Below are positions 1 to 64,000 of a stretch of DNA of 64,000 nucleotides, one piece after another (within the stretch, counting starts at the first letter, position 1; the number at the start of each line of letters is the position of its first letter). This DNA comes from an uncultured Elusimicrobia bacterium (GTDB taxonomy: Bacteria > Elusimicrobiota > Elusimicrobia > UBA1565 > UBA9628): the NCBI GenBank assembly GCA_964529095.1, contig CAZGVK010000071.1:3607-67606 (forward strand), in the 5' to 3' direction. The position numbers and the translations under genes are program-made. Below the pieces are notes generated by a model. The model saw only the letters and a list, made by a program, of their open reading frames with translations, searched no databases and was not told the origin of the DNA.

Positions 1-1
1 G

Positions 2-697
2 CTTGACGGCGACGCCGACCGCTTCGGCCTCGTGGATGAGAATGGGGTCTACCTAACGCCTTGCCAGGTTTTCCCGATGTTGGCGCTTTATCTCATTGAG
101 ACAAAGAAGTGCAAGCTGAAGATCGTGCAGTCCGTCTCGCTCGGCTATCTAGCTGAGCGCATCGCCAAGGAGAAGGGCATCGCCTTCGAGCAGCTCCCGG
201 TCGGATTCAAGCATGTCGCCGAGCGCATCGCCGCGCGCACTGCCGATATCGCGGGCGAGGAATCCGGCGGCTACGCCTGGGCCAATAAAGGAGGCATTGC
301 CGAGCGCGACGGTCTGCTCACCGCGCTGATGTTCCTTGAAATGATGGCCGTGACCGGAAAGACGCCTTCTCAACTTTGGAAGGAAGTTGAGACCCGCTAC
401 GGCGCTTCGCACTACAAGCGCATCGACTACCGCGTCCATAAAGCCGTCGTCGATAAGGCAATTTGGACGCAAAAGCTCATCAAAAAGTTGCCGAAAAAGA
501 TACTCGGCACCGCGATCAAAGATCTCATCTCGATCGACGGACTCAAAATAATTCTCGAGGACGGCCACTGGCTCCTGATGCGGCCCTCGGGCACCGAGCC
601 CCTCATGCGCGTCTACGCTGAAAGCGATAAGCCCGAGCGCACGCAAGGCTTACTTGAGATGGCGAAGAAGTGGGTGGCGCCGAACCTGAACCAGTAG
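2..697 (+). CDS. Phosphoglucomutase/phosphomannomutase family protein, C-terminal part (gene starts upstream of window)
   Basis: Open frame from nt 2 with no upstream stop. The DGDADRFGLVDENG Mg-binding loop and the C-terminal MRPSGTEPLMRVYAE motif are typical of alpha-D-phosphohexomutases. Confidence 0.75.
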   Translation, partial: LDGDADRFGLVDENGVYLTPCQVFPMLALYLIETKKCKLKIVQSVSLGYLAERIAKEKGIAFEQLPVGFKHVAERIAARTADIAGEESGGYAWANKGGIAERDGLLTALMFLEMMAVTGKTPSQLWKEVETRYGASHYKRIDYRVHKAVVDKAIWTQKLIKKLPKKILGTAIKDLISIDGLKIILEDGHWLLMRPSGTEPLMRVYAESDKPERTQGLLEMAKKWVAPNLNQ

Positions 698-698
698 C

Positions 699-1742
699 AT
701 GTTCCCCAAAAAAGCGATGATTCTGGCCGCAGGTGTCGGCGCCCGTCTGCGTCCGCTCACCTACGAGACGCCAAAGCCGATGGTGCCGGTCGTCAACCGT
801 CCCGTGATTTTCCATGTCCTCGACAATCTGCGCAAGCACGGCATTTTAGATGTAATCATCAATCTGCACATGCACCCGAAGCAGGTGCGCGACTACTGCG
901 GCGACGGATCACGCTGGCGCCTCAATATCGCCTACTCAAAGGAATCCAAGCTGATGGGCACGGCGGGGGCCATTAAAAAGTGCTCGAACTTTTTTCAGGA
1001 CGGGCCCTTCTTTGTGATGTCGGGCGACGGCCTCTCCGACATTGATCTCACCGCGATGTGGAATTTCCACCGCCAACGAGGCTCGGTGGCCACCATGGCG
1101 ACCAAGCGCATCGACGCGCGTTTGGAGTACGGGGTCACGCTGACCGGCGCGCGCCAAAAAATTAAGGGCTTCCTTGAGAAGCCGTCTTGGGGCGACGTGT
1201 TCTCCAACAAGGTCAACACCGGCATCTACCTCTTTGAGCCCGAGGTTCTGCGCTTGATTCCCCAGGGGAATGTTTACGATTTCGGCCACGACTTGTGGCC
1301 CCAACTCCTCCAGCTAAAAAAGCCGATCTATGCTTACGAGACCGGCGCTTACTGGTGCGACGTCGGCAACCTCACCGAGTACCGCCGCTGCCAGGCCGAC
1401 TGCCTCAACGGAAAGGTCAAAATCAACATTCCCGGCGTCGAAATCCGCAGGGGCGTCTGGATACAGGAAGAAGCTCTCGTTGATCCGCAGGCGAAGCTGA
1501 TCGCCCCCGTTCTTATCGGCAAGGGCTGCCGCATCGCCTCGGGAGCGCGGGTCGGGCCTTTCACCGTGATCGGCGACCGGGCGCGGATTGGGCGCGGCGC
1601 GAGACTTCACACCTCTATCCTCTTCGACAACGTCACCGTCGGTTCGAACGTGAATCTGACCAATTGCATCATCGGCGCCGGCGGCCATGTGCGCGAAAAC
1701 ATTTCCGCCTACGAGGCGGCGATACTCAACATCCGCACCTAG
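699..1742 (+). CDS. Sugar-phosphate nucleotidyltransferase (mannose-1-P guanylyltransferase / glucose-1-P thymidylyltransferase-like) with C-terminal left-handed beta-helix
   Basis: N-terminal MILAAGVGARLRPLTYETPKPMVPV NTP-transferase motif. The C-terminus has hexapeptide repeats. It follows the phosphohexomutase gene by 1 nt, forming a sugar-nucleotide operon. Confidence 0.8.
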   Translation: MFPKKAMILAAGVGARLRPLTYETPKPMVPVVNRPVIFHVLDNLRKHGILDVIINLHMHPKQVRDYCGDGSRWRLNIAYSKESKLMGTAGAIKKCSNFFQDGPFFVMSGDGLSDIDLTAMWNFHRQRGSVATMATKRIDARLEYGVTLTGARQKIKGFLEKPSWGDVFSNKVNTGIYLFEPEVLRLIPQGNVYDFGHDLWPQLLQLKKPIYAYETGAYWCDVGNLTEYRRCQADCLNGKVKINIPGVEIRRGVWIQEEALVDPQAKLIAPVLIGKGCRIASGARVGPFTVIGDRARIGRGARLHTSILFDNVTVGSNVNLTNCIIGAGGHVRENISAYEAAILNIRT

Positions 1743-4033
1743 GAAAATAGGCCCACGGCCTCAAGCAAGGTCCAAAACTCGGCCGGCGTGGAGATGCGTT
1801 TATCGGGATCCGGCTCGAGCGCTCGGTCGATGAGGGCGTCGATCTGCAGGCTCAGGCCGCGCACGCGCGCCGATGGGCGCAGGTAGCGCTTGGCCATCTT
1901 CGACGGTGTCGTGCCGTCGTACGGGCGCACGCCGGTCAATATTTCATAGAGTACGGCCCCGAGCGCGAACACGTCGTTCTCGCGACGGATAATGCCGTAT
2001 TCCTGCTCGGGCGCCATGTAGTGCGGGGTGCCGACGACCGTCTTGGTCATCGTGGAATTTTCGCGCGAAGAGGCGTGCCGTGAGATGCCGAAATCGAGGA
2101 CTTTCACGCAGCCGTCTTTGGTAAGCATTATGTTTCCGGGCTTCAGATCGCGGTGGATGACGTTATGAGCGTGTGCGTAGGCGAGAGCCGAGCATACGGG
2201 GCCAAGCACGCGCTTGGCCTCGTCCAGCGGCAGTGGCCCCTTCTCGGCGACGACCTCATCAAGGGTGCGGCCTTCGAGGCGCTCGAACACGAGGTAAAGA
2301 CCGCGTTCGTCTTGTTCAATCGCATGGATGTTCACGATTGCGGGATGGTGGAGTTTGGCCACCATGGCGGCCTCCTCCCGCAGGGACTTTTTAGCCGCAT
2401 CATCGAGCAGGAATTCTTCGCGCAGCATCTTGATGGCGACTGGGCGCTTGAGGCGCTTGTCGCGGGCCTCGTAGACAATGCCCATGCCGCCATGCCCGAT
2501 CGCTTTTCCAAGTTCGTAGCGGAGTTCGATTCCCGAGGGGGCGAGGGCCTTCTTGTTGCCCTCATTGCGCAGGCGGTTGTTGATGTGCATGAGGCCGAAG
2601 CCAATCAGAAGGCCGCCGGATAAGGTAAAGATCAGCACGATGCTGAAGGATCTGGCGCGCGCCGTAACGCGCTCGACCAAGGGCTCATTGCTTTCGCGCG
2701 TCAACGGAGAGGGGCTCAGGCCGTGGCGCCGAGTTGAATCGCGGTAGTCGGGATCGAACTGAGGGTTGAGATTTGCCGCCGCTTTAAGGTCGATGGCCAT
2801 CGCCTCGTAGTCGCCGCGGCCTTCCTGCGCATGACCGCGGTTGGCGAAGGCGTAGGGGTTATTGGGGTTGATTTCAAGGGAGTGGTTGGCGTCGGCTATC
2901 GCTTCGGAAAAGCGGCCCATGCGGATGTACGCCCACGAGCGCGCGTCGCGCAGAAAGGCGGCAGACGGGGAGAGCGAAAGCCCGCGTGAGGCGTCACGCT
3001 CGGCATCACTATAGCGCCCAAGAAGATTTTTAGCGGTCGCGCGGTAAAAGAGAACGGTGCTGTTGTCGGGATCTAACTCAAGGGCTCTATCGGCATCGCT
3101 GAGAGCGCCGTAGTAGTCTTTGACGGCAAGTTTAGATCCTGCGGTTTCGACCAAGCGGCGCACCGTGGTCTTTGTTGGATGCGCCGGAGGTGCCTGCCGG
3201 AGAGTCTCAACTTGATTGAGTTGCTGGACCATGCCGTGGTACTCGCGCTCAAGAGACTGCGCCAAGCCCGTATTCCCAAATTCAGGGGAGGCGACGGCGC
3301 GTCCTTCGGATAATTTCATCAACGCGTAAGCGCTTTTGTCGTTTGGATCAACGGCGAGCGCGCGGCGGGCATCCTCTATGGCTTGAAGATAATTTCCGAG
3401 GCCGTAGGATGCCATCGCGCGCGCGGTCCAGGCGCCGCCCGCCTCCGGAGAGCGACGCAACACCGCATCAGCGTCGGAGTAGCCGCGCGCAAAATTTCCA
3501 AGGGCGGAGTTCGCTTGCGAGCGGTTGATGAGGGCGTCTTTGTCGGCGGGGTCGTGGCGAAGCGCTCTGTCGGCGAGTTCGCGGCCTTCCTGCCAACGCT
3601 CGGCCAGGTTGTTGAGGCCGGCGGCCGCCGCAGCAGCCTTCACGACTATTTCCCGGGGCGCATCCGAAGAGACATTTAGGACCGCATGGTTGATTTCGCC
3701 TAAATGATTGTCGATCCATATCTGCTGTTCGGAGGATTTGACCTCGTCAGCGCCTCGAATCAAATCATCGACAATCAACAGGAACTCGGTCTTGATCTTG
3801 CTATTGGGCTGGCTCATCAAGCTCATCTTTAAATCACGAAGCAGGCCCCGTGAGTGTGCGGCGGCGCGGTCACGGGTCAACGGGCCAATGCCGACGTCAT
3901 TGGAAACCATGCGCCAAATGAGCGGCGCTGGGGAGGGTGTGGCGACGGGAGCGTTAGAGGTGTCGTCTGCGGCGCGCACGGACGTCAAGGCCAATAGAAT
4001 AACGAATGCCGACGGCGCAGAGAGGCGTTGCAT
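1739..4033 (-). CDS. TPR-repeat Ser/Thr protein kinase with signal peptide, TPR region, TM segment and C-terminal Hanks-type kinase domain
   Basis: HRDLKPGNIML and DFGISR kinase motifs, GxGxxG with VAIK. About 370 aa of TPR-like repeats lie N-terminal of the TM helix SFSIVLIFTLSGGLLIGFGLM. The likely true start is the internal Met MQRLSAPSAFVILLALTSVRA at 4033, which begins a signal peptide. The ORF track start at 4120 would overlap the upstream gene. Confidence 0.8.
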   Translation of the reverse strand: MQRLSAPSAFVILLALTSVRAADDTSNAPVATPSPAPLIWRMVSNDVGIGPLTRDRAAAHSRGLLRDLKMSLMSQPNSKIKTEFLLIVDDLIRGADEVKSSEQQIWIDNHLGEINHAVLNVSSDAPREIVVKAAAAAAGLNNLAERWQEGRELADRALRHDPADKDALINRSQANSALGNFARGYSDADAVLRRSPEAGGAWTARAMASYGLGNYLQAIEDARRALAVDPNDKSAYALMKLSEGRAVASPEFGNTGLAQSLEREYHGMVQQLNQVETLRQAPPAHPTKTTVRRLVETAGSKLAVKDYYGALSDADRALELDPDNSTVLFYRATAKNLLGRYSDAERDASRGLSLSPSAAFLRDARSWAYIRMGRFSEAIADANHSLEINPNNPYAFANRGHAQEGRGDYEAMAIDLKAAANLNPQFDPDYRDSTRRHGLSPSPLTRESNEPLVERVTARARSFSIVLIFTLSGGLLIGFGLMHINNRLRNEGNKKALAPSGIELRYELGKAIGHGGMGIVYEARDKRLKRPVAIKMLREEFLLDDAAKKSLREEAAMVAKLHHPAIVNIHAIEQDERGLYLVFERLEGRTLDEVVAEKGPLPLDEAKRVLGPVCSALAYAHAHNVIHRDLKPGNIMLTKDGCVKVLDFGISRHASSRENSTMTKTVVGTPHYMAPEQEYGIIRRENDVFALGAVLYEILTGVRPYDGTTPSKMAKRYLRPSARVRGLSLQIDALIDRALEPDPDKRISTPAEFWTLLEAVGLFS

Positions 4034-4052
4034 AGAAGAATGAGTGGCCCCG

Positions 4053-5285
4053 TTAGGGTTCCGCGCGCGGCGCGGAATTGAGCTCGTGACGCAGGCCTGA
4101 GATCGCTTCATACACCGCAAGCCGGGCGGCGTTGACGGGCCCCAAGGGCTCGTGCTCCGGCACGCTGTGCCAGGGTGTATAGGAAAGATTTTCGCAGGAT
4201 GTCATCTGCTCCGGGGAACTGAAGCTTTGCGGTTTAATGAGAATCTTGGCGACCGGAATGAATGGCGAGGCCTTCTCTTCCCACAGGACGGTGGCGTCAT
4301 CGATGGGCATGCCTGGTACCTGCAGCTGGACCATAAAGTCGAAGCAAGCAGGCTCTGCACTCAGCGCCGTCGTCATATTCTCGCGGAGAAAGTTGTCCGA
4401 GTCGGTGGGATAGCCCTTATCGCGCTGCGCGCAGGGTTTGGCCGAGTACTTCATGTTTTGTTCCCGGCCGAGCCGGTAGGGAACCATGCTGTAATACTGC
4501 ATATCCAGTACGTCCGAAGGGCTCTTGAAGGCGATTGATAGCATGATCCAGAACGCCTTCAGCCGCCAGTTCCACGGCCATCCATTCAAAACGAACCCCA
4601 CGGGCGAGGACATCAGGTCGAGATAGTCGGCCGTGTTTTTGATGAAGAACACGGGGTGATTGATCATAAGGAAGTCTTGGGTTCCGTGTTCGGAGGGATG
4701 CAGTTTGGGCCCGGAGACTCCAAGGAGCTTAACGGCCATGCCCCGCCCATCGCCCTTGCCGTCGGGACGGACCGAGCCGCTCCCATTGGAGAAACGGATT
4801 AAGGCGGGGTAGCGGGCTCCCGGCTGAAAGACCCCGCGGCGCACATTTTGGGGAAGATGATCTTCATCGAGCACAGTGAAATGAGCCTGGACGCAGCCAT
4901 GGTGTTTGGCGTGCGCGTCGCGGCGGGCGACGCCGTCGGAGGCGTGCTGAGCCCTCACCTGCTTCTGAATCAGTCCGACGAGGGTGCTGATGACCTCCTG
5001 CTCAGGGCTTTGCGCATCGCCGGCCATGCCCGAACCCAGCGGGCGCACGGACAGTGTGGGCCGCGCGAGGGGGACGACGGGCTCGGTTTGGGTCGGCTTC
5101 CTGGAGACGGGATCGATCGCGCCGGAGCGCGCGTTCTCTCCATCAATCGCATGTCCCGCCGACTCGCCTTCAAGGTGGGAGAGGGACCGCAGCTCTTTTT
5201 TTGAGTCCAAGTCGGCACGGGAACTCGTGGCCAACAAGATGGAGGCGAGAAACACAAGGAGGAATAGGCGCGGAGTGATGGGCAT
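4053..5285 (-). CDS. Secreted catalase-related haem protein (catalase-like domain, small-subunit type)
   Basis: N-terminal signal peptide. RDAHAKHHGCVQAHFTV resembles the catalase distal-His motif, RFSNGSG...RGMAVK resembles the catalase RFST..G..D.RGFA.K block, and ARLAVYEAISGLRH resembles the proximal-Tyr region. Confidence 0.55.
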   Translation of the reverse strand: MPITPRLFLLVFLASILLATSSRADLDSKKELRSLSHLEGESAGHAIDGENARSGAIDPVSRKPTQTEPVVPLARPTLSVRPLGSGMAGDAQSPEQEVISTLVGLIQKQVRAQHASDGVARRDAHAKHHGCVQAHFTVLDEDHLPQNVRRGVFQPGARYPALIRFSNGSGSVRPDGKGDGRGMAVKLLGVSGPKLHPSEHGTQDFLMINHPVFFIKNTADYLDLMSSPVGFVLNGWPWNWRLKAFWIMLSIAFKSPSDVLDMQYYSMVPYRLGREQNMKYSAKPCAQRDKGYPTDSDNFLRENMTTALSAEPACFDFMVQLQVPGMPIDDATVLWEEKASPFIPVAKILIKPQSFSSPEQMTSCENLSYTPWHSVPEHEPLGPVNAARLAVYEAISGLRHELNSAPRAEP

Positions 5286-5517
5286 GATGAACAGTATAAC
5301 ACACGTCGAATCGATGCTGCGTTGCGGAGCTTCGCCGGGCCATTATGCCTAGAGACCTCTGAGCAAACAGTCGGCATGAAGCAGTCCTCGACGGGGAAGG
5401 TTTTCAAAAATATAGAAAAAACCGGCGGTTTGCTCGGAGGTATGGCCTGATATTTTAGGGAGCCCGCATCCCTTCTGGTTTGCTAAAATAAGCGGTGCTT
5501 GGATTTACGCAGGGACC

Positions 5518-5943
5518 ATGAGTCGTTTGTTTTTTATTGACGGCACAAATTTAGTCCGCACCGCCTACGGCTACGGCGGTCCCGCTCACGCGGCTCAAGA
5601 AGCTGCGGATACCGACCGGCTCGCGGTGATTTTTTGCCGCTTATGCGAGAACATCGGCCCTGAAATTGAAGTCGAGCTTTTTTTCGACGGGGCGTTTCGG
5701 ACGATTGGAGGTTTGCGGCCGGACAACTTCCGCGTAAGCTTTACACGCGAGCTTCCGGCTGACGACATAATTCTCGACCGGGTGCGCGCCCGGAAATGGG
5801 CACGGGGCGGCCCGACGACCGTCGTGACGGCGGATGTCGACTTAGGAGAGCTCACTGCGGCTGAAGGCGTCAAGTGGATGCGCTTTGGCCGCGGTTCGAC
5901 GCCGGAAAGTGTTGCGCGTAAAATAGGAGGGCGGCTTTTCTAA
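5518..5943 (+). CDS. NYN-domain (YacP-like) predicted RNA-binding/ribonuclease protein
   Basis: The pattern FIDGTNLVR...LFFDGAF...VSFTRELPADDIIL...VVTADVDLG matches the DGYN / vvFD / FT..AD / TSD motifs of YacP-like NYN domains. Confidence 0.5.
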   Translation: MSRLFFIDGTNLVRTAYGYGGPAHAAQEAADTDRLAVIFCRLCENIGPEIEVELFFDGAFRTIGGLRPDNFRVSFTRELPADDIILDRVRARKWARGGPTTVVTADVDLGELTAAEGVKWMRFGRGSTPESVARKIGGRLF

Positions 5944-7094
5944 TGAACGTCAAGAATTCCGTGATTATCGTCGGCGGCGGTATTATGGGCGCGCAGACGG
6001 CCTATCATCTAGCGCTCCTTGGCCACGCGGTCACCCTCCTCGAACAGCACGACGTCCCTAATCAGTGGGCGGCCTCGGGCGATCATCTGCGTGTGTTTCG
6101 CCTCACCTACGGGAAGGACTCGTTCTACACGGAAATGGCGCTAAAGTCGTTGCCGATGTGGCTTGAGATCAACGCGCTCGCCGAGGAAACCATTTTACTT
6201 CAGAACGGCATGATCGAGTTTGCGGCAAAAGCCGCCGGCTATGAAGCGCAGAGCATGGCCGCGCTCAAAGAGCGCAATATACGCTTTGAGCGCCTGTTGC
6301 CCCCGGATGTCAAAAAGCGCTATCCAATGTACCGTTCCGGCGCGTTTAAATGGGCGTTGCTTCACCCCGACGGCGGCATGATCTGGGCCAACCGCGCGGT
6401 CGCGGCGACCGCATCCATTGCCCAGCGCGCGGGAGTTAAGATACGCAACGGCGTCAAGATCGTTTCGATTGGCAGGGATAAAACTGGAATCAAGTCGGTC
6501 AAAGACTCGACCGGCAAGGCGTGGGCGGCCGATAAATTCCTCTTCACCGCCGGCTACTGGTCCAATGAGTTGCTTGCGCCCTGGGGCGTGCCGATCAAGA
6601 TTACAAAACAAGAACAATTGTTCTTAAGCCCGCGAGAGGGCCGTGGCCGCTACCGCCCCGAGCACTTCCCCGTATTCGCGAGCATGTCCGCTGGCTTCTA
6701 TGGATTTCCGGTGCATATTCAGGGCTATATCAAAATCAGCGACCACCGCAAGGGGCCCCTCGTGAAGGCCGCCAAGGCCGAGGAACTGCGCACCCTTTCG
6801 CCTCAATTTGAAAAATCATGCCGGCGGTTCCTAAAGCAGTTCCTTCCGGAGCTGGCCAACTTTGTTGATTTTGAAGGGCATGTGTGCTGGTACGACAACA
6901 CGCCCGATGATGACTTCATCCTGGACCGCCTCCCCGAAGCGCCGAACGGCTTTGTCGCGGCCGGCTTTTCCGGCCATGGTTTTAAATTTGCGCCGCTCAT
7001 CGGAAAGTCGATGGCTGAATTAATCGTCGGCGGCAAGTCCGAGTTGAACCTGCACCGTTTCCGGCTCGGGCGCTTCCGGTTGAAAAAAGGCTGA
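5943..7094 (+). CDS. FAD-dependent oxidoreductase (DAO family; sarcosine/N-methyl-amino-acid oxidase-like)
   Basis: N-terminal VIIVGGGIMGAQTAYHLALLGHAVTLLE dinucleotide-binding fold. Length and C-terminal GHGFKFAPLIGK are typical of the SolA/DadA family. Confidence 0.7.
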   Translation: MNVKNSVIIVGGGIMGAQTAYHLALLGHAVTLLEQHDVPNQWAASGDHLRVFRLTYGKDSFYTEMALKSLPMWLEINALAEETILLQNGMIEFAAKAAGYEAQSMAALKERNIRFERLLPPDVKKRYPMYRSGAFKWALLHPDGGMIWANRAVAATASIAQRAGVKIRNGVKIVSIGRDKTGIKSVKDSTGKAWAADKFLFTAGYWSNELLAPWGVPIKITKQEQLFLSPREGRGRYRPEHFPVFASMSAGFYGFPVHIQGYIKISDHRKGPLVKAAKAEELRTLSPQFEKSCRRFLKQFLPELANFVDFEGHVCWYDNTPDDDFILDRLPEAPNGFVAAGFSGHGFKFAPLIGKSMAELIVGGKSELNLHRFRLGRFRLKKG

Positions 7095-7168
7095 GAGCCG
7101 CGGGAGTTGAAACGGCCCCTAAAACCGCGCGGCTGCGTGCGCGACCCTAATGAAGTGCAACTAAATAA

Positions 7169-10711
<3,543 letters not shown>

Positions 10712-11446
10712 TTACGAATTAGGCCAACGCGTCACGATCTCCTGGGCCTCCCTGCGGACTGCGTCATCTTTTTCCTCCAGGGTCGCCATCTTCTGGATTT
10801 TATTTTTCTGATCGGGGTAAAGATCCTTATAGACTTGGCTCAGGCTTTGAAGAGCGGCAATCTTTACCGCGGAGCGGGGATCGTCGAGAATATCCGCCAG
10901 TTGAGCGCGGGCCCTGGTGTTGTAATTAATAGACCTCACCGTTTGACCCAAAGCATGCGCCGCGGCGCTGGCCAGGCTGGTCTCCTTGTTCCCGCTCCAT
11001 TCAATGAGCCGGTCAAAATCCCAACTTTCCATAGTGACGCCCTCTCTTGCCGTCTCCTCGATGCAGGCCCGTCGAATAGGAAGTTCGACTTCGTACTGCT
11101 TGTTTAGACAGTCGCTGATGAAGGGCCGGACCTTGTCTTTGTAAACTCCGTTCCCTGCATACTCGCCCAACCTCCGGATCGCTCGAACGCGGTTTTCCAA
11201 CGCCGGATCCGTGTTGACGATGCCCATCAGAGATTCTATTATTCCTTCGGTCCCGTCGCTGGATAGGCTGGGCAAGGGCAGGGCGACTCTCACTACGGCG
11301 GACTCGGCGCATACGCAACGAGAGAGCTCCCCCAGAGCAACGCCCAGCTCCGCCCGCGCGTCTAGGGCTTGCGCCGCGATGATGGCCAAGGAAATGTTCA
11401 TGGCGCTTAAAATTCTTGCCGACGAATGTCGATTTAATATGTTCAT
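10712..11446 (-). CDS. Hypothetical protein with HEAT/PBS-lyase-like repeats
   Basis: Repeated helical motifs (RVRAIRRLGE, AAAHALGQ, AVKIAALQSLSQ). No catalytic motif was recognised. Confidence 0.35.
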   Translation of the reverse strand: MNILNRHSSARILSAMNISLAIIAAQALDARAELGVALGELSRCVCAESAVVRVALPLPSLSSDGTEGIIESLMGIVNTDPALENRVRAIRRLGEYAGNGVYKDKVRPFISDCLNKQYEVELPIRRACIEETAREGVTMESWDFDRLIEWSGNKETSLASAAAHALGQTVRSINYNTRARAQLADILDDPRSAVKIAALQSLSQVYKDLYPDQKNKIQKMATLEEKDDAVRREAQEIVTRWPNS

Positions 11447-11497
11447 GTCACCAGGATAACCGCAAGCGCTTAAAAAAGCATGGGTCTTTAGGGGAAG

Positions 11498-12172
11498 CTA
11501 TGGGGAGATAATAGGCCTACCCGCCGGAACCGCTTGCCGCGAAAGGGGTGGGTCCTTCGGCCCAGGCCGGCGCGTCGCGGGGCTGCTCGAAGCCGTTGAC
11601 GCCCATGCCCGCACCGCGCCCCTGCCGCCTGTTTTTGAATCGGCGATGATCCAGCGGGCCGCGGAGAGCAGGTCGCGGCGAATGATCGCGGGCTGAGCTT
11701 GATATTCTCCATCGCGCCCGCCTCGACCTGTGCGGACGAGAATTCCGCGACAACCGGCCCGAAGCGCGCATTCGATGTCCGAGGTTTTGTCGCCTATCAG
11801 ATAAGACCTTTTAATATCCAGAGCGAATTTTTTCTTCGCGGCCAGCAACATCCCCGTCCCGGGTTTACGCCACGAATGTCCGCTGTCAGGGCCGTGCGGC
11901 GAGAAGTATAGCGCGTCCCAGCGCGCGCCCGCCCACTTAAGACGGCGGTGGAGCTCAGCGTGGATTAAGCGCACCGTCTTCCGCGAGAAGTAGCCGCGCG
12001 CAATCCCCGATTGATTTGTGACGATAATGATCTTGAAGCCGGCTTCACGCAGCAACCTGAGCGCCCGGGGCGTTCCCCTGTAGATCGCAAGGCCCGCGAT
12101 TGAGTCTAGATAATCCGCATCACGGATCAAGACGCCATCGCGATCAATAAAGACCGCCCTTAATCCTGCCAC
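11498..12172 (-). CDS. gmhB: HAD-family phosphatase, D,D-heptose 1,7-bisphosphate phosphatase-like (GmhB/HisB-N family)
   Basis: FIDRDGVLI (DxDGxL motif I), IIVTNQSG motif II, GDKTSD motif III. The Arg/Pro-rich C-terminal tail is unusual. Confidence 0.65.
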   Translation of the reverse strand: MAGLRAVFIDRDGVLIRDADYLDSIAGLAIYRGTPRALRLLREAGFKIIIVTNQSGIARGYFSRKTVRLIHAELHRRLKWAGARWDALYFSPHGPDSGHSWRKPGTGMLLAAKKKFALDIKRSYLIGDKTSDIECALRAGCRGILVRTGRGGRDGEYQAQPAIIRRDLLSAARWIIADSKTGGRGAVRAWASTASSSPATRRPGPKDPPLSRQAVPAGRPIISP

Positions 12173-12284
12173 GGCGAGATTCTAGCTTTATAGACTCAGA
12201 GCGCGAGAAAAAATCAATTTTGTGATTTCATGACAAACCTGATTCTGCCGCGTCGTCATCGTCGTTCTTATATCGCCCGCGCAT

Positions 12285-15200
12285 TCAAAGATCGGGGCGG
12301 CGCAGGAAAAAGATGCGGAATTCGGCGCATTCGCCCCAAGCGAGGCGAAGTGCCTCGATATACGCCCGTCCCTGCTCGGCGTATTTCACGCGGATCTCCG
12401 CTGCGGATTTCTCATCGACGTGTTCGCTCTTAAAATCGGCGATGACGAGACGGCCGCCAAGCCGGTACACAAGGTCCACCGCGCCGCGCACGACGGTATT
12501 TCCCGCCGCGTAAGCGAAGGGAACCTCGCGTCCCAGTATCGCGGCGGCGGAAAGCTCGCCTGCCGCAGGCGAGGAGAGAAATATTCCCAGCGCCGACAGG
12601 GCCGCGCATTCAGATTGATCCCAGCACGGCCCCGGCGCGCGGCGCTCGAGAAGCGTGCGGGCGGCGGCGCAGGCGGGGGCCGGACTTTTTTGAGTGGAAA
12701 AATCCCAGCCTTGAAGCACAAGATGGCAAAGTTGACCGATTTGAGCGCCCTGCGCGCTTCCGCCGGACAAAGCAGGGCGCTGTGGCGCGTCTCTCAGATA
12801 ATCGGTCGCGGCACGCGCTTGCGGCTGATCTGTCCCGACGCGATGCCGTGCGCGTTTTTCCCATGCGCGCATGGTTGTAGCCGCCTCAGCGCTCAAGGCC
12901 CTCCGAAAAGCGGGTGCGGCGATATATTCTTTAAGTTTTCCCGCTTCAATAAACAGCGCGGGCAGGCTGCCTGCGATTCCAGCGCGAGGCCAGGCCTCCT
13001 CCTTATCGAGGTGCGCGGCAAGCGAGCCGGAATCGGCCTTCTCTCGGCCAAGCAGGTAAAGCCGTTCTTTGGCGCGCGTCATGGCGACATAAAGGAGACG
13101 CACCGACTCACGACGCTCCAGGAGCTTTTCCCGAGCATTCGCCAGAGCCGCGGCGGCAGAAGACAATTTGCCGATGCGCAGAGCGGTTCGCCCCGTCGTC
13201 CAGTCAAGGCGCGCCGCCGGCGGCGTCCCCGTCGCCGTGCGCGCTGACAAATTGGCGACGAACACTATGGGGAATTCGAGGCCCTTGGATTTATGAATGC
13301 TCATGATGCGGACCGCCTCCAGGTGCTCATCGGCGAGCGGACTTTCCCCCTCGCGGCGTTCCTGGCGTGAGGATTCCGCGACCTCGGCGACGAAATCTTT
13401 GAGTGTAGATCCCCATGATTCCGACGCCGCAACGGCCAAGCGCTGGAGCTTAAGAAGGTTTGACACCGTCTGCTGACCGTGATAGGCGCGCGCGGAAAGT
13501 TCCGGCAAGCGCGTCAAGACGAGAGCATCGGTCACAAGTTCGCCCAGAGGCACGCGTCCGGCGCGGGCGCGCAGAGTGCGCAATGTTTCGAAGAGCCGGG
13601 TGGCAGCCAAACGCTCATCCTCGGGCAAGGTTCGCAGGGGTATATCCTTGCGGTAGTCAATGGCATCGGCACGCGCCAGGCTCAGCAGACCGTCATCGCT
13701 GAGAACGGCCAACGGCGAGCGCAAGAGCCCCGTCACCGCGATGCGGTCATTGGGATCGTCAAGCGCGCGCAGGAGATTGAGCAGGTCGCCGACCTCGGGC
13801 GCTTCGTAGAAATGACGCTCGATCTCGACTGAGTAGGCAATGCCCGCGCGTTTGAATGCGTCGATAAAGGCGGGCAGCGCCGAGGACGAACGCACGAGAA
13901 CCGCGAAATCTTTCAGCGGTCTAGAGCTTTCCGAGAGGATGCGCCCCGCGACCCACGCGGCCTCCGTGCGCTGGCACGACGCCGCGTCCGCGGTATCCGA
14001 GGGATCAATCACGGCCACGACCTCAACGTTCACCTCGTCTTTATTTCCAGGCTGCGCCGGAAGAAGTCCTTTATAAGATGGCTGCACGCCGGATTCAGCG
14101 CGCATCATGCGCGAAAACACGTTATTGACCGCCCCCACTATCCCCGGCGCCGAGCGGAAATTCGCGGTCAGGTTGCAGGTCAGAGCGCCGTTCGCGCGAA
14201 GACGGGAGAGAAAGCCCTCGTAGGCCGCGATATCCGCGCCGCGGAAACGGTAAATGGACTGCTTAGGATCTCCGACGACGAACAGGCGCCCCGGCGCGGG
14301 CACAACGTCGCGCCACGCGGAGGCCGAACGCCCGCAGCTCTCCGATAAATAAAGAAGAAGCTCGCCCTGGAGCGGATCTGTGTCTTGGAACTCGTCTACG
14401 AGGATCGCGGAAAATCGGCGCTTAAGCTCCTCTCGCGGACGCGCGGCGTCGCGGACAAGATCGCGAGCGCGGCGCAGCAAGCCGTCGAAGGACACCCAAC
14501 CGCGGCGCGCATACTCGTTGCGCAAGCATGCGGCAAACGGGGCTAGAAGCTGCGCCGCTCTGCGTGTCGCCGCCTCCCCGCGCGGCGAGGCGATTTTCGC
14601 AATAAGACAAAGTTGTTCGTAAAATTCCGCCGCAGACGCATCATCTTCCCAAGCCTTGGGCCATTTGGAACCCGAAGGCGCTGGAGGCTCAAGGGCGTCC
14701 AGCGCCGGATATTCAGACTCGGCTGCAACGGCGGTCGCCGAGAGGCGCTTCTCAATTGCCGCCAGCGCCTCCATGATGCCCCCGCGCGGCTTGGCGCGTC
14801 CGTCTCCGAGTTTGGTTGCGGTCGCGGCGAGCGCGCGAAGAGCGATCGCTGATTTTGGATCGGCAGCCCCGAGCGACTCCGCATCGAAGCGCTCTGCACA
14901 GATCTCTCGCGCGAGGCTTTCCATATCCTCGATGGAAACCACCTTGAGCAGCGCGAGCCAACTCTCTCGGCGCGGCGGCAGTTCTCCGAGCTCGTCATCG
15001 AGCCAGCGCGCCCACTCTGCGGAAAATAGCTCCGCAAAGCCCCTGCCCTCATCGACGCGAAATCCCGGATCCACGCCCGCTTCGACCGGATAGAGGCGCA
15101 GCAACTGCGAGCAGAAAGAGTGGATGGTTCCAATGGGCGCTTTGTCGAGATCCTCAAGAGCAGAATGTGCGCGAGAGAGAATTTGCGCGTCAGGGGTTTG

Positions 15201-15518
15201 AAAGCGGACGCGCAACTCGTTTAAAGTCCGTTCAACGCGTTCTGTCGCCACTGCGGGAAGCTCATCCGTTGAGAGGCGCGCCGCCAACTCCGCGAGGCGT
15301 TCCGACAGGCGAACCTTGATATCGCTGGCGGATTTTTCCGTGAACGTCAGCGCGACAATTTCCTCGATACGAGACGGCTTGTTCCCGGCGAGCACAAGAA
15401 ACAAAATACGGTCCGTCAGCAAGGTGGTCTTGCCGGTGCCCGCTCCGGCCTCGACGATGACGCTCGACTCAAGCCTGAGGCGGGCCTGATCGCGATCTTG
15501 CTGATCGGGAGCGTCCAT
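12285..15518 (-). CDS. UvrD/AddA-family helicase with C-terminal PD-(D/E)xK (RecB-like) nuclease domain
   Basis: Walker A VIVEAGAGTGKTTLL near the N-terminus, UvrD-type helicase motifs, and a C-terminal VDLVYRLGGRLVIADFKSE nuclease motif. The probable start is Met MDAPDQQ at 15518 rather than the track start at 15563. Confidence 0.75.
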   Translation of the reverse strand: MDAPDQQDRDQARLRLESSVIVEAGAGTGKTTLLTDRILFLVLAGNKPSRIEEIVALTFTEKSASDIKVRLSERLAELAARLSTDELPAVATERVERTLNELRVRFQTPDAQILSRAHSALEDLDKAPIGTIHSFCSQLLRLYPVEAGVDPGFRVDEGRGFAELFSAEWARWLDDELGELPPRRESWLALLKVVSIEDMESLAREICAERFDAESLGAADPKSAIALRALAATATKLGDGRAKPRGGIMEALAAIEKRLSATAVAAESEYPALDALEPPAPSGSKWPKAWEDDASAAEFYEQLCLIAKIASPRGEAATRRAAQLLAPFAACLRNEYARRGWVSFDGLLRRARDLVRDAARPREELKRRFSAILVDEFQDTDPLQGELLLYLSESCGRSASAWRDVVPAPGRLFVVGDPKQSIYRFRGADIAAYEGFLSRLRANGALTCNLTANFRSAPGIVGAVNNVFSRMMRAESGVQPSYKGLLPAQPGNKDEVNVEVVAVIDPSDTADAASCQRTEAAWVAGRILSESSRPLKDFAVLVRSSSALPAFIDAFKRAGIAYSVEIERHFYEAPEVGDLLNLLRALDDPNDRIAVTGLLRSPLAVLSDDGLLSLARADAIDYRKDIPLRTLPEDERLAATRLFETLRTLRARAGRVPLGELVTDALVLTRLPELSARAYHGQQTVSNLLKLQRLAVAASESWGSTLKDFVAEVAESSRQERREGESPLADEHLEAVRIMSIHKSKGLEFPIVFVANLSARTATGTPPAARLDWTTGRTALRIGKLSSAAAALANAREKLLERRESVRLLYVAMTRAKERLYLLGREKADSGSLAAHLDKEEAWPRAGIAGSLPALFIEAGKLKEYIAAPAFRRALSAEAATTMRAWEKRARHRVGTDQPQARAATDYLRDAPQRPALSGGSAQGAQIGQLCHLVLQGWDFSTQKSPAPACAAARTLLERRAPGPCWDQSECAALSALGIFLSSPAAGELSAAAILGREVPFAYAAGNTVVRGAVDLVYRLGGRLVIADFKSEHVDEKSAAEIRVKYAEQGRAYIEALRLAWGECAEFRIFFLRRPDL

Positions 15519-15704
15519 ATATCGCCGATTATAGGAATTATCGAAACTTTTCAGCTTCAGCACGGCTTGCCATTATGGGTGCACGGCATCCATAATTCAC
15601 AAAGTTATTATTGCGTCAATCCTTAGGGCTCGCGATGAAACCGTGTTCTCTTCCAAGTCTTTCGTATAATAACTCCACTTTCCAACAGAAGGGGATCCAT
15701 TGAA

Positions 15705-16760
15705 ATGACCACCGACATCGAACAACTTCTCGGCAGCGACGCCAAGCTCCTCGAGCATACCTGCGCCACCATCCCTAAGGAGATGATCCATCTCCCCGGC
15801 GCCGACTATGTCGATCGCCTATACGCCCTCTCCGATCGGCCCACTCCGGTGCTGCGGTCCCTTCAGTCGCTCATCAACGGGGGGCGCCTCGGCGGCACGG
15901 GCTATCTGTCGATACTTCCTGTCGACCAAGGCATCGAGCACTCAGCGGGCGCATCCTTCGCTCCCAACCCGATCTACTTCGATCCCGAGAATATCGTCAA
16001 ACTGGCTCTCGAGGGCGGCGCCAACGCGGTGGCCTCGACACTCGGGGCGCTTGGCTCAGTCTCGCGCAAGTACGCGCACAAGATTGCGTTCATTCTTAAA
16101 TTCAACCATAGCGAACTGCTGTCCCACCCGAATACCTTCGACCAGACCCTGTATGGAAGCATCCAGCAGGCCTACAACATGGGCGCTGTCGCCGTGGGCG
16201 CTACAGTGTACTTCGGCTCGGCTGAGTCGCGTCGACAGATATGGGAGGTCAGCCAGGCCTTTGAGCGCGCGCATGAATTTGGCATGGCGACCATACTTTG
16301 GTGCTATGTGCGCAATAACGCATTCAAGACGACCGAGAAGGATTACCATGTTTCCGCCGACCTGACCGGCCAGGCCAATCATCTGGGCGTGACCATCCAG
16401 GCCGACATTATCAAGCAAAAACTGCCCGAGAATAACGGGGGCTATAATGCGCTCAAGGGTTTCGGCAAGACGCATAAGCTCGTCTATGAGAAACTGACGA
16501 CCGATAATCCCATCGACCTGACTCGCTACCAGGTGGCCAACTGCTACATGGGTCGCGCGGGCCTGATCAACTCGGGCGGCGCTTCCTCGGGCGCTACCGA
16601 CCTGGCTGAAGCCGTCAAGACGGCCGTCATCAACAAGCGCGCAGGAGGCATGGGCCTCATCTCCGGCCGCAAGGCGTTCCAGCGCCCGATGAAGGACGGC
16701 ATCGGCATCCTCAACGCCATCCAGGATGTGTACCTGGATAAAAAAGTTACGATCGCCTAA
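15705..16760 (+). CDS. fbaB: Class I fructose-bisphosphate aldolase (DhnA/FbaB type)
   Basis: Near-colinear similarity to E. coli FbaB (350 aa) over the whole length: [62 protein letters not shown] lies upstream of the ATG. Confidence 0.92.
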
Positions 16761-17146
16761 AAACGGCTCCTGCTGAGCACGCTCTCGATCTCATCCCAGA
16801 GCTTCTCGATGGTAATCGGCTTGGGCAGGAACTGCTCGGCGCCGGCATGAAGGCCCTCGACGCGGTCGCGTGGATCGGAGTACTCTGCGGAGGCGGAAAC
16901 AAAGATAATCGGAGTGTCCTTCTGGTTCTCAAGACGCTTAACTTTTCGGCACAGATCGAAGCCATGCACATCGGGAAGCTGGACATCCATAATGATAATC
17001 GAAGGCTGACTTTGCTTTAAAGCCTTGATCGCCTCGTCGCCCGTGCGCACGCCGGTCACCGTGATGCCCCGTAATGACATGACATCGATAAAGGTCTCGC
17101 GGAAGTGGTCATCGTCTTCGATGATGAACATCGGTGAAGCGGTCAT
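16757..17146 (-). CDS. Single-domain response regulator (CheY-like receiver)
   Basis: Receiver motifs ([30 protein letters not shown] near the C-terminus). The start is placed at Met MTASPMFII (17146), which has a GGAG RBS. The track ORF extends about 75 aa further upstream without coding character. Confidence 0.7.
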
Positions 17147-17358
17147 GTCGTGGTCTCCAGCACGTCTGCCTGAATTATAACATCCCGACTTGGAATTCAA
17201 TACAGGCCATAAGTCCCACTTAGTTCCGGCATTGGTCCCAACAAAAGGGGGACTATTGGACTTGAAAAGTAGGTCTAATGGCCCGGCGAAGCGGATCCGG
17301 CACAGCCGACTTAAGGCTCGCCATGACATCAGCGGCACAATTCGGCGGCTCGTGGAGC

Positions 17359-17406
17359 AAGAATGAATCAATGATTCATTCTTATCAATACTTTTGATTC
17401 ATTCTT
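17359..17406. promoter_or_regulatory. 25-bp perfect AT-rich palindrome AAGAATGAATCA-A-TGATTCATTCTT plus a third half-site TGATTCATTCTT 12 nt downstream, upstream of the response-regulator gene
   Basis: The perfect inverted repeat is at 17359-17383 and the extra half-site at 17395-17406. It sits in a 460-bp non-coding gap and is AT-rich within GC-rich DNA. Confidence 0.5.
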
Positions 17407-17606
17407 TGGCGCGCCGGCCGACGTGCAGGTAATGGGCCGCGCGTCCCCTGCCCACCAGCTTGGCTCGTCCGTCGGCTAAGCTCGAATCGGGCTAGTCCCA
17501 AACGGACCGGCACGGCGTCCTTGGGGTCGGGTGTGCCATGCTCGATTTGCAGCAGCGCCTGGGCCATAGCCTGACGAGCCGGTTGCGGTATTGCCCGCGC
17601 GAGCCC

Positions 17607-18860
17607 TTAATCGAGGGTTTCCAAAAGCGCAAAATGCAGGTACTCGGTCTCAGGCATCGCCAGCAGGATCGGATGGTCGGACGCTTGGCCGCGCAAGCAG
17701 ACCAAGCGCATCGCGCGCTCGGCCTTCGCCTGCGCGTTGCGCAGGATCAAAACGAAATCTTCGCGCGAAACATGATGGGAGCACGTCGCCGTAGCGAGCA
17801 AGCCGCCTTTTGGCAAGGCACGCATCGCCTGGCTGTTGAGCTTGGTATACAAGCGCAGAGCCTGTGGCAGATGCTTCTTGGCGGGCACAAGGCTCGGCGG
17901 GTCGAGCACAATCATGTTCGGCTTGAAAGGTTGTCCGCCGCGCGCGAATGATTCGAGAAGCGCCTCCGCGTCTCCCTCTTCAACAGACACAGTCGAGTCC
18001 ACGCCGTTGAATTTTGCGTTCTCGCGCGCAAGCGAAACGGCGGGCCCCGAACTGTCTATTGCCAAGACCGACTTCGCCCCAGCCTTGGCCGCCTCAATGG
18101 AGAAGCCGCCCGTGTAGCAGTACAGGTCAAGCACGGTGCGATCCGCGAAATGGGGACGCAGGAAAGCGCGGTTCTCGCGTTGGTCGAAGTAATGGCCCGT
18201 CTTCTGGCCCGTCCCGAGAGGCGCCGCAAAACGCAGACCATTCTCGATGATCGGCGCATGTTCCGGCACAACCCCCGTCAACGTTCGACACTCAAGCGGC
18301 AGACCCTCGAGCGCGCGCACCTTATGGTCGTTCTTAAGGAAGATGCCCTTCGGCTTTATGAGTTCCTCAAGCGCTGCCTGGATCCACGGCATGCGGCGCT
18401 CGATGCCGGCGGACATCACCTGGAGAACCAGGTATTGTCCGTAGCGGTCCACGACCAAACCGGGAAGTCCATCCGACTCGCCGTAGCAGAGGCGGTAAGA
18501 GGTTTCGCCCGGCAGCCTCTTTTCACGATAGGCGACCGCATTCGAAAGACGCCGTTTAAAGAAATTCGCGTCGATCGTTTCTTTAGGGTCGCGCGTCAAT
18601 AGACGTCCGCTGATCAGGCTGTTGGGATTATAAAAAGCCATGCCAAGCGCGACGCCGGCGGCCGTTGCAACCACGCCAAGATCACCCGGCAGAGGCGGAT
18701 GGTCCGACAGCACTTCCTTGATCTCATTCGAGAATATCCAAAGGTGGCCGGCTTTGACGCGCTTATCGCGGTCCGGATTGAGGATGATGCGCAACGGCTT
18801 CAAATCAACGGCAACGCTTTCAACGCCGGAGGCGGCAGTTTCGGTCACATGATTCTCCAT
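17607..18860 (-). CDS. rlmI: PUA + class I SAM-dependent rRNA (cytosine-C5) methyltransferase, RlmI/RlmK-like
   Basis: N-terminal PUA-like region followed by a SAM fold: LDLYCYTGGFSIEAAKAGAKSVLAIDSS, VLDPP. Confidence 0.7.
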   Translation of the reverse strand: MENHVTETAASGVESVAVDLKPLRIILNPDRDKRVKAGHLWIFSNEIKEVLSDHPPLPGDLGVVATAAGVALGMAFYNPNSLISGRLLTRDPKETIDANFFKRRLSNAVAYREKRLPGETSYRLCYGESDGLPGLVVDRYGQYLVLQVMSAGIERRMPWIQAALEELIKPKGIFLKNDHKVRALEGLPLECRTLTGVVPEHAPIIENGLRFAAPLGTGQKTGHYFDQRENRAFLRPHFADRTVLDLYCYTGGFSIEAAKAGAKSVLAIDSSGPAVSLARENAKFNGVDSTVSVEEGDAEALLESFARGGQPFKPNMIVLDPPSLVPAKKHLPQALRLYTKLNSQAMRALPKGGLLATATCSHHVSREDFVLILRNAQAKAERAMRLVCLRGQASDHPILLAMPETEYLHFALLETLD

Positions 18861-18861
18861 T

Positions 18862-20184
18862 TTATAGGGTTCGGCTAAGACAGCCGCCCCTCTTTAATAT
18901 CTCGCGCGCCGAAATCCCGTAAGACTGGAGCGCAAAGCAATCATCAAGCTCCTTAGGCGATAGGCGCTTTGACACCGCCGGATCGGCTGCCAAGTGCTCA
19001 CGCAAAGGGCGGTTATCCTTCCATGTCTTCAGCGCGCAACGCTGAACGAGATCGTAGGCCTCGAGGCGTCCGAGGCCGGCATCGATCAGGCGCAGGAGCA
19101 CCTTCTGCGAAAAGACGAGGCCGTTCATGCGCTCAAGGTTCGAGCGCATGCGTTCGGGATATACCTGCAGGCCGTCAAGCACAACCTTGAGCCGGTGCAG
19201 CATGAAATCCAGGGCGAGATGCGTGTCCGGGAGAATGATGCGCTCGTTGGATGAGTGTGAAATGTCCCGCTCGTGCCACAACGCGCAATTCTCGGTCATC
19301 GCCGATTCGTAGGAGCGGATGAGGCGCGCTAAACCGCAGAGGTTCTCGCACAGCACGGGATTTCGTTTATGGGGCATCGCCGAGGAACCCTTCTGGCCCT
19401 CGGAAAACGGCTCCTCAAGTTCGAGCGTATCCGTCTTCTGTAGATGACGTATCTCAAGGGCAATGCGCTCGACGAAGCACGCCGTCAGCACCAGCGCATG
19501 AAAATACTCGGCGTAGCGGTCGCGCGGCACGACCTGTGTTGAGATCGGCTCGGGACGCAGGCCCAGGGTGTCGAGAACTTTCGCCTCGACGACAGGCGCC
19601 AATTGGGAAAAAGCGCCGACGGCGCCGGAAATCTTGCCGTAGGCGATCACCTCGCGGGCGGCGCGCAGACGACGCAGTCCGCGTATGCCTTCGGCGTGCC
19701 AACCCGCGACCTTGATGCCGAATGTGATCGGCTCGGCGTGCACGCCATGCGTCCTGCCGACCATCCAGGTGCGCTCATGCTTGCGCGCGAGAGCTCTCAG
19801 GCTCTTGAGCACGGCTTCAAGGCCCGCGATCAAAAGGTCGGCTGAGTCGCGCAACTGCAAGGCCATCGCGGTATCGAGCACATCGGAAGATGTGATCCCA
19901 TAATGCAGATAGCGGGCGACTGCCGGGGCGGTCGCATTCAATTCGCCAGCGACGGCCGCGAGGATGCCGATGACCTCATGGCCGGCGCTCAACTCCTTGC
20001 AACGGGAGGCATTAAGGAGGGACTTCTTAAAGAGGCCGTGCAGGATCTTAATTTCGGAGGCGGGGACATTCTTCGCGCTGGCGATCGCCTTAAGCAACGC
20101 CTCTTCGACGCGTAACATCGCGCGCAGGCGATTGTCATCAGACCATATGCCGCCCATCTCGGGACGGCTATAGCGCGCAATCAT
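18862..20184 (-). CDS. purB: Adenylosuccinate lyase
   Basis: N-terminal MIARYSRPEMGGIWSDDNR matches the PurB N-terminus. The fumarase/ASL signature GSSAMPHKRNP is present. Confidence 0.85.
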   Translation of the reverse strand: MIARYSRPEMGGIWSDDNRLRAMLRVEEALLKAIASAKNVPASEIKILHGLFKKSLLNASRCKELSAGHEVIGILAAVAGELNATAPAVARYLHYGITSSDVLDTAMALQLRDSADLLIAGLEAVLKSLRALARKHERTWMVGRTHGVHAEPITFGIKVAGWHAEGIRGLRRLRAAREVIAYGKISGAVGAFSQLAPVVEAKVLDTLGLRPEPISTQVVPRDRYAEYFHALVLTACFVERIALEIRHLQKTDTLELEEPFSEGQKGSSAMPHKRNPVLCENLCGLARLIRSYESAMTENCALWHERDISHSSNERIILPDTHLALDFMLHRLKVVLDGLQVYPERMRSNLERMNGLVFSQKVLLRLIDAGLGRLEAYDLVQRCALKTWKDNRPLREHLAADPAVSKRLSPKELDDCFALQSYGISAREILKRGGCLSRTL

Positions 20185-20380
20185 GCGGCCTCCCATTCAG
20201 CCATATCTGAATATGACATTTTTCCTGCCGTTGGGCGCCGTGCGATTTAAAATGGGCTGTCAAATCAAGAGCCGGCCGGTCGCAATTCCGCAGCGCTCTA
20301 TTCCTTGGTCATGACCGCGACAGCTCAATGACTTGGTCCGGGAAAATATCCGGCTGATGTTTTGATTAGGATTCGCGGCT

Positions 20381-21649
20381 TCACGAACTTCTTGACTCCA
20401 AGGGCAGCGACAAGATGAATCGGGCGCCCTTGGTCTCGCTGTTTTCCGCCTGAAGACTGCCGTAGTGCTTGATCGCGATGTCCCGGCAAAGATAGAGGCC
20501 GAGGCCACTGCCTCCCCCCGAGGGCCGAGTCGTGGCGAAAGGCGTAAAGAGTTTTTCCATCGCCTCCTCAGGGATTCCAGCCCCGGTGTCTTCCACGATC
20601 ACCTCGACCCGGGAGCAGCCCTCTATCCCGCGGTTCAGACGCGTCTGAATGCTCAGCGTACCTCCCGAGGGCATGGCTCGGGCGGCATTCCCCATCAAGT
20701 TGAGAAAGAGGCGCTCGAGATCCTTGAAGCACGCCGAAACATGGAGAGGACGCGGATGAAACCGTTTCTGGACCTCGATGTTCTCAAAGATGTTTCCGCT
20801 TAGCTTGAGGGCGGCGTTGATGACCTCGTGGATTTCGCAGGAGACGCGCGGGGCCGCATCCGGGCCGGCCGCGCGGAGTATGCCCGCCACCATGTTTTGA
20901 CAGTGAAGAGCCGAGCGCTGGATGCTCTCGATATCATTTTTTATCGCCGGATCGAGGGATTTGTCCTGGAGGCACACCTCCGCGAAGCCCCGAATGACCA
21001 TAAGAGGGGATTTGAGATCGTGGACGATGCCGGCGCTAATAAGGCCCACCTCGGCCATCTTCTCCGTCTGCTCACTGCGCGCCGCCTGCGTCCTGGTCGT
21101 TTTTTCCAAGCGATCCAACTCCTCGCGCTGCCGGCGCAACTTCACGGACAAGCTTCTCTCCGCGCTCACCAAGCGCCAAGTCAGGGCCGCCGAAAAGAAT
21201 AATATTCCATTCTTAATGGACAGCTCGAATAGGGCGACGGCATTCCAAGCGTCGAAGGCGACAATGTAAAAAACCGTGTTAAAGCTGATGGCCCCGGCCG
21301 TGATCCAGACGATCTCCTTGCCGTTCAAGAGCAGGGAGGCCGTGTAGATGGGCATGAGATAAAGGACCCACAAGTTGGATTGAGGCCCGCCCGAGTAGGA
21401 CAATATCCCCGCGATCACCCCGCAGTTGGCCAGGATGATCAGACAAGAAATCCACTCTTTCACGGGCCACAGGCGCAAGGTCGTGATCGCCGCAAAGTTC
21501 ATGGCGAGAAGCAGAATGAAAAGATACAGGATGGCCGGATAGACCAACGCGGCGTTTTCCCGGCCCAGGTAGGCCATGACGGCCAGAAAGATGCTGAACA
21601 CAGCCTCGTACTTGCAAGCGACCGTGCGGTCATTTGTCTCTAGGCCCAT
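20381..21649 (-). CDS. Membrane sensor histidine kinase (multi-TM N-terminus, HisKA + HATPase_c)
   Basis: Five or six predicted TM helices without a periplasmic domain, followed by the H-box IVHDLKSPL and the N, G1 and G2 boxes (NLMGNAARAM, DTGAGI, GGSGLGL). Confidence 0.8.
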   Translation of the reverse strand: MGLETNDRTVACKYEAVFSIFLAVMAYLGRENAALVYPAILYLFILLLAMNFAAITTLRLWPVKEWISCLIILANCGVIAGILSYSGGPQSNLWVLYLMPIYTASLLLNGKEIVWITAGAISFNTVFYIVAFDAWNAVALFELSIKNGILFFSAALTWRLVSAERSLSVKLRRQREELDRLEKTTRTQAARSEQTEKMAEVGLISAGIVHDLKSPLMVIRGFAEVCLQDKSLDPAIKNDIESIQRSALHCQNMVAGILRAAGPDAAPRVSCEIHEVINAALKLSGNIFENIEVQKRFHPRPLHVSACFKDLERLFLNLMGNAARAMPSGGTLSIQTRLNRGIEGCSRVEVIVEDTGAGIPEEAMEKLFTPFATTRPSGGGSGLGLYLCRDIAIKHYGSLQAENSETKGARFILSLPLESRSS

Positions 21650-21872
21650 ATTGGAAGTTTAGCCGGTTGGATTGTGGGGATGATGATGAGCCGCTTAAAT
21701 TCCTCTTAAGATCTCCTAACGCATATCCATCTCGGCCGATGATCGTACAGAGCAATCGAATTATAACGGCATTCCCATCTCTCGCAAGACTGGCCCCCTA
21801 TTCACATGTAACTTAAATCACTCGTGCGTGGCATTGAAAGGGCGTTCCAAACACTTTATACTGAATCCACGG

Positions 21873-24458
21873 ATGATGAAGAACTCGCGCGGCGTCACAA
21901 TCACAGAGCTCATGGTTGCCACTGCGGTATTGTCGATCGCAGTCCTTGGCCTCATGAGCGCCTTCGGAGGCATCCAAAAAGCCCTGATCGGATCCAAGTC
22001 CGTGACTTTGGCCGCCAACATCGCCCAAGAGCAGATGCAGATTCTAAAACAGAAGGTCTATTACCAGATACTCGTTACGGTCAACCCTGTCTACGACACA
22101 AACTTCACGCCCAATGTCGAGTATGACGCCGTCTACTTCACGCCGGCCGCGGTCCTTGAAGGCGGCATCAACTACACGCGCTATACGATGATTGAGGTCG
22201 CCCGTGAAGACTCCGGCACGATCACGATTCTTCCTCCGAGCACCCCGGATACGGGTTTAAAGCTTGTGACGGTCAGCAGCGTCTGGCGGGTCGCCGGCCA
22301 GTGGAAGCTGCTCCAACTGCGCACTCTCGTTGCCAACCCCGACACGGTGACGGCCAACGCGATCTTCTACGGCAACGTCACTAACAGTGTGACGGCAGCG
22401 GCGATCTCCGGCGCCGTCGTCAACGTGGCTGAAAATCTAGGCTGGCGCGACACGTCGAACACGGTAGGCGCGTACTCGATGAACCTGTCCCCGGGCAGCT
22501 TCACCATCGGCGCCGTCGTGCCCGGCTTCTTTCCGATGCATCGTTCCGTCTCGATTGCGGCCAACGCGTCGCAACAGCAGAATTTTCCTCTCGTGCCCAT
22601 GAGCTCGGGGAGTGCCACGGGCTCGCCGTTATGGGTCGCGCCAAACGCGGTGATCAGCCAGATCGTCGTCTCGACGGCCCAGGCCGACCAGAACAACTTC
22701 GAGGCCCAGTTCGTCGAGCTGTACAACCCGACAGCCTCAACGATCACTGTCGGCGGCGGGACCACGCCGAATGAACTCAAGCTGAAGATCAACAGCAGTT
22801 GCAACAGCGCGAACTTTGTTACCTGTTCGGGAACGACCTACGGGATCAAGCTCAACTATGTCAATACGACGATAGTGCCCTATGGCTATTACCTGATCGC
22901 CAACACCAGCACTTTTACCGTCAATGGGGTTACCAAGACCGCCGACGCCGTCTATGCCGATGACGCAACCAGTTTCTGCACAGCCCCGCCGCTGGCGGCT
23001 TACTGGAACCTGTCCGCCAATCCGCCGCGGAAACAAATAGCGCCGACAGGGCACGGAGCGAGTTTTTTTATCACGAATTCGTCCGACGTCGTCCTTGACG
23101 CCATCGGCTGGGGGCACACAGGCGACGGTGCCACGACCAACGCTTACTGCGAGACGAGCTGTCTGAATCTCGATGGCGCCTCCGCCGGCGACCAGTATGT
23201 ACGCAATGTCAGCACCTTCTCGAATTCTTCCGATCTCAACGTCTACGGCCGCGCGTACGACTCTGACGCCAACCGCGTGGATATCACGACAAGCGCGGGA
23301 GTGGTTCAAGCCGTCTATAGCCGGTCGGACTCAACGCGGACTTTAATCAGCGGCCGCCCGGCAATCAACGCCATCGTCTCGGCCACTGACGGCCTCTCGC
23401 TCTCCACTCGGGCCTATGCCGTGGGTTCCCCGCCGTACGCGCGCTTTGCCTTGACCCAGATCGCGACCGGAACCTGGACGATGCTGATCTCAAGCGGGAC
23501 CTGGATGATCCAGCACGACACGGTGACAATCGCCGTGTCGGGTTCGGTGTTCACTTTGCCCTCAACGATGACTTACCTGAATATCCTCAATACCAGCGGC
23601 TTCATCGAGGGTGCTGTCACCAATGCGCTGGGCGCGGCGATCTCGCCTGCGATCCCCGTGGACCCCGGCGCCACGGGAGCGGTCGTCAACGCGAACACAA
23701 CGAACGGACGCTATCTGTTGCGCGTGATCCCCGGGACGATCGACGTGATCGCGAATTCCGGCGTGGGCTCATCCGCCAACTACATCTCCGTCTCGTCCTT
23801 GAGCGTGGTGGTGGCAGTCGGTGAGATCCACTCGGGGGTGAACTTCAACCTGTCCCAGGGCGGCCGCCTGTCCGGCTTCGTTACGCGCGACGGCATAAAC
23901 CCGCTTCCCGGAGTCGCCGTCTCCGCCATCGATATCAACGGCTACGCGCGCGACACGCAGGTATCAGGAAGCGACGGACGCTTCACCACAATTAACATCT
24001 CGACCGGTTTCTACGTCGTCGAACCTCAGCTTGATGAAATCTCAAGCGCCTCGCCGAGCACCGCCGCCGTCACTGTGACAGTCGGCGGCAACGTCTTCGC
24101 CGCCACCTTCACCGTGACGGGCGCTCTCGGCGCCATCATCGGCAATGTGAGCCTCGGCGGCGCGCCGCTGCGCACCGGGGCCTTGATCGTCGTCACGACC
24201 GCGACTCTTGCCGGTTCGCCTCCCGCTCCGCCGGCGCTCAGCTCAGCGAGCTTGATCGGCTCACCGTATTACAGCGCCTCAAGCCACGAGGATGGAACCT
24301 ACCGTGTCGAGGTTCGCCAAAGCACGACCACGGCTTACCGCGTCTACGCGTACTACATCACCTACGGTGGCGCGGTGCCGACGATCAACTCTCTGACCAC
24401 CACTGGAGTCGGCGTGCTGGCGGGTCAGACAATTTCGGGGATCAACTTCGCATGGTGA
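21873..24458 (+). CDS. Large prepilin-type (type IV pilin-like) protein with Thr/Ser/Gly/Val-rich extracellular region
   Basis: N-terminal class III signal RGVTITELMVATAVLSIAVLGL (prepilin cleavage/methylation motif) followed by about 830 aa of beta-rich, low-charge repeats. The start is placed at MMKNSRG. Confidence 0.7.
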   Translation: MMKNSRGVTITELMVATAVLSIAVLGLMSAFGGIQKALIGSKSVTLAANIAQEQMQILKQKVYYQILVTVNPVYDTNFTPNVEYDAVYFTPAAVLEGGINYTRYTMIEVAREDSGTITILPPSTPDTGLKLVTVSSVWRVAGQWKLLQLRTLVANPDTVTANAIFYGNVTNSVTAAAISGAVVNVAENLGWRDTSNTVGAYSMNLSPGSFTIGAVVPGFFPMHRSVSIAANASQQQNFPLVPMSSGSATGSPLWVAPNAVISQIVVSTAQADQNNFEAQFVELYNPTASTITVGGGTTPNELKLKINSSCNSANFVTCSGTTYGIKLNYVNTTIVPYGYYLIANTSTFTVNGVTKTADAVYADDATSFCTAPPLAAYWNLSANPPRKQIAPTGHGASFFITNSSDVVLDAIGWGHTGDGATTNAYCETSCLNLDGASAGDQYVRNVSTFSNSSDLNVYGRAYDSDANRVDITTSAGVVQAVYSRSDSTRTLISGRPAINAIVSATDGLSLSTRAYAVGSPPYARFALTQIATGTWTMLISSGTWMIQHDTVTIAVSGSVFTLPSTMTYLNILNTSGFIEGAVTNALGAAISPAIPVDPGATGAVVNANTTNGRYLLRVIPGTIDVIANSGVGSSANYISVSSLSVVVAVGEIHSGVNFNLSQGGRLSGFVTRDGINPLPGVAVSAIDINGYARDTQVSGSDGRFTTINISTGFYVVEPQLDEISSASPSTAAVTVTVGGNVFAATFTVTGALGAIIGNVSLGGAPLRTGALIVVTTATLAGSPPAPPALSSASLIGSPYYSASSHEDGTYRVEVRQSTTTAYRVYAYYITYGGAVPTINSLTTTGVGVLAGQTISGINFAW

Positions 24459-24955
24459 ACTGCGCCTCCAATCGCACCGGTTACTCGCTCATTGAGCTGA
24501 TGCTCGTCGTCGCCATCATCGGCATTCTCATGTCCGTGGGTAGCCAAGTGATGCTTCAGATCAATCGCTACTTCATCGTAACAAACACGCGCACGGAGCT
24601 TCAGGGCGAGGCGCGCGCGGCGATGTATATGATCAGCCGCAACCTGCGCCAAGCCTCGAGCAACTCGATTACAATCGACCGCGCCGCAAGCCAGCCTTTC
24701 TATTCGCGCCTGACCTTCACCAAGATCACCGGCAGCAAAATGATCTTTTCCCAAAGCGGCGTCAATCTTGTGCAGACCGTGGGGACGAAGACGCGAACCT
24801 TGTCGAAAAACATCAAGTACCTGGCCTTCACCCTCCCGCGCTCCGACGATCTTAGCGTCGTTTCCGTGTCGCTGACGCTTGAGAAAGCGATTTATGAGGG
24901 CAAGGTCAAGGCGCTGCATGTGGCCTCAGAAAAAGTCCGCGTCATGAACGACTGA
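24452..24955 (+). CDS. Prepilin-type N-terminal cleavage/methylation domain protein (minor pilin/pseudopilin)
   Basis: GYSLIELMLVVAIIGILMSVG prepilin motif. 167 aa. It overlaps the upstream gene by 7 nt. Confidence 0.75.
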   Translation: MVNCASNRTGYSLIELMLVVAIIGILMSVGSQVMLQINRYFIVTNTRTELQGEARAAMYMISRNLRQASSNSITIDRAASQPFYSRLTFTKITGSKMIFSQSGVNLVQTVGTKTRTLSKNIKYLAFTLPRSDDLSVVSVSLTLEKAIYEGKVKALHVASEKVRVMND

Positions 24956-24956
24956 T

Positions 24957-26273
24957 ATGGAGAACCTTATGCGCCACCTCGCCCCGCCGTCCGGACACCG
25001 CGGCCAAATTCTGGTCGGCGTCATGGTGATCGTCGTGATTCTTCTGATCACAGCGCCGGCGATGGTCGCCTGGATCCAGCAGGATGTCAGGCTTTCGGTC
25101 AAGGACAGAAAAACGACGACCGCGTTCAACCTCGCCGAGGCGGGCATCGACCGCGCCTACTGGAAGCTCAAGAGTTCGACCTCCACCTGGGCCGCCGCTC
25201 GGGCCGGCGTCGTCATCGCGGGCTATAATTTTGACCAGAACTATACCGACATCAGCGGCGGAGTTTATCGCATCAGCATCACCTCCGGACCGGCCGCGGA
25301 CCAGGTCCAGGTGATCGGAGAAGGACGCGACCTGTTGGCGAAGGAGAAGCGCTCAATTCAAGTCCAGTATTCGAACTCCGCCGTCCCGGGCGCTTTGATC
25401 TCCGGCGCCGGCATCAGTTCGAGCGGCGACTCCGTTATCCACTGGGGGCCGATGCTCGCCATGAACAACATCACTTTAAGCGGCAATTCGGCCCTGCGTT
25501 TCTTTCCACGCAAGCTCTCCAAGCAAGCGGTCATCGGCACCGTGGCAAACCCCCGCGACACCAACGGCGTGACCCCGCCGAATACCGACAACAAGGAGTG
25601 GTGGTCGTCCTATGACGTGCCGGAACTGCCGATCTTCGACTTCGCCGCTTTGCGTTCCTCGGCCGCCGCCACAGGAACGCTCAACTGCAACGGCAACGCA
25701 GCCGTGCTCGGTGCCACCATCCCCTGCGGCTCGGCTTGCGTAAACTGCTCAGTCACAAATCTCTACAATGATTCACGCAAGCTCGCCGACGATGTCTGGT
25801 ACTGGGACAACAACGCCTCCTGGAGCGGGAAAAATGGCGTCAAGGGGACGGTCATAGTTCGTGGAAATCTCAATGTCACCGGCGTGGACCTTTACAATCC
25901 TCCTCCCGTCATCGTTTCTGCCAACGCCTGGAAGGAGTACCAAAAGTTCGACACGGGCGCGATCAACCAGTATCCTGGCGATCTCGGCATCAGCACAAGC
26001 GCTGCGAGCTATGACATCGGTGCCTGCGGCTCCACCTGCGAGGGTTCATTCTCTGGATCCGACGTCGGCGTGTACGGCTTTCTGTATGTCGGCGGCACGA
26101 TCAACATGGCCGGCGACTCCGATGTGTATGGCGCCGTCTGGGTGCAGTCCGGCTGGGCGGGGGCCGGCAACGTCATGATCTTTTACAACGATAAGCTCGT
26201 CCTGCCTCAGTTGAACGTCACGCTCACGCGCGATTCCTGGAAGGAACGAACCCCGATCTCCGGGAGCTGGTGA
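24957..26273 (+). CDS. PilX-N-like pilus assembly / minor pilin-associated protein
   Basis: N-terminal RGQILVGVMVIVVILLITAPAMVAW hydrophobic segment after a short basic stretch (PilX_N-like), then a large beta-rich domain. It starts 2 nt after the preceding gene. Confidence 0.5.
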   Translation: MENLMRHLAPPSGHRGQILVGVMVIVVILLITAPAMVAWIQQDVRLSVKDRKTTTAFNLAEAGIDRAYWKLKSSTSTWAAARAGVVIAGYNFDQNYTDISGGVYRISITSGPAADQVQVIGEGRDLLAKEKRSIQVQYSNSAVPGALISGAGISSSGDSVIHWGPMLAMNNITLSGNSALRFFPRKLSKQAVIGTVANPRDTNGVTPPNTDNKEWWSSYDVPELPIFDFAALRSSAAATGTLNCNGNAAVLGATIPCGSACVNCSVTNLYNDSRKLADDVWYWDNNASWSGKNGVKGTVIVRGNLNVTGVDLYNPPPVIVSANAWKEYQKFDTGAINQYPGDLGISTSAASYDIGACGSTCEGSFSGSDVGVYGFLYVGGTINMAGDSDVYGAVWVQSGWAGAGNVMIFYNDKLVLPQLNVTLTRDSWKERTPISGSW

Positions 26274-26294
26274 TCTAGAAAGGGGCGCCCCTAC

Positions 26295-26753
26295 ATGAAT
26301 TGTCCCCTGTGTTCGAAGACGGCAGAGGACAGCGCTGTGGAATGCCCGTCGTGCGGCGTCCTCTTCGCCAAATTGCGCGAACGGAAAGATCGCGAGAGAA
26401 CCAAGGCCGCGACTTCACCCCCCCTTTTTTCGACGTCTTCCTCCGCGCTATATTACTGGCGCTGGCACATTGCCGCCGTTGCCGTGGTTGTCGCGTGGCT
26501 ATTGGGATTCGGCCTGTACTATCATGCGCGTGCGGGGAAAACACCGCGCCCGAAAAAACCGCTCACGAATATATCTCTTTCAACCGCAAAACTGCGTAAT
26601 CCCGCGACCGGCAAGCTGGAAAACATTGAAATATATCAAAGTCCCGCTTACTCTCGCCCTCAGCCCCCGCCGATGCTTCTAAAGGAACCCGTGCGCCCGA
26701 ACGATGCTCCAGCCGACGATCCTGAATTCGACAATCCCGAATCCGACGAGTAA
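26295..26753 (+). CDS. Zinc-ribbon membrane protein, hypothetical
   Basis: N-terminal CPLC...CPSC zinc ribbon, one TM helix (IAAVAVVVAWLLGFGLYY), and a Pro-rich acidic C-terminus. Confidence 0.45.
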   Translation: MNCPLCSKTAEDSAVECPSCGVLFAKLRERKDRERTKAATSPPLFSTSSSALYYWRWHIAAVAVVVAWLLGFGLYYHARAGKTPRPKKPLTNISLSTAKLRNPATGKLENIEIYQSPAYSRPQPPPMLLKEPVRPNDAPADDPEFDNPESDE

Positions 26754-26788
26754 CCGGTCTCACCTGCCGGATTTGTTAGAATGGCCGC

Positions 26789-27403
26789 ATGCCGCGCCCA
26801 GGCCTTTTAATTGTTATTGAGGGCCCCGACAAATCCGGGAAGTCCACCCAGGCGCTCATGCTCGCCGACGCGCTCAAAGCTGCGGGCCGCAAAGTCCTGC
26901 ACACGCGCGAGCCCGGAGGTGCCGCTGTCGCCGAAGGAGTGCGTAAAATCCTCCTTGATCCGGCGCTGACCATCGTCCCGCTTGCAGAGCTGTTCCTTTA
27001 TGAGGCGTCCAGAGCGCAGCATACGCAGGAAACAATCATTCCCGCTCTCAAAGCGGGAATGATTGTCCTGTCGGAACGCTTCACCATGTCAACGGATGCT
27101 TATCAAGGCCTCGCCCGCGGGCTTGGCCTGCAAACAACGACGATTTTAAATCGAATCGCCACGGGCGGCCTCAAACCCGACCTCACGATCATTCTCGACA
27201 TTCCGGTTTTCGAGTTCGCCAATCGGGATCAATTCAGAAAACTCGATCGCCTTGAAAAAGAGTCGGTTGAATTTCGCCAAAAAGTCCGTGACGGTTATCG
27301 TCGCCTGGCCAAAAAAGATTCCAAAGCCGTCATCTTAAACGGAAAGCTTTCGACGGATGTCCTGCGGAAAAAAATTCTCGCCCTTGTCGCGAAAAAATTA
27401 TAA
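26789..27403 (+). CDS. tmk: Thymidylate kinase
   Basis: P-loop [18 protein letters not shown]-like region, LID motif. 204 aa. Confidence 0.9.
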
Positions 27404-28335
27404 TGCGGCTCGACAAGGTTCTAGGCCAGCGTCGCGCCCTGAAAACCCTTGAGGCTTTTCTCGCGTCTGAATGCATGCCCTCTGCGATGCTGTTCATCGG
27501 GCCCGAGGGCGTGGGCAAGCGGCTGGCCGCCGTCGAGTTTTCCAAGGCTCTGCTTTGCTGTGACCGGCCTTTCACGGGAGAAGCCTCCTGCGGGGCTTGC
27601 TCCGGCTGCCGGGCCGTGGACGGAGGCATTTGCCCCGACGTGGTCATCGTTGACGAGAATTACCAAGCTTCGCTGGAGAACGAAGATCCCGGAAAGCAGA
27701 AAATCTGGAAAGTGGACACTCTCCGGCATCTGCTCAAGGACCTGAGCCTCAAGTCCCTGCATGGCGGCTGGAAAATCGCGATCATACCGGATGCCCAGCG
27801 CCTCAACAAAGAAGCAGCCAATGCAATGCTGAAAATATTAGAAGAGCCCCAGCCGGAAACGCTCTGGATATTGGGCGCCACCCAGCGTTCGCTGGTGCCG
27901 CGCACGATTTCTTCCCGGTGCTTCACCATTCCATTCGGGTCCCTGCCCGAGGCTGTTGTTGAAAAAATACTGGCGGGCCGCGGCTTATCCCCCGCCTTGG
28001 CCAAGCGCCTCGCGGGACTGTCCGACGGCTCTGCCGGGCGCGCGCTTGAGCTCGGCGAGGATGACGGCCTTTCGTGGGGCGCTGGGCCGCTGTCCGCCGT
28101 TGCCGCCGCCGACGGCCTGCCTAAGGATCTCGCTGAGGCGCGGGTGAAGGTGGAACGCGCGTTATATGCGCTCAGTCAAGAATTGCGCCTTCGGCATCTT
28201 AAAGGAGGCTGCTCTTTTATGTCGATCGAAGGTCCATTGCGCGAGTTCTTGCGCCTGCGCGCATCCTTGCGCGCCAATGCCGATCCCAAATTAATACTGA
28301 CGCTCGCAGCGCTGGAATCTGAAACAGCCCGGTGA
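27403..28335 (+). CDS. holB: DNA polymerase III delta-prime subunit
   Basis: AAA+ clamp-loader fold [22 protein letters not shown], a Cys-rich zinc module (CGACSGC), and the box motif ILEEP. It is directly coupled to tmk, as in many bacteria. Confidence 0.85.
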
Positions 28336-28417
28336 CGCCGGCGTTGTTCCTGCAATGCAGTCAGGCGGCTTCATTTCACTGAGCGCTACCGGGTTTTGGT
28401 TGCTGTGATCGGTAAAG

Positions 28418-28873
28418 TCAACTGGATCGATATATTTCCCTTATTACTAGCGCTATGAGACCCACAGCTATCCATGGCGACAGCGACAGACCGTATGTTA
28501 GGAGGCCATATCCGCCATACACGCCAGCAACAGCTCCCGCGACAGTCCAAATCGCAAGGAGGGGGTTGGAATTCCAGAGGGCTACATTCTCCACTTTAAT
28601 CGGCCCCGGAACTTCCACCTTGCTCCCGCCTGGCTGATTCAAAGAGGCTGTCAGAGTCGATTCATTGCCGCTTGCCGCAGCACCCTTTAAAAAAGCAAGC
28701 GTATCCCTCGGTGCCTGGGATACAAAGGAACCGGAATCCGCTTTGTTTCCGTCAAACGGCTTGCTAGCTACAGACGCCGCCTCTGCCAGGTCTTCAGCAT
28801 GCCCTGAAACGGGGACAACAGCAAGCCCGGCCAGGAATGCCGGCATGTACCACTTCATTTTGAGATGAGTCAT
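28418..28873 (-). CDS. Hypothetical secreted/membrane protein
   Basis: N-terminal signal peptide and two C-terminal hydrophobic helices. No recognisable domain. Confidence 0.35.
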   Translation of the reverse strand: MTHLKMKWYMPAFLAGLAVVPVSGHAEDLAEAASVASKPFDGNKADSGSFVSQAPRDTLAFLKGAAASGNESTLTASLNQPGGSKVEVPGPIKVENVALWNSNPLLAIWTVAGAVAGVYGGYGLLTYGLSLSPWIAVGLIALVIREIYRSS

Positions 28874-29201
28874 TTGTTTTCTCCTTGCGTCATTTTTTCT
28901 TCGGGGTCAGCGCCGTCAACGCCGCTACGCCGGAAAATGATATTAAGCACCATGCGTCATTGTAGCGCGGCGCGAAGTATTTCGCATGAGTCAAAGGGGA
29001 ACAATCATCCCAGTCTTTGGACCCATGCCGCATGGAGCGATTGGCCTACCTGCGTATCGACCACGGATTTGATACGCGCTCAATTTTAATAGTAAATTGA
29101 GCGCATAAAGTTTATGCCGCGCTTCCTGAAAAATAGGATGAGCGATCTCCTGCCAAGAGAAAAAGTCCCCTTTTGTTGGTACCGTGCCAAACGATAATAA
29201 A

Positions 29202-30710
29202 ATGAAACGACGCTACATTACGACCCCCATCTATTACATCAACGCAGCGCCCCACATCGGCCATGCGTATACGACCATCGCCGCCGACGTTCTCGCCCGC
29301 CACACGCGCGGCAGAGGAGGCTCGGCGCACCTGCTGACCGGCACCGATGAGCATGGACAGAAGATTATGGACGCGGCCCGGGTTGCCGACCAGCATGTGC
29401 TCGACTTCTGCGACCAGACCTCGGCCAAGTTCCGCGATCTCTGGAAGCATCTCGACGTGCACGTCGACGACTATATCCGCACCACGGAAAAACGCCACGA
29501 GGCCAAGGTTCAGGAATTTTTCGCTCTTCTGCTGAAAAACGGCGATATTTACAAAGGCCGCTACGAGGGGCTCTACGACGTGGTCAGCGAATCTTTTATA
29601 AAGGAAATTGACGCGCTGAAGGGTCCCGGCGGCGTCCTGCTCGGCCCCGATTCCGGGAAGCCCTTGCAAAAGCTCTCCGAGGAGACATACTTCTTCAAGC
29701 TCTCCGAGTACGGCCCGAAACTCCTCGCGCACTACGGCGCGAACCCTGATTTCCTGGCACCGAAATTTCGCGCCGCGGAATTGCACCGCTTCGTATCGGA
29801 CGGGCTTGAAGATATTTCCGTCTCGCGCACCAAAGTCAACTGGGGCATCCCCGTCCCCGGCGATCCCAAGCACACGATCTATGTATGGTTTGACGCGCTG
29901 ATCAATTACTGGTCGGCCGCAGCCGAAAGCGACCTGTGGCCTGCCGACATCCACATCGTCGGCAAAGAAATTTTTCGTTTCCACGGCGTGATCTGGCCCG
30001 CGATGCTGATGGCCGCCGGCCTGCCCTTGCCGAAGAAAGTATTCGCCCACGGCTGGTGGACGGTCGAGGGGCAGAAGATGTCTAAGTCGCTCGGCAATTT
30101 CATCTCCCCTTACGACATCACGGCCGAGTACGGCGTGGATGCCTTGCGCTACTTCCTCCTGCGCGAGATGCCCTTCGGCAATGACGGCGACTTCTCCAAA
30201 GAATCCCTGACCAAGCGCTACAATGCCGAGCTCGCTAACGACCTTGGCAACCTCGTCTCGCGCGTGTCCGAGATGGTGGATAAATTCCTTGGCGGTCGGC
30301 TTCCCACGAAGCCGCCGCTCGGCGTCGACTTCTACACGACCGCAGTGGCCCAGCGCACGCCCGAGATCTCAGCCAAGATGGAGGCGCTTGACTTCAGCGG
30401 CGCGCTCGACGTGATCTGGGCGGTGATCCGAAGCTTGAATGCGCGCGTGAATGAGAAATCACCATGGAAGCTGGCCAAGGAGGATATGAAGCAGTGCGAG
30501 CTCGTCCTTTTCGATCTGGTCTGGTCCTTGCGCCTAGTCAGCGGCTGGCTCGACCCATTTATGCCCGCCACTGCCGCCAAAATACACATGCAGCTCGGCG
30601 TGCGCCTTTTTCCCGACGCGTTGACGGCCGAGGATGTGCTCGCGGGAAAAACCGATCGTCCGGGACTCATCCAGAAAGGCCCCGTTCTGTTTCCGCGGAA
30701 AATCTCTTGA
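29202..30710 (+). CDS. metG: Methionyl-tRNA synthetase (short form lacking C-terminal tRNA-binding domain)
   Basis: HIGH-region PIYYINAAPHIGHAYT and KMSKSLGN. The start is placed at MKRRYITTP. The track ORF begins 6 codons earlier, at 29184. Confidence 0.9.
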   Translation: MKRRYITTPIYYINAAPHIGHAYTTIAADVLARHTRGRGGSAHLLTGTDEHGQKIMDAARVADQHVLDFCDQTSAKFRDLWKHLDVHVDDYIRTTEKRHEAKVQEFFALLLKNGDIYKGRYEGLYDVVSESFIKEIDALKGPGGVLLGPDSGKPLQKLSEETYFFKLSEYGPKLLAHYGANPDFLAPKFRAAELHRFVSDGLEDISVSRTKVNWGIPVPGDPKHTIYVWFDALINYWSAAAESDLWPADIHIVGKEIFRFHGVIWPAMLMAAGLPLPKKVFAHGWWTVEGQKMSKSLGNFISPYDITAEYGVDALRYFLLREMPFGNDGDFSKESLTKRYNAELANDLGNLVSRVSEMVDKFLGGRLPTKPPLGVDFYTTAVAQRTPEISAKMEALDFSGALDVIWAVIRSLNARVNEKSPWKLAKEDMKQCELVLFDLVWSLRLVSGWLDPFMPATAAKIHMQLGVRLFPDALTAEDVLAGKTDRPGLIQKGPVLFPRKIS

Positions 30711-30714
30711 AGCG

Positions 30715-31506
30715 TTAGGCCCCGGCCTGAGGCGGCGCCCAACCGACCAAGCGCCCGGCCGCGCGCGCAAGCCACGACACTGGGCCAATCAGAACGTAAA
30801 ATAAAAAGACGAGAAACAGCACCATTAACGGGTAGTGAAAGATCAGCAGCCCGAGGCTGAGAAGAATCAGCATGGTCGCAATCGACCTCGGACGGATCAC
30901 GCCGGGTTGTTTGAACGAGGGATAGGGGATCGTTGAGACCATCAAGAGAGCGATGATGACGATCATCGCGGGCGCAAGACCGTACAAAACAGGGATCTGG
31001 TCCATGAGAAATTTCCAGGTGCCGGCCGGGCGTCCTTCTTCGATGACCTGATACAAAAGAATGAAGCTCGACAGGAAGCCGGCGCCCGCCGGAATCGCAA
31101 GTCCGGTGAAGTGGGTCTTTGAGCCCGTGCCTCCGTGCGTCATCGCGTTAAAGCGCGCTAGGCGCAAGCCGCCGCACAACACATACAAGAAAGCGATCGG
31201 ATAGCCCCATGCCCCATAATCCTTTAAAATAAATGCGTACAGCATGTGCGCCGGTGCCACGCCGAAGGTCAGAAAGTCCGCCATCGAGTCAAACTCGACG
31301 CCGAAGGAGGATTCACCTTGCACAAGGCGCGCCACTTCCCCGTCGAGCGCGTCAAAGACCATGCCCGCGATGATCGCCGTCGCCGAAGACACAAACTCAC
31401 CGCGCACGGATGAGATCAGAGCGAAGAAGCCGCACGCCATATTGCCGAGCGTAAACAGCGACGGAGCGAGAACCTGCCCGCCGCGCTTCAGGGCTTGTTT
31501 GTCCAT
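30715..31506 (-). CDS. pssA: CDP-alcohol phosphatidyltransferase, phosphatidylserine synthase-type
   Basis: DALDGEVAR...G...D CDP-OH transferase motif, multi-TM, and coupling to an upstream psd-like gene. Confidence 0.75.
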   Translation of the reverse strand: MDKQALKRGGQVLAPSLFTLGNMACGFFALISSVRGEFVSSATAIIAGMVFDALDGEVARLVQGESSFGVEFDSMADFLTFGVAPAHMLYAFILKDYGAWGYPIAFLYVLCGGLRLARFNAMTHGGTGSKTHFTGLAIPAGAGFLSSFILLYQVIEEGRPAGTWKFLMDQIPVLYGLAPAMIVIIALLMVSTIPYPSFKQPGVIRPRSIATMLILLSLGLLIFHYPLMVLFLVFLFYVLIGPVSWLARAAGRLVGWAPPQAGA

Positions 31507-32120
31507 TCTCCGATGGGCGTCAAGCCGCCTTCAACACGGTCGCCGATCTTGACCGTGCAAAGCGAGCCGGCCGGAAAGCGCACGGCTGCCTGCGAACCGA
31601 AATAGATGATGCCGTACTTAGCACCTGCGGCGACCGCGTCGCCGGGCTTGAGCCAGCACTCAATGCGTCGCGCGATGAGGCCGGCGATCTGCTCAACGAC
31701 AAGCAGACCCTGCCCCGGCGGCTCGAGTGTCAGCACCACGCGCGAATTTCCGCGGGCCGAGTCTTTCATGGCGGCCATAAAGGTCCCGGGGACTTGCTTC
31801 ACGCTGATCACGCGCCCCGCGCACGGCGCGCGCTGGATGTGAACATCGAAAATGGAGAGAAATATTCGGCAGGTGATCGCGTCGTCTGCGCCCTCGCGAG
31901 CCACGGACAGCACAACGCCGTCGCCGGGCGAGTAGATGCGGCTGTCGGTCGGCAGGACGCGCTCAGGATCACGGAAGAAATAGGCCGTAAACGCCGCGAA
32001 ACCGAAGGCAAGCAACGCGCCGAAAATCACCGGGCTGCGGCCCTCCCCGAACCATAGGCCGAGACAGCCCGCCATGACGGACGGAACCAAGAACTGCCAC
32101 GCCTGCCTCGCTATTCTCAC
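31488..32120 (-). CDS. psd: Phosphatidylserine decarboxylase-related protein (short archaeal-type form)
   Basis: 210 aa. The C-terminal YFGSQ region resembles the PSD self-cleavage (G-S) site. It overlaps pssA by 19 nt, consistent with an operon. Confidence 0.6.
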   Translation of the reverse strand: MRIARQAWQFLVPSVMAGCLGLWFGEGRSPVIFGALLAFGFAAFTAYFFRDPERVLPTDSRIYSPGDGVVLSVAREGADDAITCRIFLSIFDVHIQRAPCAGRVISVKQVPGTFMAAMKDSARGNSRVVLTLEPPGQGLLVVEQIAGLIARRIECWLKPGDAVAAGAKYGIIYFGSQAAVRFPAGSLCTVKIGDRVEGGLTPIGEWTNKP

Positions 32121-32158
32121 GCGGTATGGTACAAAACAGCGGGAGTCTCTTCGGTCAT

Positions 32159-34867
32159 TTACGCCGCGATTTGAGTCTTGCTCGTGCCGGCGATCATTTG
32201 ACCCAGGACATAGCGAAGCACGCCGCCGTAGCGGTGGTACTCAAGTTCAATAGAGGTGTCGATGCGGCAAAGAACCTTAAACTCGAATGTCTTGCCGGCG
32301 TCGGTCGTCGCGCGCACGGCGATCGGGCTGCGCGGTTTGAGCCCAGCGAGGCCGATGATGTCGAAGATCTCGTAGCCGGTCAGGCCGAGGCTTTGAGCGG
32401 ACTCGCCCTCCAGAAACTGCAGCGGAAGCACGCCCATGCCGACCAGGTTCGATCGGTGGATGCGCTCAAAGCTTGAGGCGATTACGGCCCTCACGCCTTG
32501 GAGGGCCGGACCCTTCGCGGCCCAGTCGCGGCTGGAGCCGGTGCCGTACTCCTTGCCCGCGATGACGATCAACGGCGTCTTTTCCGCCTGGTACTTTATC
32601 GCCGCGTCGAAGATCGCCATTTGTTCTTTGGTGGGGATGTGCACGGTGTAGCCGCCGGTCACGTCCTTGAGCATCAAGTTCTTGATGCGAATATTGGCGA
32701 AGGTGCCGCGCATCATAACCTCATGATTACCGCGGCGCGCGCCATAGCTGTTGAAGTCCGCGACGCCGACCCCGTTTTTCATCAGGTATTTTGCCGCCGG
32801 GGAATCCTTCGCGATATTGCCGGCAGGCGAGATATGATCGGTCGTGATGGAATCTCCAAACACGGCCAAGACGCGCGCATTCTTGATGTCATTGAGGGCC
32901 CGCGGCTGAAGAGAAAGGTCCTCGAAATACGGAGGGAGGCGCACATAGGTTGACTGCGGATCCCAAGAGTACAGCTCGCTGGCCGGCGCATCGAGGGACT
33001 GCCAATTCTTATCGCCGGAGAACGCGGCGCTGTAACGCCTGAGGAAGATCGAGCGTGTTACGGTTTTCTCGACGACAGCCGAAACTTCTTCGTTCGTGGG
33101 CCAAATATCTCTTAGATAAACCGGCTTATTATTGGCGGTTCCAATCGGATCCGTCGTGAGATCGAGATCGACCGTGCCCGCCAAGGCGTAAGCGACCACC
33201 AGCGGCGGGGACGCGAGATAGTTGGCCTTCACCAGCGGGTTGATGCGACCCTCGAAGTTTCGGTTGCCTGAGAGCACGGCCGCAACGATGAGATTATTCT
33301 CGGAAACAGCCTTAGCCACGTCTTCCGGAAGAGGCCCGGAATTACCGATGCATGTCGTGCAGCCGTAGCCGACAAGGTGGAACTTGAGCGCTTCCAGGGG
33401 CTCGACGAGACCGGCGGACTGGAGGTAATCCATGACAACCTGAGAACCCGGCGCCAAGGAGGTCTTCACCCAGGGCTTCACGGATAAGCCGAGGGCAACG
33501 GCCTTCTTCGCGAGAAGGCCGGCGGCAATAAGCGCCGCCGGGTTCGAGGTATTGGTGCAGGAGGTAATGGCTGCGATTGCCACTGCGCCGTGGCCTATTT
33601 TATAGCTCTTGATCGCGATCTCAGCGTCGGCGGAAATGGGCAGATTCCCCTTCTTGTCTTTTTCCTTGAGAAAAGACGGGAGATCGAGGGCAAGCCACTG
33701 TTTTTTAACCACGCCCAGCTCAATAAGGTCTTGCGGGCGTTTGGGCCCGGCCAAGCAGGGCTTGACCGAGGATAGATCCAAAGCCACCACATCGGTGAAT
33801 GAAGGTTCGATCGCATCGTTATGGATAAAGCCCTGCGCCTTGCAGTAAGCCTCAACAAGGGCGATGTCTTTTTCAGGGCGACCGGAGACGCGCAAATAGT
33901 CGAGCGTGCGTGAATCCACGGGAAAGAAGGCGATGGTAGCACCGTATTCGGGCGCCATGTTGGCGACAGTGGCTCGGTCGGCCAAGGAGAGTTCAGCAAC
34001 GCCGGGTCCGAAAAATTCGACAAACTTGCCGACGACGCCCTTCTTGCGGAGCAGAGCGGTGACGGTGAGGACTAAATCGGTGGCGGTGGCGCCTTCCGGA
34101 AGATGGCCTGAGAGACGCATCCCTACGACCTCGGGGATGAGCATCGGCAAAGCTTGGCCGAGCATCGCGGCCTCAGCTTCGATGCCGCCGACCCCCCAGC
34201 CGACGACGCCGAGGCCATTGATCATCGTGGTGTGCGAATCAGTTCCGATTGTGGTATCGGGATAGGCAAGACCATCCTTGGTCCAGATGACTTTCGCAAG
34301 ATACTCGAGATTCACCTGGTGGACGATGCCGGTTTCCGGAGGGACGACCCTGAAATGAGAAAACGCCTTCTGTCCCCATTTCAGGAACGAATAACGTTCG
34401 CGATTCCGGGAGAATTCGATCGCCGAGTTTTTCTCGAAGGCATCCGGCGTTCCGAAAAAATCCACTTGCACGGAGTGGTCCACGACAAGGTCCACGGGCT
34501 GGAATGGGTTGATGCGTTTGGCGTCGCCGCCGAGTTTCCTGAGCGCGTCGCGCATGGCGGCCAAGTCGACGATGGCGGGCACGCCGGTGAAGTCCTGCAT
34601 TACGATACGAGCGGGCATGAAAAAAACTTCCCGCTCAACGGGCTTCAATCCGATCGTCTTCGCGACCGCCGCGATGTCCTCCTTTGTGACGACCTTGCCA
34701 TCTTCGTTCCGCAGGAGATTTTCAAGGAATATCTTCATCGAGAACGGCATTCTCGTAAGATTAAAGCCGTAGGCAAGAAGAGCGTTAAGGCTGAAATATT
34801 CGTATTTTTCAGATCCAACGACGAGTGTTTTAAGAGCCTTAAAACTGTCGAGGGAGGCGTTTTTCAT
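32159..34867 (-). CDS. acnA: Aconitate hydratase A
   Basis: 902 aa with aconitase family motifs throughout, including the Fe-S cluster Cys ligands in CTNTSN and a swivel domain. Confidence 0.92.
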   Translation of the reverse strand: MKNASLDSFKALKTLVVGSEKYEYFSLNALLAYGFNLTRMPFSMKIFLENLLRNEDGKVVTKEDIAAVAKTIGLKPVEREVFFMPARIVMQDFTGVPAIVDLAAMRDALRKLGGDAKRINPFQPVDLVVDHSVQVDFFGTPDAFEKNSAIEFSRNRERYSFLKWGQKAFSHFRVVPPETGIVHQVNLEYLAKVIWTKDGLAYPDTTIGTDSHTTMINGLGVVGWGVGGIEAEAAMLGQALPMLIPEVVGMRLSGHLPEGATATDLVLTVTALLRKKGVVGKFVEFFGPGVAELSLADRATVANMAPEYGATIAFFPVDSRTLDYLRVSGRPEKDIALVEAYCKAQGFIHNDAIEPSFTDVVALDLSSVKPCLAGPKRPQDLIELGVVKKQWLALDLPSFLKEKDKKGNLPISADAEIAIKSYKIGHGAVAIAAITSCTNTSNPAALIAAGLLAKKAVALGLSVKPWVKTSLAPGSQVVMDYLQSAGLVEPLEALKFHLVGYGCTTCIGNSGPLPEDVAKAVSENNLIVAAVLSGNRNFEGRINPLVKANYLASPPLVVAYALAGTVDLDLTTDPIGTANNKPVYLRDIWPTNEEVSAVVEKTVTRSIFLRRYSAAFSGDKNWQSLDAPASELYSWDPQSTYVRLPPYFEDLSLQPRALNDIKNARVLAVFGDSITTDHISPAGNIAKDSPAAKYLMKNGVGVADFNSYGARRGNHEVMMRGTFANIRIKNLMLKDVTGGYTVHIPTKEQMAIFDAAIKYQAEKTPLIVIAGKEYGTGSSRDWAAKGPALQGVRAVIASSFERIHRSNLVGMGVLPLQFLEGESAQSLGLTGYEIFDIIGLAGLKPRSPIAVRATTDAGKTFEFKVLCRIDTSIELEYHRYGGVLRYVLGQMIAGTSKTQIAA

Positions 34868-34979
34868 TAGGGCGAACTCCTAGCAGGACGACAATTTCGT
34901 CATCGTATCATTTTCTCCTTGCTTGGCCGCGAACCAGAAAACTCTTGACGGATAAAGTTTCACGCTTTACACTGCAATC

Positions 34980-35303
34980 ATGGCGAAAACAAAGACCTCC
35001 GTGAAGTTGAAAAAGTCTCAAAAAGGCGCGACTGAACATCGTCCTAATACGCATGAGGACAACGCCGCTGAGCGGATTATGGAAACGGTTCTCAAGGAGC
35101 AAAGTATTGAGGCCGCAACCGAGCGCCTCGACTGGTGGGTGGGCATCGCCTGCCCGCATTGTGGCGAGAACACCGATCTTCATGTGATCGCCGATATGGA
35201 TGGGCAATCCATCGACCAGGACTGCACGGTCTGCTGCCGCGCCTTTATCGCGCATATCGAAATCGATGAGGGTGAAGCGCATGTCGGCGTTGACGCCGCC
35301 TAG
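34980..35303 (+). CDS. CPXCG-motif cysteine-rich small protein with Lys-rich N-terminal extension
   Basis: The C-terminal CPHCGENTDL...DCTVCCRAF matches the CPxCG...DCxVCCRP signature of the CPXCG family. Confidence 0.5.
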   Translation: MAKTKTSVKLKKSQKGATEHRPNTHEDNAAERIMETVLKEQSIEAATERLDWWVGIACPHCGENTDLHVIADMDGQSIDQDCTVCCRAFIAHIEIDEGEAHVGVDAA

Positions 35304-35374
35304 GCGCTCAGGACTTTTCCTCAACTCCGAGCGGGCGCCTTCCGGCGCAAGCTCGTTGGCCTCTGTCTAAAATC

Positions 35375-35458
35375 ATGGGCAGGGCGGGGTTCGAACCCGC
35401 ATGACCTTGCGGCCGGGAGATTTTAAGTCTCCAGCGTCTGCCAGTTTCGCCACCTGCC
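35375..35458 (-). tRNA. tRNA-Leu (anticodon UAA)
   Basis: Cloverleaf read from the reverse complement: acceptor GGGCAGG/CCTGCCC, anticodon loop CUUAAAA, long class II variable arm, T-loop TTCGAAC. CCA is not encoded. Confidence 0.8.
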
Positions 35459-35538
35459 CGCCGATCCATGATAGCAATTAGCGTCCGGCTCGCCCGCTTC
35501 AACGCGAGATGCTGTGTCGCGACAAGTTTACCGCCGTT

Positions 35539-35943
35539 TTATGATCCTTCTTTTTTCGGCCGGAGGGTCCGGATTTGGCTGCGCGTATTTGCTATCGCTC
35601 TCCGCAGACGGCTTCTTTCCTCATGGTTTCGCGCGCGCAGCGCCCCGCGCTCCCGCCGCGACTTCTCGTGAACATCAATTATGGCTAAGTGCATGGTCTC
35701 CGCCTGGGCTGCGGAGGCCTTCACCATCTTTAGATCTGATTTCTCCCGTTCAAGGATCAGAACGAGTTCCTTGTGTTGCTCGACTTCCAACCGCTTGATC
35801 TTGCCTTTATCGGCATGCAAGACTTCGCGCAATTCACGGATAGCCGCCTTGTCCGTCCGCGCCGCCGACGCCGTTTCCCCGCTCGCGTATCCCTCAATGC
35901 AGAACATCGCCGCCAGTACCATTACACGTGTGTTAATGTTCAT
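35539..35943 (-). CDS. Secreted coiled-coil protein, hypothetical
   Basis: Signal peptide followed by a charged helical region. Confidence 0.35.
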   Translation of the reverse strand: MNINTRVMVLAAMFCIEGYASGETASAARTDKAAIRELREVLHADKGKIKRLEVEQHKELVLILEREKSDLKMVKASAAQAETMHLAIIDVHEKSRRERGALRARNHEERSRLRRAIANTRSQIRTLRPKKEGS

Positions 35944-36086
35944 ACTTTCCTCCTATGACTCCTCAATCATACGATTGACACCGTGTAAAAGTTGCATTCG
36001 CACTCTCTCTTGATTCCTAAAACAGTGTCGAGACATTCCACACGATATGCTCCTGCTCTTTTGCAGACGAAGCTCCTAGTCTTCCA

Positions 36087-38627
36087 GTGAAAAGCTATAA
36101 TCCCCCAGTGAAGACCGAGCACATCCCCTTCGCCGAGATCGAGAAAAAATGGCAGGACAGATGGGAGTCTGAAGGGGTTTTTCGAGCGCCGAAGACCCCG
36201 CGCCCGGGCAAAAAATTTTATTGCCTTGACATGTTCCCCTACCCCTCGGCGGCCGGCCTGCACGTCGGCCATCCTGAGGGCTATACCGCCAGCGACATCC
36301 TATGCCGCTATAAGCGTCTGCTGGACTTCGACGTCATGCATCCGATGGGCTGGGACGCCTTTGGCCTTCCCGCCGAGAACTTCGCCATTGCCACCGGCAC
36401 GCATCCCGCCCAAGTGACGCGCGCCAACATAGGCAACTTCAGGCGGCAGATCAAGGCGCTGGGTTTCTCCTATGATTGGGACCGTGAAGTAGACACCACG
36501 GATCCAAACTATTACCGCTGGACCCAGTGGATATTTTTGCAGCTCTATAATAGAGGCTTGGCTTATGAGAGCACGGCGCCCATCAATTTCTGCCCCTCCT
36601 GCAAGACCGGCCTGGCCAACGAGGAGGTGTTCAATGGCGCCTGCGAGCGTTGCGGCGCGGCTGTCGAGCGCAAGAATATCCGCCAGTGGGTTCTCAAAAT
36701 CACCGCCTACGCCGACCGCCTGGAGAGCGATCTCGCCGGCCTCGACTGGCCCGAGTCGACACTCGCGATGCAGCGGCATTGGATCGGACGCTCCGAGGGT
36801 GCGGAGGTGACGTTCAAGTCCGCAGGAGGCTCGGCGATCAATGTGTTCACCACCCGCCCGGACACATTGTTCGGGGCCACTTATCTGGTCCTGGCGCCCG
36901 AGCACCCTCTCGTCGACATGCTGACGACGGCGGATCAAAAGTCGGCCGTGTCCGCTTACGCCGCCGCAGCGGATAAGAAATCCGATCTCGAACGGACCGA
37001 GCTCCAGAAGGAAAAGATGGGGGTGTTTACCGGCGGTTTTGCGGTCAATCCCGTCAACGGAAAACGGGTCCCCGTCTACATCGCCGATTACATCTTGGGC
37101 GCCTACGGCACGGGCGCTATTATGGCGGTTCCAGCTCACGATGAGCGCGATCATGCATTCGCGGTCAAGTACGGCCTTGAGATACTGACCGTCGTCCAAG
37201 AACCGGAAGGCATTAGAACCCAAGAAGCAAAGGCGTTCACCGGGGAAGGAACGGCGATCAATTCCGAATTCCTCAACGGGCTCAAGACGCCTGAAGCCAA
37301 GAAGCGGATGATCGCTTGGCTGGAAGAGAATGGCCTGGGGGCCAAGCGGGTCAATTACAGGCTCCGTGATTGGATTTTTTCACGACAACGTTATTGGGGG
37401 GAACCCCTGCCAATTGTTCACTGCGCCAAGTGCGGCGTGGTGCCCGTGCCTGAAGAGCAGCTTCCGCTGCAGCTTCCGGAGGTCGCCAACTTTAAGCCGA
37501 CGGGAACCGGCCAATCGCCTTTGGCGAACGTCGCCGATTGGGTCAACACCGTTTGCCCGCGCTGCGCCGGAGGAGCGGCCCGCGAGACGAATACGATGCC
37601 GCAGTGGGCGGGCTCGTGCTGGTATTACTTGCGCTATATGGATCCCAAGAACGCGGCGGCCGCCTGGGACAAGGAACTTGAAGCTCTGTGGGGCCCGGTT
37701 GACTGCTATGTCGGAGGCGCTGAGCACGCGGTCCTGCACCTGCTCTATGCGCGCTTCTGGCATAAAGCCCTGTTTGATTTAGGGTTGGTCCATACGAAAG
37801 AGCCTTTTCAAAAATTGCGCCACCAAGGCATGATCCTTTCTTTTTCTTTTCGAGACACAAAGGGCGTCTACCACCATCCCGATGAGATCGAATACGACGC
37901 TCAAGGCAAGCCGGTTTTGGCGAAGACCGGCGAAACTCTTGAGTCTCAGATCGAGAAAATGTCGAAGGCCAAGAAAAATGTCGTCAATCCGGACGTCGTT
38001 ATTCAGCGCTACGGCGCGGATGCATTCCGGCTCTATGAAATGTTCATGGGGCCCTTTGAGCAGGCCAAGCCCTGGGATATGCGCAACATCGAGGGAGTCT
38101 ATCGCTTTCTTCGCCGGGCTTTTATATTGATCGCCGATCTCAAACAGCCTCCTTCCCGCGAAGCCGGTCTCCTCTCTTTGCGCCATCGCACGATCAAAAA
38201 AGTGGGGGAAGACATCGAATCGTTCGGATTCAATACGGCGATCTCAGCGCTCATGATTTACCTGAATACGATCCAGTCTGAATCGCTTCCGGCGAAGATC
38301 GATCTCGAGACTTTCCTCATTCTTCTCAATCCGTTCGCTCCCCACCTGACCGAGGAACTGTGGGAAAAGCTGGGCCACAAAGACATGCTTTGCCGCCAAA
38401 CCTGGCCATCTTGGGACGCTGAACATCTCGTGAATGCGCTGATCGAATATCCGGTCCAGATCAACGGGAAACTCCGGGCCACTTTCATGATCGCCGCTGA
38501 CACGGAAGAAGCCGGCATCAAAGACGCGGCGCTTGCTCAGGAGAAGGTGACCGCCGCCGTCAAGGGCAAGCAAATCGTCAAAATAATTTTTGTCCCTAAA
38601 AAGCTAATCAACCTGGTGGTCAAATGA
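36087..38627 (+). CDS. leuS: Leucyl-tRNA synthetase
   Basis: PYPSAAGLHVGHPEGYT HIGH region, KMSKS region, and bacterial LeuRS editing and zinc modules. 846 aa. Confidence 0.93.
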   Translation: MKSYNPPVKTEHIPFAEIEKKWQDRWESEGVFRAPKTPRPGKKFYCLDMFPYPSAAGLHVGHPEGYTASDILCRYKRLLDFDVMHPMGWDAFGLPAENFAIATGTHPAQVTRANIGNFRRQIKALGFSYDWDREVDTTDPNYYRWTQWIFLQLYNRGLAYESTAPINFCPSCKTGLANEEVFNGACERCGAAVERKNIRQWVLKITAYADRLESDLAGLDWPESTLAMQRHWIGRSEGAEVTFKSAGGSAINVFTTRPDTLFGATYLVLAPEHPLVDMLTTADQKSAVSAYAAAADKKSDLERTELQKEKMGVFTGGFAVNPVNGKRVPVYIADYILGAYGTGAIMAVPAHDERDHAFAVKYGLEILTVVQEPEGIRTQEAKAFTGEGTAINSEFLNGLKTPEAKKRMIAWLEENGLGAKRVNYRLRDWIFSRQRYWGEPLPIVHCAKCGVVPVPEEQLPLQLPEVANFKPTGTGQSPLANVADWVNTVCPRCAGGAARETNTMPQWAGSCWYYLRYMDPKNAAAAWDKELEALWGPVDCYVGGAEHAVLHLLYARFWHKALFDLGLVHTKEPFQKLRHQGMILSFSFRDTKGVYHHPDEIEYDAQGKPVLAKTGETLESQIEKMSKAKKNVVNPDVVIQRYGADAFRLYEMFMGPFEQAKPWDMRNIEGVYRFLRRAFILIADLKQPPSREAGLLSLRHRTIKKVGEDIESFGFNTAISALMIYLNTIQSESLPAKIDLETFLILLNPFAPHLTEELWEKLGHKDMLCRQTWPSWDAEHLVNALIEYPVQINGKLRATFMIAADTEEAGIKDAALAQEKVTAAVKGKQIVKIIFVPKKLINLVVK

Positions 38628-39238
38628 AACGCATAATCCCTCTTGCTCTCATGACGCTGGCGGCCGCCTGCAGCGCCGATGTCGCTTACAATCCCACCCC
38701 CCAACTGCTTCCCCGGCACGTCCAACGCCTGTCCCTGAGCCCCGTCGTCAATAAGACCCAGCAGTTCGGCCTCGAGGACAAGCTCTCTCTGCGCGTGCGT
38801 GATGAGTTTCTGCGTGATGGCCGTTATCCTCTGGTGCCCGAGCCCGAATCGCAGGGCCGCGTGCGGATTGCGATTGCGCGCTACATCCTGACCGCCGTGC
38901 AGTATGACTCAACACAAGCCGCAACCGCCTATAAATTACGCATCCTCGCCGATCTTCAGTTGATCGACAAAAGCTCAAATAACATCCTCTGGGAGGAGAA
39001 GAATCTGGAAGGCATCGTGTCCTTCCCGGCGCTGACTTTGCGCGGGGGATTGACGGAGGAGCAGGCGCGCGAGCAAATCTGGGACATTCTGGCGCGCAAC
39101 ATCGTCAAGCGTGTCGTCGAAGGCTTTGGCACCGTCACAGGCACGTCCGAGCGTCGCATCACCGGCTCGGCCCCGTCGACGCCGCCCTCGGTAACTCCTG
39201 AGACCCCGCTGAAGCCCGTCATTACTCACCCCTATTGA
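38624..39238 (+). CDS. lptE: LPS-assembly lipoprotein LptE-like
   Basis: Lipobox LAAAC signal. It sits between leuS and holA exactly as in E. coli. Similarity outside the lipobox was not verified. Confidence 0.55.
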   Translation: MKRIIPLALMTLAAACSADVAYNPTPQLLPRHVQRLSLSPVVNKTQQFGLEDKLSLRVRDEFLRDGRYPLVPEPESQGRVRIAIARYILTAVQYDSTQAATAYKLRILADLQLIDKSSNNILWEEKNLEGIVSFPALTLRGGLTEEQAREQIWDILARNIVKRVVEGFGTVTGTSERRITGSAPSTPPSVTPETPLKPVITHPY

Positions 39239-39242
39239 GGAG

Positions 39243-40259
39243 ATGGAACTCAGGCCCGGCGACCTCAGCGCGGAGTGGAAGGCCGGCAAGTTCCGGCCGG
39301 TCTACTATTTGTTCGGCGCGGAATCGGCGTCCAAGGCCGACGCGGTCCGCGAGCTGAAGGATTTATTCAAGCCCGGCGACTTCAACCTCCGTGAATTTTA
39401 CGGCGATCCGAATTCCGATTATGCGGAAATCATCAGCGAGGCTCTGACCTTGCCGGTGTTTGCGGACAAGAGGCTTGTGATAGTGCGCAGCCCGAAAATA
39501 CTTATTGCGGCCCGCGCGGCTTTCGTCGAGTACCTGCGCGCCCCCTCGGAGACGACGACGCTATTGCTCCTGTCGGAGGATCGCCGTCCGAACAAGAAAG
39601 ACGCGCTTGCCATCGCCGCCGGAGCTGTCGGCGCGACCTGTGTTTTCTCACCGCTGAGCGAGGAAGAAGCGGTGGAGCGTCTTTTGGCCTCGGCCAAGAG
39701 CGCAGGGAAAAATTTAGATCCGGCGGCCGCTGCCGCGTTGGTCGACCAGACGGGGACGGATTGGGGTATTTTGGCGGGCGAACTGGAAAAGGCGGTTTTG
39801 TTCGCCGGTGAAAATCAAGCGATCAGCCTGGAGGCGGTGTCGGCGAGCATGGGTTGTCTCCAAGCGGCCGATCCCTGGGCCTTTGAACGCATTGTTTCCG
39901 GACGCGACCTTAAGGCCTGCCTATCCTACCTGAGCTCGGCATTCTCGGGCGCCAAGCCCGGGGAGGTCGCGTTCCGCTCACTATCCCAGGCCCGCGCCGC
40001 CTACCTTAAGCAACTCAAGGCCAAGCGCATGCTGAAGGCCGGGATGTCTCCACGCGAGATCGAAACGAGGCTCCGTATTTTCTACGATCGCGATTTCTTC
40101 GCACGCGCCCAGCGCGTCTCCGAGCAACGCTTGCGCCGAGATCTGCAACGCCTGCTTGAGGTCGAGACCGGGCTCAAGTCAAAAGCCTGGCTCGACGCCA
40201 AGATCGAACTTGAGGCTGTCGTCGTCGGACTCTGCACGCCCAGCGCGCGGCTTTCTTAA
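39243..40259 (+). CDS. holA: DNA polymerase III delta subunit
   Basis: N-terminal PVYYLFGAES motif, 338 aa, conserved position after lptE. Confidence 0.8.
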   Translation: MELRPGDLSAEWKAGKFRPVYYLFGAESASKADAVRELKDLFKPGDFNLREFYGDPNSDYAEIISEALTLPVFADKRLVIVRSPKILIAARAAFVEYLRAPSETTTLLLLSEDRRPNKKDALAIAAGAVGATCVFSPLSEEEAVERLLASAKSAGKNLDPAAAAALVDQTGTDWGILAGELEKAVLFAGENQAISLEAVSASMGCLQAADPWAFERIVSGRDLKACLSYLSSAFSGAKPGEVAFRSLSQARAAYLKQLKAKRMLKAGMSPREIETRLRIFYDRDFFARAQRVSEQRLRRDLQRLLEVETGLKSKAWLDAKIELEAVVVGLCTPSARLS

Positions 40260-40273
40260 AATCGGGAAAAGCG

Positions 40274-40564
40274 CTATTTTGCGGCGGCGGTCAGACGGAC
40301 GACCTGGGCGGCCAGACGCGATTTTTTTCGCGCGGCGGCCTTCCAGTGGATTGCTCCGCTCTTAGCGGCCTTGTCGAGAGCGGAGGCGGCCTGTCCGGTG
40401 AGTGCGGACAGGCCCTTGATGTCGGCGCTCTTCGCTGCGTCCGTGACGGCGCGGACGGCGCGACGGACCGATTTCTTAATGCCCGCATTATAAATCGCAT
40501 GCTTCAAAGACTGCCGGTGAGCTTTGAGTCCCGACTTGTGACGCATCAGCTTCTTCTTTGCCAT
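40274..40564 (-). CDS. rpsT: 30S ribosomal protein S20
   Basis: MAKKKLMRHKSGLKAHRQSLKHA...LTAAAK is typical of S20. The start is placed at the internal Met. The track ORF adds 32 non-S20 residues. Confidence 0.85.
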   Translation of the reverse strand: MAKKKLMRHKSGLKAHRQSLKHAIYNAGIKKSVRRAVRAVTDAAKSADIKGLSALTGQAASALDKAAKSGAIHWKAAARKKSRLAAQVVRLTAAAK

Positions 40565-40618
40565 AGCAATTTTTAGCTTTTTAGGGCCGCAGCCGTCAAA
40601 TGCTAGACTGTAACTCTC

Positions 40619-41668
40619 GTGGCCAAGAAACGACTGACGAACACCAATATCGCGGGCCACAGCCTGTTGCCGACGCCGCGCGAAATCACCGCTCGCCTTC
40701 CGGCGACCGAACGCTGCCTTCAGACGGTTTCAGAGGGCCGACGCGCGGTTGGCGCGATACTCGACGGCAAGGACGAACGCCTGCTGATCGTCGTCGGACC
40801 CTGCTCAATTCACGATCCGAAGGCCGCTCTTGAGTACGCGCGGCGTCTGAAGCATTTGGCGGATAGGGTCGCAGACCGTTTTTTGATTTTCATGCGGGTC
40901 TACTTCGAGAAGCCGCGCACGACGATTGGCTGGAAGGGCTTAATCAACGATCCGGACATGAACGACTCCTTTCGCATCGAGGCCGGGCTCAAGCTGGCGC
41001 GCCTGCTCTTGGTCCAGATCACCGAGCTTGGCGTGCACGCGGCCTGCGAGGCCCTCGATCCGATCACGCCGCAGTATCTTTCAGACCTGGTCTCCTGGCA
41101 CGCGATCGGCGCGCGCACGATCGAGTCTCAGACCCATCGCGAGATGGCCAGCGGCCTCTCTTCTCCCGTCGGCTTCAAGAACGGCACCGACGGCAATATT
41201 CAGGTCGCCATCGACGCCATGCGCTCGGCGCTATCTTCGCATCACTTTCTCGGGGTCGACGCCGATGGGCGGACGTCGGTGTTTCGCACCAAGGGCAATC
41301 GCTGTGGGCATGTGGTGCTTCGCGGCGGCAAGATGCCGAACTATGACGAAAAGAGCGTGGCGCATTGCCGTGACGCATTGCTCGCGGCCGGCCTTCCCGG
41401 GCGAATGATGATCGACTGCAGCCACGGCAACTCAAACAAGGATCATCGCCGACAGCCCGCCGTCTTCGAGTCAATCCTCGCGCAGAGGCTGAAAGGCGAT
41501 AGCGGAATCATCGGAGCGATGATCGAGAGCAATTTAAAGGAAGGAAACCAACCCATCCCGCGGGATCTCAAGAAGCTAAAGTATGGGGTCTCGGTGACTG
41601 ATCAATGCCTCGATTGGGAGACAACCGAGAAGATGCTCCTCAATGCGTACCACCGTCAAGCCGCGTAG
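40619..41668 (+). CDS. aroG: 3-deoxy-7-phosphoheptulonate (DAHP) synthase, class I alpha (AroG/AroF type)
   Basis: LLPTP...ATE....V...R.A...L.G.DERLLIVVGPCSIHD aligns with the E. coli AroG N-terminus. KPRT and GVHAACE motifs are present. Confidence 0.88.
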   Translation: MAKKRLTNTNIAGHSLLPTPREITARLPATERCLQTVSEGRRAVGAILDGKDERLLIVVGPCSIHDPKAALEYARRLKHLADRVADRFLIFMRVYFEKPRTTIGWKGLINDPDMNDSFRIEAGLKLARLLLVQITELGVHAACEALDPITPQYLSDLVSWHAIGARTIESQTHREMASGLSSPVGFKNGTDGNIQVAIDAMRSALSSHHFLGVDADGRTSVFRTKGNRCGHVVLRGGKMPNYDEKSVAHCRDALLAAGLPGRMMIDCSHGNSNKDHRRQPAVFESILAQRLKGDSGIIGAMIESNLKEGNQPIPRDLKKLKYGVSVTDQCLDWETTEKMLLNAYHRQAA

Positions 41669-44600
41669 CCAAGCCCTCGACGATCGTCTCCAAGTCTGCG
41701 CGCACGGCACTGCGGCCGAAGAGCATCCTCTTGATTGCCAGCCCGATCAGGCTGGGACGCGAAATCGTCTTGTCGCGCCAGGCGCGCGCTGCGACTCCGT
41801 CCTCCAGGGACTTGAAAATATAGTCCTTGGGGAGAAACTCAGAGTAGCCGGTGTAGATTAGGAAGGCCTTCTGCAGGGGCGCATACTCAGGGGCGACCAG
41901 AGCGCCGAGCTTCTCGGCCTCAAGCAGGCCGTCCATCATGCGCTCGATGATCCCGGCGTCAGCGCGCCGGATGAGGCCCTTTCCGATATTGGCCAGAACA
42001 TCATCGGCCGAGCGCGTATTTGGAACTTTAATGATTGTCAACAAGGCTCGCGCGGACGCTTCCGAACTTCCCGCATCCAAGGCTAGACCCGCCCTCATCA
42101 AAGGCTTGAGCAATTCGATAGGCTGAGCGTTGCCCTGACCCAAGTCTATGACCACAAGTTTTGGCCTCAAACTATTGATGCCCCCTTTGAGCGCATGGCG
42201 GTTGCCCGTGTGCGGGTCGGGCTCGAGCCATTCGTCATAGATGAGCTGGAACATGCCCTCGCGCACCGCAAGCTTAGAAATGGCGGTCTTGCTTGGGCCC
42301 AGCAAGGAGCGCTTCGGCAGGTCCGAAAAGCGCGTGGTCGCGATGAACTCCTCGATCATCACATCCTCTCCGACATAGATCGGATGGGGATTGGGGATGT
42401 GGGGCCGAGGGGAGGCCAGCCGCGCGTACCATGGGCGGGCCCTGGAGCGTCTAAGCATCGCCAGCTCCTTATCCTTTTCATCGACGAAGTTCATCTCCGC
42501 CTGCACCATCTTCTTGACCTCATCTAAAAGCTGTCCCGCCGCCGGCAGATTTAGATCTCCGTTGCTCTGCATGGTATTGATGAGCTCGTCGAATAGCTCG
42601 AACTCGCGCTTGGTGCCGTAAGCGGCGCCGGGGGCGCGAAGCTTGACCACCCAGGTCCGCTTATCTTCGAGGACAACCTTATAGACCAGCTTGATTGATC
42701 CGGCCCCGAGTTCCGGCCCCATCTCCGTGATCCAGCGCACTTTTGCCTTCTGCTCCTTCAGGAGAAAGGAAACCTGGCGGATCAAGCGCTGACGCGCAGC
42801 GGCATCAAGAGACATCTCCTCGTTGTCGCTGGGCAGAGCTTGATAGCTGAGCGCGTCGAGTTGCTCATCCGTCATGGCCGCCGAGGGCGCGGCAGGCGCC
42901 TCACTCTTCCAGAACGTCGATAGCAGCCGGTCCCAGGATTTTATAAGCCAATTTTGGGCCGACGCCGTCCAGCCCGTCTTGTCTGAAGACCGCTCGCCCA
43001 CGCGGCCCGCGATGGCCGCGAGGCGCTCCGTGATCAGACTGTAGGAGCGCATCTTTTCCATGTTTTGGGCGCGATCCTTAAATATTTCCAAAGGCTTGAC
43101 GTACTCCGCGGGAACCAGGCCCTTATGCGTCGCCAAAACCTGGGCGACTTTCTTTCCGGTCACGCCCATTCCCCTCAAGGCTACCGAGACAATTTCCGGG
43201 CCCTTGAGCTCGGGGCCGACGTCATCTAAAGCGGCGATGTCGGCGATGAATTTCGCGCGCTCGTCCTCGGTCAATATCTTGAAATAGGCGCGGAACGTCT
43301 TCTCCATGAAAGGAGGCAGGTCGCGCCCGACGATGACTAGGCGCTCGAAGAGGCGCTCGACTTCGGCCGGGGCCTTGTGCAGTGCGCCTTCGCCATAGAA
43401 CAGCGCGCGGGTGAGGAGCGCGCGGTCCTTGGAGTGCAGCAGGCTCATGTAGTTCTCAAGCTGAAATATGCTGCGCAGGGCGGCATTGTCGCGCGCCATC
43501 TTCTTGCGTTCGCCGCTTAAGATGCGCTTGTTGAATGCTTTCTTCTTCTCCAGGCTCAAGCGTTCGATCTTGGCCAAGTGCAGGAGGATGTCCACTTTCT
43601 CTGCCGGGGAAAATTTCCGCATCTGTATGACGGCTTGGTCGAGCAGGTGCTTTTCCATGACGCGGACCGGATTTGGCTGGCGGTAGCTCTTGTTTGACTC
43701 CAGGTGCGAGAGGCTTCCCGGGGAGAGGCGCCGCGCCTTGATCAGGCGCTCAAGCAAGTCGTCGCGCGAGCGCGTCGGCTCCGGGTAGTTATCAACGATC
43801 AAGCCCAGGACGGGGTCCTCCAGGCCGGCGAAGGCGTTATAGAGCTCCAATAGTATGGGTTTCAGCGTTCCCTTGACCCGCTCTTTGTAACCCTTGATGA
43901 CTTCGTCCTTTTCATGAGGAAGCTGGGTAGGCCACTCGCGCTCGGAAAGGTTCACGTCCTTAAGATAGGAGAGATCGTCTTTGGTGAACGCGCCCTTGTC
44001 CCAACGCTCGCGGGCCTGCTTGGCCTGCTCGGTCGCATTGCGATCAATCTCTTCGAGCACATCGAATATCTTGTCCTCCAAGCTACCCTCGCCGCGCAGA
44101 CCTTTGAGAAACTTCGCGGAAAAGTGCTTGCGCGCTCTAAAATAAGCCGCGATCAGACGCCGTGTCGCGCGGTACCACTCCGGCAAGGAGCGCCGCAGCG
44201 GCTTTTCCCCGAAATTCGACTCAGGCATAAGATCGAAGAGCTTTGTTCGCAACGCGGGGTTGCGCACGATCTTCAAGGGCTGGGCTTTGGGAACCGGGAG
44301 ATTTCCGAAAGGCGTATTGACGAAGGAATAGCCATCGGAAAAGTTAGAAGAGATTTTCACGGTCAGGCGCTTAAGGCGCTTGCGGTCCTTCTTGACCCAC
44401 TTCCGGAACGCCTCCGGGTCGGCATTGGCCGTATCAATAATGCGCTTGTCGAGCTCGTCGCTGAATTCCCCATTGGAATTGAAGAAGTCGAGCAGATCGA
44501 CGCGATCGGCGGTGTCTTTGGGCCACGCATGAGCCGCATCGAGACGTTTTGCCATATTCAGCGCCCAACGGGTGTTGACGCCTCGAAATGGGTGCTCGCC

Positions 44601-47600
44601 CTTGGCCACCGAGCGATATGCCTCGTTGCGCTTGATGTACTCCGCGCCCTGACGGAAAGCGTTCGTGGTCGTTCCCGTAGTCTCGAAGTCCGGATTGAAG
44701 AGGCCGGGGTGCAGATCGTTCAAACGCAGGAGCAGAGTCGCCGTCGCGGGCAAATCCTCGACGCGCTCAGAAGCCGTGGAAACATCCTCGAAAAGCCAGC
44801 GTCCCGCAACCGCAGCGGCGCGCATGCCGATGGCTTTGCCCATGAGGTCCGCTTCTTCCCACCCGTGGTCGATGTCAAGGCGGTCGAGCAGGGCCGCGGC
44901 CATGAGCTTGGTCTTTGTATCTGTCTGCGGGTCGCCGATCATGGCAAGGAAATGGACATAGTCGTTGGTGTCGAGCGGGCGCAAACTGGCCTCGGGAATT
45001 CCGGCCAAAGTCGGCTTGCCCCGGCGCTTCTTGACCCACTGCAAATGCAGAACCTTATCTTTCACCGCGCGATAGCTGGCGTCAATCCAGCGCAGGATGA
45101 AAACAAGGGGCTTGGTCATCCTGGAATGTTCCTTTGCAAGCCATTTCTTGTAGCGTGTCTCTCTGTTGCCTAGCGCCTTGGGTATGGCCAAATCGTAGGC
45201 CGCCATGTATTCATGGTCCTTGCCGATGTGGGCGCCGAGATTGGCGGCGTAGGCCTTGACCAGGGACGAGCTGGGAAAAGCGCGCAAAAACTTTTCAATA
45301 TGGGCTACCAACGTCGCGGTCTTGCGTATCTCAGCGAAGTCGGGGCGTGAGCCGGCAAGGTCGATCCCCACGACCGCCTGGCGGATCGCGGCACTCAAGC
45401 TGTAGAAGAATTCAAATGCAAGCTGGCTCCGGTTGGACTCGCCATAGGCGGCATTGATCTCGGGCGACTCGATGAGCAGCTCAACTTGCTTCCATGCTGC
45501 GGCCGTGGTCTCGCGGATCGTTTTAAAATCCCGCAGGTTATAAAGGACTGAGCGTAAAACTCCGCCGACCTCAGACTGGTACCAATCGAGATGATCACGG
45601 CGTTCTTCAGAGGTCGCAACGCCCTTAAGTCGCCGTTTGAGTTCCGCGCCGATGTCTGAATAAAAGGCCGTGATGTATGCGTCGAGCTTGCCCTCCTCGC
45701 GAAGCAAGCGCACGGCAGCGGGTGGGAAAAGGCCGCTCCCGAACCATTCTGTGATGTCGATTTGATCCTGAATGCTTGGGGAAGATAGTCCATCTAAATG
45801 ATAACGCTCATAGACGAAGATGGTTTTTCCATTGACCTGCCCTGGCGCGGGCGGGGTATAATGCCGCTGCGACCATGGCTCCAGGCCCTCGAATTTCTTG
45901 GTGCCCCAAGGCCGATCAACCTTGAAAGAGGACAGCGTCCCCCGCAAAAGAGAGGCCAATTGAGAAGGCCGGTATTTCTTGGAACGCGAGGCCTCAGGGC
46001 CGAAAGCGCTCTCTATAATCTCCACCTGTATTGAGTTGTGGTAGGTCTTGAGCCACGAGGGAGAGAGCTTCATGATCAATTCGGCGATGATCTCCTCAGG
46101 CAGGGCCGGACGCTTCAACTCGGCGCTTAGAACCCGCCGCGTCGCGCGCCAAATCCTCGTGCCCACGTCGAGCTTTAGATCGAACGTGGATCGACTTTCT
46201 TCGTTCATCTTCCTTATGTCCAGGCCGAGATTCTCGGCCTCCGCAGAGAGGACCTTGTAGATGGCGTCGAGCTGTTCGCGATCCTTGACCGTGCCCAGAA
46301 TGCGCAGAGTTCCCGCGCGGCGAGTCTCCTCGCTCAAGCTGACGGCGGCCCTGAGAAACTTGGCCAGCGTCATCGGCTCATCGATGCCCTTGAATAAAAT
46401 ATCGAGCTGGCGCGAGATCATGTCGGATCTCAAGCGATGGGAAGGGAAAAAGTCCCCTCTCTTCTCACGGTTCATTGATATCTCGATGGGACGCAGACCT
46501 TCGATTGCATCAACGCGTTTGAGGAGTTTTCGGTAGGCCTCATCGATGATCGCGTACTTTTCGCCGTCGATAGCGGCATTGGCCGACTCGTGTTCAATGA
46601 AAGTCTCTAGGGAGTAGATGCTCTCCGAGAGGGTGCGGCCAGCAAGCGCTTGCTTCAGGCGCGCGGCAAAACGATCGATGTGACTCGATCTTTCCTCAGC
46701 CAAGCGCCGCGTCATCCAAATTGGAACGCCGACGGCCGGAATGGAGGGCTTGAACGCCTCGTTGGCCTGGTTCATGTGGTCCATCATGTTGGCTCTGCGT
46801 ATATCGGAGTGGGGGTGGACGTCGCGCAACCGCTGTAGGATCTGGGCAAGCTCGCTCTTATCCCTCTTAAGAAGGGTGTATTCCTTCTCCAAGCGGTCAT
46901 ATTCGCGGTCCAAGGCATAGAGGCTGTCGATGGCGGCCTGGGGCTGATAGCCGGCGGCGGCGGCAAGCTTCAAGCCCTCGGCATCGGCTTCCATTTCGTG
47001 GAAGTGTCCTAAAAGCTGTTGGCCGACGCCGGAGAAGTCCTTGAGGTGGCTCTTCCAATTGTGCATGAGCTCGTGAGCGATGATAAATGCGAGTTGGTCC
47101 TCGCTCTCCATCGAACGAAGCAGTCCCAGCGAGACGAAAATGTTCGAAACGCGGAAAGCCTTGGCGAGATCCGCGTTGTTTTCGAGGAAAACCCCTTCGC
47201 TCTTAACTATGGTGGTGAAAGCGTTGGGGAGCATGGAGTTGCCTGTGAATATTTGGGCCGCCTCGCGCGGCAGGCCCGCGGCCTTGAGCAGGCGCCGGAG
47301 AATGCGCTCGATATCATGGTGCAGGATTCCGTCGCCGACGTCTCCGCCAAGCTCTGTTCTGAGAATGCGGTAAGCGTCCATCTTGACATCTTGGCGCAGA
47401 CGAAAAAGAGCCGAGGTCGCTTCCTCGGTGGCGCTGGAGTCCTTATTGGGCGACGGGGAAAGCTTCGCCTCTGGCAATTCTTCGGTGGATTCAACGCCCT
47501 TGACGACAATAGATTCATCGTCTCCATCGAGGAGCGGCTCGTTATTATCGTAGGCGCTGTTGAGGCCCTGCGCCAACTGCTCGCGGCGCAGAGCCGTGAC

Positions 47601-48005
47601 AAAAGAGGAAAGGCCAGTCAGCAGGTCCTTGTTTTTTTCCGCGATGAGAATCCGGTTGGCGTCGCGCAAGACTGCCGCGACTTCGGTGTCGAACGAAGAA
47701 GCGGCGAGAGACGGTTCGGCCGCGAGGGCGAGAATGCGGCGGGCCGAAAGAACTTCTTCAGTGCTGCCGGTTCCTGAGGCGATGCTGTTGAGAGTACGCA
47801 GGCCGGAGAGGACATCTAATTTAAGAAGATGCATCTGCGAGACAAAAACTCCGGATCTGAAAATATTGCCGTTAGGAATTTGAGAGAGCGGGAGCGCGCG
47901 CTGGGCGAACACGATATCGGCTGGAACGCTTGCGCTGAGAAGGCATGCGCAGAGCATGGAGGCCGTGGATTTCCTAAGGGATCGGATCATGTTCTTGTCG
48001 GCCAT
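41640..48005 (-). CDS. Giant (2121 aa) signal-peptide-bearing multidomain protein: N-terminal M48 (BepA/HtpX-like) metallopeptidase domain, ~1300-aa helical middle region, C-terminal ABC1/UbiB-type atypical kinase domain
   Basis: Signal-like N-terminus. NAFTTI followed by AHELMHNWKSH (HExxH) and HEMEAD (the E.EAD third zinc ligand) gives the M48 signature. The C-terminal GAGSIKLVYKVVLEDKRTWVVKLRAPG, DPHTGN and VVIDLGQG match ABC1/UbiB kinase motifs. The reading frame is uninterrupted for 6366 nt. It overlaps the aroG 3' end by 29 nt, convergently. Confidence 0.75.
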   Translation of the reverse strand: MADKNMIRSLRKSTASMLCACLLSASVPADIVFAQRALPLSQIPNGNIFRSGVFVSQMHLLKLDVLSGLRTLNSIASGTGSTEEVLSARRILALAAEPSLAASSFDTEVAAVLRDANRILIAEKNKDLLTGLSSFVTALRREQLAQGLNSAYDNNEPLLDGDDESIVVKGVESTEELPEAKLSPSPNKDSSATEEATSALFRLRQDVKMDAYRILRTELGGDVGDGILHHDIERILRRLLKAAGLPREAAQIFTGNSMLPNAFTTIVKSEGVFLENNADLAKAFRVSNIFVSLGLLRSMESEDQLAFIIAHELMHNWKSHLKDFSGVGQQLLGHFHEMEADAEGLKLAAAAGYQPQAAIDSLYALDREYDRLEKEYTLLKRDKSELAQILQRLRDVHPHSDIRRANMMDHMNQANEAFKPSIPAVGVPIWMTRRLAEERSSHIDRFAARLKQALAGRTLSESIYSLETFIEHESANAAIDGEKYAIIDEAYRKLLKRVDAIEGLRPIEISMNREKRGDFFPSHRLRSDMISRQLDILFKGIDEPMTLAKFLRAAVSLSEETRRAGTLRILGTVKDREQLDAIYKVLSAEAENLGLDIRKMNEESRSTFDLKLDVGTRIWRATRRVLSAELKRPALPEEIIAELIMKLSPSWLKTYHNSIQVEIIESAFGPEASRSKKYRPSQLASLLRGTLSSFKVDRPWGTKKFEGLEPWSQRHYTPPAPGQVNGKTIFVYERYHLDGLSSPSIQDQIDITEWFGSGLFPPAAVRLLREEGKLDAYITAFYSDIGAELKRRLKGVATSEERRDHLDWYQSEVGGVLRSVLYNLRDFKTIRETTAAAWKQVELLIESPEINAAYGESNRSQLAFEFFYSLSAAIRQAVVGIDLAGSRPDFAEIRKTATLVAHIEKFLRAFPSSSLVKAYAANLGAHIGKDHEYMAAYDLAIPKALGNRETRYKKWLAKEHSRMTKPLVFILRWIDASYRAVKDKVLHLQWVKKRRGKPTLAGIPEASLRPLDTNDYVHFLAMIGDPQTDTKTKLMAAALLDRLDIDHGWEEADLMGKAIGMRAAAVAGRWLFEDVSTASERVEDLPATATLLLRLNDLHPGLFNPDFETTGTTTNAFRQGAEYIKRNEAYRSVAKGEHPFRGVNTRWALNMAKRLDAAHAWPKDTADRVDLLDFFNSNGEFSDELDKRIIDTANADPEAFRKWVKKDRKRLKRLTVKISSNFSDGYSFVNTPFGNLPVPKAQPLKIVRNPALRTKLFDLMPESNFGEKPLRRSLPEWYRATRRLIAAYFRARKHFSAKFLKGLRGEGSLEDKIFDVLEEIDRNATEQAKQARERWDKGAFTKDDLSYLKDVNLSEREWPTQLPHEKDEVIKGYKERVKGTLKPILLELYNAFAGLEDPVLGLIVDNYPEPTRSRDDLLERLIKARRLSPGSLSHLESNKSYRQPNPVRVMEKHLLDQAVIQMRKFSPAEKVDILLHLAKIERLSLEKKKAFNKRILSGERKKMARDNAALRSIFQLENYMSLLHSKDRALLTRALFYGEGALHKAPAEVERLFERLVIVGRDLPPFMEKTFRAYFKILTEDERAKFIADIAALDDVGPELKGPEIVSVALRGMGVTGKKVAQVLATHKGLVPAEYVKPLEIFKDRAQNMEKMRSYSLITERLAAIAGRVGERSSDKTGWTASAQNWLIKSWDRLLSTFWKSEAPAAPSAAMTDEQLDALSYQALPSDNEEMSLDAAARQRLIRQVSFLLKEQKAKVRWITEMGPELGAGSIKLVYKVVLEDKRTWVVKLRAPGAAYGTKREFELFDELINTMQSNGDLNLPAAGQLLDEVKKMVQAEMNFVDEKDKELAMLRRSRARPWYARLASPRPHIPNPHPIYVGEDVMIEEFIATTRFSDLPKRSLLGPSKTAISKLAVREGMFQLIYDEWLEPDPHTGNRHALKGGINSLRPKLVVIDLGQGNAQPIELLKPLMRAGLALDAGSSEASARALLTIIKVPNTRSADDVLANIGKGLIRRADAGIIERMMDGLLEAEKLGALVAPEYAPLQKAFLIYTGYSEFLPKDYIFKSLEDGVAARAWRDKTISRPSLIGLAIKRMLFGRSAVRADLETIVEGLATRLDGGTH

Positions 48006-48095
48006 TCCGCCATTATAAGCTAACGGCGCATTTGTTCATGCAGGTCTTTTGGGCCTTCAATGCGCGAGCAATGGGCCTAATCGGTTCTGGGTCTT

Positions 48096-49541
48096 ATGGC
48101 TTATGATTGGAAATCATTACGCTACAGAGAGACCATCGATGAGTTTCGTGCATTGATATACTTTCCGCCGATGCCCAAACCGGTGGACCGCCGTCACCTT
48201 CCACATAAGACGGGCGTCTACATCATGCGCGACGCCGCCGGAGACATCCTGTACATCGGCAAAGCTCTTGATCTAGCCAAGCGCGTGGCCCAATACTTCA
48301 ATCCGCGCAAGACGGATACGATGGGCCAGTCGCTTGCCGCGATCATTCGCACGATTGACTATATTCTCTGCGAATCCGAACGCGAGTCGCTGTTGCTTGA
48401 ACGCCGGCTCATCAAGGAGAATCAGCCCTTCTTTAATGTTCTCTGGAAGGATGGCAAGACCTACCCCTATCTCAAGATCACGATGGGCGAGGCATTCCCT
48501 CGTCTCATAACGACGCGCAATAATATTCGCGACGGCGGGGCCTATTTTGGCCCCTTTCCTAAGATTTCACCCCTGCGCGCCTTACTTCGGTATCTCTGGA
48601 AACAAAAGCTCTTCCCGTTGCGGCCCTGCCGGTGGGACTTTTCTGAGACGAAGCCCCTCGACCCGCATAAGATAAACGCCTGCCTTTATTATCACACGAA
48701 GCAATGCCCGGCGCCCTGCGCGGGGAAGATAGCCCAAGCTGATTATCGCGAAATCGCCCAACGAGCCGTCATGTTCTTCAAGGGCAAGTACGCCGACCTT
48801 AGGAAGGAGTTTGAGCGGAAAATGCAATCCGCGTCCGGCGCAATGGATTACGAACGCGCTGCGGAATTTCGCGACAATGTCTTGGCATTGTCCCAGATGG
48901 GAGAAAGGATCAGGGTGCGCTCCGTCGAGACGGAGACCGTCAGCGGCCTTACCGCTCGCACGCGGATGCTGACCAATTTACAGAAGGCCCTCCTATTATC
49001 CGTGCCGCCGGTGCACATCGAATGCTTTGACGTTTCTCATTTCCAAGGGCATCAAACCGTCGCGTCGATGGTCTGCTTTCAGGGCGGAAAGATCTGCCGC
49101 GACCACTACCGCAAGTTTAATATCCGGAACGTCGTCGGCATCGATGACTTCAAGTCCCTGCGCGAGGCCGTGTACCGCCGCTATAAGCGCTTGGCGGTGG
49201 AAAAGGCGAGCCTGCCCGACCTCGTGCTTATCGATGGAGGCAAGGGGCAGCTCGGGGCCGCGCAAGAGGCGCTCAACGATCTGAAGCTCAAGATTCCGCT
49301 GGCCTCATTGGCAAAACGAATCGAGGAGATATTTCTCCCCGGGTGCGCCAAGTCCATTCTCCTGCGCCGCGACGACCCCGCTTTGCGGCTGCTCCAGCAG
49401 TTGCGCGATGAGGCGCATCGCTTTGGCCTGGCCTACCATCGCCTCCTCCGTGATAAGCGCCTCTTCCAATCCCTTGGCGCGCGCAAGCTCAGGCTTCAAT
49501 CGAAGGTGAGGACGACCTTGCCCGTGTTGCCTCGCTCCTGA
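48096..49541 (+). CDS. uvrC: UvrC-like excinuclease (GIY-YIG + UvrBC-interaction + endonuclease domains, lacking C-terminal HhH pair)
   Basis: GIY-YIG motif GVYIMRDAAGDILYIGKA, UVR motif ERAAEFRDNVLAL, and the endonuclease block CFDVSH...IDGGKGQL. At 481 aa it ends before any helix-hairpin-helix region. Confidence 0.75.
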   Translation: MAYDWKSLRYRETIDEFRALIYFPPMPKPVDRRHLPHKTGVYIMRDAAGDILYIGKALDLAKRVAQYFNPRKTDTMGQSLAAIIRTIDYILCESERESLLLERRLIKENQPFFNVLWKDGKTYPYLKITMGEAFPRLITTRNNIRDGGAYFGPFPKISPLRALLRYLWKQKLFPLRPCRWDFSETKPLDPHKINACLYYHTKQCPAPCAGKIAQADYREIAQRAVMFFKGKYADLRKEFERKMQSASGAMDYERAAEFRDNVLALSQMGERIRVRSVETETVSGLTARTRMLTNLQKALLLSVPPVHIECFDVSHFQGHQTVASMVCFQGGKICRDHYRKFNIRNVVGIDDFKSLREAVYRRYKRLAVEKASLPDLVLIDGGKGQLGAAQEALNDLKLKIPLASLAKRIEEIFLPGCAKSILLRRDDPALRLLQQLRDEAHRFGLAYHRLLRDKRLFQSLGARKLRLQSKVRTTLPVLPRS

Positions 49542-50524
49542 ATGAAGGCGTGGGCCTTGCCGGCCTCTTCTGCGGGAAATGACGCGCCGACGACGGGTCG
49601 AATGCGACCTTGGGTCCACCAGCCGACGATTTTTTCCAGTCCGGCCCGCAAGACCTCCACCTCATCCGTCATGCGGCCGAGGTGCAGGCCGATGACGCCG
49701 CGGTTTTGGGCCATCATGTCGAAGGCGGAAAAACTCGGCGTGCGCAGCCAATGCCAGAGAAGACTCATCATTTGACGGCTCTTGCCCGGCGCGGCGGCGG
49801 AAAAGCCGTAGATGATGAGCTTGCCGCCGACTGCGAGACTGCGGTAGCTCTTCGCGAAGTGAGCGCCGCCGATGGGATCGAGGGCGATATGCACGCCGCG
49901 CCCTCCGGTGATTTTCCTCACGACCGCCTCGAAGTCCTCGGCGCGGCAATCAATCGGATGGTCAACGCCTTCCCTGCGCACGGCTTCATGCTTGGCGGCC
50001 GAAGCGGTGCCGAATATCGTCGCTCCATAGATTTTGGATATCTGCGTGGCGGCGATGCCCACGCCTCCGGCAACGCCGTGGATGAGAACCCTGCGGCCTT
50101 CCTTTAGATTGCCCTGCTCGATCAGCGCGAGGTAGGCGGTCAGGTAGTTCACGGTCAGCGCCGCGGCCTCCTCGAAGCTCTTGCCTTCGGGGATGCGGAA
50201 TACGGCAGTCGCTTTGGCAATCAAGGTGTCGGCGTAGCCGCCGTAATTGCAGGGCACGACGACCCTGTCGCCCTCCTTTAAGGTGACGCCGCGCGGCATG
50301 CCCGGGCCGACCGCGTCAACGACGCCGGCGGCTTCGTAGCCAGGAACGAAGGGCACTGCCGGAGCGCCCGGGTACAGGCCCATGCGCATCATAACATCGG
50401 CGAAGTTTATTCCCGCGGCCTTGACGCGAACTCGAAGCTGTCCTGCGCCGGGTTCAGGATCGGGGGCGGAACGCAACTCCAGGACTTCGGGGCCGCCATG
50501 GCGCATGATGTGGATTGATCGCAT
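49496..50524 (-). CDS. Zinc-type medium-chain dehydrogenase / quinone oxidoreductase (MDR family)
   Basis: GxGxxG NAD(P) fold (IHGVAGGVGIAA) and GroES-like N-terminal domain. 342 aa. Confidence 0.75.
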   Translation of the reverse strand: MRSIHIMRHGGPEVLELRSAPDPEPGAGQLRVRVKAAGINFADVMMRMGLYPGAPAVPFVPGYEAAGVVDAVGPGMPRGVTLKEGDRVVVPCNYGGYADTLIAKATAVFRIPEGKSFEEAAALTVNYLTAYLALIEQGNLKEGRRVLIHGVAGGVGIAATQISKIYGATIFGTASAAKHEAVRREGVDHPIDCRAEDFEAVVRKITGGRGVHIALDPIGGAHFAKSYRSLAVGGKLIIYGFSAAAPGKSRQMMSLLWHWLRTPSFSAFDMMAQNRGVIGLHLGRMTDEVEVLRAGLEKIVGWWTQGRIRPVVGASFPAEEAGKAHAFIQERGNTGKVVLTFD

Positions 50525-50614
50525 AGCGCGAGTCTTTAATTTTTCCGGGCGCCTTTCCGTCCTGCCGCTTTTTCAAATCCGTTGACTCCAGGCGGGTGGC
50601 CTGCTTTATTGAAA

Positions 50615-50797
50615 TTAAGAGTTTTTGCTGTGATCATGGTCGAGCGAGTGTATTTTTCGGCGGGAAAGTCCATACCAGGCCAGCGCGGAGGCAACAACCA
50701 GAACACGGCGGCCCGGCGTGGCGCCCTTGATTAGCATGACAAGCGTGGTCGCAATGGCCAGGAGAAGAAAAAACCAGCGCAAAAATGTCAAACGCAT
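50615..50797 (-). CDS. Small two-TM membrane protein, hypothetical
   Basis: Two hydrophobic helices. The start was chosen at MRLTFLRWFFLL to avoid overlap with the downstream gene. Confidence 0.3.
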   Translation of the reverse strand: MRLTFLRWFFLLLAIATTLVMLIKGATPGRRVLVVASALAWYGLSRRKIHSLDHDHSKNS

Positions 50798-50808
50798 AAA
50801 GTCCTGCG

Positions 50809-51186
50809 CTAGAGAGCGTCGGCCTCGGTCTTCTGCGCGGGGCAGCTTTCCCCGAAATCGCAAGTCGCGGCTTCTTTTTGAGCTTTATTTTGGGCCGGCC
50901 CGGAGCGTTTCTTGTTTTTCACGAACGGCTTTTTCGCCCCGGAGACGATCGGCTCACCCTTTTTGTTGAACTTGTAGTGCGTTATCTGCGCGGGCTCGCG
51001 GGACTTGTATTGCGATTTCGCGTAGTCATATGTTTTTTTCTTCACGGGGGATTTCTTTTTTGACGGCTTCGTCGCAAGATTTGATTTTCCCTGTTTTACC
51101 GCCGCGTCTTTAGCGAGGGCGGAACTCCAGGCAGCGCCGAATGCCAGGACTGAACTGATGAAAAATACGGGCAATAGTTTCAGCAT
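50809..51186 (-). CDS. Secreted lysine-rich basic protein, hypothetical
   Basis: Signal peptide MLKLLPVFFISSVLAFGAAWSSALA, then a K-rich low-complexity region with two Cys near the C-terminus. Confidence 0.35.
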   Translation of the reverse strand: MLKLLPVFFISSVLAFGAAWSSALAKDAAVKQGKSNLATKPSKKKSPVKKKTYDYAKSQYKSREPAQITHYKFNKKGEPIVSGAKKPFVKNKKRSGPAQNKAQKEAATCDFGESCPAQKTEADAL

Positions 51187-51392
51187 GCCCGTAGTATACC
51201 CCGAGAAAGATTCGCTTTCAATGAGCTGAATCAATCGGCATGCTCACTTCTCGCGCCTTATTGGAGTCTAATCCGCCTTTTTATCTTGATCGCAAATTCC
51301 GGCTAATTTCATTATTCCCCGCGGCTGAAGTTTTTGCGCTCGGCCTCCAGCGTCTTGGCCGATGTTCGCGGATCGTCCAGATACTTCAACTC

Positions 51393-60591: not shown

Positions 60592-61350
60592 CTACAGAAA
60601 GATTCTGCCGTTGTCGCCCTGCTTGACCCTGACGGCCAGGCATATCCTCTCTCCGAAAATTCCGCAGGTCACACCCGCGACGCCGCCCTTTACAAGGATG
60701 TCCTGCTTGAGCGGGTAGGCCAAGAGGTCGGCGACCTGGAGGCCCGCGATGTTCTCTGCCTTCTTTTTCAGCTTGAGTTCGCGGGACGTGAAGGCTTCCT
60801 GGAAAGCGGCGGCGCTGACGTGATAGAGCCCAGACTCGACGACCTCCCTATGAACGCGCTTGAGTTCCATATCCTCGGCTCCGCCCCGACTTTCCGCCAT
60901 CACATCCCCACGACTGCCATCTTCGCTGAGAAACTCTCGGTATCGCTCCAGCAGCACGGTCAGGCAATGATGGTAGGGATGGAGAGCGGCCTTGCCGTAG
61001 CGCTCGCTATGAGCCATTTTATCGATCACGATGGTAAAAATCCGATAATCCTGCGCGGCAAGAAACGCGACCAAATCCGAAGCGAACGCCTCATCCCGTT
61101 TCGGATCAGCCAAGACCCCGAAAGCTCCGTTGCGATTGATCAACTCCTTGCGGTGGAAGATGATCGGCTCATCGGGATTGTGCGGGAAATGCTCCTGCTT
61201 CAAGTTTTCAACGTCGGGATGGAACCGAGTTCGGTACGACTCCATTTCAATCGCAACACCGGTCAGCCCCAGGTATCTCTTGGCCGGGTTGCCGAGATTG
61301 TGGTAGGTGTGGTCGCCGGACTCATCGATATAGAGGCGGAATCTTTTCAT
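60592..61350 (-). CDS. DUF3800-family protein
   Basis: The N-terminal LYIDESGD motif is characteristic of DUF3800. 252 aa. It lies in a locally lower-GC segment. Confidence 0.6.
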   Translation of the reverse strand: MKRFRLYIDESGDHTYHNLGNPAKRYLGLTGVAIEMESYRTRFHPDVENLKQEHFPHNPDEPIIFHRKELINRNGAFGVLADPKRDEAFASDLVAFLAAQDYRIFTIVIDKMAHSERYGKAALHPYHHCLTVLLERYREFLSEDGSRGDVMAESRGGAEDMELKRVHREVVESGLYHVSAAAFQEAFTSRELKLKKKAENIAGLQVADLLAYPLKQDILVKGGVAGVTCGIFGERICLAVRVKQGDNGRIFL

Positions 61351-61446
61351 CGGGGCTTCGGCGACATTGGATTATACTGCATGAGGGCCCGTCGTCGCCT
61401 GGATGATCGCATGCTCACAAAGGTGTTGACATTATATTCAATATAA

Positions 61447-62097
61447 TTGCACAATACAACGATAATGAACTATGTTCTGAACCGGGAAGAGTATATCCAT
61501 CGGCCGGTCAAGACTTACGGCCAGGCCTACAACAACTCCGGGCTATCCCAGCCCCGCGAGGAGTTCCTCGCCGAAACCTCGGACTTCATTAAGATATTCC
61601 GACACCTCCACCGATTCGCCATAACGCGCCGCACCCTCCAACTCTACAGCTCCCCTCAGCTCAAGCTCCTGCCCCGACCCATCCACATGGGCGGGCACAA
61701 GTCCTACTACGCGAACCCCGAGCACACGGATCGCCTAGCCGTGGTCATGCACCTTGCGACCAAACTCTTCTTACCACTCAAGACGATCCAGGCCGTGGTC
61801 CGCGTCTATCCCGAGGAGTACTACGATCTGATTCTCGATGGCGTCTTTGCCGCGAACGACCTGGCCGAAATCGCGGAGCATTTCGTGCGCGGCTTCAAGG
61901 TCAAAGACGTTCTCTTCTACAAGGTTTGCCACGTCCTGAAGGCGTTGGACCGACCCTATTGGGGCATGGCCCGGCACGGAAAGGGGGCCAACGAGCAAGC
62001 CGAGCAGCACGTAGACCAAACACTCCTCAAACTGACGCATGAACTTAGACGCTGGATCAAGACGGATAATCGCCTTAAAATGGGTCTTCAGAAGTAG
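61447..62097 (+). CDS. Hypothetical protein (216 aa), divergently transcribed from the DUF3800 gene
   Basis: Clean ORF with coding-like composition and no recognisable motif. The start may be the ATG at 61465 (MNYVLN) rather than the TTG at 61447. The upstream region is AT-rich and contains TTGACA. Confidence 0.45.
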   Translation: MHNTTIMNYVLNREEYIHRPVKTYGQAYNNSGLSQPREEFLAETSDFIKIFRHLHRFAITRRTLQLYSSPQLKLLPRPIHMGGHKSYYANPEHTDRLAVVMHLATKLFLPLKTIQAVVRVYPEEYYDLILDGVFAANDLAEIAEHFVRGFKVKDVLFYKVCHVLKALDRPYWGMARHGKGANEQAEQHVDQTLLKLTHELRRWIKTDNRLKMGLQK

Positions 62098-62414
62098 CCG
62101 GGGCGTTTTTTTGAACAGCATTATTCAATTCTATTGAATAATTATACCTGTGAATAACATGGATCACCCCGCCCCCAATCGCTTGGACAACGCTGCGCGT
62201 TGCCCACAGGTCCACAAGGCCGACGATGAATTTATTTTTGAGCAGAAAAACGACCAAGGACCGGCCAAGGCCGGAACACTCGGAGGTATGCTAAACTAAA
62301 AAAAATCCGGCGTCGCCACACCCTGATCGGCTTGGTCCGACAGGATAATCGGCTTCGACCGTCAACTTGATCGGCTTGACCGAAATCCGCCAGATTGAGC
62401 CAGATTGGGACGCC

Positions 62415-63060
62415 TCACCCGGCCCTCTTCAGATGCCACCGTGCGCCGCGCGCTCGCCCCTTAAGTTCCACAAGCTTCAAGCGTCGGAGTAGATAGAGGT
62501 CTTCGCGGAGACTTCTCGCCGTCGCGCCCGGCTTCAGCAAGGGGAGCATTTCAGCCAACCGGAGCGCGCCAGCCGAGGCGAGTACGTCAAGCAGCTCGCG
62601 TTGCCGGTCCGTAAGGTCATGGCCGATCCTGGTGGGAGGCTGATAGCGGGTCGCGCGGAAGCGGACGATGACCGCTCCCGCGATCTCCTTGATCTCCGGT
62701 CGCGGAAGGCCAGCGCGATCCATCATCTCAGCCATCTTGATCGTGCCGCAGCCCCACGTCTCAATGATTCCGCGCCGGTAGAAAACGCCCGCGATGATGG
62801 GGTTCCAAGGCAAGGATTCGTGCGGCTTGTAGAGGTCCGGGACCGTGAGGCCGAAGTGCAGTGAGCCGGATGAGCTGATCTCCAAGCGGTCATCGTAGAT
62901 CGCGACACCGACCGAACCGCCGCCGATGGAGTAGTCCCGGTGGCAGAAGGCGTTCGCGAGGCCTCGCGAAGAGCGAGCGGAGGGTAGAGCGGGTCATCCT
63001 CGCGTTCGAATAGATTCGGGACCACGCGTCCGGCCACGGGGAGGTGATCCCGGAAGAAGC
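62415..63060 (-). pseudogene. Frameshifted fragment of an ATP-binding / wHTH regulator (AlbA_2 / HATPase_c_4 'RecG C-terminal-like' family)
   Basis: Two overlapping minus-strand frames (62415..62885 and 62723..63109). The C-terminal IETWGCGTIKM and LTDRQRELLDVLASAG wHTH region is typical of this family. The N-terminal AAA/ATPase part is absent. Confidence 0.45.
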
Positions 63061-63355
63061 GTTCGGCTCTTACAAGAAGGTCGAATGCGTTTCCATTCCA
63101 GGACCGCAACTTCCCAAGTTCATGATGATTTTATCCGCGCACCTCCCGGCTAAGACATCCAATGCTCCAGACAAACCCAGCCAACTCGCACGACACAGCT
63201 ACAACCGCCTTTTGACGCGGCTTGCCACGGCTCACCAGCTTGCGAAACTTCCGACACAGCCTCTCCTGCGCTCGCCGTGCCGTACCTACCGCTTCAGACG
63301 ATTGCCCTTCCCGTCTTTTACTCAGCGCCACTCCCGTCCGATCCGGCAACCCATA

Positions 63356-63766
63356 CTACCACGCTGCCTCAACCAGGGCCCGGCGAAGGTGTGCGTTGCC
63401 AACCTTTGTGATTCGTCCTCGCTGCACACTCTCGCCAGAGCTGTACTCACGGCTCACCAAGCCCGTGTAGCCCACGAATTTACGGGCTGACGGGAAGCGT
63501 CGGAAGTCGCGAACCTCAACTGCCAATATCACCGCACTCAACGTGTCCACGCCCTTGAGGCAGCGCAGATTGGCCACCAGTGTTTTCCAGGAGGTCTTCT
63601 CGGCCAAAGCCAAGATCTCGAGATCGAGACCCACCATGCGTGCCTCGATCTCTTCCATGCCGCGCAGATACGATTCGAACGTCCGCGTCTCCGACGCCAA
63701 TTCGAAGCGCAACGCCTTCATCCACGCCCGATGCTTGACGCCCCACGCCTTCGTCGCACGCCACAC
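63356..63766 (-). mobile_element. IS110-family transposase fragment (C-terminal Transposase_20 region), degenerate
   Basis: GVDTLSAVILAVEVRDFRRFPSARKFVGYTGLVSREYSSGESVQRGRITKVGNAHLRRAL is typical of the IS110/IS902 transposase C-terminal domain. It is truncated, and the flanking frames are broken. Confidence 0.6.
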
Positions 63767-64000
63767 CAGACCATGTCTTAGGAGAAATTGCCCCAGACGC
63801 AGTCGCGAACGTAGCCGTTCACTCAGCGCGTCCTCTAGTCAAGAAGATGGCGAGATGGTGGTTCTGCACCCGCACTGCTGCACCCCTGGCAAGAATGTAC
63901 AGTATCTTGTACACTATGGGCATGACTAGAATCGCTCCCGTTTCCTATGTGCGGGCACATCTGCCCGAGATGGTCGCTTCGCTTGGTAAAAAGAGGGGTG

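Follow-up and report, generated by a model that had tools for sequence, protein, structure and literature searches.

A conserved fusion of an M48 metalloprotease domain and a UbiB/ABC1-type kinase domain in Elusimicrobiota and Bdellovibrionota, with predicted export from the cytoplasm

Results

The window analyzed here, a stretch of 64,000 nucleotides from an uncultured Elusimicrobia bacterium, carries on its minus strand a single open frame of 2121 codons plus a stop, which starts with ATG and encodes a protein of 2121 aa (Table 1). The original prediction of an uninterrupted ORF of about 6.4 kb in one frame was correct, as were its placements of the motifs NAFTTI (from residue 261), HELMH, and HEMEAD and of the kinase motifs. 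The gene is solitary: uvrC (48096-49541, plus strand) is divergent from it, and 29 nt at its 3′ end are shared with a convergent DAHP synthase gene. No conserved gene neighborhood was found across genomes, the neighbors being housekeeping genes that differ in every genome, and the genomic context gives no pointer to a partner, operon, or substrate. With regard to the frameshift or split gene that the original prediction had asked to be checked, full-length homologs (44 to 57% identity) align over the whole length, and there is therefore no sign of a frameshift or of chimeric assembly. The 2,121-residue protease-kinase fusion is a real, conserved protein.

Table 1. Features of the fusion gene and its product, in window coordinates
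Feature	Residues	Position	Strand	Basis or remark
Complete gene	1-2121	41640..48005	-	100% identical to NCBI protein P0001
Sec-type signal peptide or signal anchor (MADKNMIRSLRKSTASMLCACLLSASVPADIVFA↓Q)	1-34	47904..48005	-	Heuristic scan; homolog N-termini
Linker, predicted disordered, poorly conserved	35-190	47436..47903	-	pLDDT <50 for residues 26-190
M48 zinc metalloprotease domain, BepA/3c37 type	~191-420	46746..47435	-	Pfam and fold match
HELMH, predicted two zinc ligands and catalytic Glu	311-315	47061..47075	-	H311, E312, and H315 invariant in 26/26, both clades
HEMEAD, with E337 as predicted third zinc ligand (BepA E201 equivalent)	336-341	46983..47000	-	HMMER alignment
HPHSDIR, HP-x4-R "active-site plug" (H397 = BepA H246 equivalent)	397-403	46797..46817	-	H397, P398, and R403 invariant
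All-alpha scaffold	421-1595	43221..46745	-	Predicted structure
Lineage-variable loop	955-1000	45006..45143	-	Amphipathic helix, then KKRRGK basic patch
Pre-kinase helical module, about 215 aa	1376-1590	43236..43880	-	Cross-clade conservation
UbiB/ABC1-family atypical kinase domain	1596-2121	41643..43220	-	Includes KxGQ lid and variable N-lobe insert (~1651-1750)
KVAQ, KxGQ-motif equivalent	1619-1622	43140..43151	-	K and Q invariant; G replaced by A
GAGSIK, glycine-rich nucleotide loop	1767-1772	42690..42707	-	Stands where UbiB has the A-rich "AAAS" loop
K1788, canonical beta3 catalytic lysine in VVKLR	1788	42642..42644	-	K in 21/26 members
DPHTGN, catalytic loop with predicted catalytic Asp and metal-binding Asn	1930-1935	42201..42218	-	D1930, H1932, and N1935 invariant in 26/26
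DLGQ, DFG-equivalent metal-binding Asp	1954-1957	42135..42146	-	D1954, G1956, and Q1957 invariant

The fusion was kept in all of the about 40 full-length homologs examined, which are roughly 1,800 to 2,400 aa long and form two clades that are ~20% identical to each other: Elusimicrobiota (clade A, to which the window protein belongs) and Bdellovibrionota (clade B). Elusimicrobiota is the source of every clade A member whose organism is named and of each of the 10 genome loci, while the two source-named members of clade B are one Bdellovibrionales and one Bdellovibrionia MAG. Searches returned 16 homologs among 5.8 billion proteins and 35 among 1.84 billion representatives, all of them with the same architecture or fragments. 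When clade A was compared with clade B by hhalign, a single profile-profile alignment of 1,616 columns was obtained (E 5e-91), and the fusion therefore has a single origin. The homolog searches turned up neither a naturally split version nor a close standalone relative, and a query with the kinase domain only matched nothing but contig-end fragments. An apparent split in one locus (L017) proved to be an N-run gap inside one fused gene and not a pair of separate genes. A literature search found no paper on an M48-ABC1 fusion, in line with the original view that this combination had not been described, and database names are automatic only (e.g., "AarF/UbiB family protein" and "M48 family metallopeptidase"). 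The architecture is new; its component domains are known.

The N terminus shows a positive n-region (K4, R8, R11, and K12) followed by a hydrophobic core and a V-F-A↓Q site after residue 34, and the heuristic scan found comparable signal-peptide-like N termini in ~30 of 37 full-length homologs from both clades. The sole two cysteines of the whole protein lie within these 34 residues. The mature chain has 0 Cys, compared to 1.16% in the neighboring genes, from which about 24 would be expected; this depletion was repeated in four other genomes (P of 1e-5 to 2e-8). In the linker that follows, identity to clade A is 0.11 to 0.20, and many homologs are Pro/Ala-rich. Internal hydrophobic segments are limited to a paired hairpin found in some homologs, and this even count of inter-domain membrane helices supports export, as do the conserved putative signal peptide and the Cys-free mature chain. 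The conserved N-terminal signal and the near absence of cysteine indicate that the protein probably works outside the cytoplasm, an assignment that draws on heuristics (N-terminal scan, cysteine counts, and M48 type). The earlier suggestion of an ABC1 kinase outside the cytoplasm has gained support from the same two features and from the resemblance of the M48 domain to the soluble periplasmic BepA/3c37 type.

Pfam Peptidase_M48 (PF01435) matched residues 230 to 321 with 40.2 bits (cut-off, 20.3; E 4e-10), a match that spans just profile positions 5 to 81 of 186. The structure model has the M48 catalytic fold, and its fold matches are BepA and 3c37. HMMER aligned HEMEAD, which is conserved in the family, to "NEQEAD" of BepA and "EYEnqAD" of 3c37, and HExxH and the downstream glutamate E337 are invariant or nearly so in both clades. 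All 39 full-length members carry the pattern H-E-x-x-H-x(30,140)-H-P-x(4)-R (residues 311 to 403 here), which also answers the earlier question of whether related genomes keep the fusion. The roles of the BepA residues, the HP-x4-R plug motif, and the M48 family pattern are taken from Bryant et al. 2020 (PMC7950410). As judged from its sequence, the M48 domain holds the full set of predicted catalytic and auto-inhibitory plug residues. Its nearest M48 kin are BepA (YfgC), LoiP, YcaL, and Geobacter 3c37, which are soluble or lipoproteins. However, the fusion protein is no ortholog of BepA, since it scores 18.5 bits against the NCBIfam BepA equivalog (NF052400) versus a cut-off of 570. The spacing between HExxH and the glutamate is 22 residues versus 61 in BepA, so the BepA-type "lid" segment is largely missing, and the C-terminal TPR of BepA is absent by Pfam, its place being taken by a scaffold of ~1,170 aa and the kinase.

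This scaffold is predicted to be nearly all alpha-helix, with pLDDT mostly between 70 and 95, in structure models that are of moderate confidence overall (mean pLDDT, 73; pTM, 0.47 to 0.56) and come from shallow alignments of 14 to 16 sequences. The original prediction of a helical region of ~1300 aa was therefore right about its predicted nature but not about its length, which is about 1,170 aa. No Pfam family (TPR included) and no specific fold match was found for residues 421 to 1595, which resemble generic all-alpha folds only. Within the scaffold, a single-sequence search across both clades detects only the pre-kinase module, where residues 1401 to 1450 (NYPEPTRSRD..LLER..KARRL..NKSYRQPNPVRV) form the top-conserved block of the entire protein; the scaffold, and above all this block, is a protein module without a recognizable relative. 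The loop at residues 955 to 1000 has a hydrophobic moment of 0.5 to 0.57 and an identity to clade A of down to 0.11. At the matching site, some homologs carry a two-helix hydrophobic hairpin that is Arg/Lys-rich on both flanks and has an uncharged connecting loop. We infer that this variable loop is a membrane-contact site.

At the C-terminal end, Pfam ABC1 (PF03109) matched residues 1766 to 1957 with 50.8 bits (cut-off, 22.9; E 1.7e-13), and the model shows a UbiB-type kinase fold with an N-terminal lid, matching Rv3197, MSMEG_1954, and COQ8A. Both domain assignments of the original prediction, M48/BepA-type and ABC1/UbiB, are thus borne out by Pfam scores above the cut-offs and by fold matches. 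K1619-V-A-Q1622 aligns with K-V-G-Q of Rv3197 and K-L-G-Q of COQ8A; alanine is found in most members, and the glycine is retained in P0016, P0022, and P0025. The nucleotide loop reads G-[SA]-G-S-[ILVF]-K in most members, with K1772, at the position of PKA G55 and WNK1 K233, invariant in all 26 members. The alanine-rich AAAS nucleotide loop, the hallmark of the UbiB family (PMC8956952), is not present, and its replacement by a GxGS-type loop makes the domain a divergent branch of the UbiB/ABC1 family rather than a typical member. In ADCK3, the equivalent A339G mutation switches on protein kinase activity. At the beta3 position, methionine is found in 5 of 26 members, every one from the Bdellovibrionota clade and all retaining the loop lysine. 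The alphaC glutamate E1837 is invariant (26/26), as are D1930, N1935, and D1954. On sequence evidence, the kinase-fold domain carries the full set of predicted nucleotide-binding and phosphotransfer residues.

The domain shares with UbiB/ABC1 proteins (E. coli UbiB, COQ8A/ADCK3, M. tuberculosis Rv3197, and M. smegmatis MSMEG_1954) the atypical kinase fold, an N-terminal lid helix with a KxGQ-like motif, and the N-lobe insert, as well as motifs common in the family, i.e., the ELDF..E alphaC, an HxDxHxGN-type catalytic loop, and a DFG-like Asp. It is nevertheless no ortholog of UbiB (ubiquinone biosynthesis), as indicated by scores of 42.8 bits versus 487.55 for TIGR01982 and 19.4 versus 667 for PRK04750. 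Unlike the family, it has a G-[SA]-G-S loop followed by Lys, a K-x-A-Q motif, and a helical module of ~215 aa ahead of the kinase, and it is joined to a protease and predicted to be extracytoplasmic. The family loop G-x-G-S-Φ-K-x-V-Y-K resembles GRGSFKTVYK of WNK1, whose K233 is a lysine at the PKA G55 position, and the five members with methionine resemble the CAK-chloro subfamily, in which the beta3 Lys is Met. In WNK and CAK-chloro kinases, a loop lysine together with a beta3 substitution preserves catalysis. The WNK likeness is convergent, with no homology past the shared kinase fold, and the window protein has both lysines; the resemblance should be read as "works like" and not as membership, with K1772 as a putative catalytic lysine. 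By analogy, the glycine-restored loop and the WNK-like lysine would make true (auto)phosphorylation likelier than in classical UbiB proteins.

Discussion

We propose, at roughly even odds, that the fusion protein is a Sec-exported, envelope-resident, periplasm-facing, and membrane-associated protease/kinase scaffold. The Sec pathway would export a single polypeptide that is kept in the cell envelope, on the periplasmic face and against a membrane, with both enzyme ends on one extracytoplasmic side. The scaffold would meet this membrane through its variable loop, by an amphipathic helix in the window protein and, in some relatives, by a hydrophobic hairpin. The UbiB module may act as a membrane- or lipid-activated ATPase or kinase, as COQ8, Cqd1, and Cqd2 are thought to do, and could, via the scaffold, time the cutting of envelope proteins by a latent, plug-inhibited M48 protease; alternatively, control might run in reverse, with the M48 protease governing the kinase module.

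For a UbiB domain placed on the side equivalent to the periplasm, yeast Cqd1 and Cqd2 (Mcp2), compared here along with human ADCK2 and ADCK1/5, offer a precedent. Cqd1 and Cqd2 are exposed to the intermembrane space, and canonical kinase-fold residues are required for their function. However, they are single-domain, membrane-anchored proteins that have no protease fusion and act on CoQ distribution, and ATP is present in their compartment but is considered absent from the bacterial periplasm (PMC11366764). With every phosphotransfer residue under strong constraint, a life spent wholly in the periplasm is difficult to explain. A likeness at the family level is provided by plastoglobules and cyanoglobules, where PGM48 (M48) and ABC1Ks share one lipid surface and PGM48 is co-expressed with ABC1K7 and ABC1K3, although these are separate proteins of the stroma or cytoplasm and not one chain. 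By analogy, the bacterial fusion would be a "Rosetta-stone" type of link that predicts direct kinase-protease coupling. The fusion and the plastid co-localization are the two observations from which we infer that the kinase and the protease may be functionally coupled.

That the ORF is an artefact, i.e., a chimera created by misassembly of or read-through between separate M48 and ABC1 genes, was considered since the contigs come from metagenome-assembled genomes. We found no support for it, and it is refuted by the occurrence of the same architecture in ~40 assemblies that were made independently in different studies and cover two phyla, with 1,616 colinear columns. The side of the membrane deserves closer attention. 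E. coli HtpX (M48) and UbiB both face the cytoplasm, and the fusion protein could do likewise if its N-terminal segment were an uncleaved anchor or not used for export. ATP would then be at hand, and the Arg/Lys-rich hairpin flanks of some homologs fit cytoplasmic halves: by the positive-inside rule, the flanks would be cytoplasmic in those homologs, and most of the protein would lie there with them. Against this stand the 2 to 4 positive charges before the hydrophobic core and the A-x-A↓Q-type sites after it, from which an N-in/C-out orientation is expected, and a mature chain that is essentially Cys-free in five genomes. The M48 domain is also nearest to periplasmic BepA and soluble 3c37 and not to the membrane-embedded members, and a Pro/Ala-rich spacer after the signal seems typical of envelope proteins. 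We consequently hold a cytoplasmic orientation to be improbable.

Two other readings keep the export evidence and address the lack of ATP in the periplasm (PMC11366764). In one, the protein would be a secreted effector or toxin that, once exported by Sec, is released through type II secretion, in vesicles, or upon lysis and works on or inside a second cell, such as prey or host. There, ATP would come from the cytoplasm or the damaged envelope of that cell, and the kinase and protease would modify target proteins or membranes. A signal peptide, a Cys-free chain, giant size, and several enzymatic modules are common in secreted toxins, and the gene is patchy and rare (35 representatives per 1.84 billion proteins). 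One clade is from the Bdellovibrionota, which are predatory bacteria. We still consider this reading unlikely: the mid-chain hydrophobic hairpin of some homologs would anchor the protein in the membrane of its producer; no translocation, receptor-binding, or secretion-system domain was found in it and no secretion or immunity gene nearby; and clade A, which is from Elusimicrobiota in all source-named members and all genome loci and is colinear in sequence, looks like a vertically inherited cellular function. We know of no predatory lifestyle in the Elusimicrobiota. A slightly weaker candidate is a protease scaffold outside the cytoplasm with a UbiB domain that turns over no ATP, the kinase fold serving as a sensor of a lipid, isoprenoid, or phosphate ligand (a pseudo-enzyme) or using a non-ATP donor, with allosteric regulation of the M48 protease. 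UbiB proteins are modulated by lipids and small molecules, proof that they act as protein kinases has been difficult to obtain, and the beta3 lysine is replaced by methionine in five members. However, the catalytic Asp, the Asn, the DFG Asp, the alphaC Glu, and the loop Lys are invariant in 26 of 26 members across clades that are only ~20% identical, the nucleotide loop is more kinase-like (GxGS) and not degenerate, and the methionine-bearing members keep the loop lysine, a pairing that preserves catalysis in WNK and CAK-chloro kinases.

The envelope scaffold that we favor would have its widest implications if it included a catalytically active UbiB-family kinase or ATPase outside the bacterial cytoplasm that is physically wired to an M48 protease, a proposition that we advance tentatively and regard as doubtful. 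If true, it would imply an unrecognized nucleotide supply or an alternative phosphodonor in the envelope, or action in a prey or host compartment, and UbiB-type kinases and M48 proteases would form one functional unit on membrane and lipid surfaces. It would also offer a testable explanation for the co-occurrence of PGM48 and ABC1Ks in plastoglobules and cyanoglobules and, by extension, for that of OMA1 with ADCK/Cqd proteins at the intermembrane-space face of the mitochondrial inner membrane. Export by itself, if right, would challenge the textbook view that the bacterial envelope has no kinase-fold ATP users, and coupling, if right, would turn gating of the protease by the kinase, or the reverse, into a concrete hypothesis for the plastoglobule PGM48-ABC1K pair. 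UbiB/ABC1 proteins occur universally, are of ancient origin, and have links to disease. For their biochemistry, the fusion represents a natural experiment in which the kinase comes covalently linked to one defined partner enzyme, a plug-latent M48 protease, and which brings together further unusual traits, namely, a glycine-loop change of the ADCK3-activating type, a WNK-like lysine, and an apparently "wrong" side of the membrane.

A single reading frame carries both enzymatic domains

The giant gene is one minus-strand ORF with an ATG start (table); codon 6 is a second in-frame ATG, and the same N-terminal hydrophobic segment is retained from either start. All the sequence motifs reported in the original prediction were found in the translated ORF where it had placed them. 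The two domains it had claimed were likewise recovered by Pfam above the gathering scores, at 40.2 bits against 20.3 for Peptidase_M48 and 50.8 bits against 22.9 for ABC1, with no further significant Pfam match in the window protein. NCBIfam returned the same two families, with scores far under those required of true orthologues of BepA or UbiB. The surrounding DNA is ordinary bacterial chromosome (~59% GC), with genes that include leuS-lptE-holA, uvrC, alaS, aconitase, metH, and a DAHP synthase gene. Within it the giant gene is solitary, flanked by convergent and divergent genes. Its 3′ end overlaps that of the convergent DAHP synthase ORF by 29 nt, and no terminator-like hairpin was found between the two.

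Features of the giant gene and of the surrounding window
Feature	Window position (nt)	Strand	Residues (aa)	Remark
Giant gene	41640-48005	-		2,121 codons
Peptidase_M48 (Pfam)			230-321	M48 end
NAFTTI		-	from 261	M48 end
HELMH	47061-47075	-		M48 end
HEMEAD	46983-47000	-		M48 end
M48 family pattern			311-403	M48 end
Helical region			421-1595	scaffold
Hypervariable loop			951-1000	scaffold
Site of paired hydrophobic helices in homologues	45006-45143		955-1000	scaffold
Most conserved 50-residue block	43656-43805	-	1401-1450	scaffold
Trp-rich amphipathic segment	42900-43080	-	~1665-1700	kinase N-lobe insert
ABC1 (Pfam)			1766-1957	kinase end
GAGSIK..VVKLRAPG, DPHTGN, VIDLGQG		-	C-terminal	kinase motifs
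DAHP synthase ORF	40619-41668	+		convergent
Overlap of 3′ ends	41640-41668			giant gene and DAHP synthase ORF
Antisense ORF	43914-45173	+		419 aa, within giant gene
tRNA-like match	59921-59977	-		57 nt
TPR-kinase protein	1739-4120	-		793 aa

The fused architecture is rare and conserved in two phyla

Among 5.8 billion proteins searched, only 16 relatives were found, one of them 100% identical and the others 31-57% identical to the window protein. All full-length relatives in this set have both Pfam domains, and those with a named source come from Elusimicrobiota MAGs. A HMMER search of 1.84 billion cluster representatives with the unannotated middle (aa 430-1590) as query returned just 35 proteins in two groups. 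The Elusimicrobiota group (clade A) aligned over the full length, and the second (clade B) matched only at aa ~1376-1587; the latter is called Bdellovibrionota on the strength of its two source-named members, one Bdellovibrionales MAG and one Bdellovibrionia MAG. Clade B proteins are ~1,800-2,130 aa long; they start with a predicted signal peptide, have their M48 domain near aa 100-250, and carry ABC1 at the C-terminus. A clade B profile search of a word-indexed database yielded 4 proteins only. Profile-profile comparison of the two clades gave one continuous alignment of 1,616 columns (probability 100%, E 5e-91, 19% identity), matching aa 209-2023 of one to aa 62-2001 of the other. The whole protease-scaffold-kinase architecture, scaffold included, is therefore of single origin.

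The original prediction had asked whether orthologues keep the fusion, and they do: full-length members hold both domains. The sole apparent split, a pair of 994 aa and 899 aa ORFs at homologous locus L017, was rejected as a natural one, being a single fused gene interrupted by an N-run, in which the upstream ORF, carrying HExxH, ExxAD, and HP..R, stops. Neither the family searches nor a search with the kinase domain only found a natural split or a standalone close relative; the latter search returned just partial, contig-end proteins of the same family. The homologue P0030 is also a fragment at a contig end. Screening one genome for each GTDB species with clade A alone as query gave 10 loci, all in Elusimicrobia/Elusimicrobiota MAGs. 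No gene neighbourhood was conserved across 11 loci, at which only the giant gene and antisense shadow ORFs recur. PADLOC gave no hit and PHROGs one insignificant hit, so there is no sign that the gene derives from a defence system or a phage. Two copies of the family occur in one Elusimicrobiota MAG (SMAG_U13832), on separate contigs, L007 (DATLOS010000673.1) and L010 (DATLOS010000465.1). In another homologue, P0023 (1982 aa, JGI), the M48 pattern falls at aa 625-716 and three hydrophobic segments lie near aa 1489-1535, but kinase motifs are missing; this protein may be truncated or differently constructed.

The M48 end resembles a latent protease

The M48 family pattern of Bryant et al., H-E-x-x-H-x(30,140)-H-P-x(4)-R (PMC7950410), is satisfied in the window protein and in 39/39 full-length members. 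Residues H311, E312, H315, H397, P398, and R403 are invariant in both clades and E337 is nearly so; in the HMMER alignment, E337 pairs with the Glu that binds zinc in both BepA and the Geobacter peptidase 3c37. The latency of BepA comes from its HP-x4-R loop, whose His fills the fourth zinc site (PMC7950410). Since the equivalent of this His, H397, is invariant, the M48 end would by analogy be a latent, regulated protease. Sequence, motif, and fold all place the window protein in the M48 family, though it is not a BepA orthologue. It differs from BepA in the gap from HExxH to the Glu, 22 residues compared to 61, and in the absence of a TPR domain. Searched singly against PDB by sequence, the window protein found nothing, and M48 and ABC1 structures were reached only with the family profile.

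The kinase end is a divergent UbiB/ABC1 domain with a WNK-like loop

In the family profile, the lid motif, nucleotide loop, beta3 lysine, and alphaC motif all align with Rv3197 and COQ8A. The lid reads aaKLaQvlAsH in the family, compared to AMKVGQALS in Rv3197 and AALKLGQMLS in COQ8A. Lid residues K1619 and Q1622 are invariant across both clades, as are E1837, D1930, H1932, N1935, D1954, G1956, and Q1957; judged from sequence, this set is the signature of a nucleotide-binding, phosphate-transferring enzyme rather than of a degenerate one. The HMM match, fold, and core residues assign the window protein to the UbiB/ABC1 superfamily, without making it a UbiB orthologue. One hallmark is lacking (the A-rich loop) and another is altered (KxGQ to KxAQ), which places it on a divergent branch.

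Where classical UbiB proteins have the AAAS triad, the giant-protein family has G-[SA]-G-S, the third position of which is equivalent to A339 of ADCK3; mutation of that alanine to glycine gives ADCK3 clear protein kinase activity in vitro. K1772, the next residue but one after the G-[SA]-G-S of the loop, is lysine in 26/26 sequences and falls at the PKA-G55 position, to which the catalytic lysine of WNK kinases is relocated. The loops themselves are alike (GRGSFKTVYK in WNK1, G-S-G-S-I-K-V-V-Y-K in the family). At the beta3 position the window protein has the canonical lysine, K1788; five clade B members (P0034, P0039, P0043, P0045, and P0046) have Met in this column and retain the loop lysine. 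This is the arrangement of WNK and CAK-chloro kinases, for which Kannan et al. described K72-to-M together with a positive charge at position 55.

Two further elements were noted at this end. In the window protein and P0002, the variable N-lobe insert of the kinase includes an additional amphipathic segment rich in Trp, TGWTASAQNWLIKSWDRLLSTFWKS, which may be another membrane-interface element. In clade B, P0029, P0031, P0032, P0036, P0039, P0043, P0045, P0046, and P0053-P0055 have one conserved Cys 5-12 residues from the C-terminus, in a C-x-x-[LF]-F-like motif, in proteins otherwise almost cysteine-free. The window protein and clade A lack this Cys, and the motif is not a canonical CaaX box.

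The helical scaffold holds the most conserved block

Structure prediction gave an almost wholly alpha-helical region between the enzymatic domains with good confidence, in agreement with the helicity originally proposed, although the length of ~1300 aa given for it did not hold. This region is without a Pfam family, and fold comparison gave generic helical repeats and rods but no specific structural relative. Conservation along the chain is uneven. Within the unannotated scaffold lies the 50-residue block with the highest conservation in the protein; it contains NYPEPTRSRD..LLER..KARRL..NKSYRQPNPVRV and has the sequence NYPEPTRSRDDLLERLIKARRLSPGSLSHLESNKSYRQPNPVRV. Identity to the window residue there (0.75 in clade A, 0.31 in clade B) exceeds that of either active site. 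In the window protein, the hypervariable loop consists of an amphipathic helix with a hydrophobic moment of 0.5-0.57 and, after it, the stretch KKRRGK. At this site P0004, P0005, P0006, and P0015, from one Elusimicrobiota subclade, have two adjacent hydrophobic helices that are flanked by Arg/Lys-rich stretches and joined by an uncharged loop, and P0012 has a single 31-residue hydrophobic stretch. We infer that the loop is the membrane-contact site of the scaffold.

Probable location outside the cytoplasm

In some 30 of the 37 full-length members, from both clades, the chain starts with a positive n-region, which leads into a hydrophobic core and then A-x-A↓Q-type sites; in the window protein the site is V-F-A↓Q, following residue 34. 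Members without such an N-terminus look like mis-called starts. A lipoprotein reading was rejected, as L18-C-A-C21 departs from the canonical lipobox and homologues do not conserve the Cys. Both cysteines of the window protein lie inside the signal segment, and the remaining ~2,090 residues contain none; because 30 neighbouring genes average 1.16% Cys, ~24 would be expected in the mature protein. The depletion spans both halves of the chain. Four further genomes, drawn from both clades, show it again (0-3 Cys compared to 14-23 expected, P 1e-5 to 2e-8). Among solved structures, the nearest relatives of the M48 domain are BepA, which is periplasmic, and 3c37, which is soluble, and not those of the membrane-embedded Ste24 type. 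Finally, an odd count of clear membrane helices between the enzymatic domains was seen in no member, which should put the two ends on the same side. Together, signal segments, Cys depletion, M48 type, and helix parity point to a position outside the cytoplasm. The proposal of an extracytoplasmic ABC1 kinase draws support from the signal segments, the Cys depletion, and the M48 type, but two points run against a simple periplasmic life. Under the positive-inside rule, the flanks of the hairpin-bearing homologues would be cytoplasmic, in conflict with signal peptide and Cys depletion, and the periplasm is regarded as devoid of ATP (PMC11366764).

Proposed working and alternative explanations

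The reading we prefer, at about even odds (roughly 0.5), is an exported, envelope-resident, membrane-associated bifunctional scaffold. Its UbiB module would couple membrane or lipid and nucleotide state to the latent M48 protease, and would be activated as is thought for COQ8, Cqd1, and Cqd2, but with a loop favouring genuine phosphotransfer; the coupling, like the substrates and the nucleotide source, we infer only. There is precedent for each aspect: yeast UbiB domains face the intermembrane space, which is periplasm-equivalent, and the M48 protease PGM48, co-expressed with ABC1K7 and ABC1K3, shares plastoglobules and cyanoglobules with ABC1K kinases. No prior description was found in the literature of an exported UbiB protein or of a protease-kinase architecture, and public records hold automatic names only, which bears out the view that the architecture was undescribed. 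Nor was any account found in the searchable literature that combines a WNK-like glycine loop and an apparent position outside the cytoplasm with a protease-scaffold-kinase fusion. This rare, deeply conserved architecture sharpens the questions of the role of UbiB kinases and of why they are found together with M48 proteases, and poses the puzzle of ATP use outside the cytoplasm.

A secreted effector, acting in prey or host where ATP is available, would fit the presence of the family in the predatory Bdellovibrionota, but we hold it unlikely given the mid-chain hairpins of some homologues, the housekeeping gene contexts, and a distribution that looks vertical. Ranking after it, and doubtful in view of the invariant catalytic residues, is a non-catalytic kinase fold that senses a ligand. 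That the protein is membrane-bound and faces the cytoplasm seems distinctly improbable, as both the charge of the n-region and the Cys depletion speak against it. An assembly or read-through artefact can practically be dismissed, being refuted by the comparative data on homologues.

Other features of the window

Long antisense ORFs comparable to the one within the giant gene recur at homologous loci and look like shadow ORFs of a GC-rich gene, not genes. A weak tRNA match in Rfam scores 32.8 bits, where the gathering score is 29; ARAGORN makes no call there, and the match may be a truncated or degenerate tRNA. The window also encodes a second, conventional kinase, in which TPR repeats are followed by a C-terminal Hanks-type Ser/Thr kinase domain.

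Follow-up and report, generated by a model that had tools for sequence, protein, structure and literature searches.

DUF3800 genes are common in accessory genomes and are repeatedly found alongside retrons, Cas12a2/a3 systems and at least 11 unrelated structured RNAs. We know of no function for the DUF3800 protein or for its associated RNAs. Eleven DUF3800-associated RNA motifs, DUF3800-I to -XI, have been described; several of them end in a terminator (PMC5737381; RF02969, RF02968 and others). The locus considered here lies in a 64-kb stretch of DNA, which we call the window. It contains an RNA that resembles these motifs in being a structured non-coding RNA beside a DUF3800 gene, with the Rho-independent terminator that is often seen among them and a distribution across phyla. 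The motifs can lie on either strand, whereas the window RNA, compact and built of three helices, has a fixed convergent orientation that puts its U-tail at the stop codon. The comparison that sets it apart from DUF3800-I to -XI is with the Rfam 15 models. Since DUF3800-associated RNAs were already reported in 2017 (PMC5737381), the window RNA is a further member of that kind.

Type VII retrons are another point of comparison. They consist of a reverse transcriptase, an msr/msd RNA and DUF3800, either as a separate protein or as a fused domain (PMC7736814). The window shares with them a DUF3800 protein with a predicted RNase H2-like fold, accompanied by a structured RNA of its own in a defence-type setting, but it has no reverse transcriptase and no msr/msd RNA. 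The C-terminal QxxD motif is kept in the window's subfamily and is missing from the retron-linked DUF3800 proteins. Type III toxin-antitoxin systems such as ToxIN also combine a protein with an RNA on mobile DNA, and we propose an abundant structured RNA that would restrain a nuclease here as well. In type III systems the antitoxin is a tandem-repeat RNA encoded ahead of the toxin gene on the same strand, and it is processed by the toxin, which is Kid/ToxN-like. The window differs in that the RNA is single-copy, convergent and downstream, and the predicted fold of the candidate toxin is RNase H-like.

We argue that the locus is a composite of a DUF3800-RNA cassette and the MerR-type regulator of an integrative element, and that the cassette is an RNA-gated nuclease with a toxin-antitoxin-like or defence role. 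We put the probability of this reading at roughly 0.6. The features are as follows.

60484..60512, plus strand: promoter of the small RNA, TTGACG, 17-nt spacer, TATAAT (11 of 12 consensus positions)
60511..60591, plus strand: DUF3800-associated small RNA, about 75 nt (covariance model R1, fold energy, covariation)
60592..61350, minus strand: 252-aa DUF3800 protein, predicted to be a nuclease of RNase H fold (Pfam, alignment, AlphaFold2, Foldseek)
61426..61459, both strands: overlapping divergent promoters with an operator-like dyad (promoter scan, dyad search, reading by eye)
61465..62097, plus strand: probable MerR-type helix-turn-helix regulator, 210 aa (identity to P0001, homologues, AlphaFold2)
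62111..62142, plus strand: putative orphaned MerR-style promoter/operator (perfect dyad, conserved position in relatives)

The predicted nuclease and its convergent RNA

A sequence-only reading of the window had picked out a DUF3800 open reading frame by its LYIDESGD motif. The gene is real and intact on the minus strand, and its product matches Pfam DUF3800 (PF12686) over residues 6-214 at 53.7 bits (cut-off 21, E=4.8e-14). It has 1935 homologues that span several phyla. An alignment of 58 sequences has 41 invariant residues, and the window protein keeps every one of them, including D9, E10, D110, D149, E153, Q205 and D208. D9 and E10 make up the N-terminal DE motif (YIDESGD), and Q205 and D208 the C-terminal QxxD motif (GLQVADLL). 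These two motifs are described as hallmarks of DUF3800 (PMC7736814). The AlphaFold2 model has a pLDDT of 94.3. Its best Foldseek match in the PDB is RNase HII 1eke (probability 1.0, E=5e-3, TM 0.43/0.48, which is below 0.5), and human RNase H2A 3puf is also among the best matches. A sequence-profile search of the PDB with the family found no relative. Published work has also modelled DUF3800 domains as RNase H2-like (PMC7736814, PMC10910872). The predicted fold thus resembles RNase HII, and the acidic motifs are intact. No model in PADLOC-DB 2.0 matched the DUF3800 protein or the product of the divergent gene at E<=1; the nearby AbiEi and AbiEii scored 1e-56 and 2e-59. Searches of NCBIfam and PHROGs with both proteins were uninformative.

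The sequence-only reading overlooked the small RNA gene next to DUF3800. The RNA itself probably spans about 60519 to 60591. Helix P1, a single-stranded AGGUGGAU, helix P2 and AGC lead to a long terminator helix, P3, whose U-tail runs right up to the DUF3800 stop codon. It is the sole match of the covariance model R1 in the window, at 90.3 bits (E=7e-25), and it folds with an energy of -44.8 kcal/mol (z=-5.6). All three helices covary: 14 of 23 pairs have compensatory changes in 56 sequences, and 202 cells are changed on both sides, against 55.8 in shuffles. Paired cells amount to 98.6%, compared with 84.7% in the shuffles and 34-59% in slid controls. This covariation, together with abundant G-U pairs that fit only the plus strand, supports the structure. 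Across phyla, the unpaired segments AGGUGGAU and AGCGUG hardly vary. As for the promoter, 55 of 65 distinct related upstream regions have at least 10 of 12 consensus positions, and the spacing to the RNA core is constant. By this conservation it is a sigma-70-type promoter close to consensus. No shared 5' UTR or promoter was found for DUF3800 across the related loci.

The comparison with catalogued RNAs was made with Rfam. No Rfam 15 family matched the RNA at E<=10 in the 151-nt slice 60470-60620, and no DUF3800-* family did so on that slice or on 59700-62500. No Rfam DUF3800 motif reached its gathering score in 20 related loci, and none appeared in scans of the window and 25 related loci; these DUF3800 models had no positive control. 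Some other identities for the RNA were considered and rejected. It does not encode a peptide: loop indels shift the frame, and many copies have GGAUAG or GGAUAA in place of GGAUGG and hence no AUG. It is not a TnpB/IscB-like guide RNA either, as it lacks any variable 5' or 3' segment beyond the loops. A 16-nt core pattern occurs in 42 viral contigs, of which R1 confirms one that also bears DUF3800 (L135). The others are chance Shine-Dalgarno-like matches.

The two genes are distributed as a pair. R1 detects the RNA in 76 of 80 DUF3800 loci, or 76 of the 77 that can be assessed; of the four loci without a match, three are contig ends and the fourth has a truncated gene. In each of the 76 the RNA is single-copy, on the opposite strand, directly downstream of DUF3800 and convergent with it. 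Its terminator abuts the DUF3800 stop codon or overlaps it by 0-7 nt in related loci. The related proteins are 46-67% identical to that of the window, and the RNA core is about 90% identical. No protein neighbour of DUF3800 is conserved across the 80 loci. A conserved covarying structure and consistent adjacency to DUF3800 are the general hallmarks of a DUF3800-associated non-coding RNA, and both are found here. Judged by this distribution, the putative nuclease and the small RNA are a conserved, horizontally mobile unit (60484-61350).

One can imagine a scenario where the RNA controls the mRNA and not the protein. It would be a type I-like antisense regulator that pairs with read-through DUF3800 mRNA and leads to its degradation or termination. 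The convergent genes and the terminator at the stop codon are in line with this, and the hairpin on the DUF3800 strand has no U-tail, so read-through is plausible. However, such pairing needs no conserved sequence or structure, yet AGGUGGAU and AGCGUG are near-invariant and P1 and P2 covary. The known type I toxins are also small hydrophobic peptides, and a 250-aa nuclease is quite unlike them. We consider antisense control of the mRNA unlikely.

The divergent gene and its integrative element

The sequence-only reading paired DUF3800 with a divergent gene for a 216-aa protein, across a 96-bp control region containing TTGACA. The plus-strand gene is real and ends at 62097, but it starts at ATG 61465 and not at TTG 61447, so the protein has 210 aa. 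All homologues align starting at the methionine of this ATG. TTGACA is present at 61426-61431, and it is the first element of the gene's own promoter (TTGACA 61426-31, 18-nt spacer, CACAAT 61450-55; 10 of 12 positions). TTG 61447 falls inside the spacer of that promoter, which makes the intergenic region 114 bp long. The mRNA is probably leaderless.

It was also claimed that this protein has no recognisable motifs, and here the sequence-only reading was wrong. The protein is identical to database protein P0001, which has 27 homologues, many of them with a precomputed MerR_1 match (PF13411). Two that were rescanned, P0013 and P0016, score 26.9 and 24.1 bits, above the curated cut-off of 21.6. 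The window's own protein has no Pfam hit at E<=1, MerR included. The family shares the conserved core RRTLQLYSSP...GGHKSYY. An AlphaFold2 model (pLDDT 81.6) has the MerR-type CvkR (7xn2) as its top PDB match, which is weak (E=0.26); the C-terminal half has no match, and a profile search of the PDB with the family found no relative. All six matches in the genome collection come from Elusimicrobia or Elusimicrobiota MAGs. From its homologues, we take the protein to be a MerR-type DNA-binding regulator of a small Elusimicrobiota-only family. It is like MerR/CueR and CvkR in its predicted N-terminal MerR_1-type winged helix-turn-helix, in the operator-like dyad within an 18-20-nt promoter spacer and in the divergent neighbour gene. 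It departs from the usual MerR regulators in its very divergent sequence, its apparently leaderless mRNA, its restriction to Elusimicrobiota integrative elements and its linkage to a recombinase.

The spacer of the regulator's promoter holds the dyad TATTCA-N7-TGCACA (61435-61453), which has 2 mismatches to TATTCA-N7-TGAATA. A promoter with a spacer dyad, followed 6-9 nt later by the ATG, is found at 7 of 9 homologous loci (L001, L004, L007, L010, L013, L015 and L017), and was not seen in the extracts of L014 and L018. On the minus strand, a promoter toward DUF3800 can be read by eye (TTGTAT 61459-54, 17-nt spacer, TATAAT 61436-31), with a poor -35 element that leaves it below the scan threshold. 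A second promoter lies downstream of the regulator gene (TTGAAC 62111-16, 19-20-nt spacer, AATAAT). Its spacer has the perfect dyad TATTCA-N7-TGAATA at 62122-62140, within a 10-3-10 palindrome (62120-62142). Two dyad matches in the window are expected by chance in 18% of shuffles. The equivalent site is kept after the regulator gene in L001, L004, L007, L010, L013 and L015, and changes in its half-sites track those in the half-sites of the upstream operator, most clearly in L010 and more loosely in the other loci.

In related elements this downstream region precedes a replication and recombination operon. A 274/363-aa protein lies downstream of the regulator in every locus where the sequence continues, and in all of them except the most distant, L018, it is followed by a small protein and by a recombinase of the serine or tyrosine type. 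By their shared order, the regulator, the 274/363-aa protein, the small protein and the recombinase make up the backbone of an integrative element. The intact relatives (L001, L004-L008, L015) have the regulator, a long hairpin region, the 274-aa winged-helix protein, the small protein and a serine recombinase of 541-556 aa, and the cargo on the opposite side varies. A single-sequence PDB search with the 274-aa protein found no relative. The window is like these small serine-recombinase elements in having a regulator and cargo, but it has no recombinase, no 274-aa gene and no long hairpin region: tblastn of the window found no 274-aa protein, no 61-aa protein and no recombinase. DNA homology between the window and L001 is confined to 60475-62159 (83.6% identity). 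It stops at 62159, so the operon once driven by the downstream promoter is absent from the window. This comparison suggests that the regulator is the surviving left arm of a decayed Elusimicrobiota integrative element whose recombinase module has been lost.

If the DUF3800 protein and its divergent neighbour formed a dedicated two-protein defence module, as the sequence-only reading had it, the two should travel together. The pair and its intergenic region are indeed kept in one other contig (L001, L002, L021), at the identity just given, and the divergent promoters overlap. Elsewhere they part. Among 18 loci with the regulator (8 distinct elements) the adjacency is restricted to L001/L002, the contig that resembles the window most closely, and the regulator is found in 1 of 80 loci of DUF3800 homologues, that one being the L001/L002 contig. 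In all other elements examined the regulator family carries other cargo (DndB/HNH, unknown operons, IS3), and the regulator is tied to the recombinase module at all but the most distant of the loci whose sequence continues. These co-occurrence data largely refute a two-protein module, which we regard as very improbable. The regulator is better explained as part of the element backbone, with the DUF3800-RNA cassette as apparent cargo in one element lineage (the window and L001). The homology block with L001 starts exactly at the small RNA promoter.

Surroundings of the cassette

Several statements about the surroundings hold. The GC content is lower, though modestly so: 60100-62400 has 55.4% against 58.6% for the whole window, which places it at the 2.3rd percentile among intervals of 2.3 kb. 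The att repeats exist as well: a direct repeat of 143 nt, with copies at 56668-56809 and 59941-60083 that are 98.6% identical, flanks a tRNA-Phe / integrase / AbiE islet on both sides. To the right there are fragments of HATPase_c_4 (62415-62885) and of the IS110 family (63356-63766). The supposed iteron-like repeats amount to a 16-nt repeat in two copies (62319-62334 and 62363-62378) that are 88% identical. The open reading frames at 60084-60474 and 62075-62257 have no Pfam match. The cassette has AbiE on its left and Phd/ParE on its right, just outside the window. A defence island had been suggested, and part of that stands: this is an uncharacterised accessory cassette with DUF3800, set among mosaic pieces of mobile elements and toxin-antitoxin/defence systems. 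Its second component is the RNA and not the 216-aa protein.

The context in other genomes also bears on function. Type IIG or type III restriction-modification genes directly adjoin the cassette in 23 of 80 loci (29%), and at L052 the gene order is res, DUF3800, small RNA, mod. Housekeeping genes surround many related loci. The cassette is sharp-edged and turns up in settings that have nothing in common: it can lie between res and mod, follow mtnA or neighbour housekeeping genes. It could be argued that such an insert, found in several phyla, is chiefly a selfish mobile gene like a free-standing homing nuclease, with no defence role and with an RNA that serves mobility or insulation. An unsystematic look at the ends noticed no repeats or target-site signatures, and the restriction-modification linkage suggests a common function. 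We think a purely selfish cassette quite improbable.

What the pair may do

That the RNA is expressed and bound by the protein is, for this subfamily, inferred, as are nuclease activity and toxicity. In the scenario we favor, DUF3800 would be a metal-dependent nuclease that binds its cognate small RNA, and the RNA would restrain or license it. The pair would then act as a toxin-antitoxin-like or abortive-infection cassette. In the window lineage, DUF3800 transcription may be coupled to the MerR-type regulator through the overlapping divergent promoters.

It must be noted that a distant DUF3800 gene, in a Legionella accessory region, is essential-like in Tn-seq, as antitoxin genes are (10.1101/2020.10.01.323287). 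A protective nuclease fits this better than a toxic one. The polarity could then be reversed, with the RNA as the harmful or active partner, for example through its Shine-Dalgarno-like AGGUGGAU, and DUF3800 as the protein that processes or neutralises it. The near-consensus promoter of the RNA would suit such a role. Against this, the Legionella gene is a single distant homologue, and the transposon may have had polar effects there. For the cell, a toxic RNA under a consensus promoter would be costly, and a target for the RNA is not evidenced. We find reversed polarity improbable.

A broader version of the RNA-gated nuclease can be offered tentatively, and we would not expect all of it to hold. 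The cassette may be a widespread protein-RNA immunity or addiction module in which an RNase H-fold nuclease is gated by its own RNA, often within restriction-modification operons. Its RNA could be an uncatalogued twelfth class of DUF3800 RNA, and the rule that the terminator lies at the stop codon might extend to proteobacterial plasmids and temperate phages.

Two consequences follow from the analysis itself. An annotation trap is corrected, as the "unknown" neighbour of DUF3800 is the regulator of a decayed integrative element and lies outside the module. What is left is a clean minimal case, with an intact gene for the predicted nuclease, one 75-nt RNA, a defined promoter and terminator, strong covariation and a fixed geometry. 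A minimal case with fixed geometry makes the role of DUF3800 RNAs directly testable.

The small RNA partner of DUF3800

The sequence-only reading paired the DUF3800 gene with its divergent neighbour as a two-protein candidate defence module. What it observed is confirmed in part, but the reading of the two proteins as one module finds no support. DUF3800 is instead partnered by a small RNA gene, which converges on it from the opposite strand. The features are as follows.

60484-60512, opposite strand to DUF3800 and directly 3' of it: near-consensus small RNA promoter, TTGACG-N17-TATAAT
after the promoter, same strand: small RNA body, two hairpins and then a long GC-rich terminator whose U-tail stops at the DUF3800 stop codon
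60592-61350, minus strand: DUF3800 gene, 252 aa, N-terminus MKRFRLYIDESGD
61465 (ATG)-62097, plus strand: MerR-like regulator gene, 210 aa, divergent from DUF3800

The DUF3800 identity proposed earlier holds, as the Pfam match of this reading frame is well over the cut-off. A set of 80 metagenomic loci was assembled whose encoded DUF3800 homologues show 46-93% identity, and a covariance model of the RNA was built from 56 distinct copies. The model has exactly one match in 76 of the 80 loci, every one at E<=3e-17, and all 76 lie directly after DUF3800 in convergent orientation. The 4 remaining loci are 3 contig ends and 1 truncated gene. The window has a single match (60511-60591, 90.3 bits, E=7e-25). 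The consensus reads 5' to 3' AAU, P1 (5 bp), AGGUGGAU, P2 (6-7 bp, with a GNRA-like loop), AGC, P3, UUUU, where P3 is the terminator helix of at least 11 bp.

The structure is well supported. Compensatory changes occur in 14 of 23 pairs, and 98.6% of cells in the alignment are paired, against 84.7% in shuffles and 34-59% with slid partners. G-U pairs are frequent, a feature that suits the RNA strand alone. At least 10 of 12 promoter positions are matched in 55 of 65 distinct upstream regions, at a fixed distance from the RNA. There is no conserved reading frame among the aligned copies. The AGGUGGAU element (60536-60543 in the window), invariant and unpaired, is Shine-Dalgarno-like, with about 7 nt able to pair with the 16S rRNA 3' end.

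A covariance-model search did not find the RNA in the other loci carrying the MerR-like gene. Its companion is DUF3800 and not the regulator. Co-occurrence had been named as a check on the protein pair. That pair is not conserved; the constant partner is the RNA, and the DUF3800-RNA pair is the conserved unit.

The regulator as part of a recombinase element

A mechanical ORF list has the regulator start at TTG 61447, which gives the length of 216 aa first assigned to it. An identical database protein has 210 aa, 26/26 homologues align from MNYVL, and the TTG falls within the promoter spacer (TTGACA 61426-31, an 18-nt spacer, CACAAT 61450-55). The start is therefore ATG 61465, and the intergenic region is 114 bp. 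The divergent gene and its TTGACA were rightly seen, but the protein is shorter than first read and the control region longer than the 96 bp proposed. This type of promoter is kept before homologues in 7/9 other loci examined. With the ATG just 6-9 nt past the -10 element, translation probably begins on a leaderless mRNA.

The partner was said to have no recognisable motifs. It has 27 homologues, and all with an organism name come from Elusimicrobia/Elusimicrobiota metagenome-assembled genomes, as do 6/6 genome-collection matches. Pfam MerR_1 is precomputed for many of them and the 2 that were rescanned pass the curated cut-off; the window's own protein gets no Pfam MerR score on rescan. The layout of a MerR helix-turn-helix and wing is seen in the invariant core, RRTLQLYSSP...GGHKSYY...P.HT.RLA. 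Structure prediction, suggested earlier for both proteins, was run on each. For the AlphaFold2 model of the regulator (pLDDT 81.6), the PDB entry ranked first is the MerR-type regulator CvkR, a weak match.

The decisive evidence is the neighbourhood. Wherever sequence continues past the regulator (L001-L008, L010-L012, L015, L016 and L018 among the homologous loci) a 274- or 363-aa protein follows on the same strand, with weak matches to the Replic_Relax and PadR winged-helix families. Next, in all of these except L018, the most distant, come a small protein and, after it, a recombinase. The recombinase is a 541-556-aa serine type, except that the branch of L010-L012 and L016 has a tyrosine integrase in its place. 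What lies upstream differs between elements: only L001/L002 (the contig most similar to the window) have DUF3800 there, L004-L006 have DndB, HNH and MT-A70, L007-L009 an unknown operon, and L010 IS3. Such a gene order is what a backbone gene next to a cargo slot should show. The "unknown" partner is best read as the MerR-type regulator of an integrative element.

The window holds only the left arm of this element, which is truncated here. DNA homology with L001 covers only 60475-62159 (83.6% identity), and its left edge is exactly the small RNA promoter. Searched by tblastn, the whole 64 kb shows no trace of the recombinase or of the 274-aa and 61-aa proteins. Two dyads remain.

61435-61453: second dyad copy, 2 mismatches, in the regulator's own promoter spacer
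62122-62140: perfect dyad TATTCA-N7-TGAATA just after the regulator gene, within a TTGAAC-N19/20-AATAAT arrangement

Dyads occupy the same two positions in related elements. The half-sites of L010 agree with each other (TATGCA-N7-TGCATA upstream, TATGCA-N7-TGCAcg downstream), and agreement is looser in other elements. We read this as one regulator that would control two promoters, its own and that of the downstream replication/recombination operon, the second of which appears to be orphaned in the window.

In intact relatives the ~480-bp gap between the MerR-like and 274-aa genes holds a conserved, very stable long hairpin (L001 6790-6915 and equivalents in L004, L007, L013 and L015; -112.6 kcal/mol over 221 nt, z=-10.8), followed by a purine-rich, nearly C-free tract. 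The hairpin, which the window lacks, may serve as a replication origin or recombination site, or be an RNA.

Surroundings in the window

The lower GC reported around the two genes is real but modest (55.4% against 58.6%, 2.3rd percentile of 2.3-kb windows). The att repeats said to flank one side are there: a 143-nt direct repeat (56668-56809 and 59941-60083, 98.6% identity) that includes the 3' part of tRNA-Phe brackets a 3.3-kb islet of tRNA-Phe, tyrosine integrase, AbiEi and AbiEii. The islet looks like a complete integrated element, with an att site at either end. The DUF3800 block begins 390 nt past its right-hand repeat. The right side contains the following.

62319-62334 and 62363-62378: two 16-nt repeat copies, CACCCTGATCGGCTTG and CAACTTGATCGGCTTG
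62415-62885, minus strand: HATPase_c_4 ORF, 156 aa, matching only the C-terminal part of the domain
63356-63766, minus strand: IS110-family ORF, 136 aa, with a transposase domain match

The two ORFs look like gene fragments, in agreement with the regulator pseudogene and IS110 remnant described earlier. The HATPase_c_4 domain occurs in regulators of the RecG-like or Schlafen type. The "iteron-like repeats" exist, but they are just these two copies and a partial third, ATCGGCTT, between them. They fall outside the L001-shared block, and no evidence was found for a function of the repeats at 62319-62378. A PhdYeFM antitoxin and ParE toxin pair comes after the IS110 fragment (L141, 3192-3769, just past window position 64000), so the region is patched together from parts of toxin-antitoxin, defence and mobile-element origin.

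The cassette elsewhere and its possible function

No protein neighbour is conserved across all 80 DUF3800 loci. In 23 of them the cassette has a type IIG enzyme or type III res/mod gene as its immediate neighbour. Type III loci have the order res, DUF3800, small RNA, mod (seen in L052 at 1026-7476 and in ten more like it), and in eleven others the cassette directly follows a type IIG enzyme gene. The gaps of ~12-17 nt measured in two loci (L052 and L095) suggest co-transcription. Other loci have housekeeping-gene surroundings.

Distant homologues (~31% identical) come from 61 plasmids and 4 phage records, among them a Devosia plasmid, Sinorhizobium pSymA and phages JBD68 and Pkon1; in Paracoccus phage Pkon1 the gene adjoins a CI repressor. 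These loci have a different convergent hairpin RNA-like element (AAAUGG, hairpin, CGGCGUC, terminator, UUCGCUUUU) whose terminator also abuts the stop codon.

L142 2223-2330, minus strand: distant RNA-like element
L143 2253-2360, minus strand: the same
L144 2190-2300, minus strand: the same
L145 2207-2301, minus strand: the same

Rfam has nothing at these four elements. Going by such arrangements, the layout of a convergent RNA with its terminator at the stop codon may be general for DUF3800.

Weinberg et al. (2017) associated eleven unrelated structured RNAs with DUF3800 genes, several ending in terminators, and had no functional hypothesis (PMC5737381). The window RNA is alike in kind, a structured RNA beside a DUF3800 gene. 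Compared with the families of Rfam 15, it matches none. The cassette has the defining layout of neither type III nor type I toxin-antitoxin systems, and PADLOC has no match for it.

All invariant subfamily residues are kept in the window DUF3800, including D9, E10, D110, D149, E153, Q205 and D208. Its AlphaFold2 model is confident (pLDDT 94.3), with archaeal RNase HII and human RNase H2A as top PDB matches. Published modelling of retron- and Cas12a2-linked DUF3800 domains gives the same RNase H2-type conclusion (PMC7736814, PMC10910872). No solved structure of the family came up in sequence searches.

We infer that DUF3800 is an active nuclease and that binding of its cognate RNA would gate this activity. 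The outcome would be toxin-antitoxin-like or abortive-infection behaviour. A DUF3800 gene is essential in Legionella Tn-seq (10.1101/2020.10.01.323287), a hint that the nuclease may be the protective component. In the window lineage face-to-face promoters would couple DUF3800 expression to the MerR-type regulator. Judged by its sequence, the locus carries such a protein-RNA cassette in intact form.
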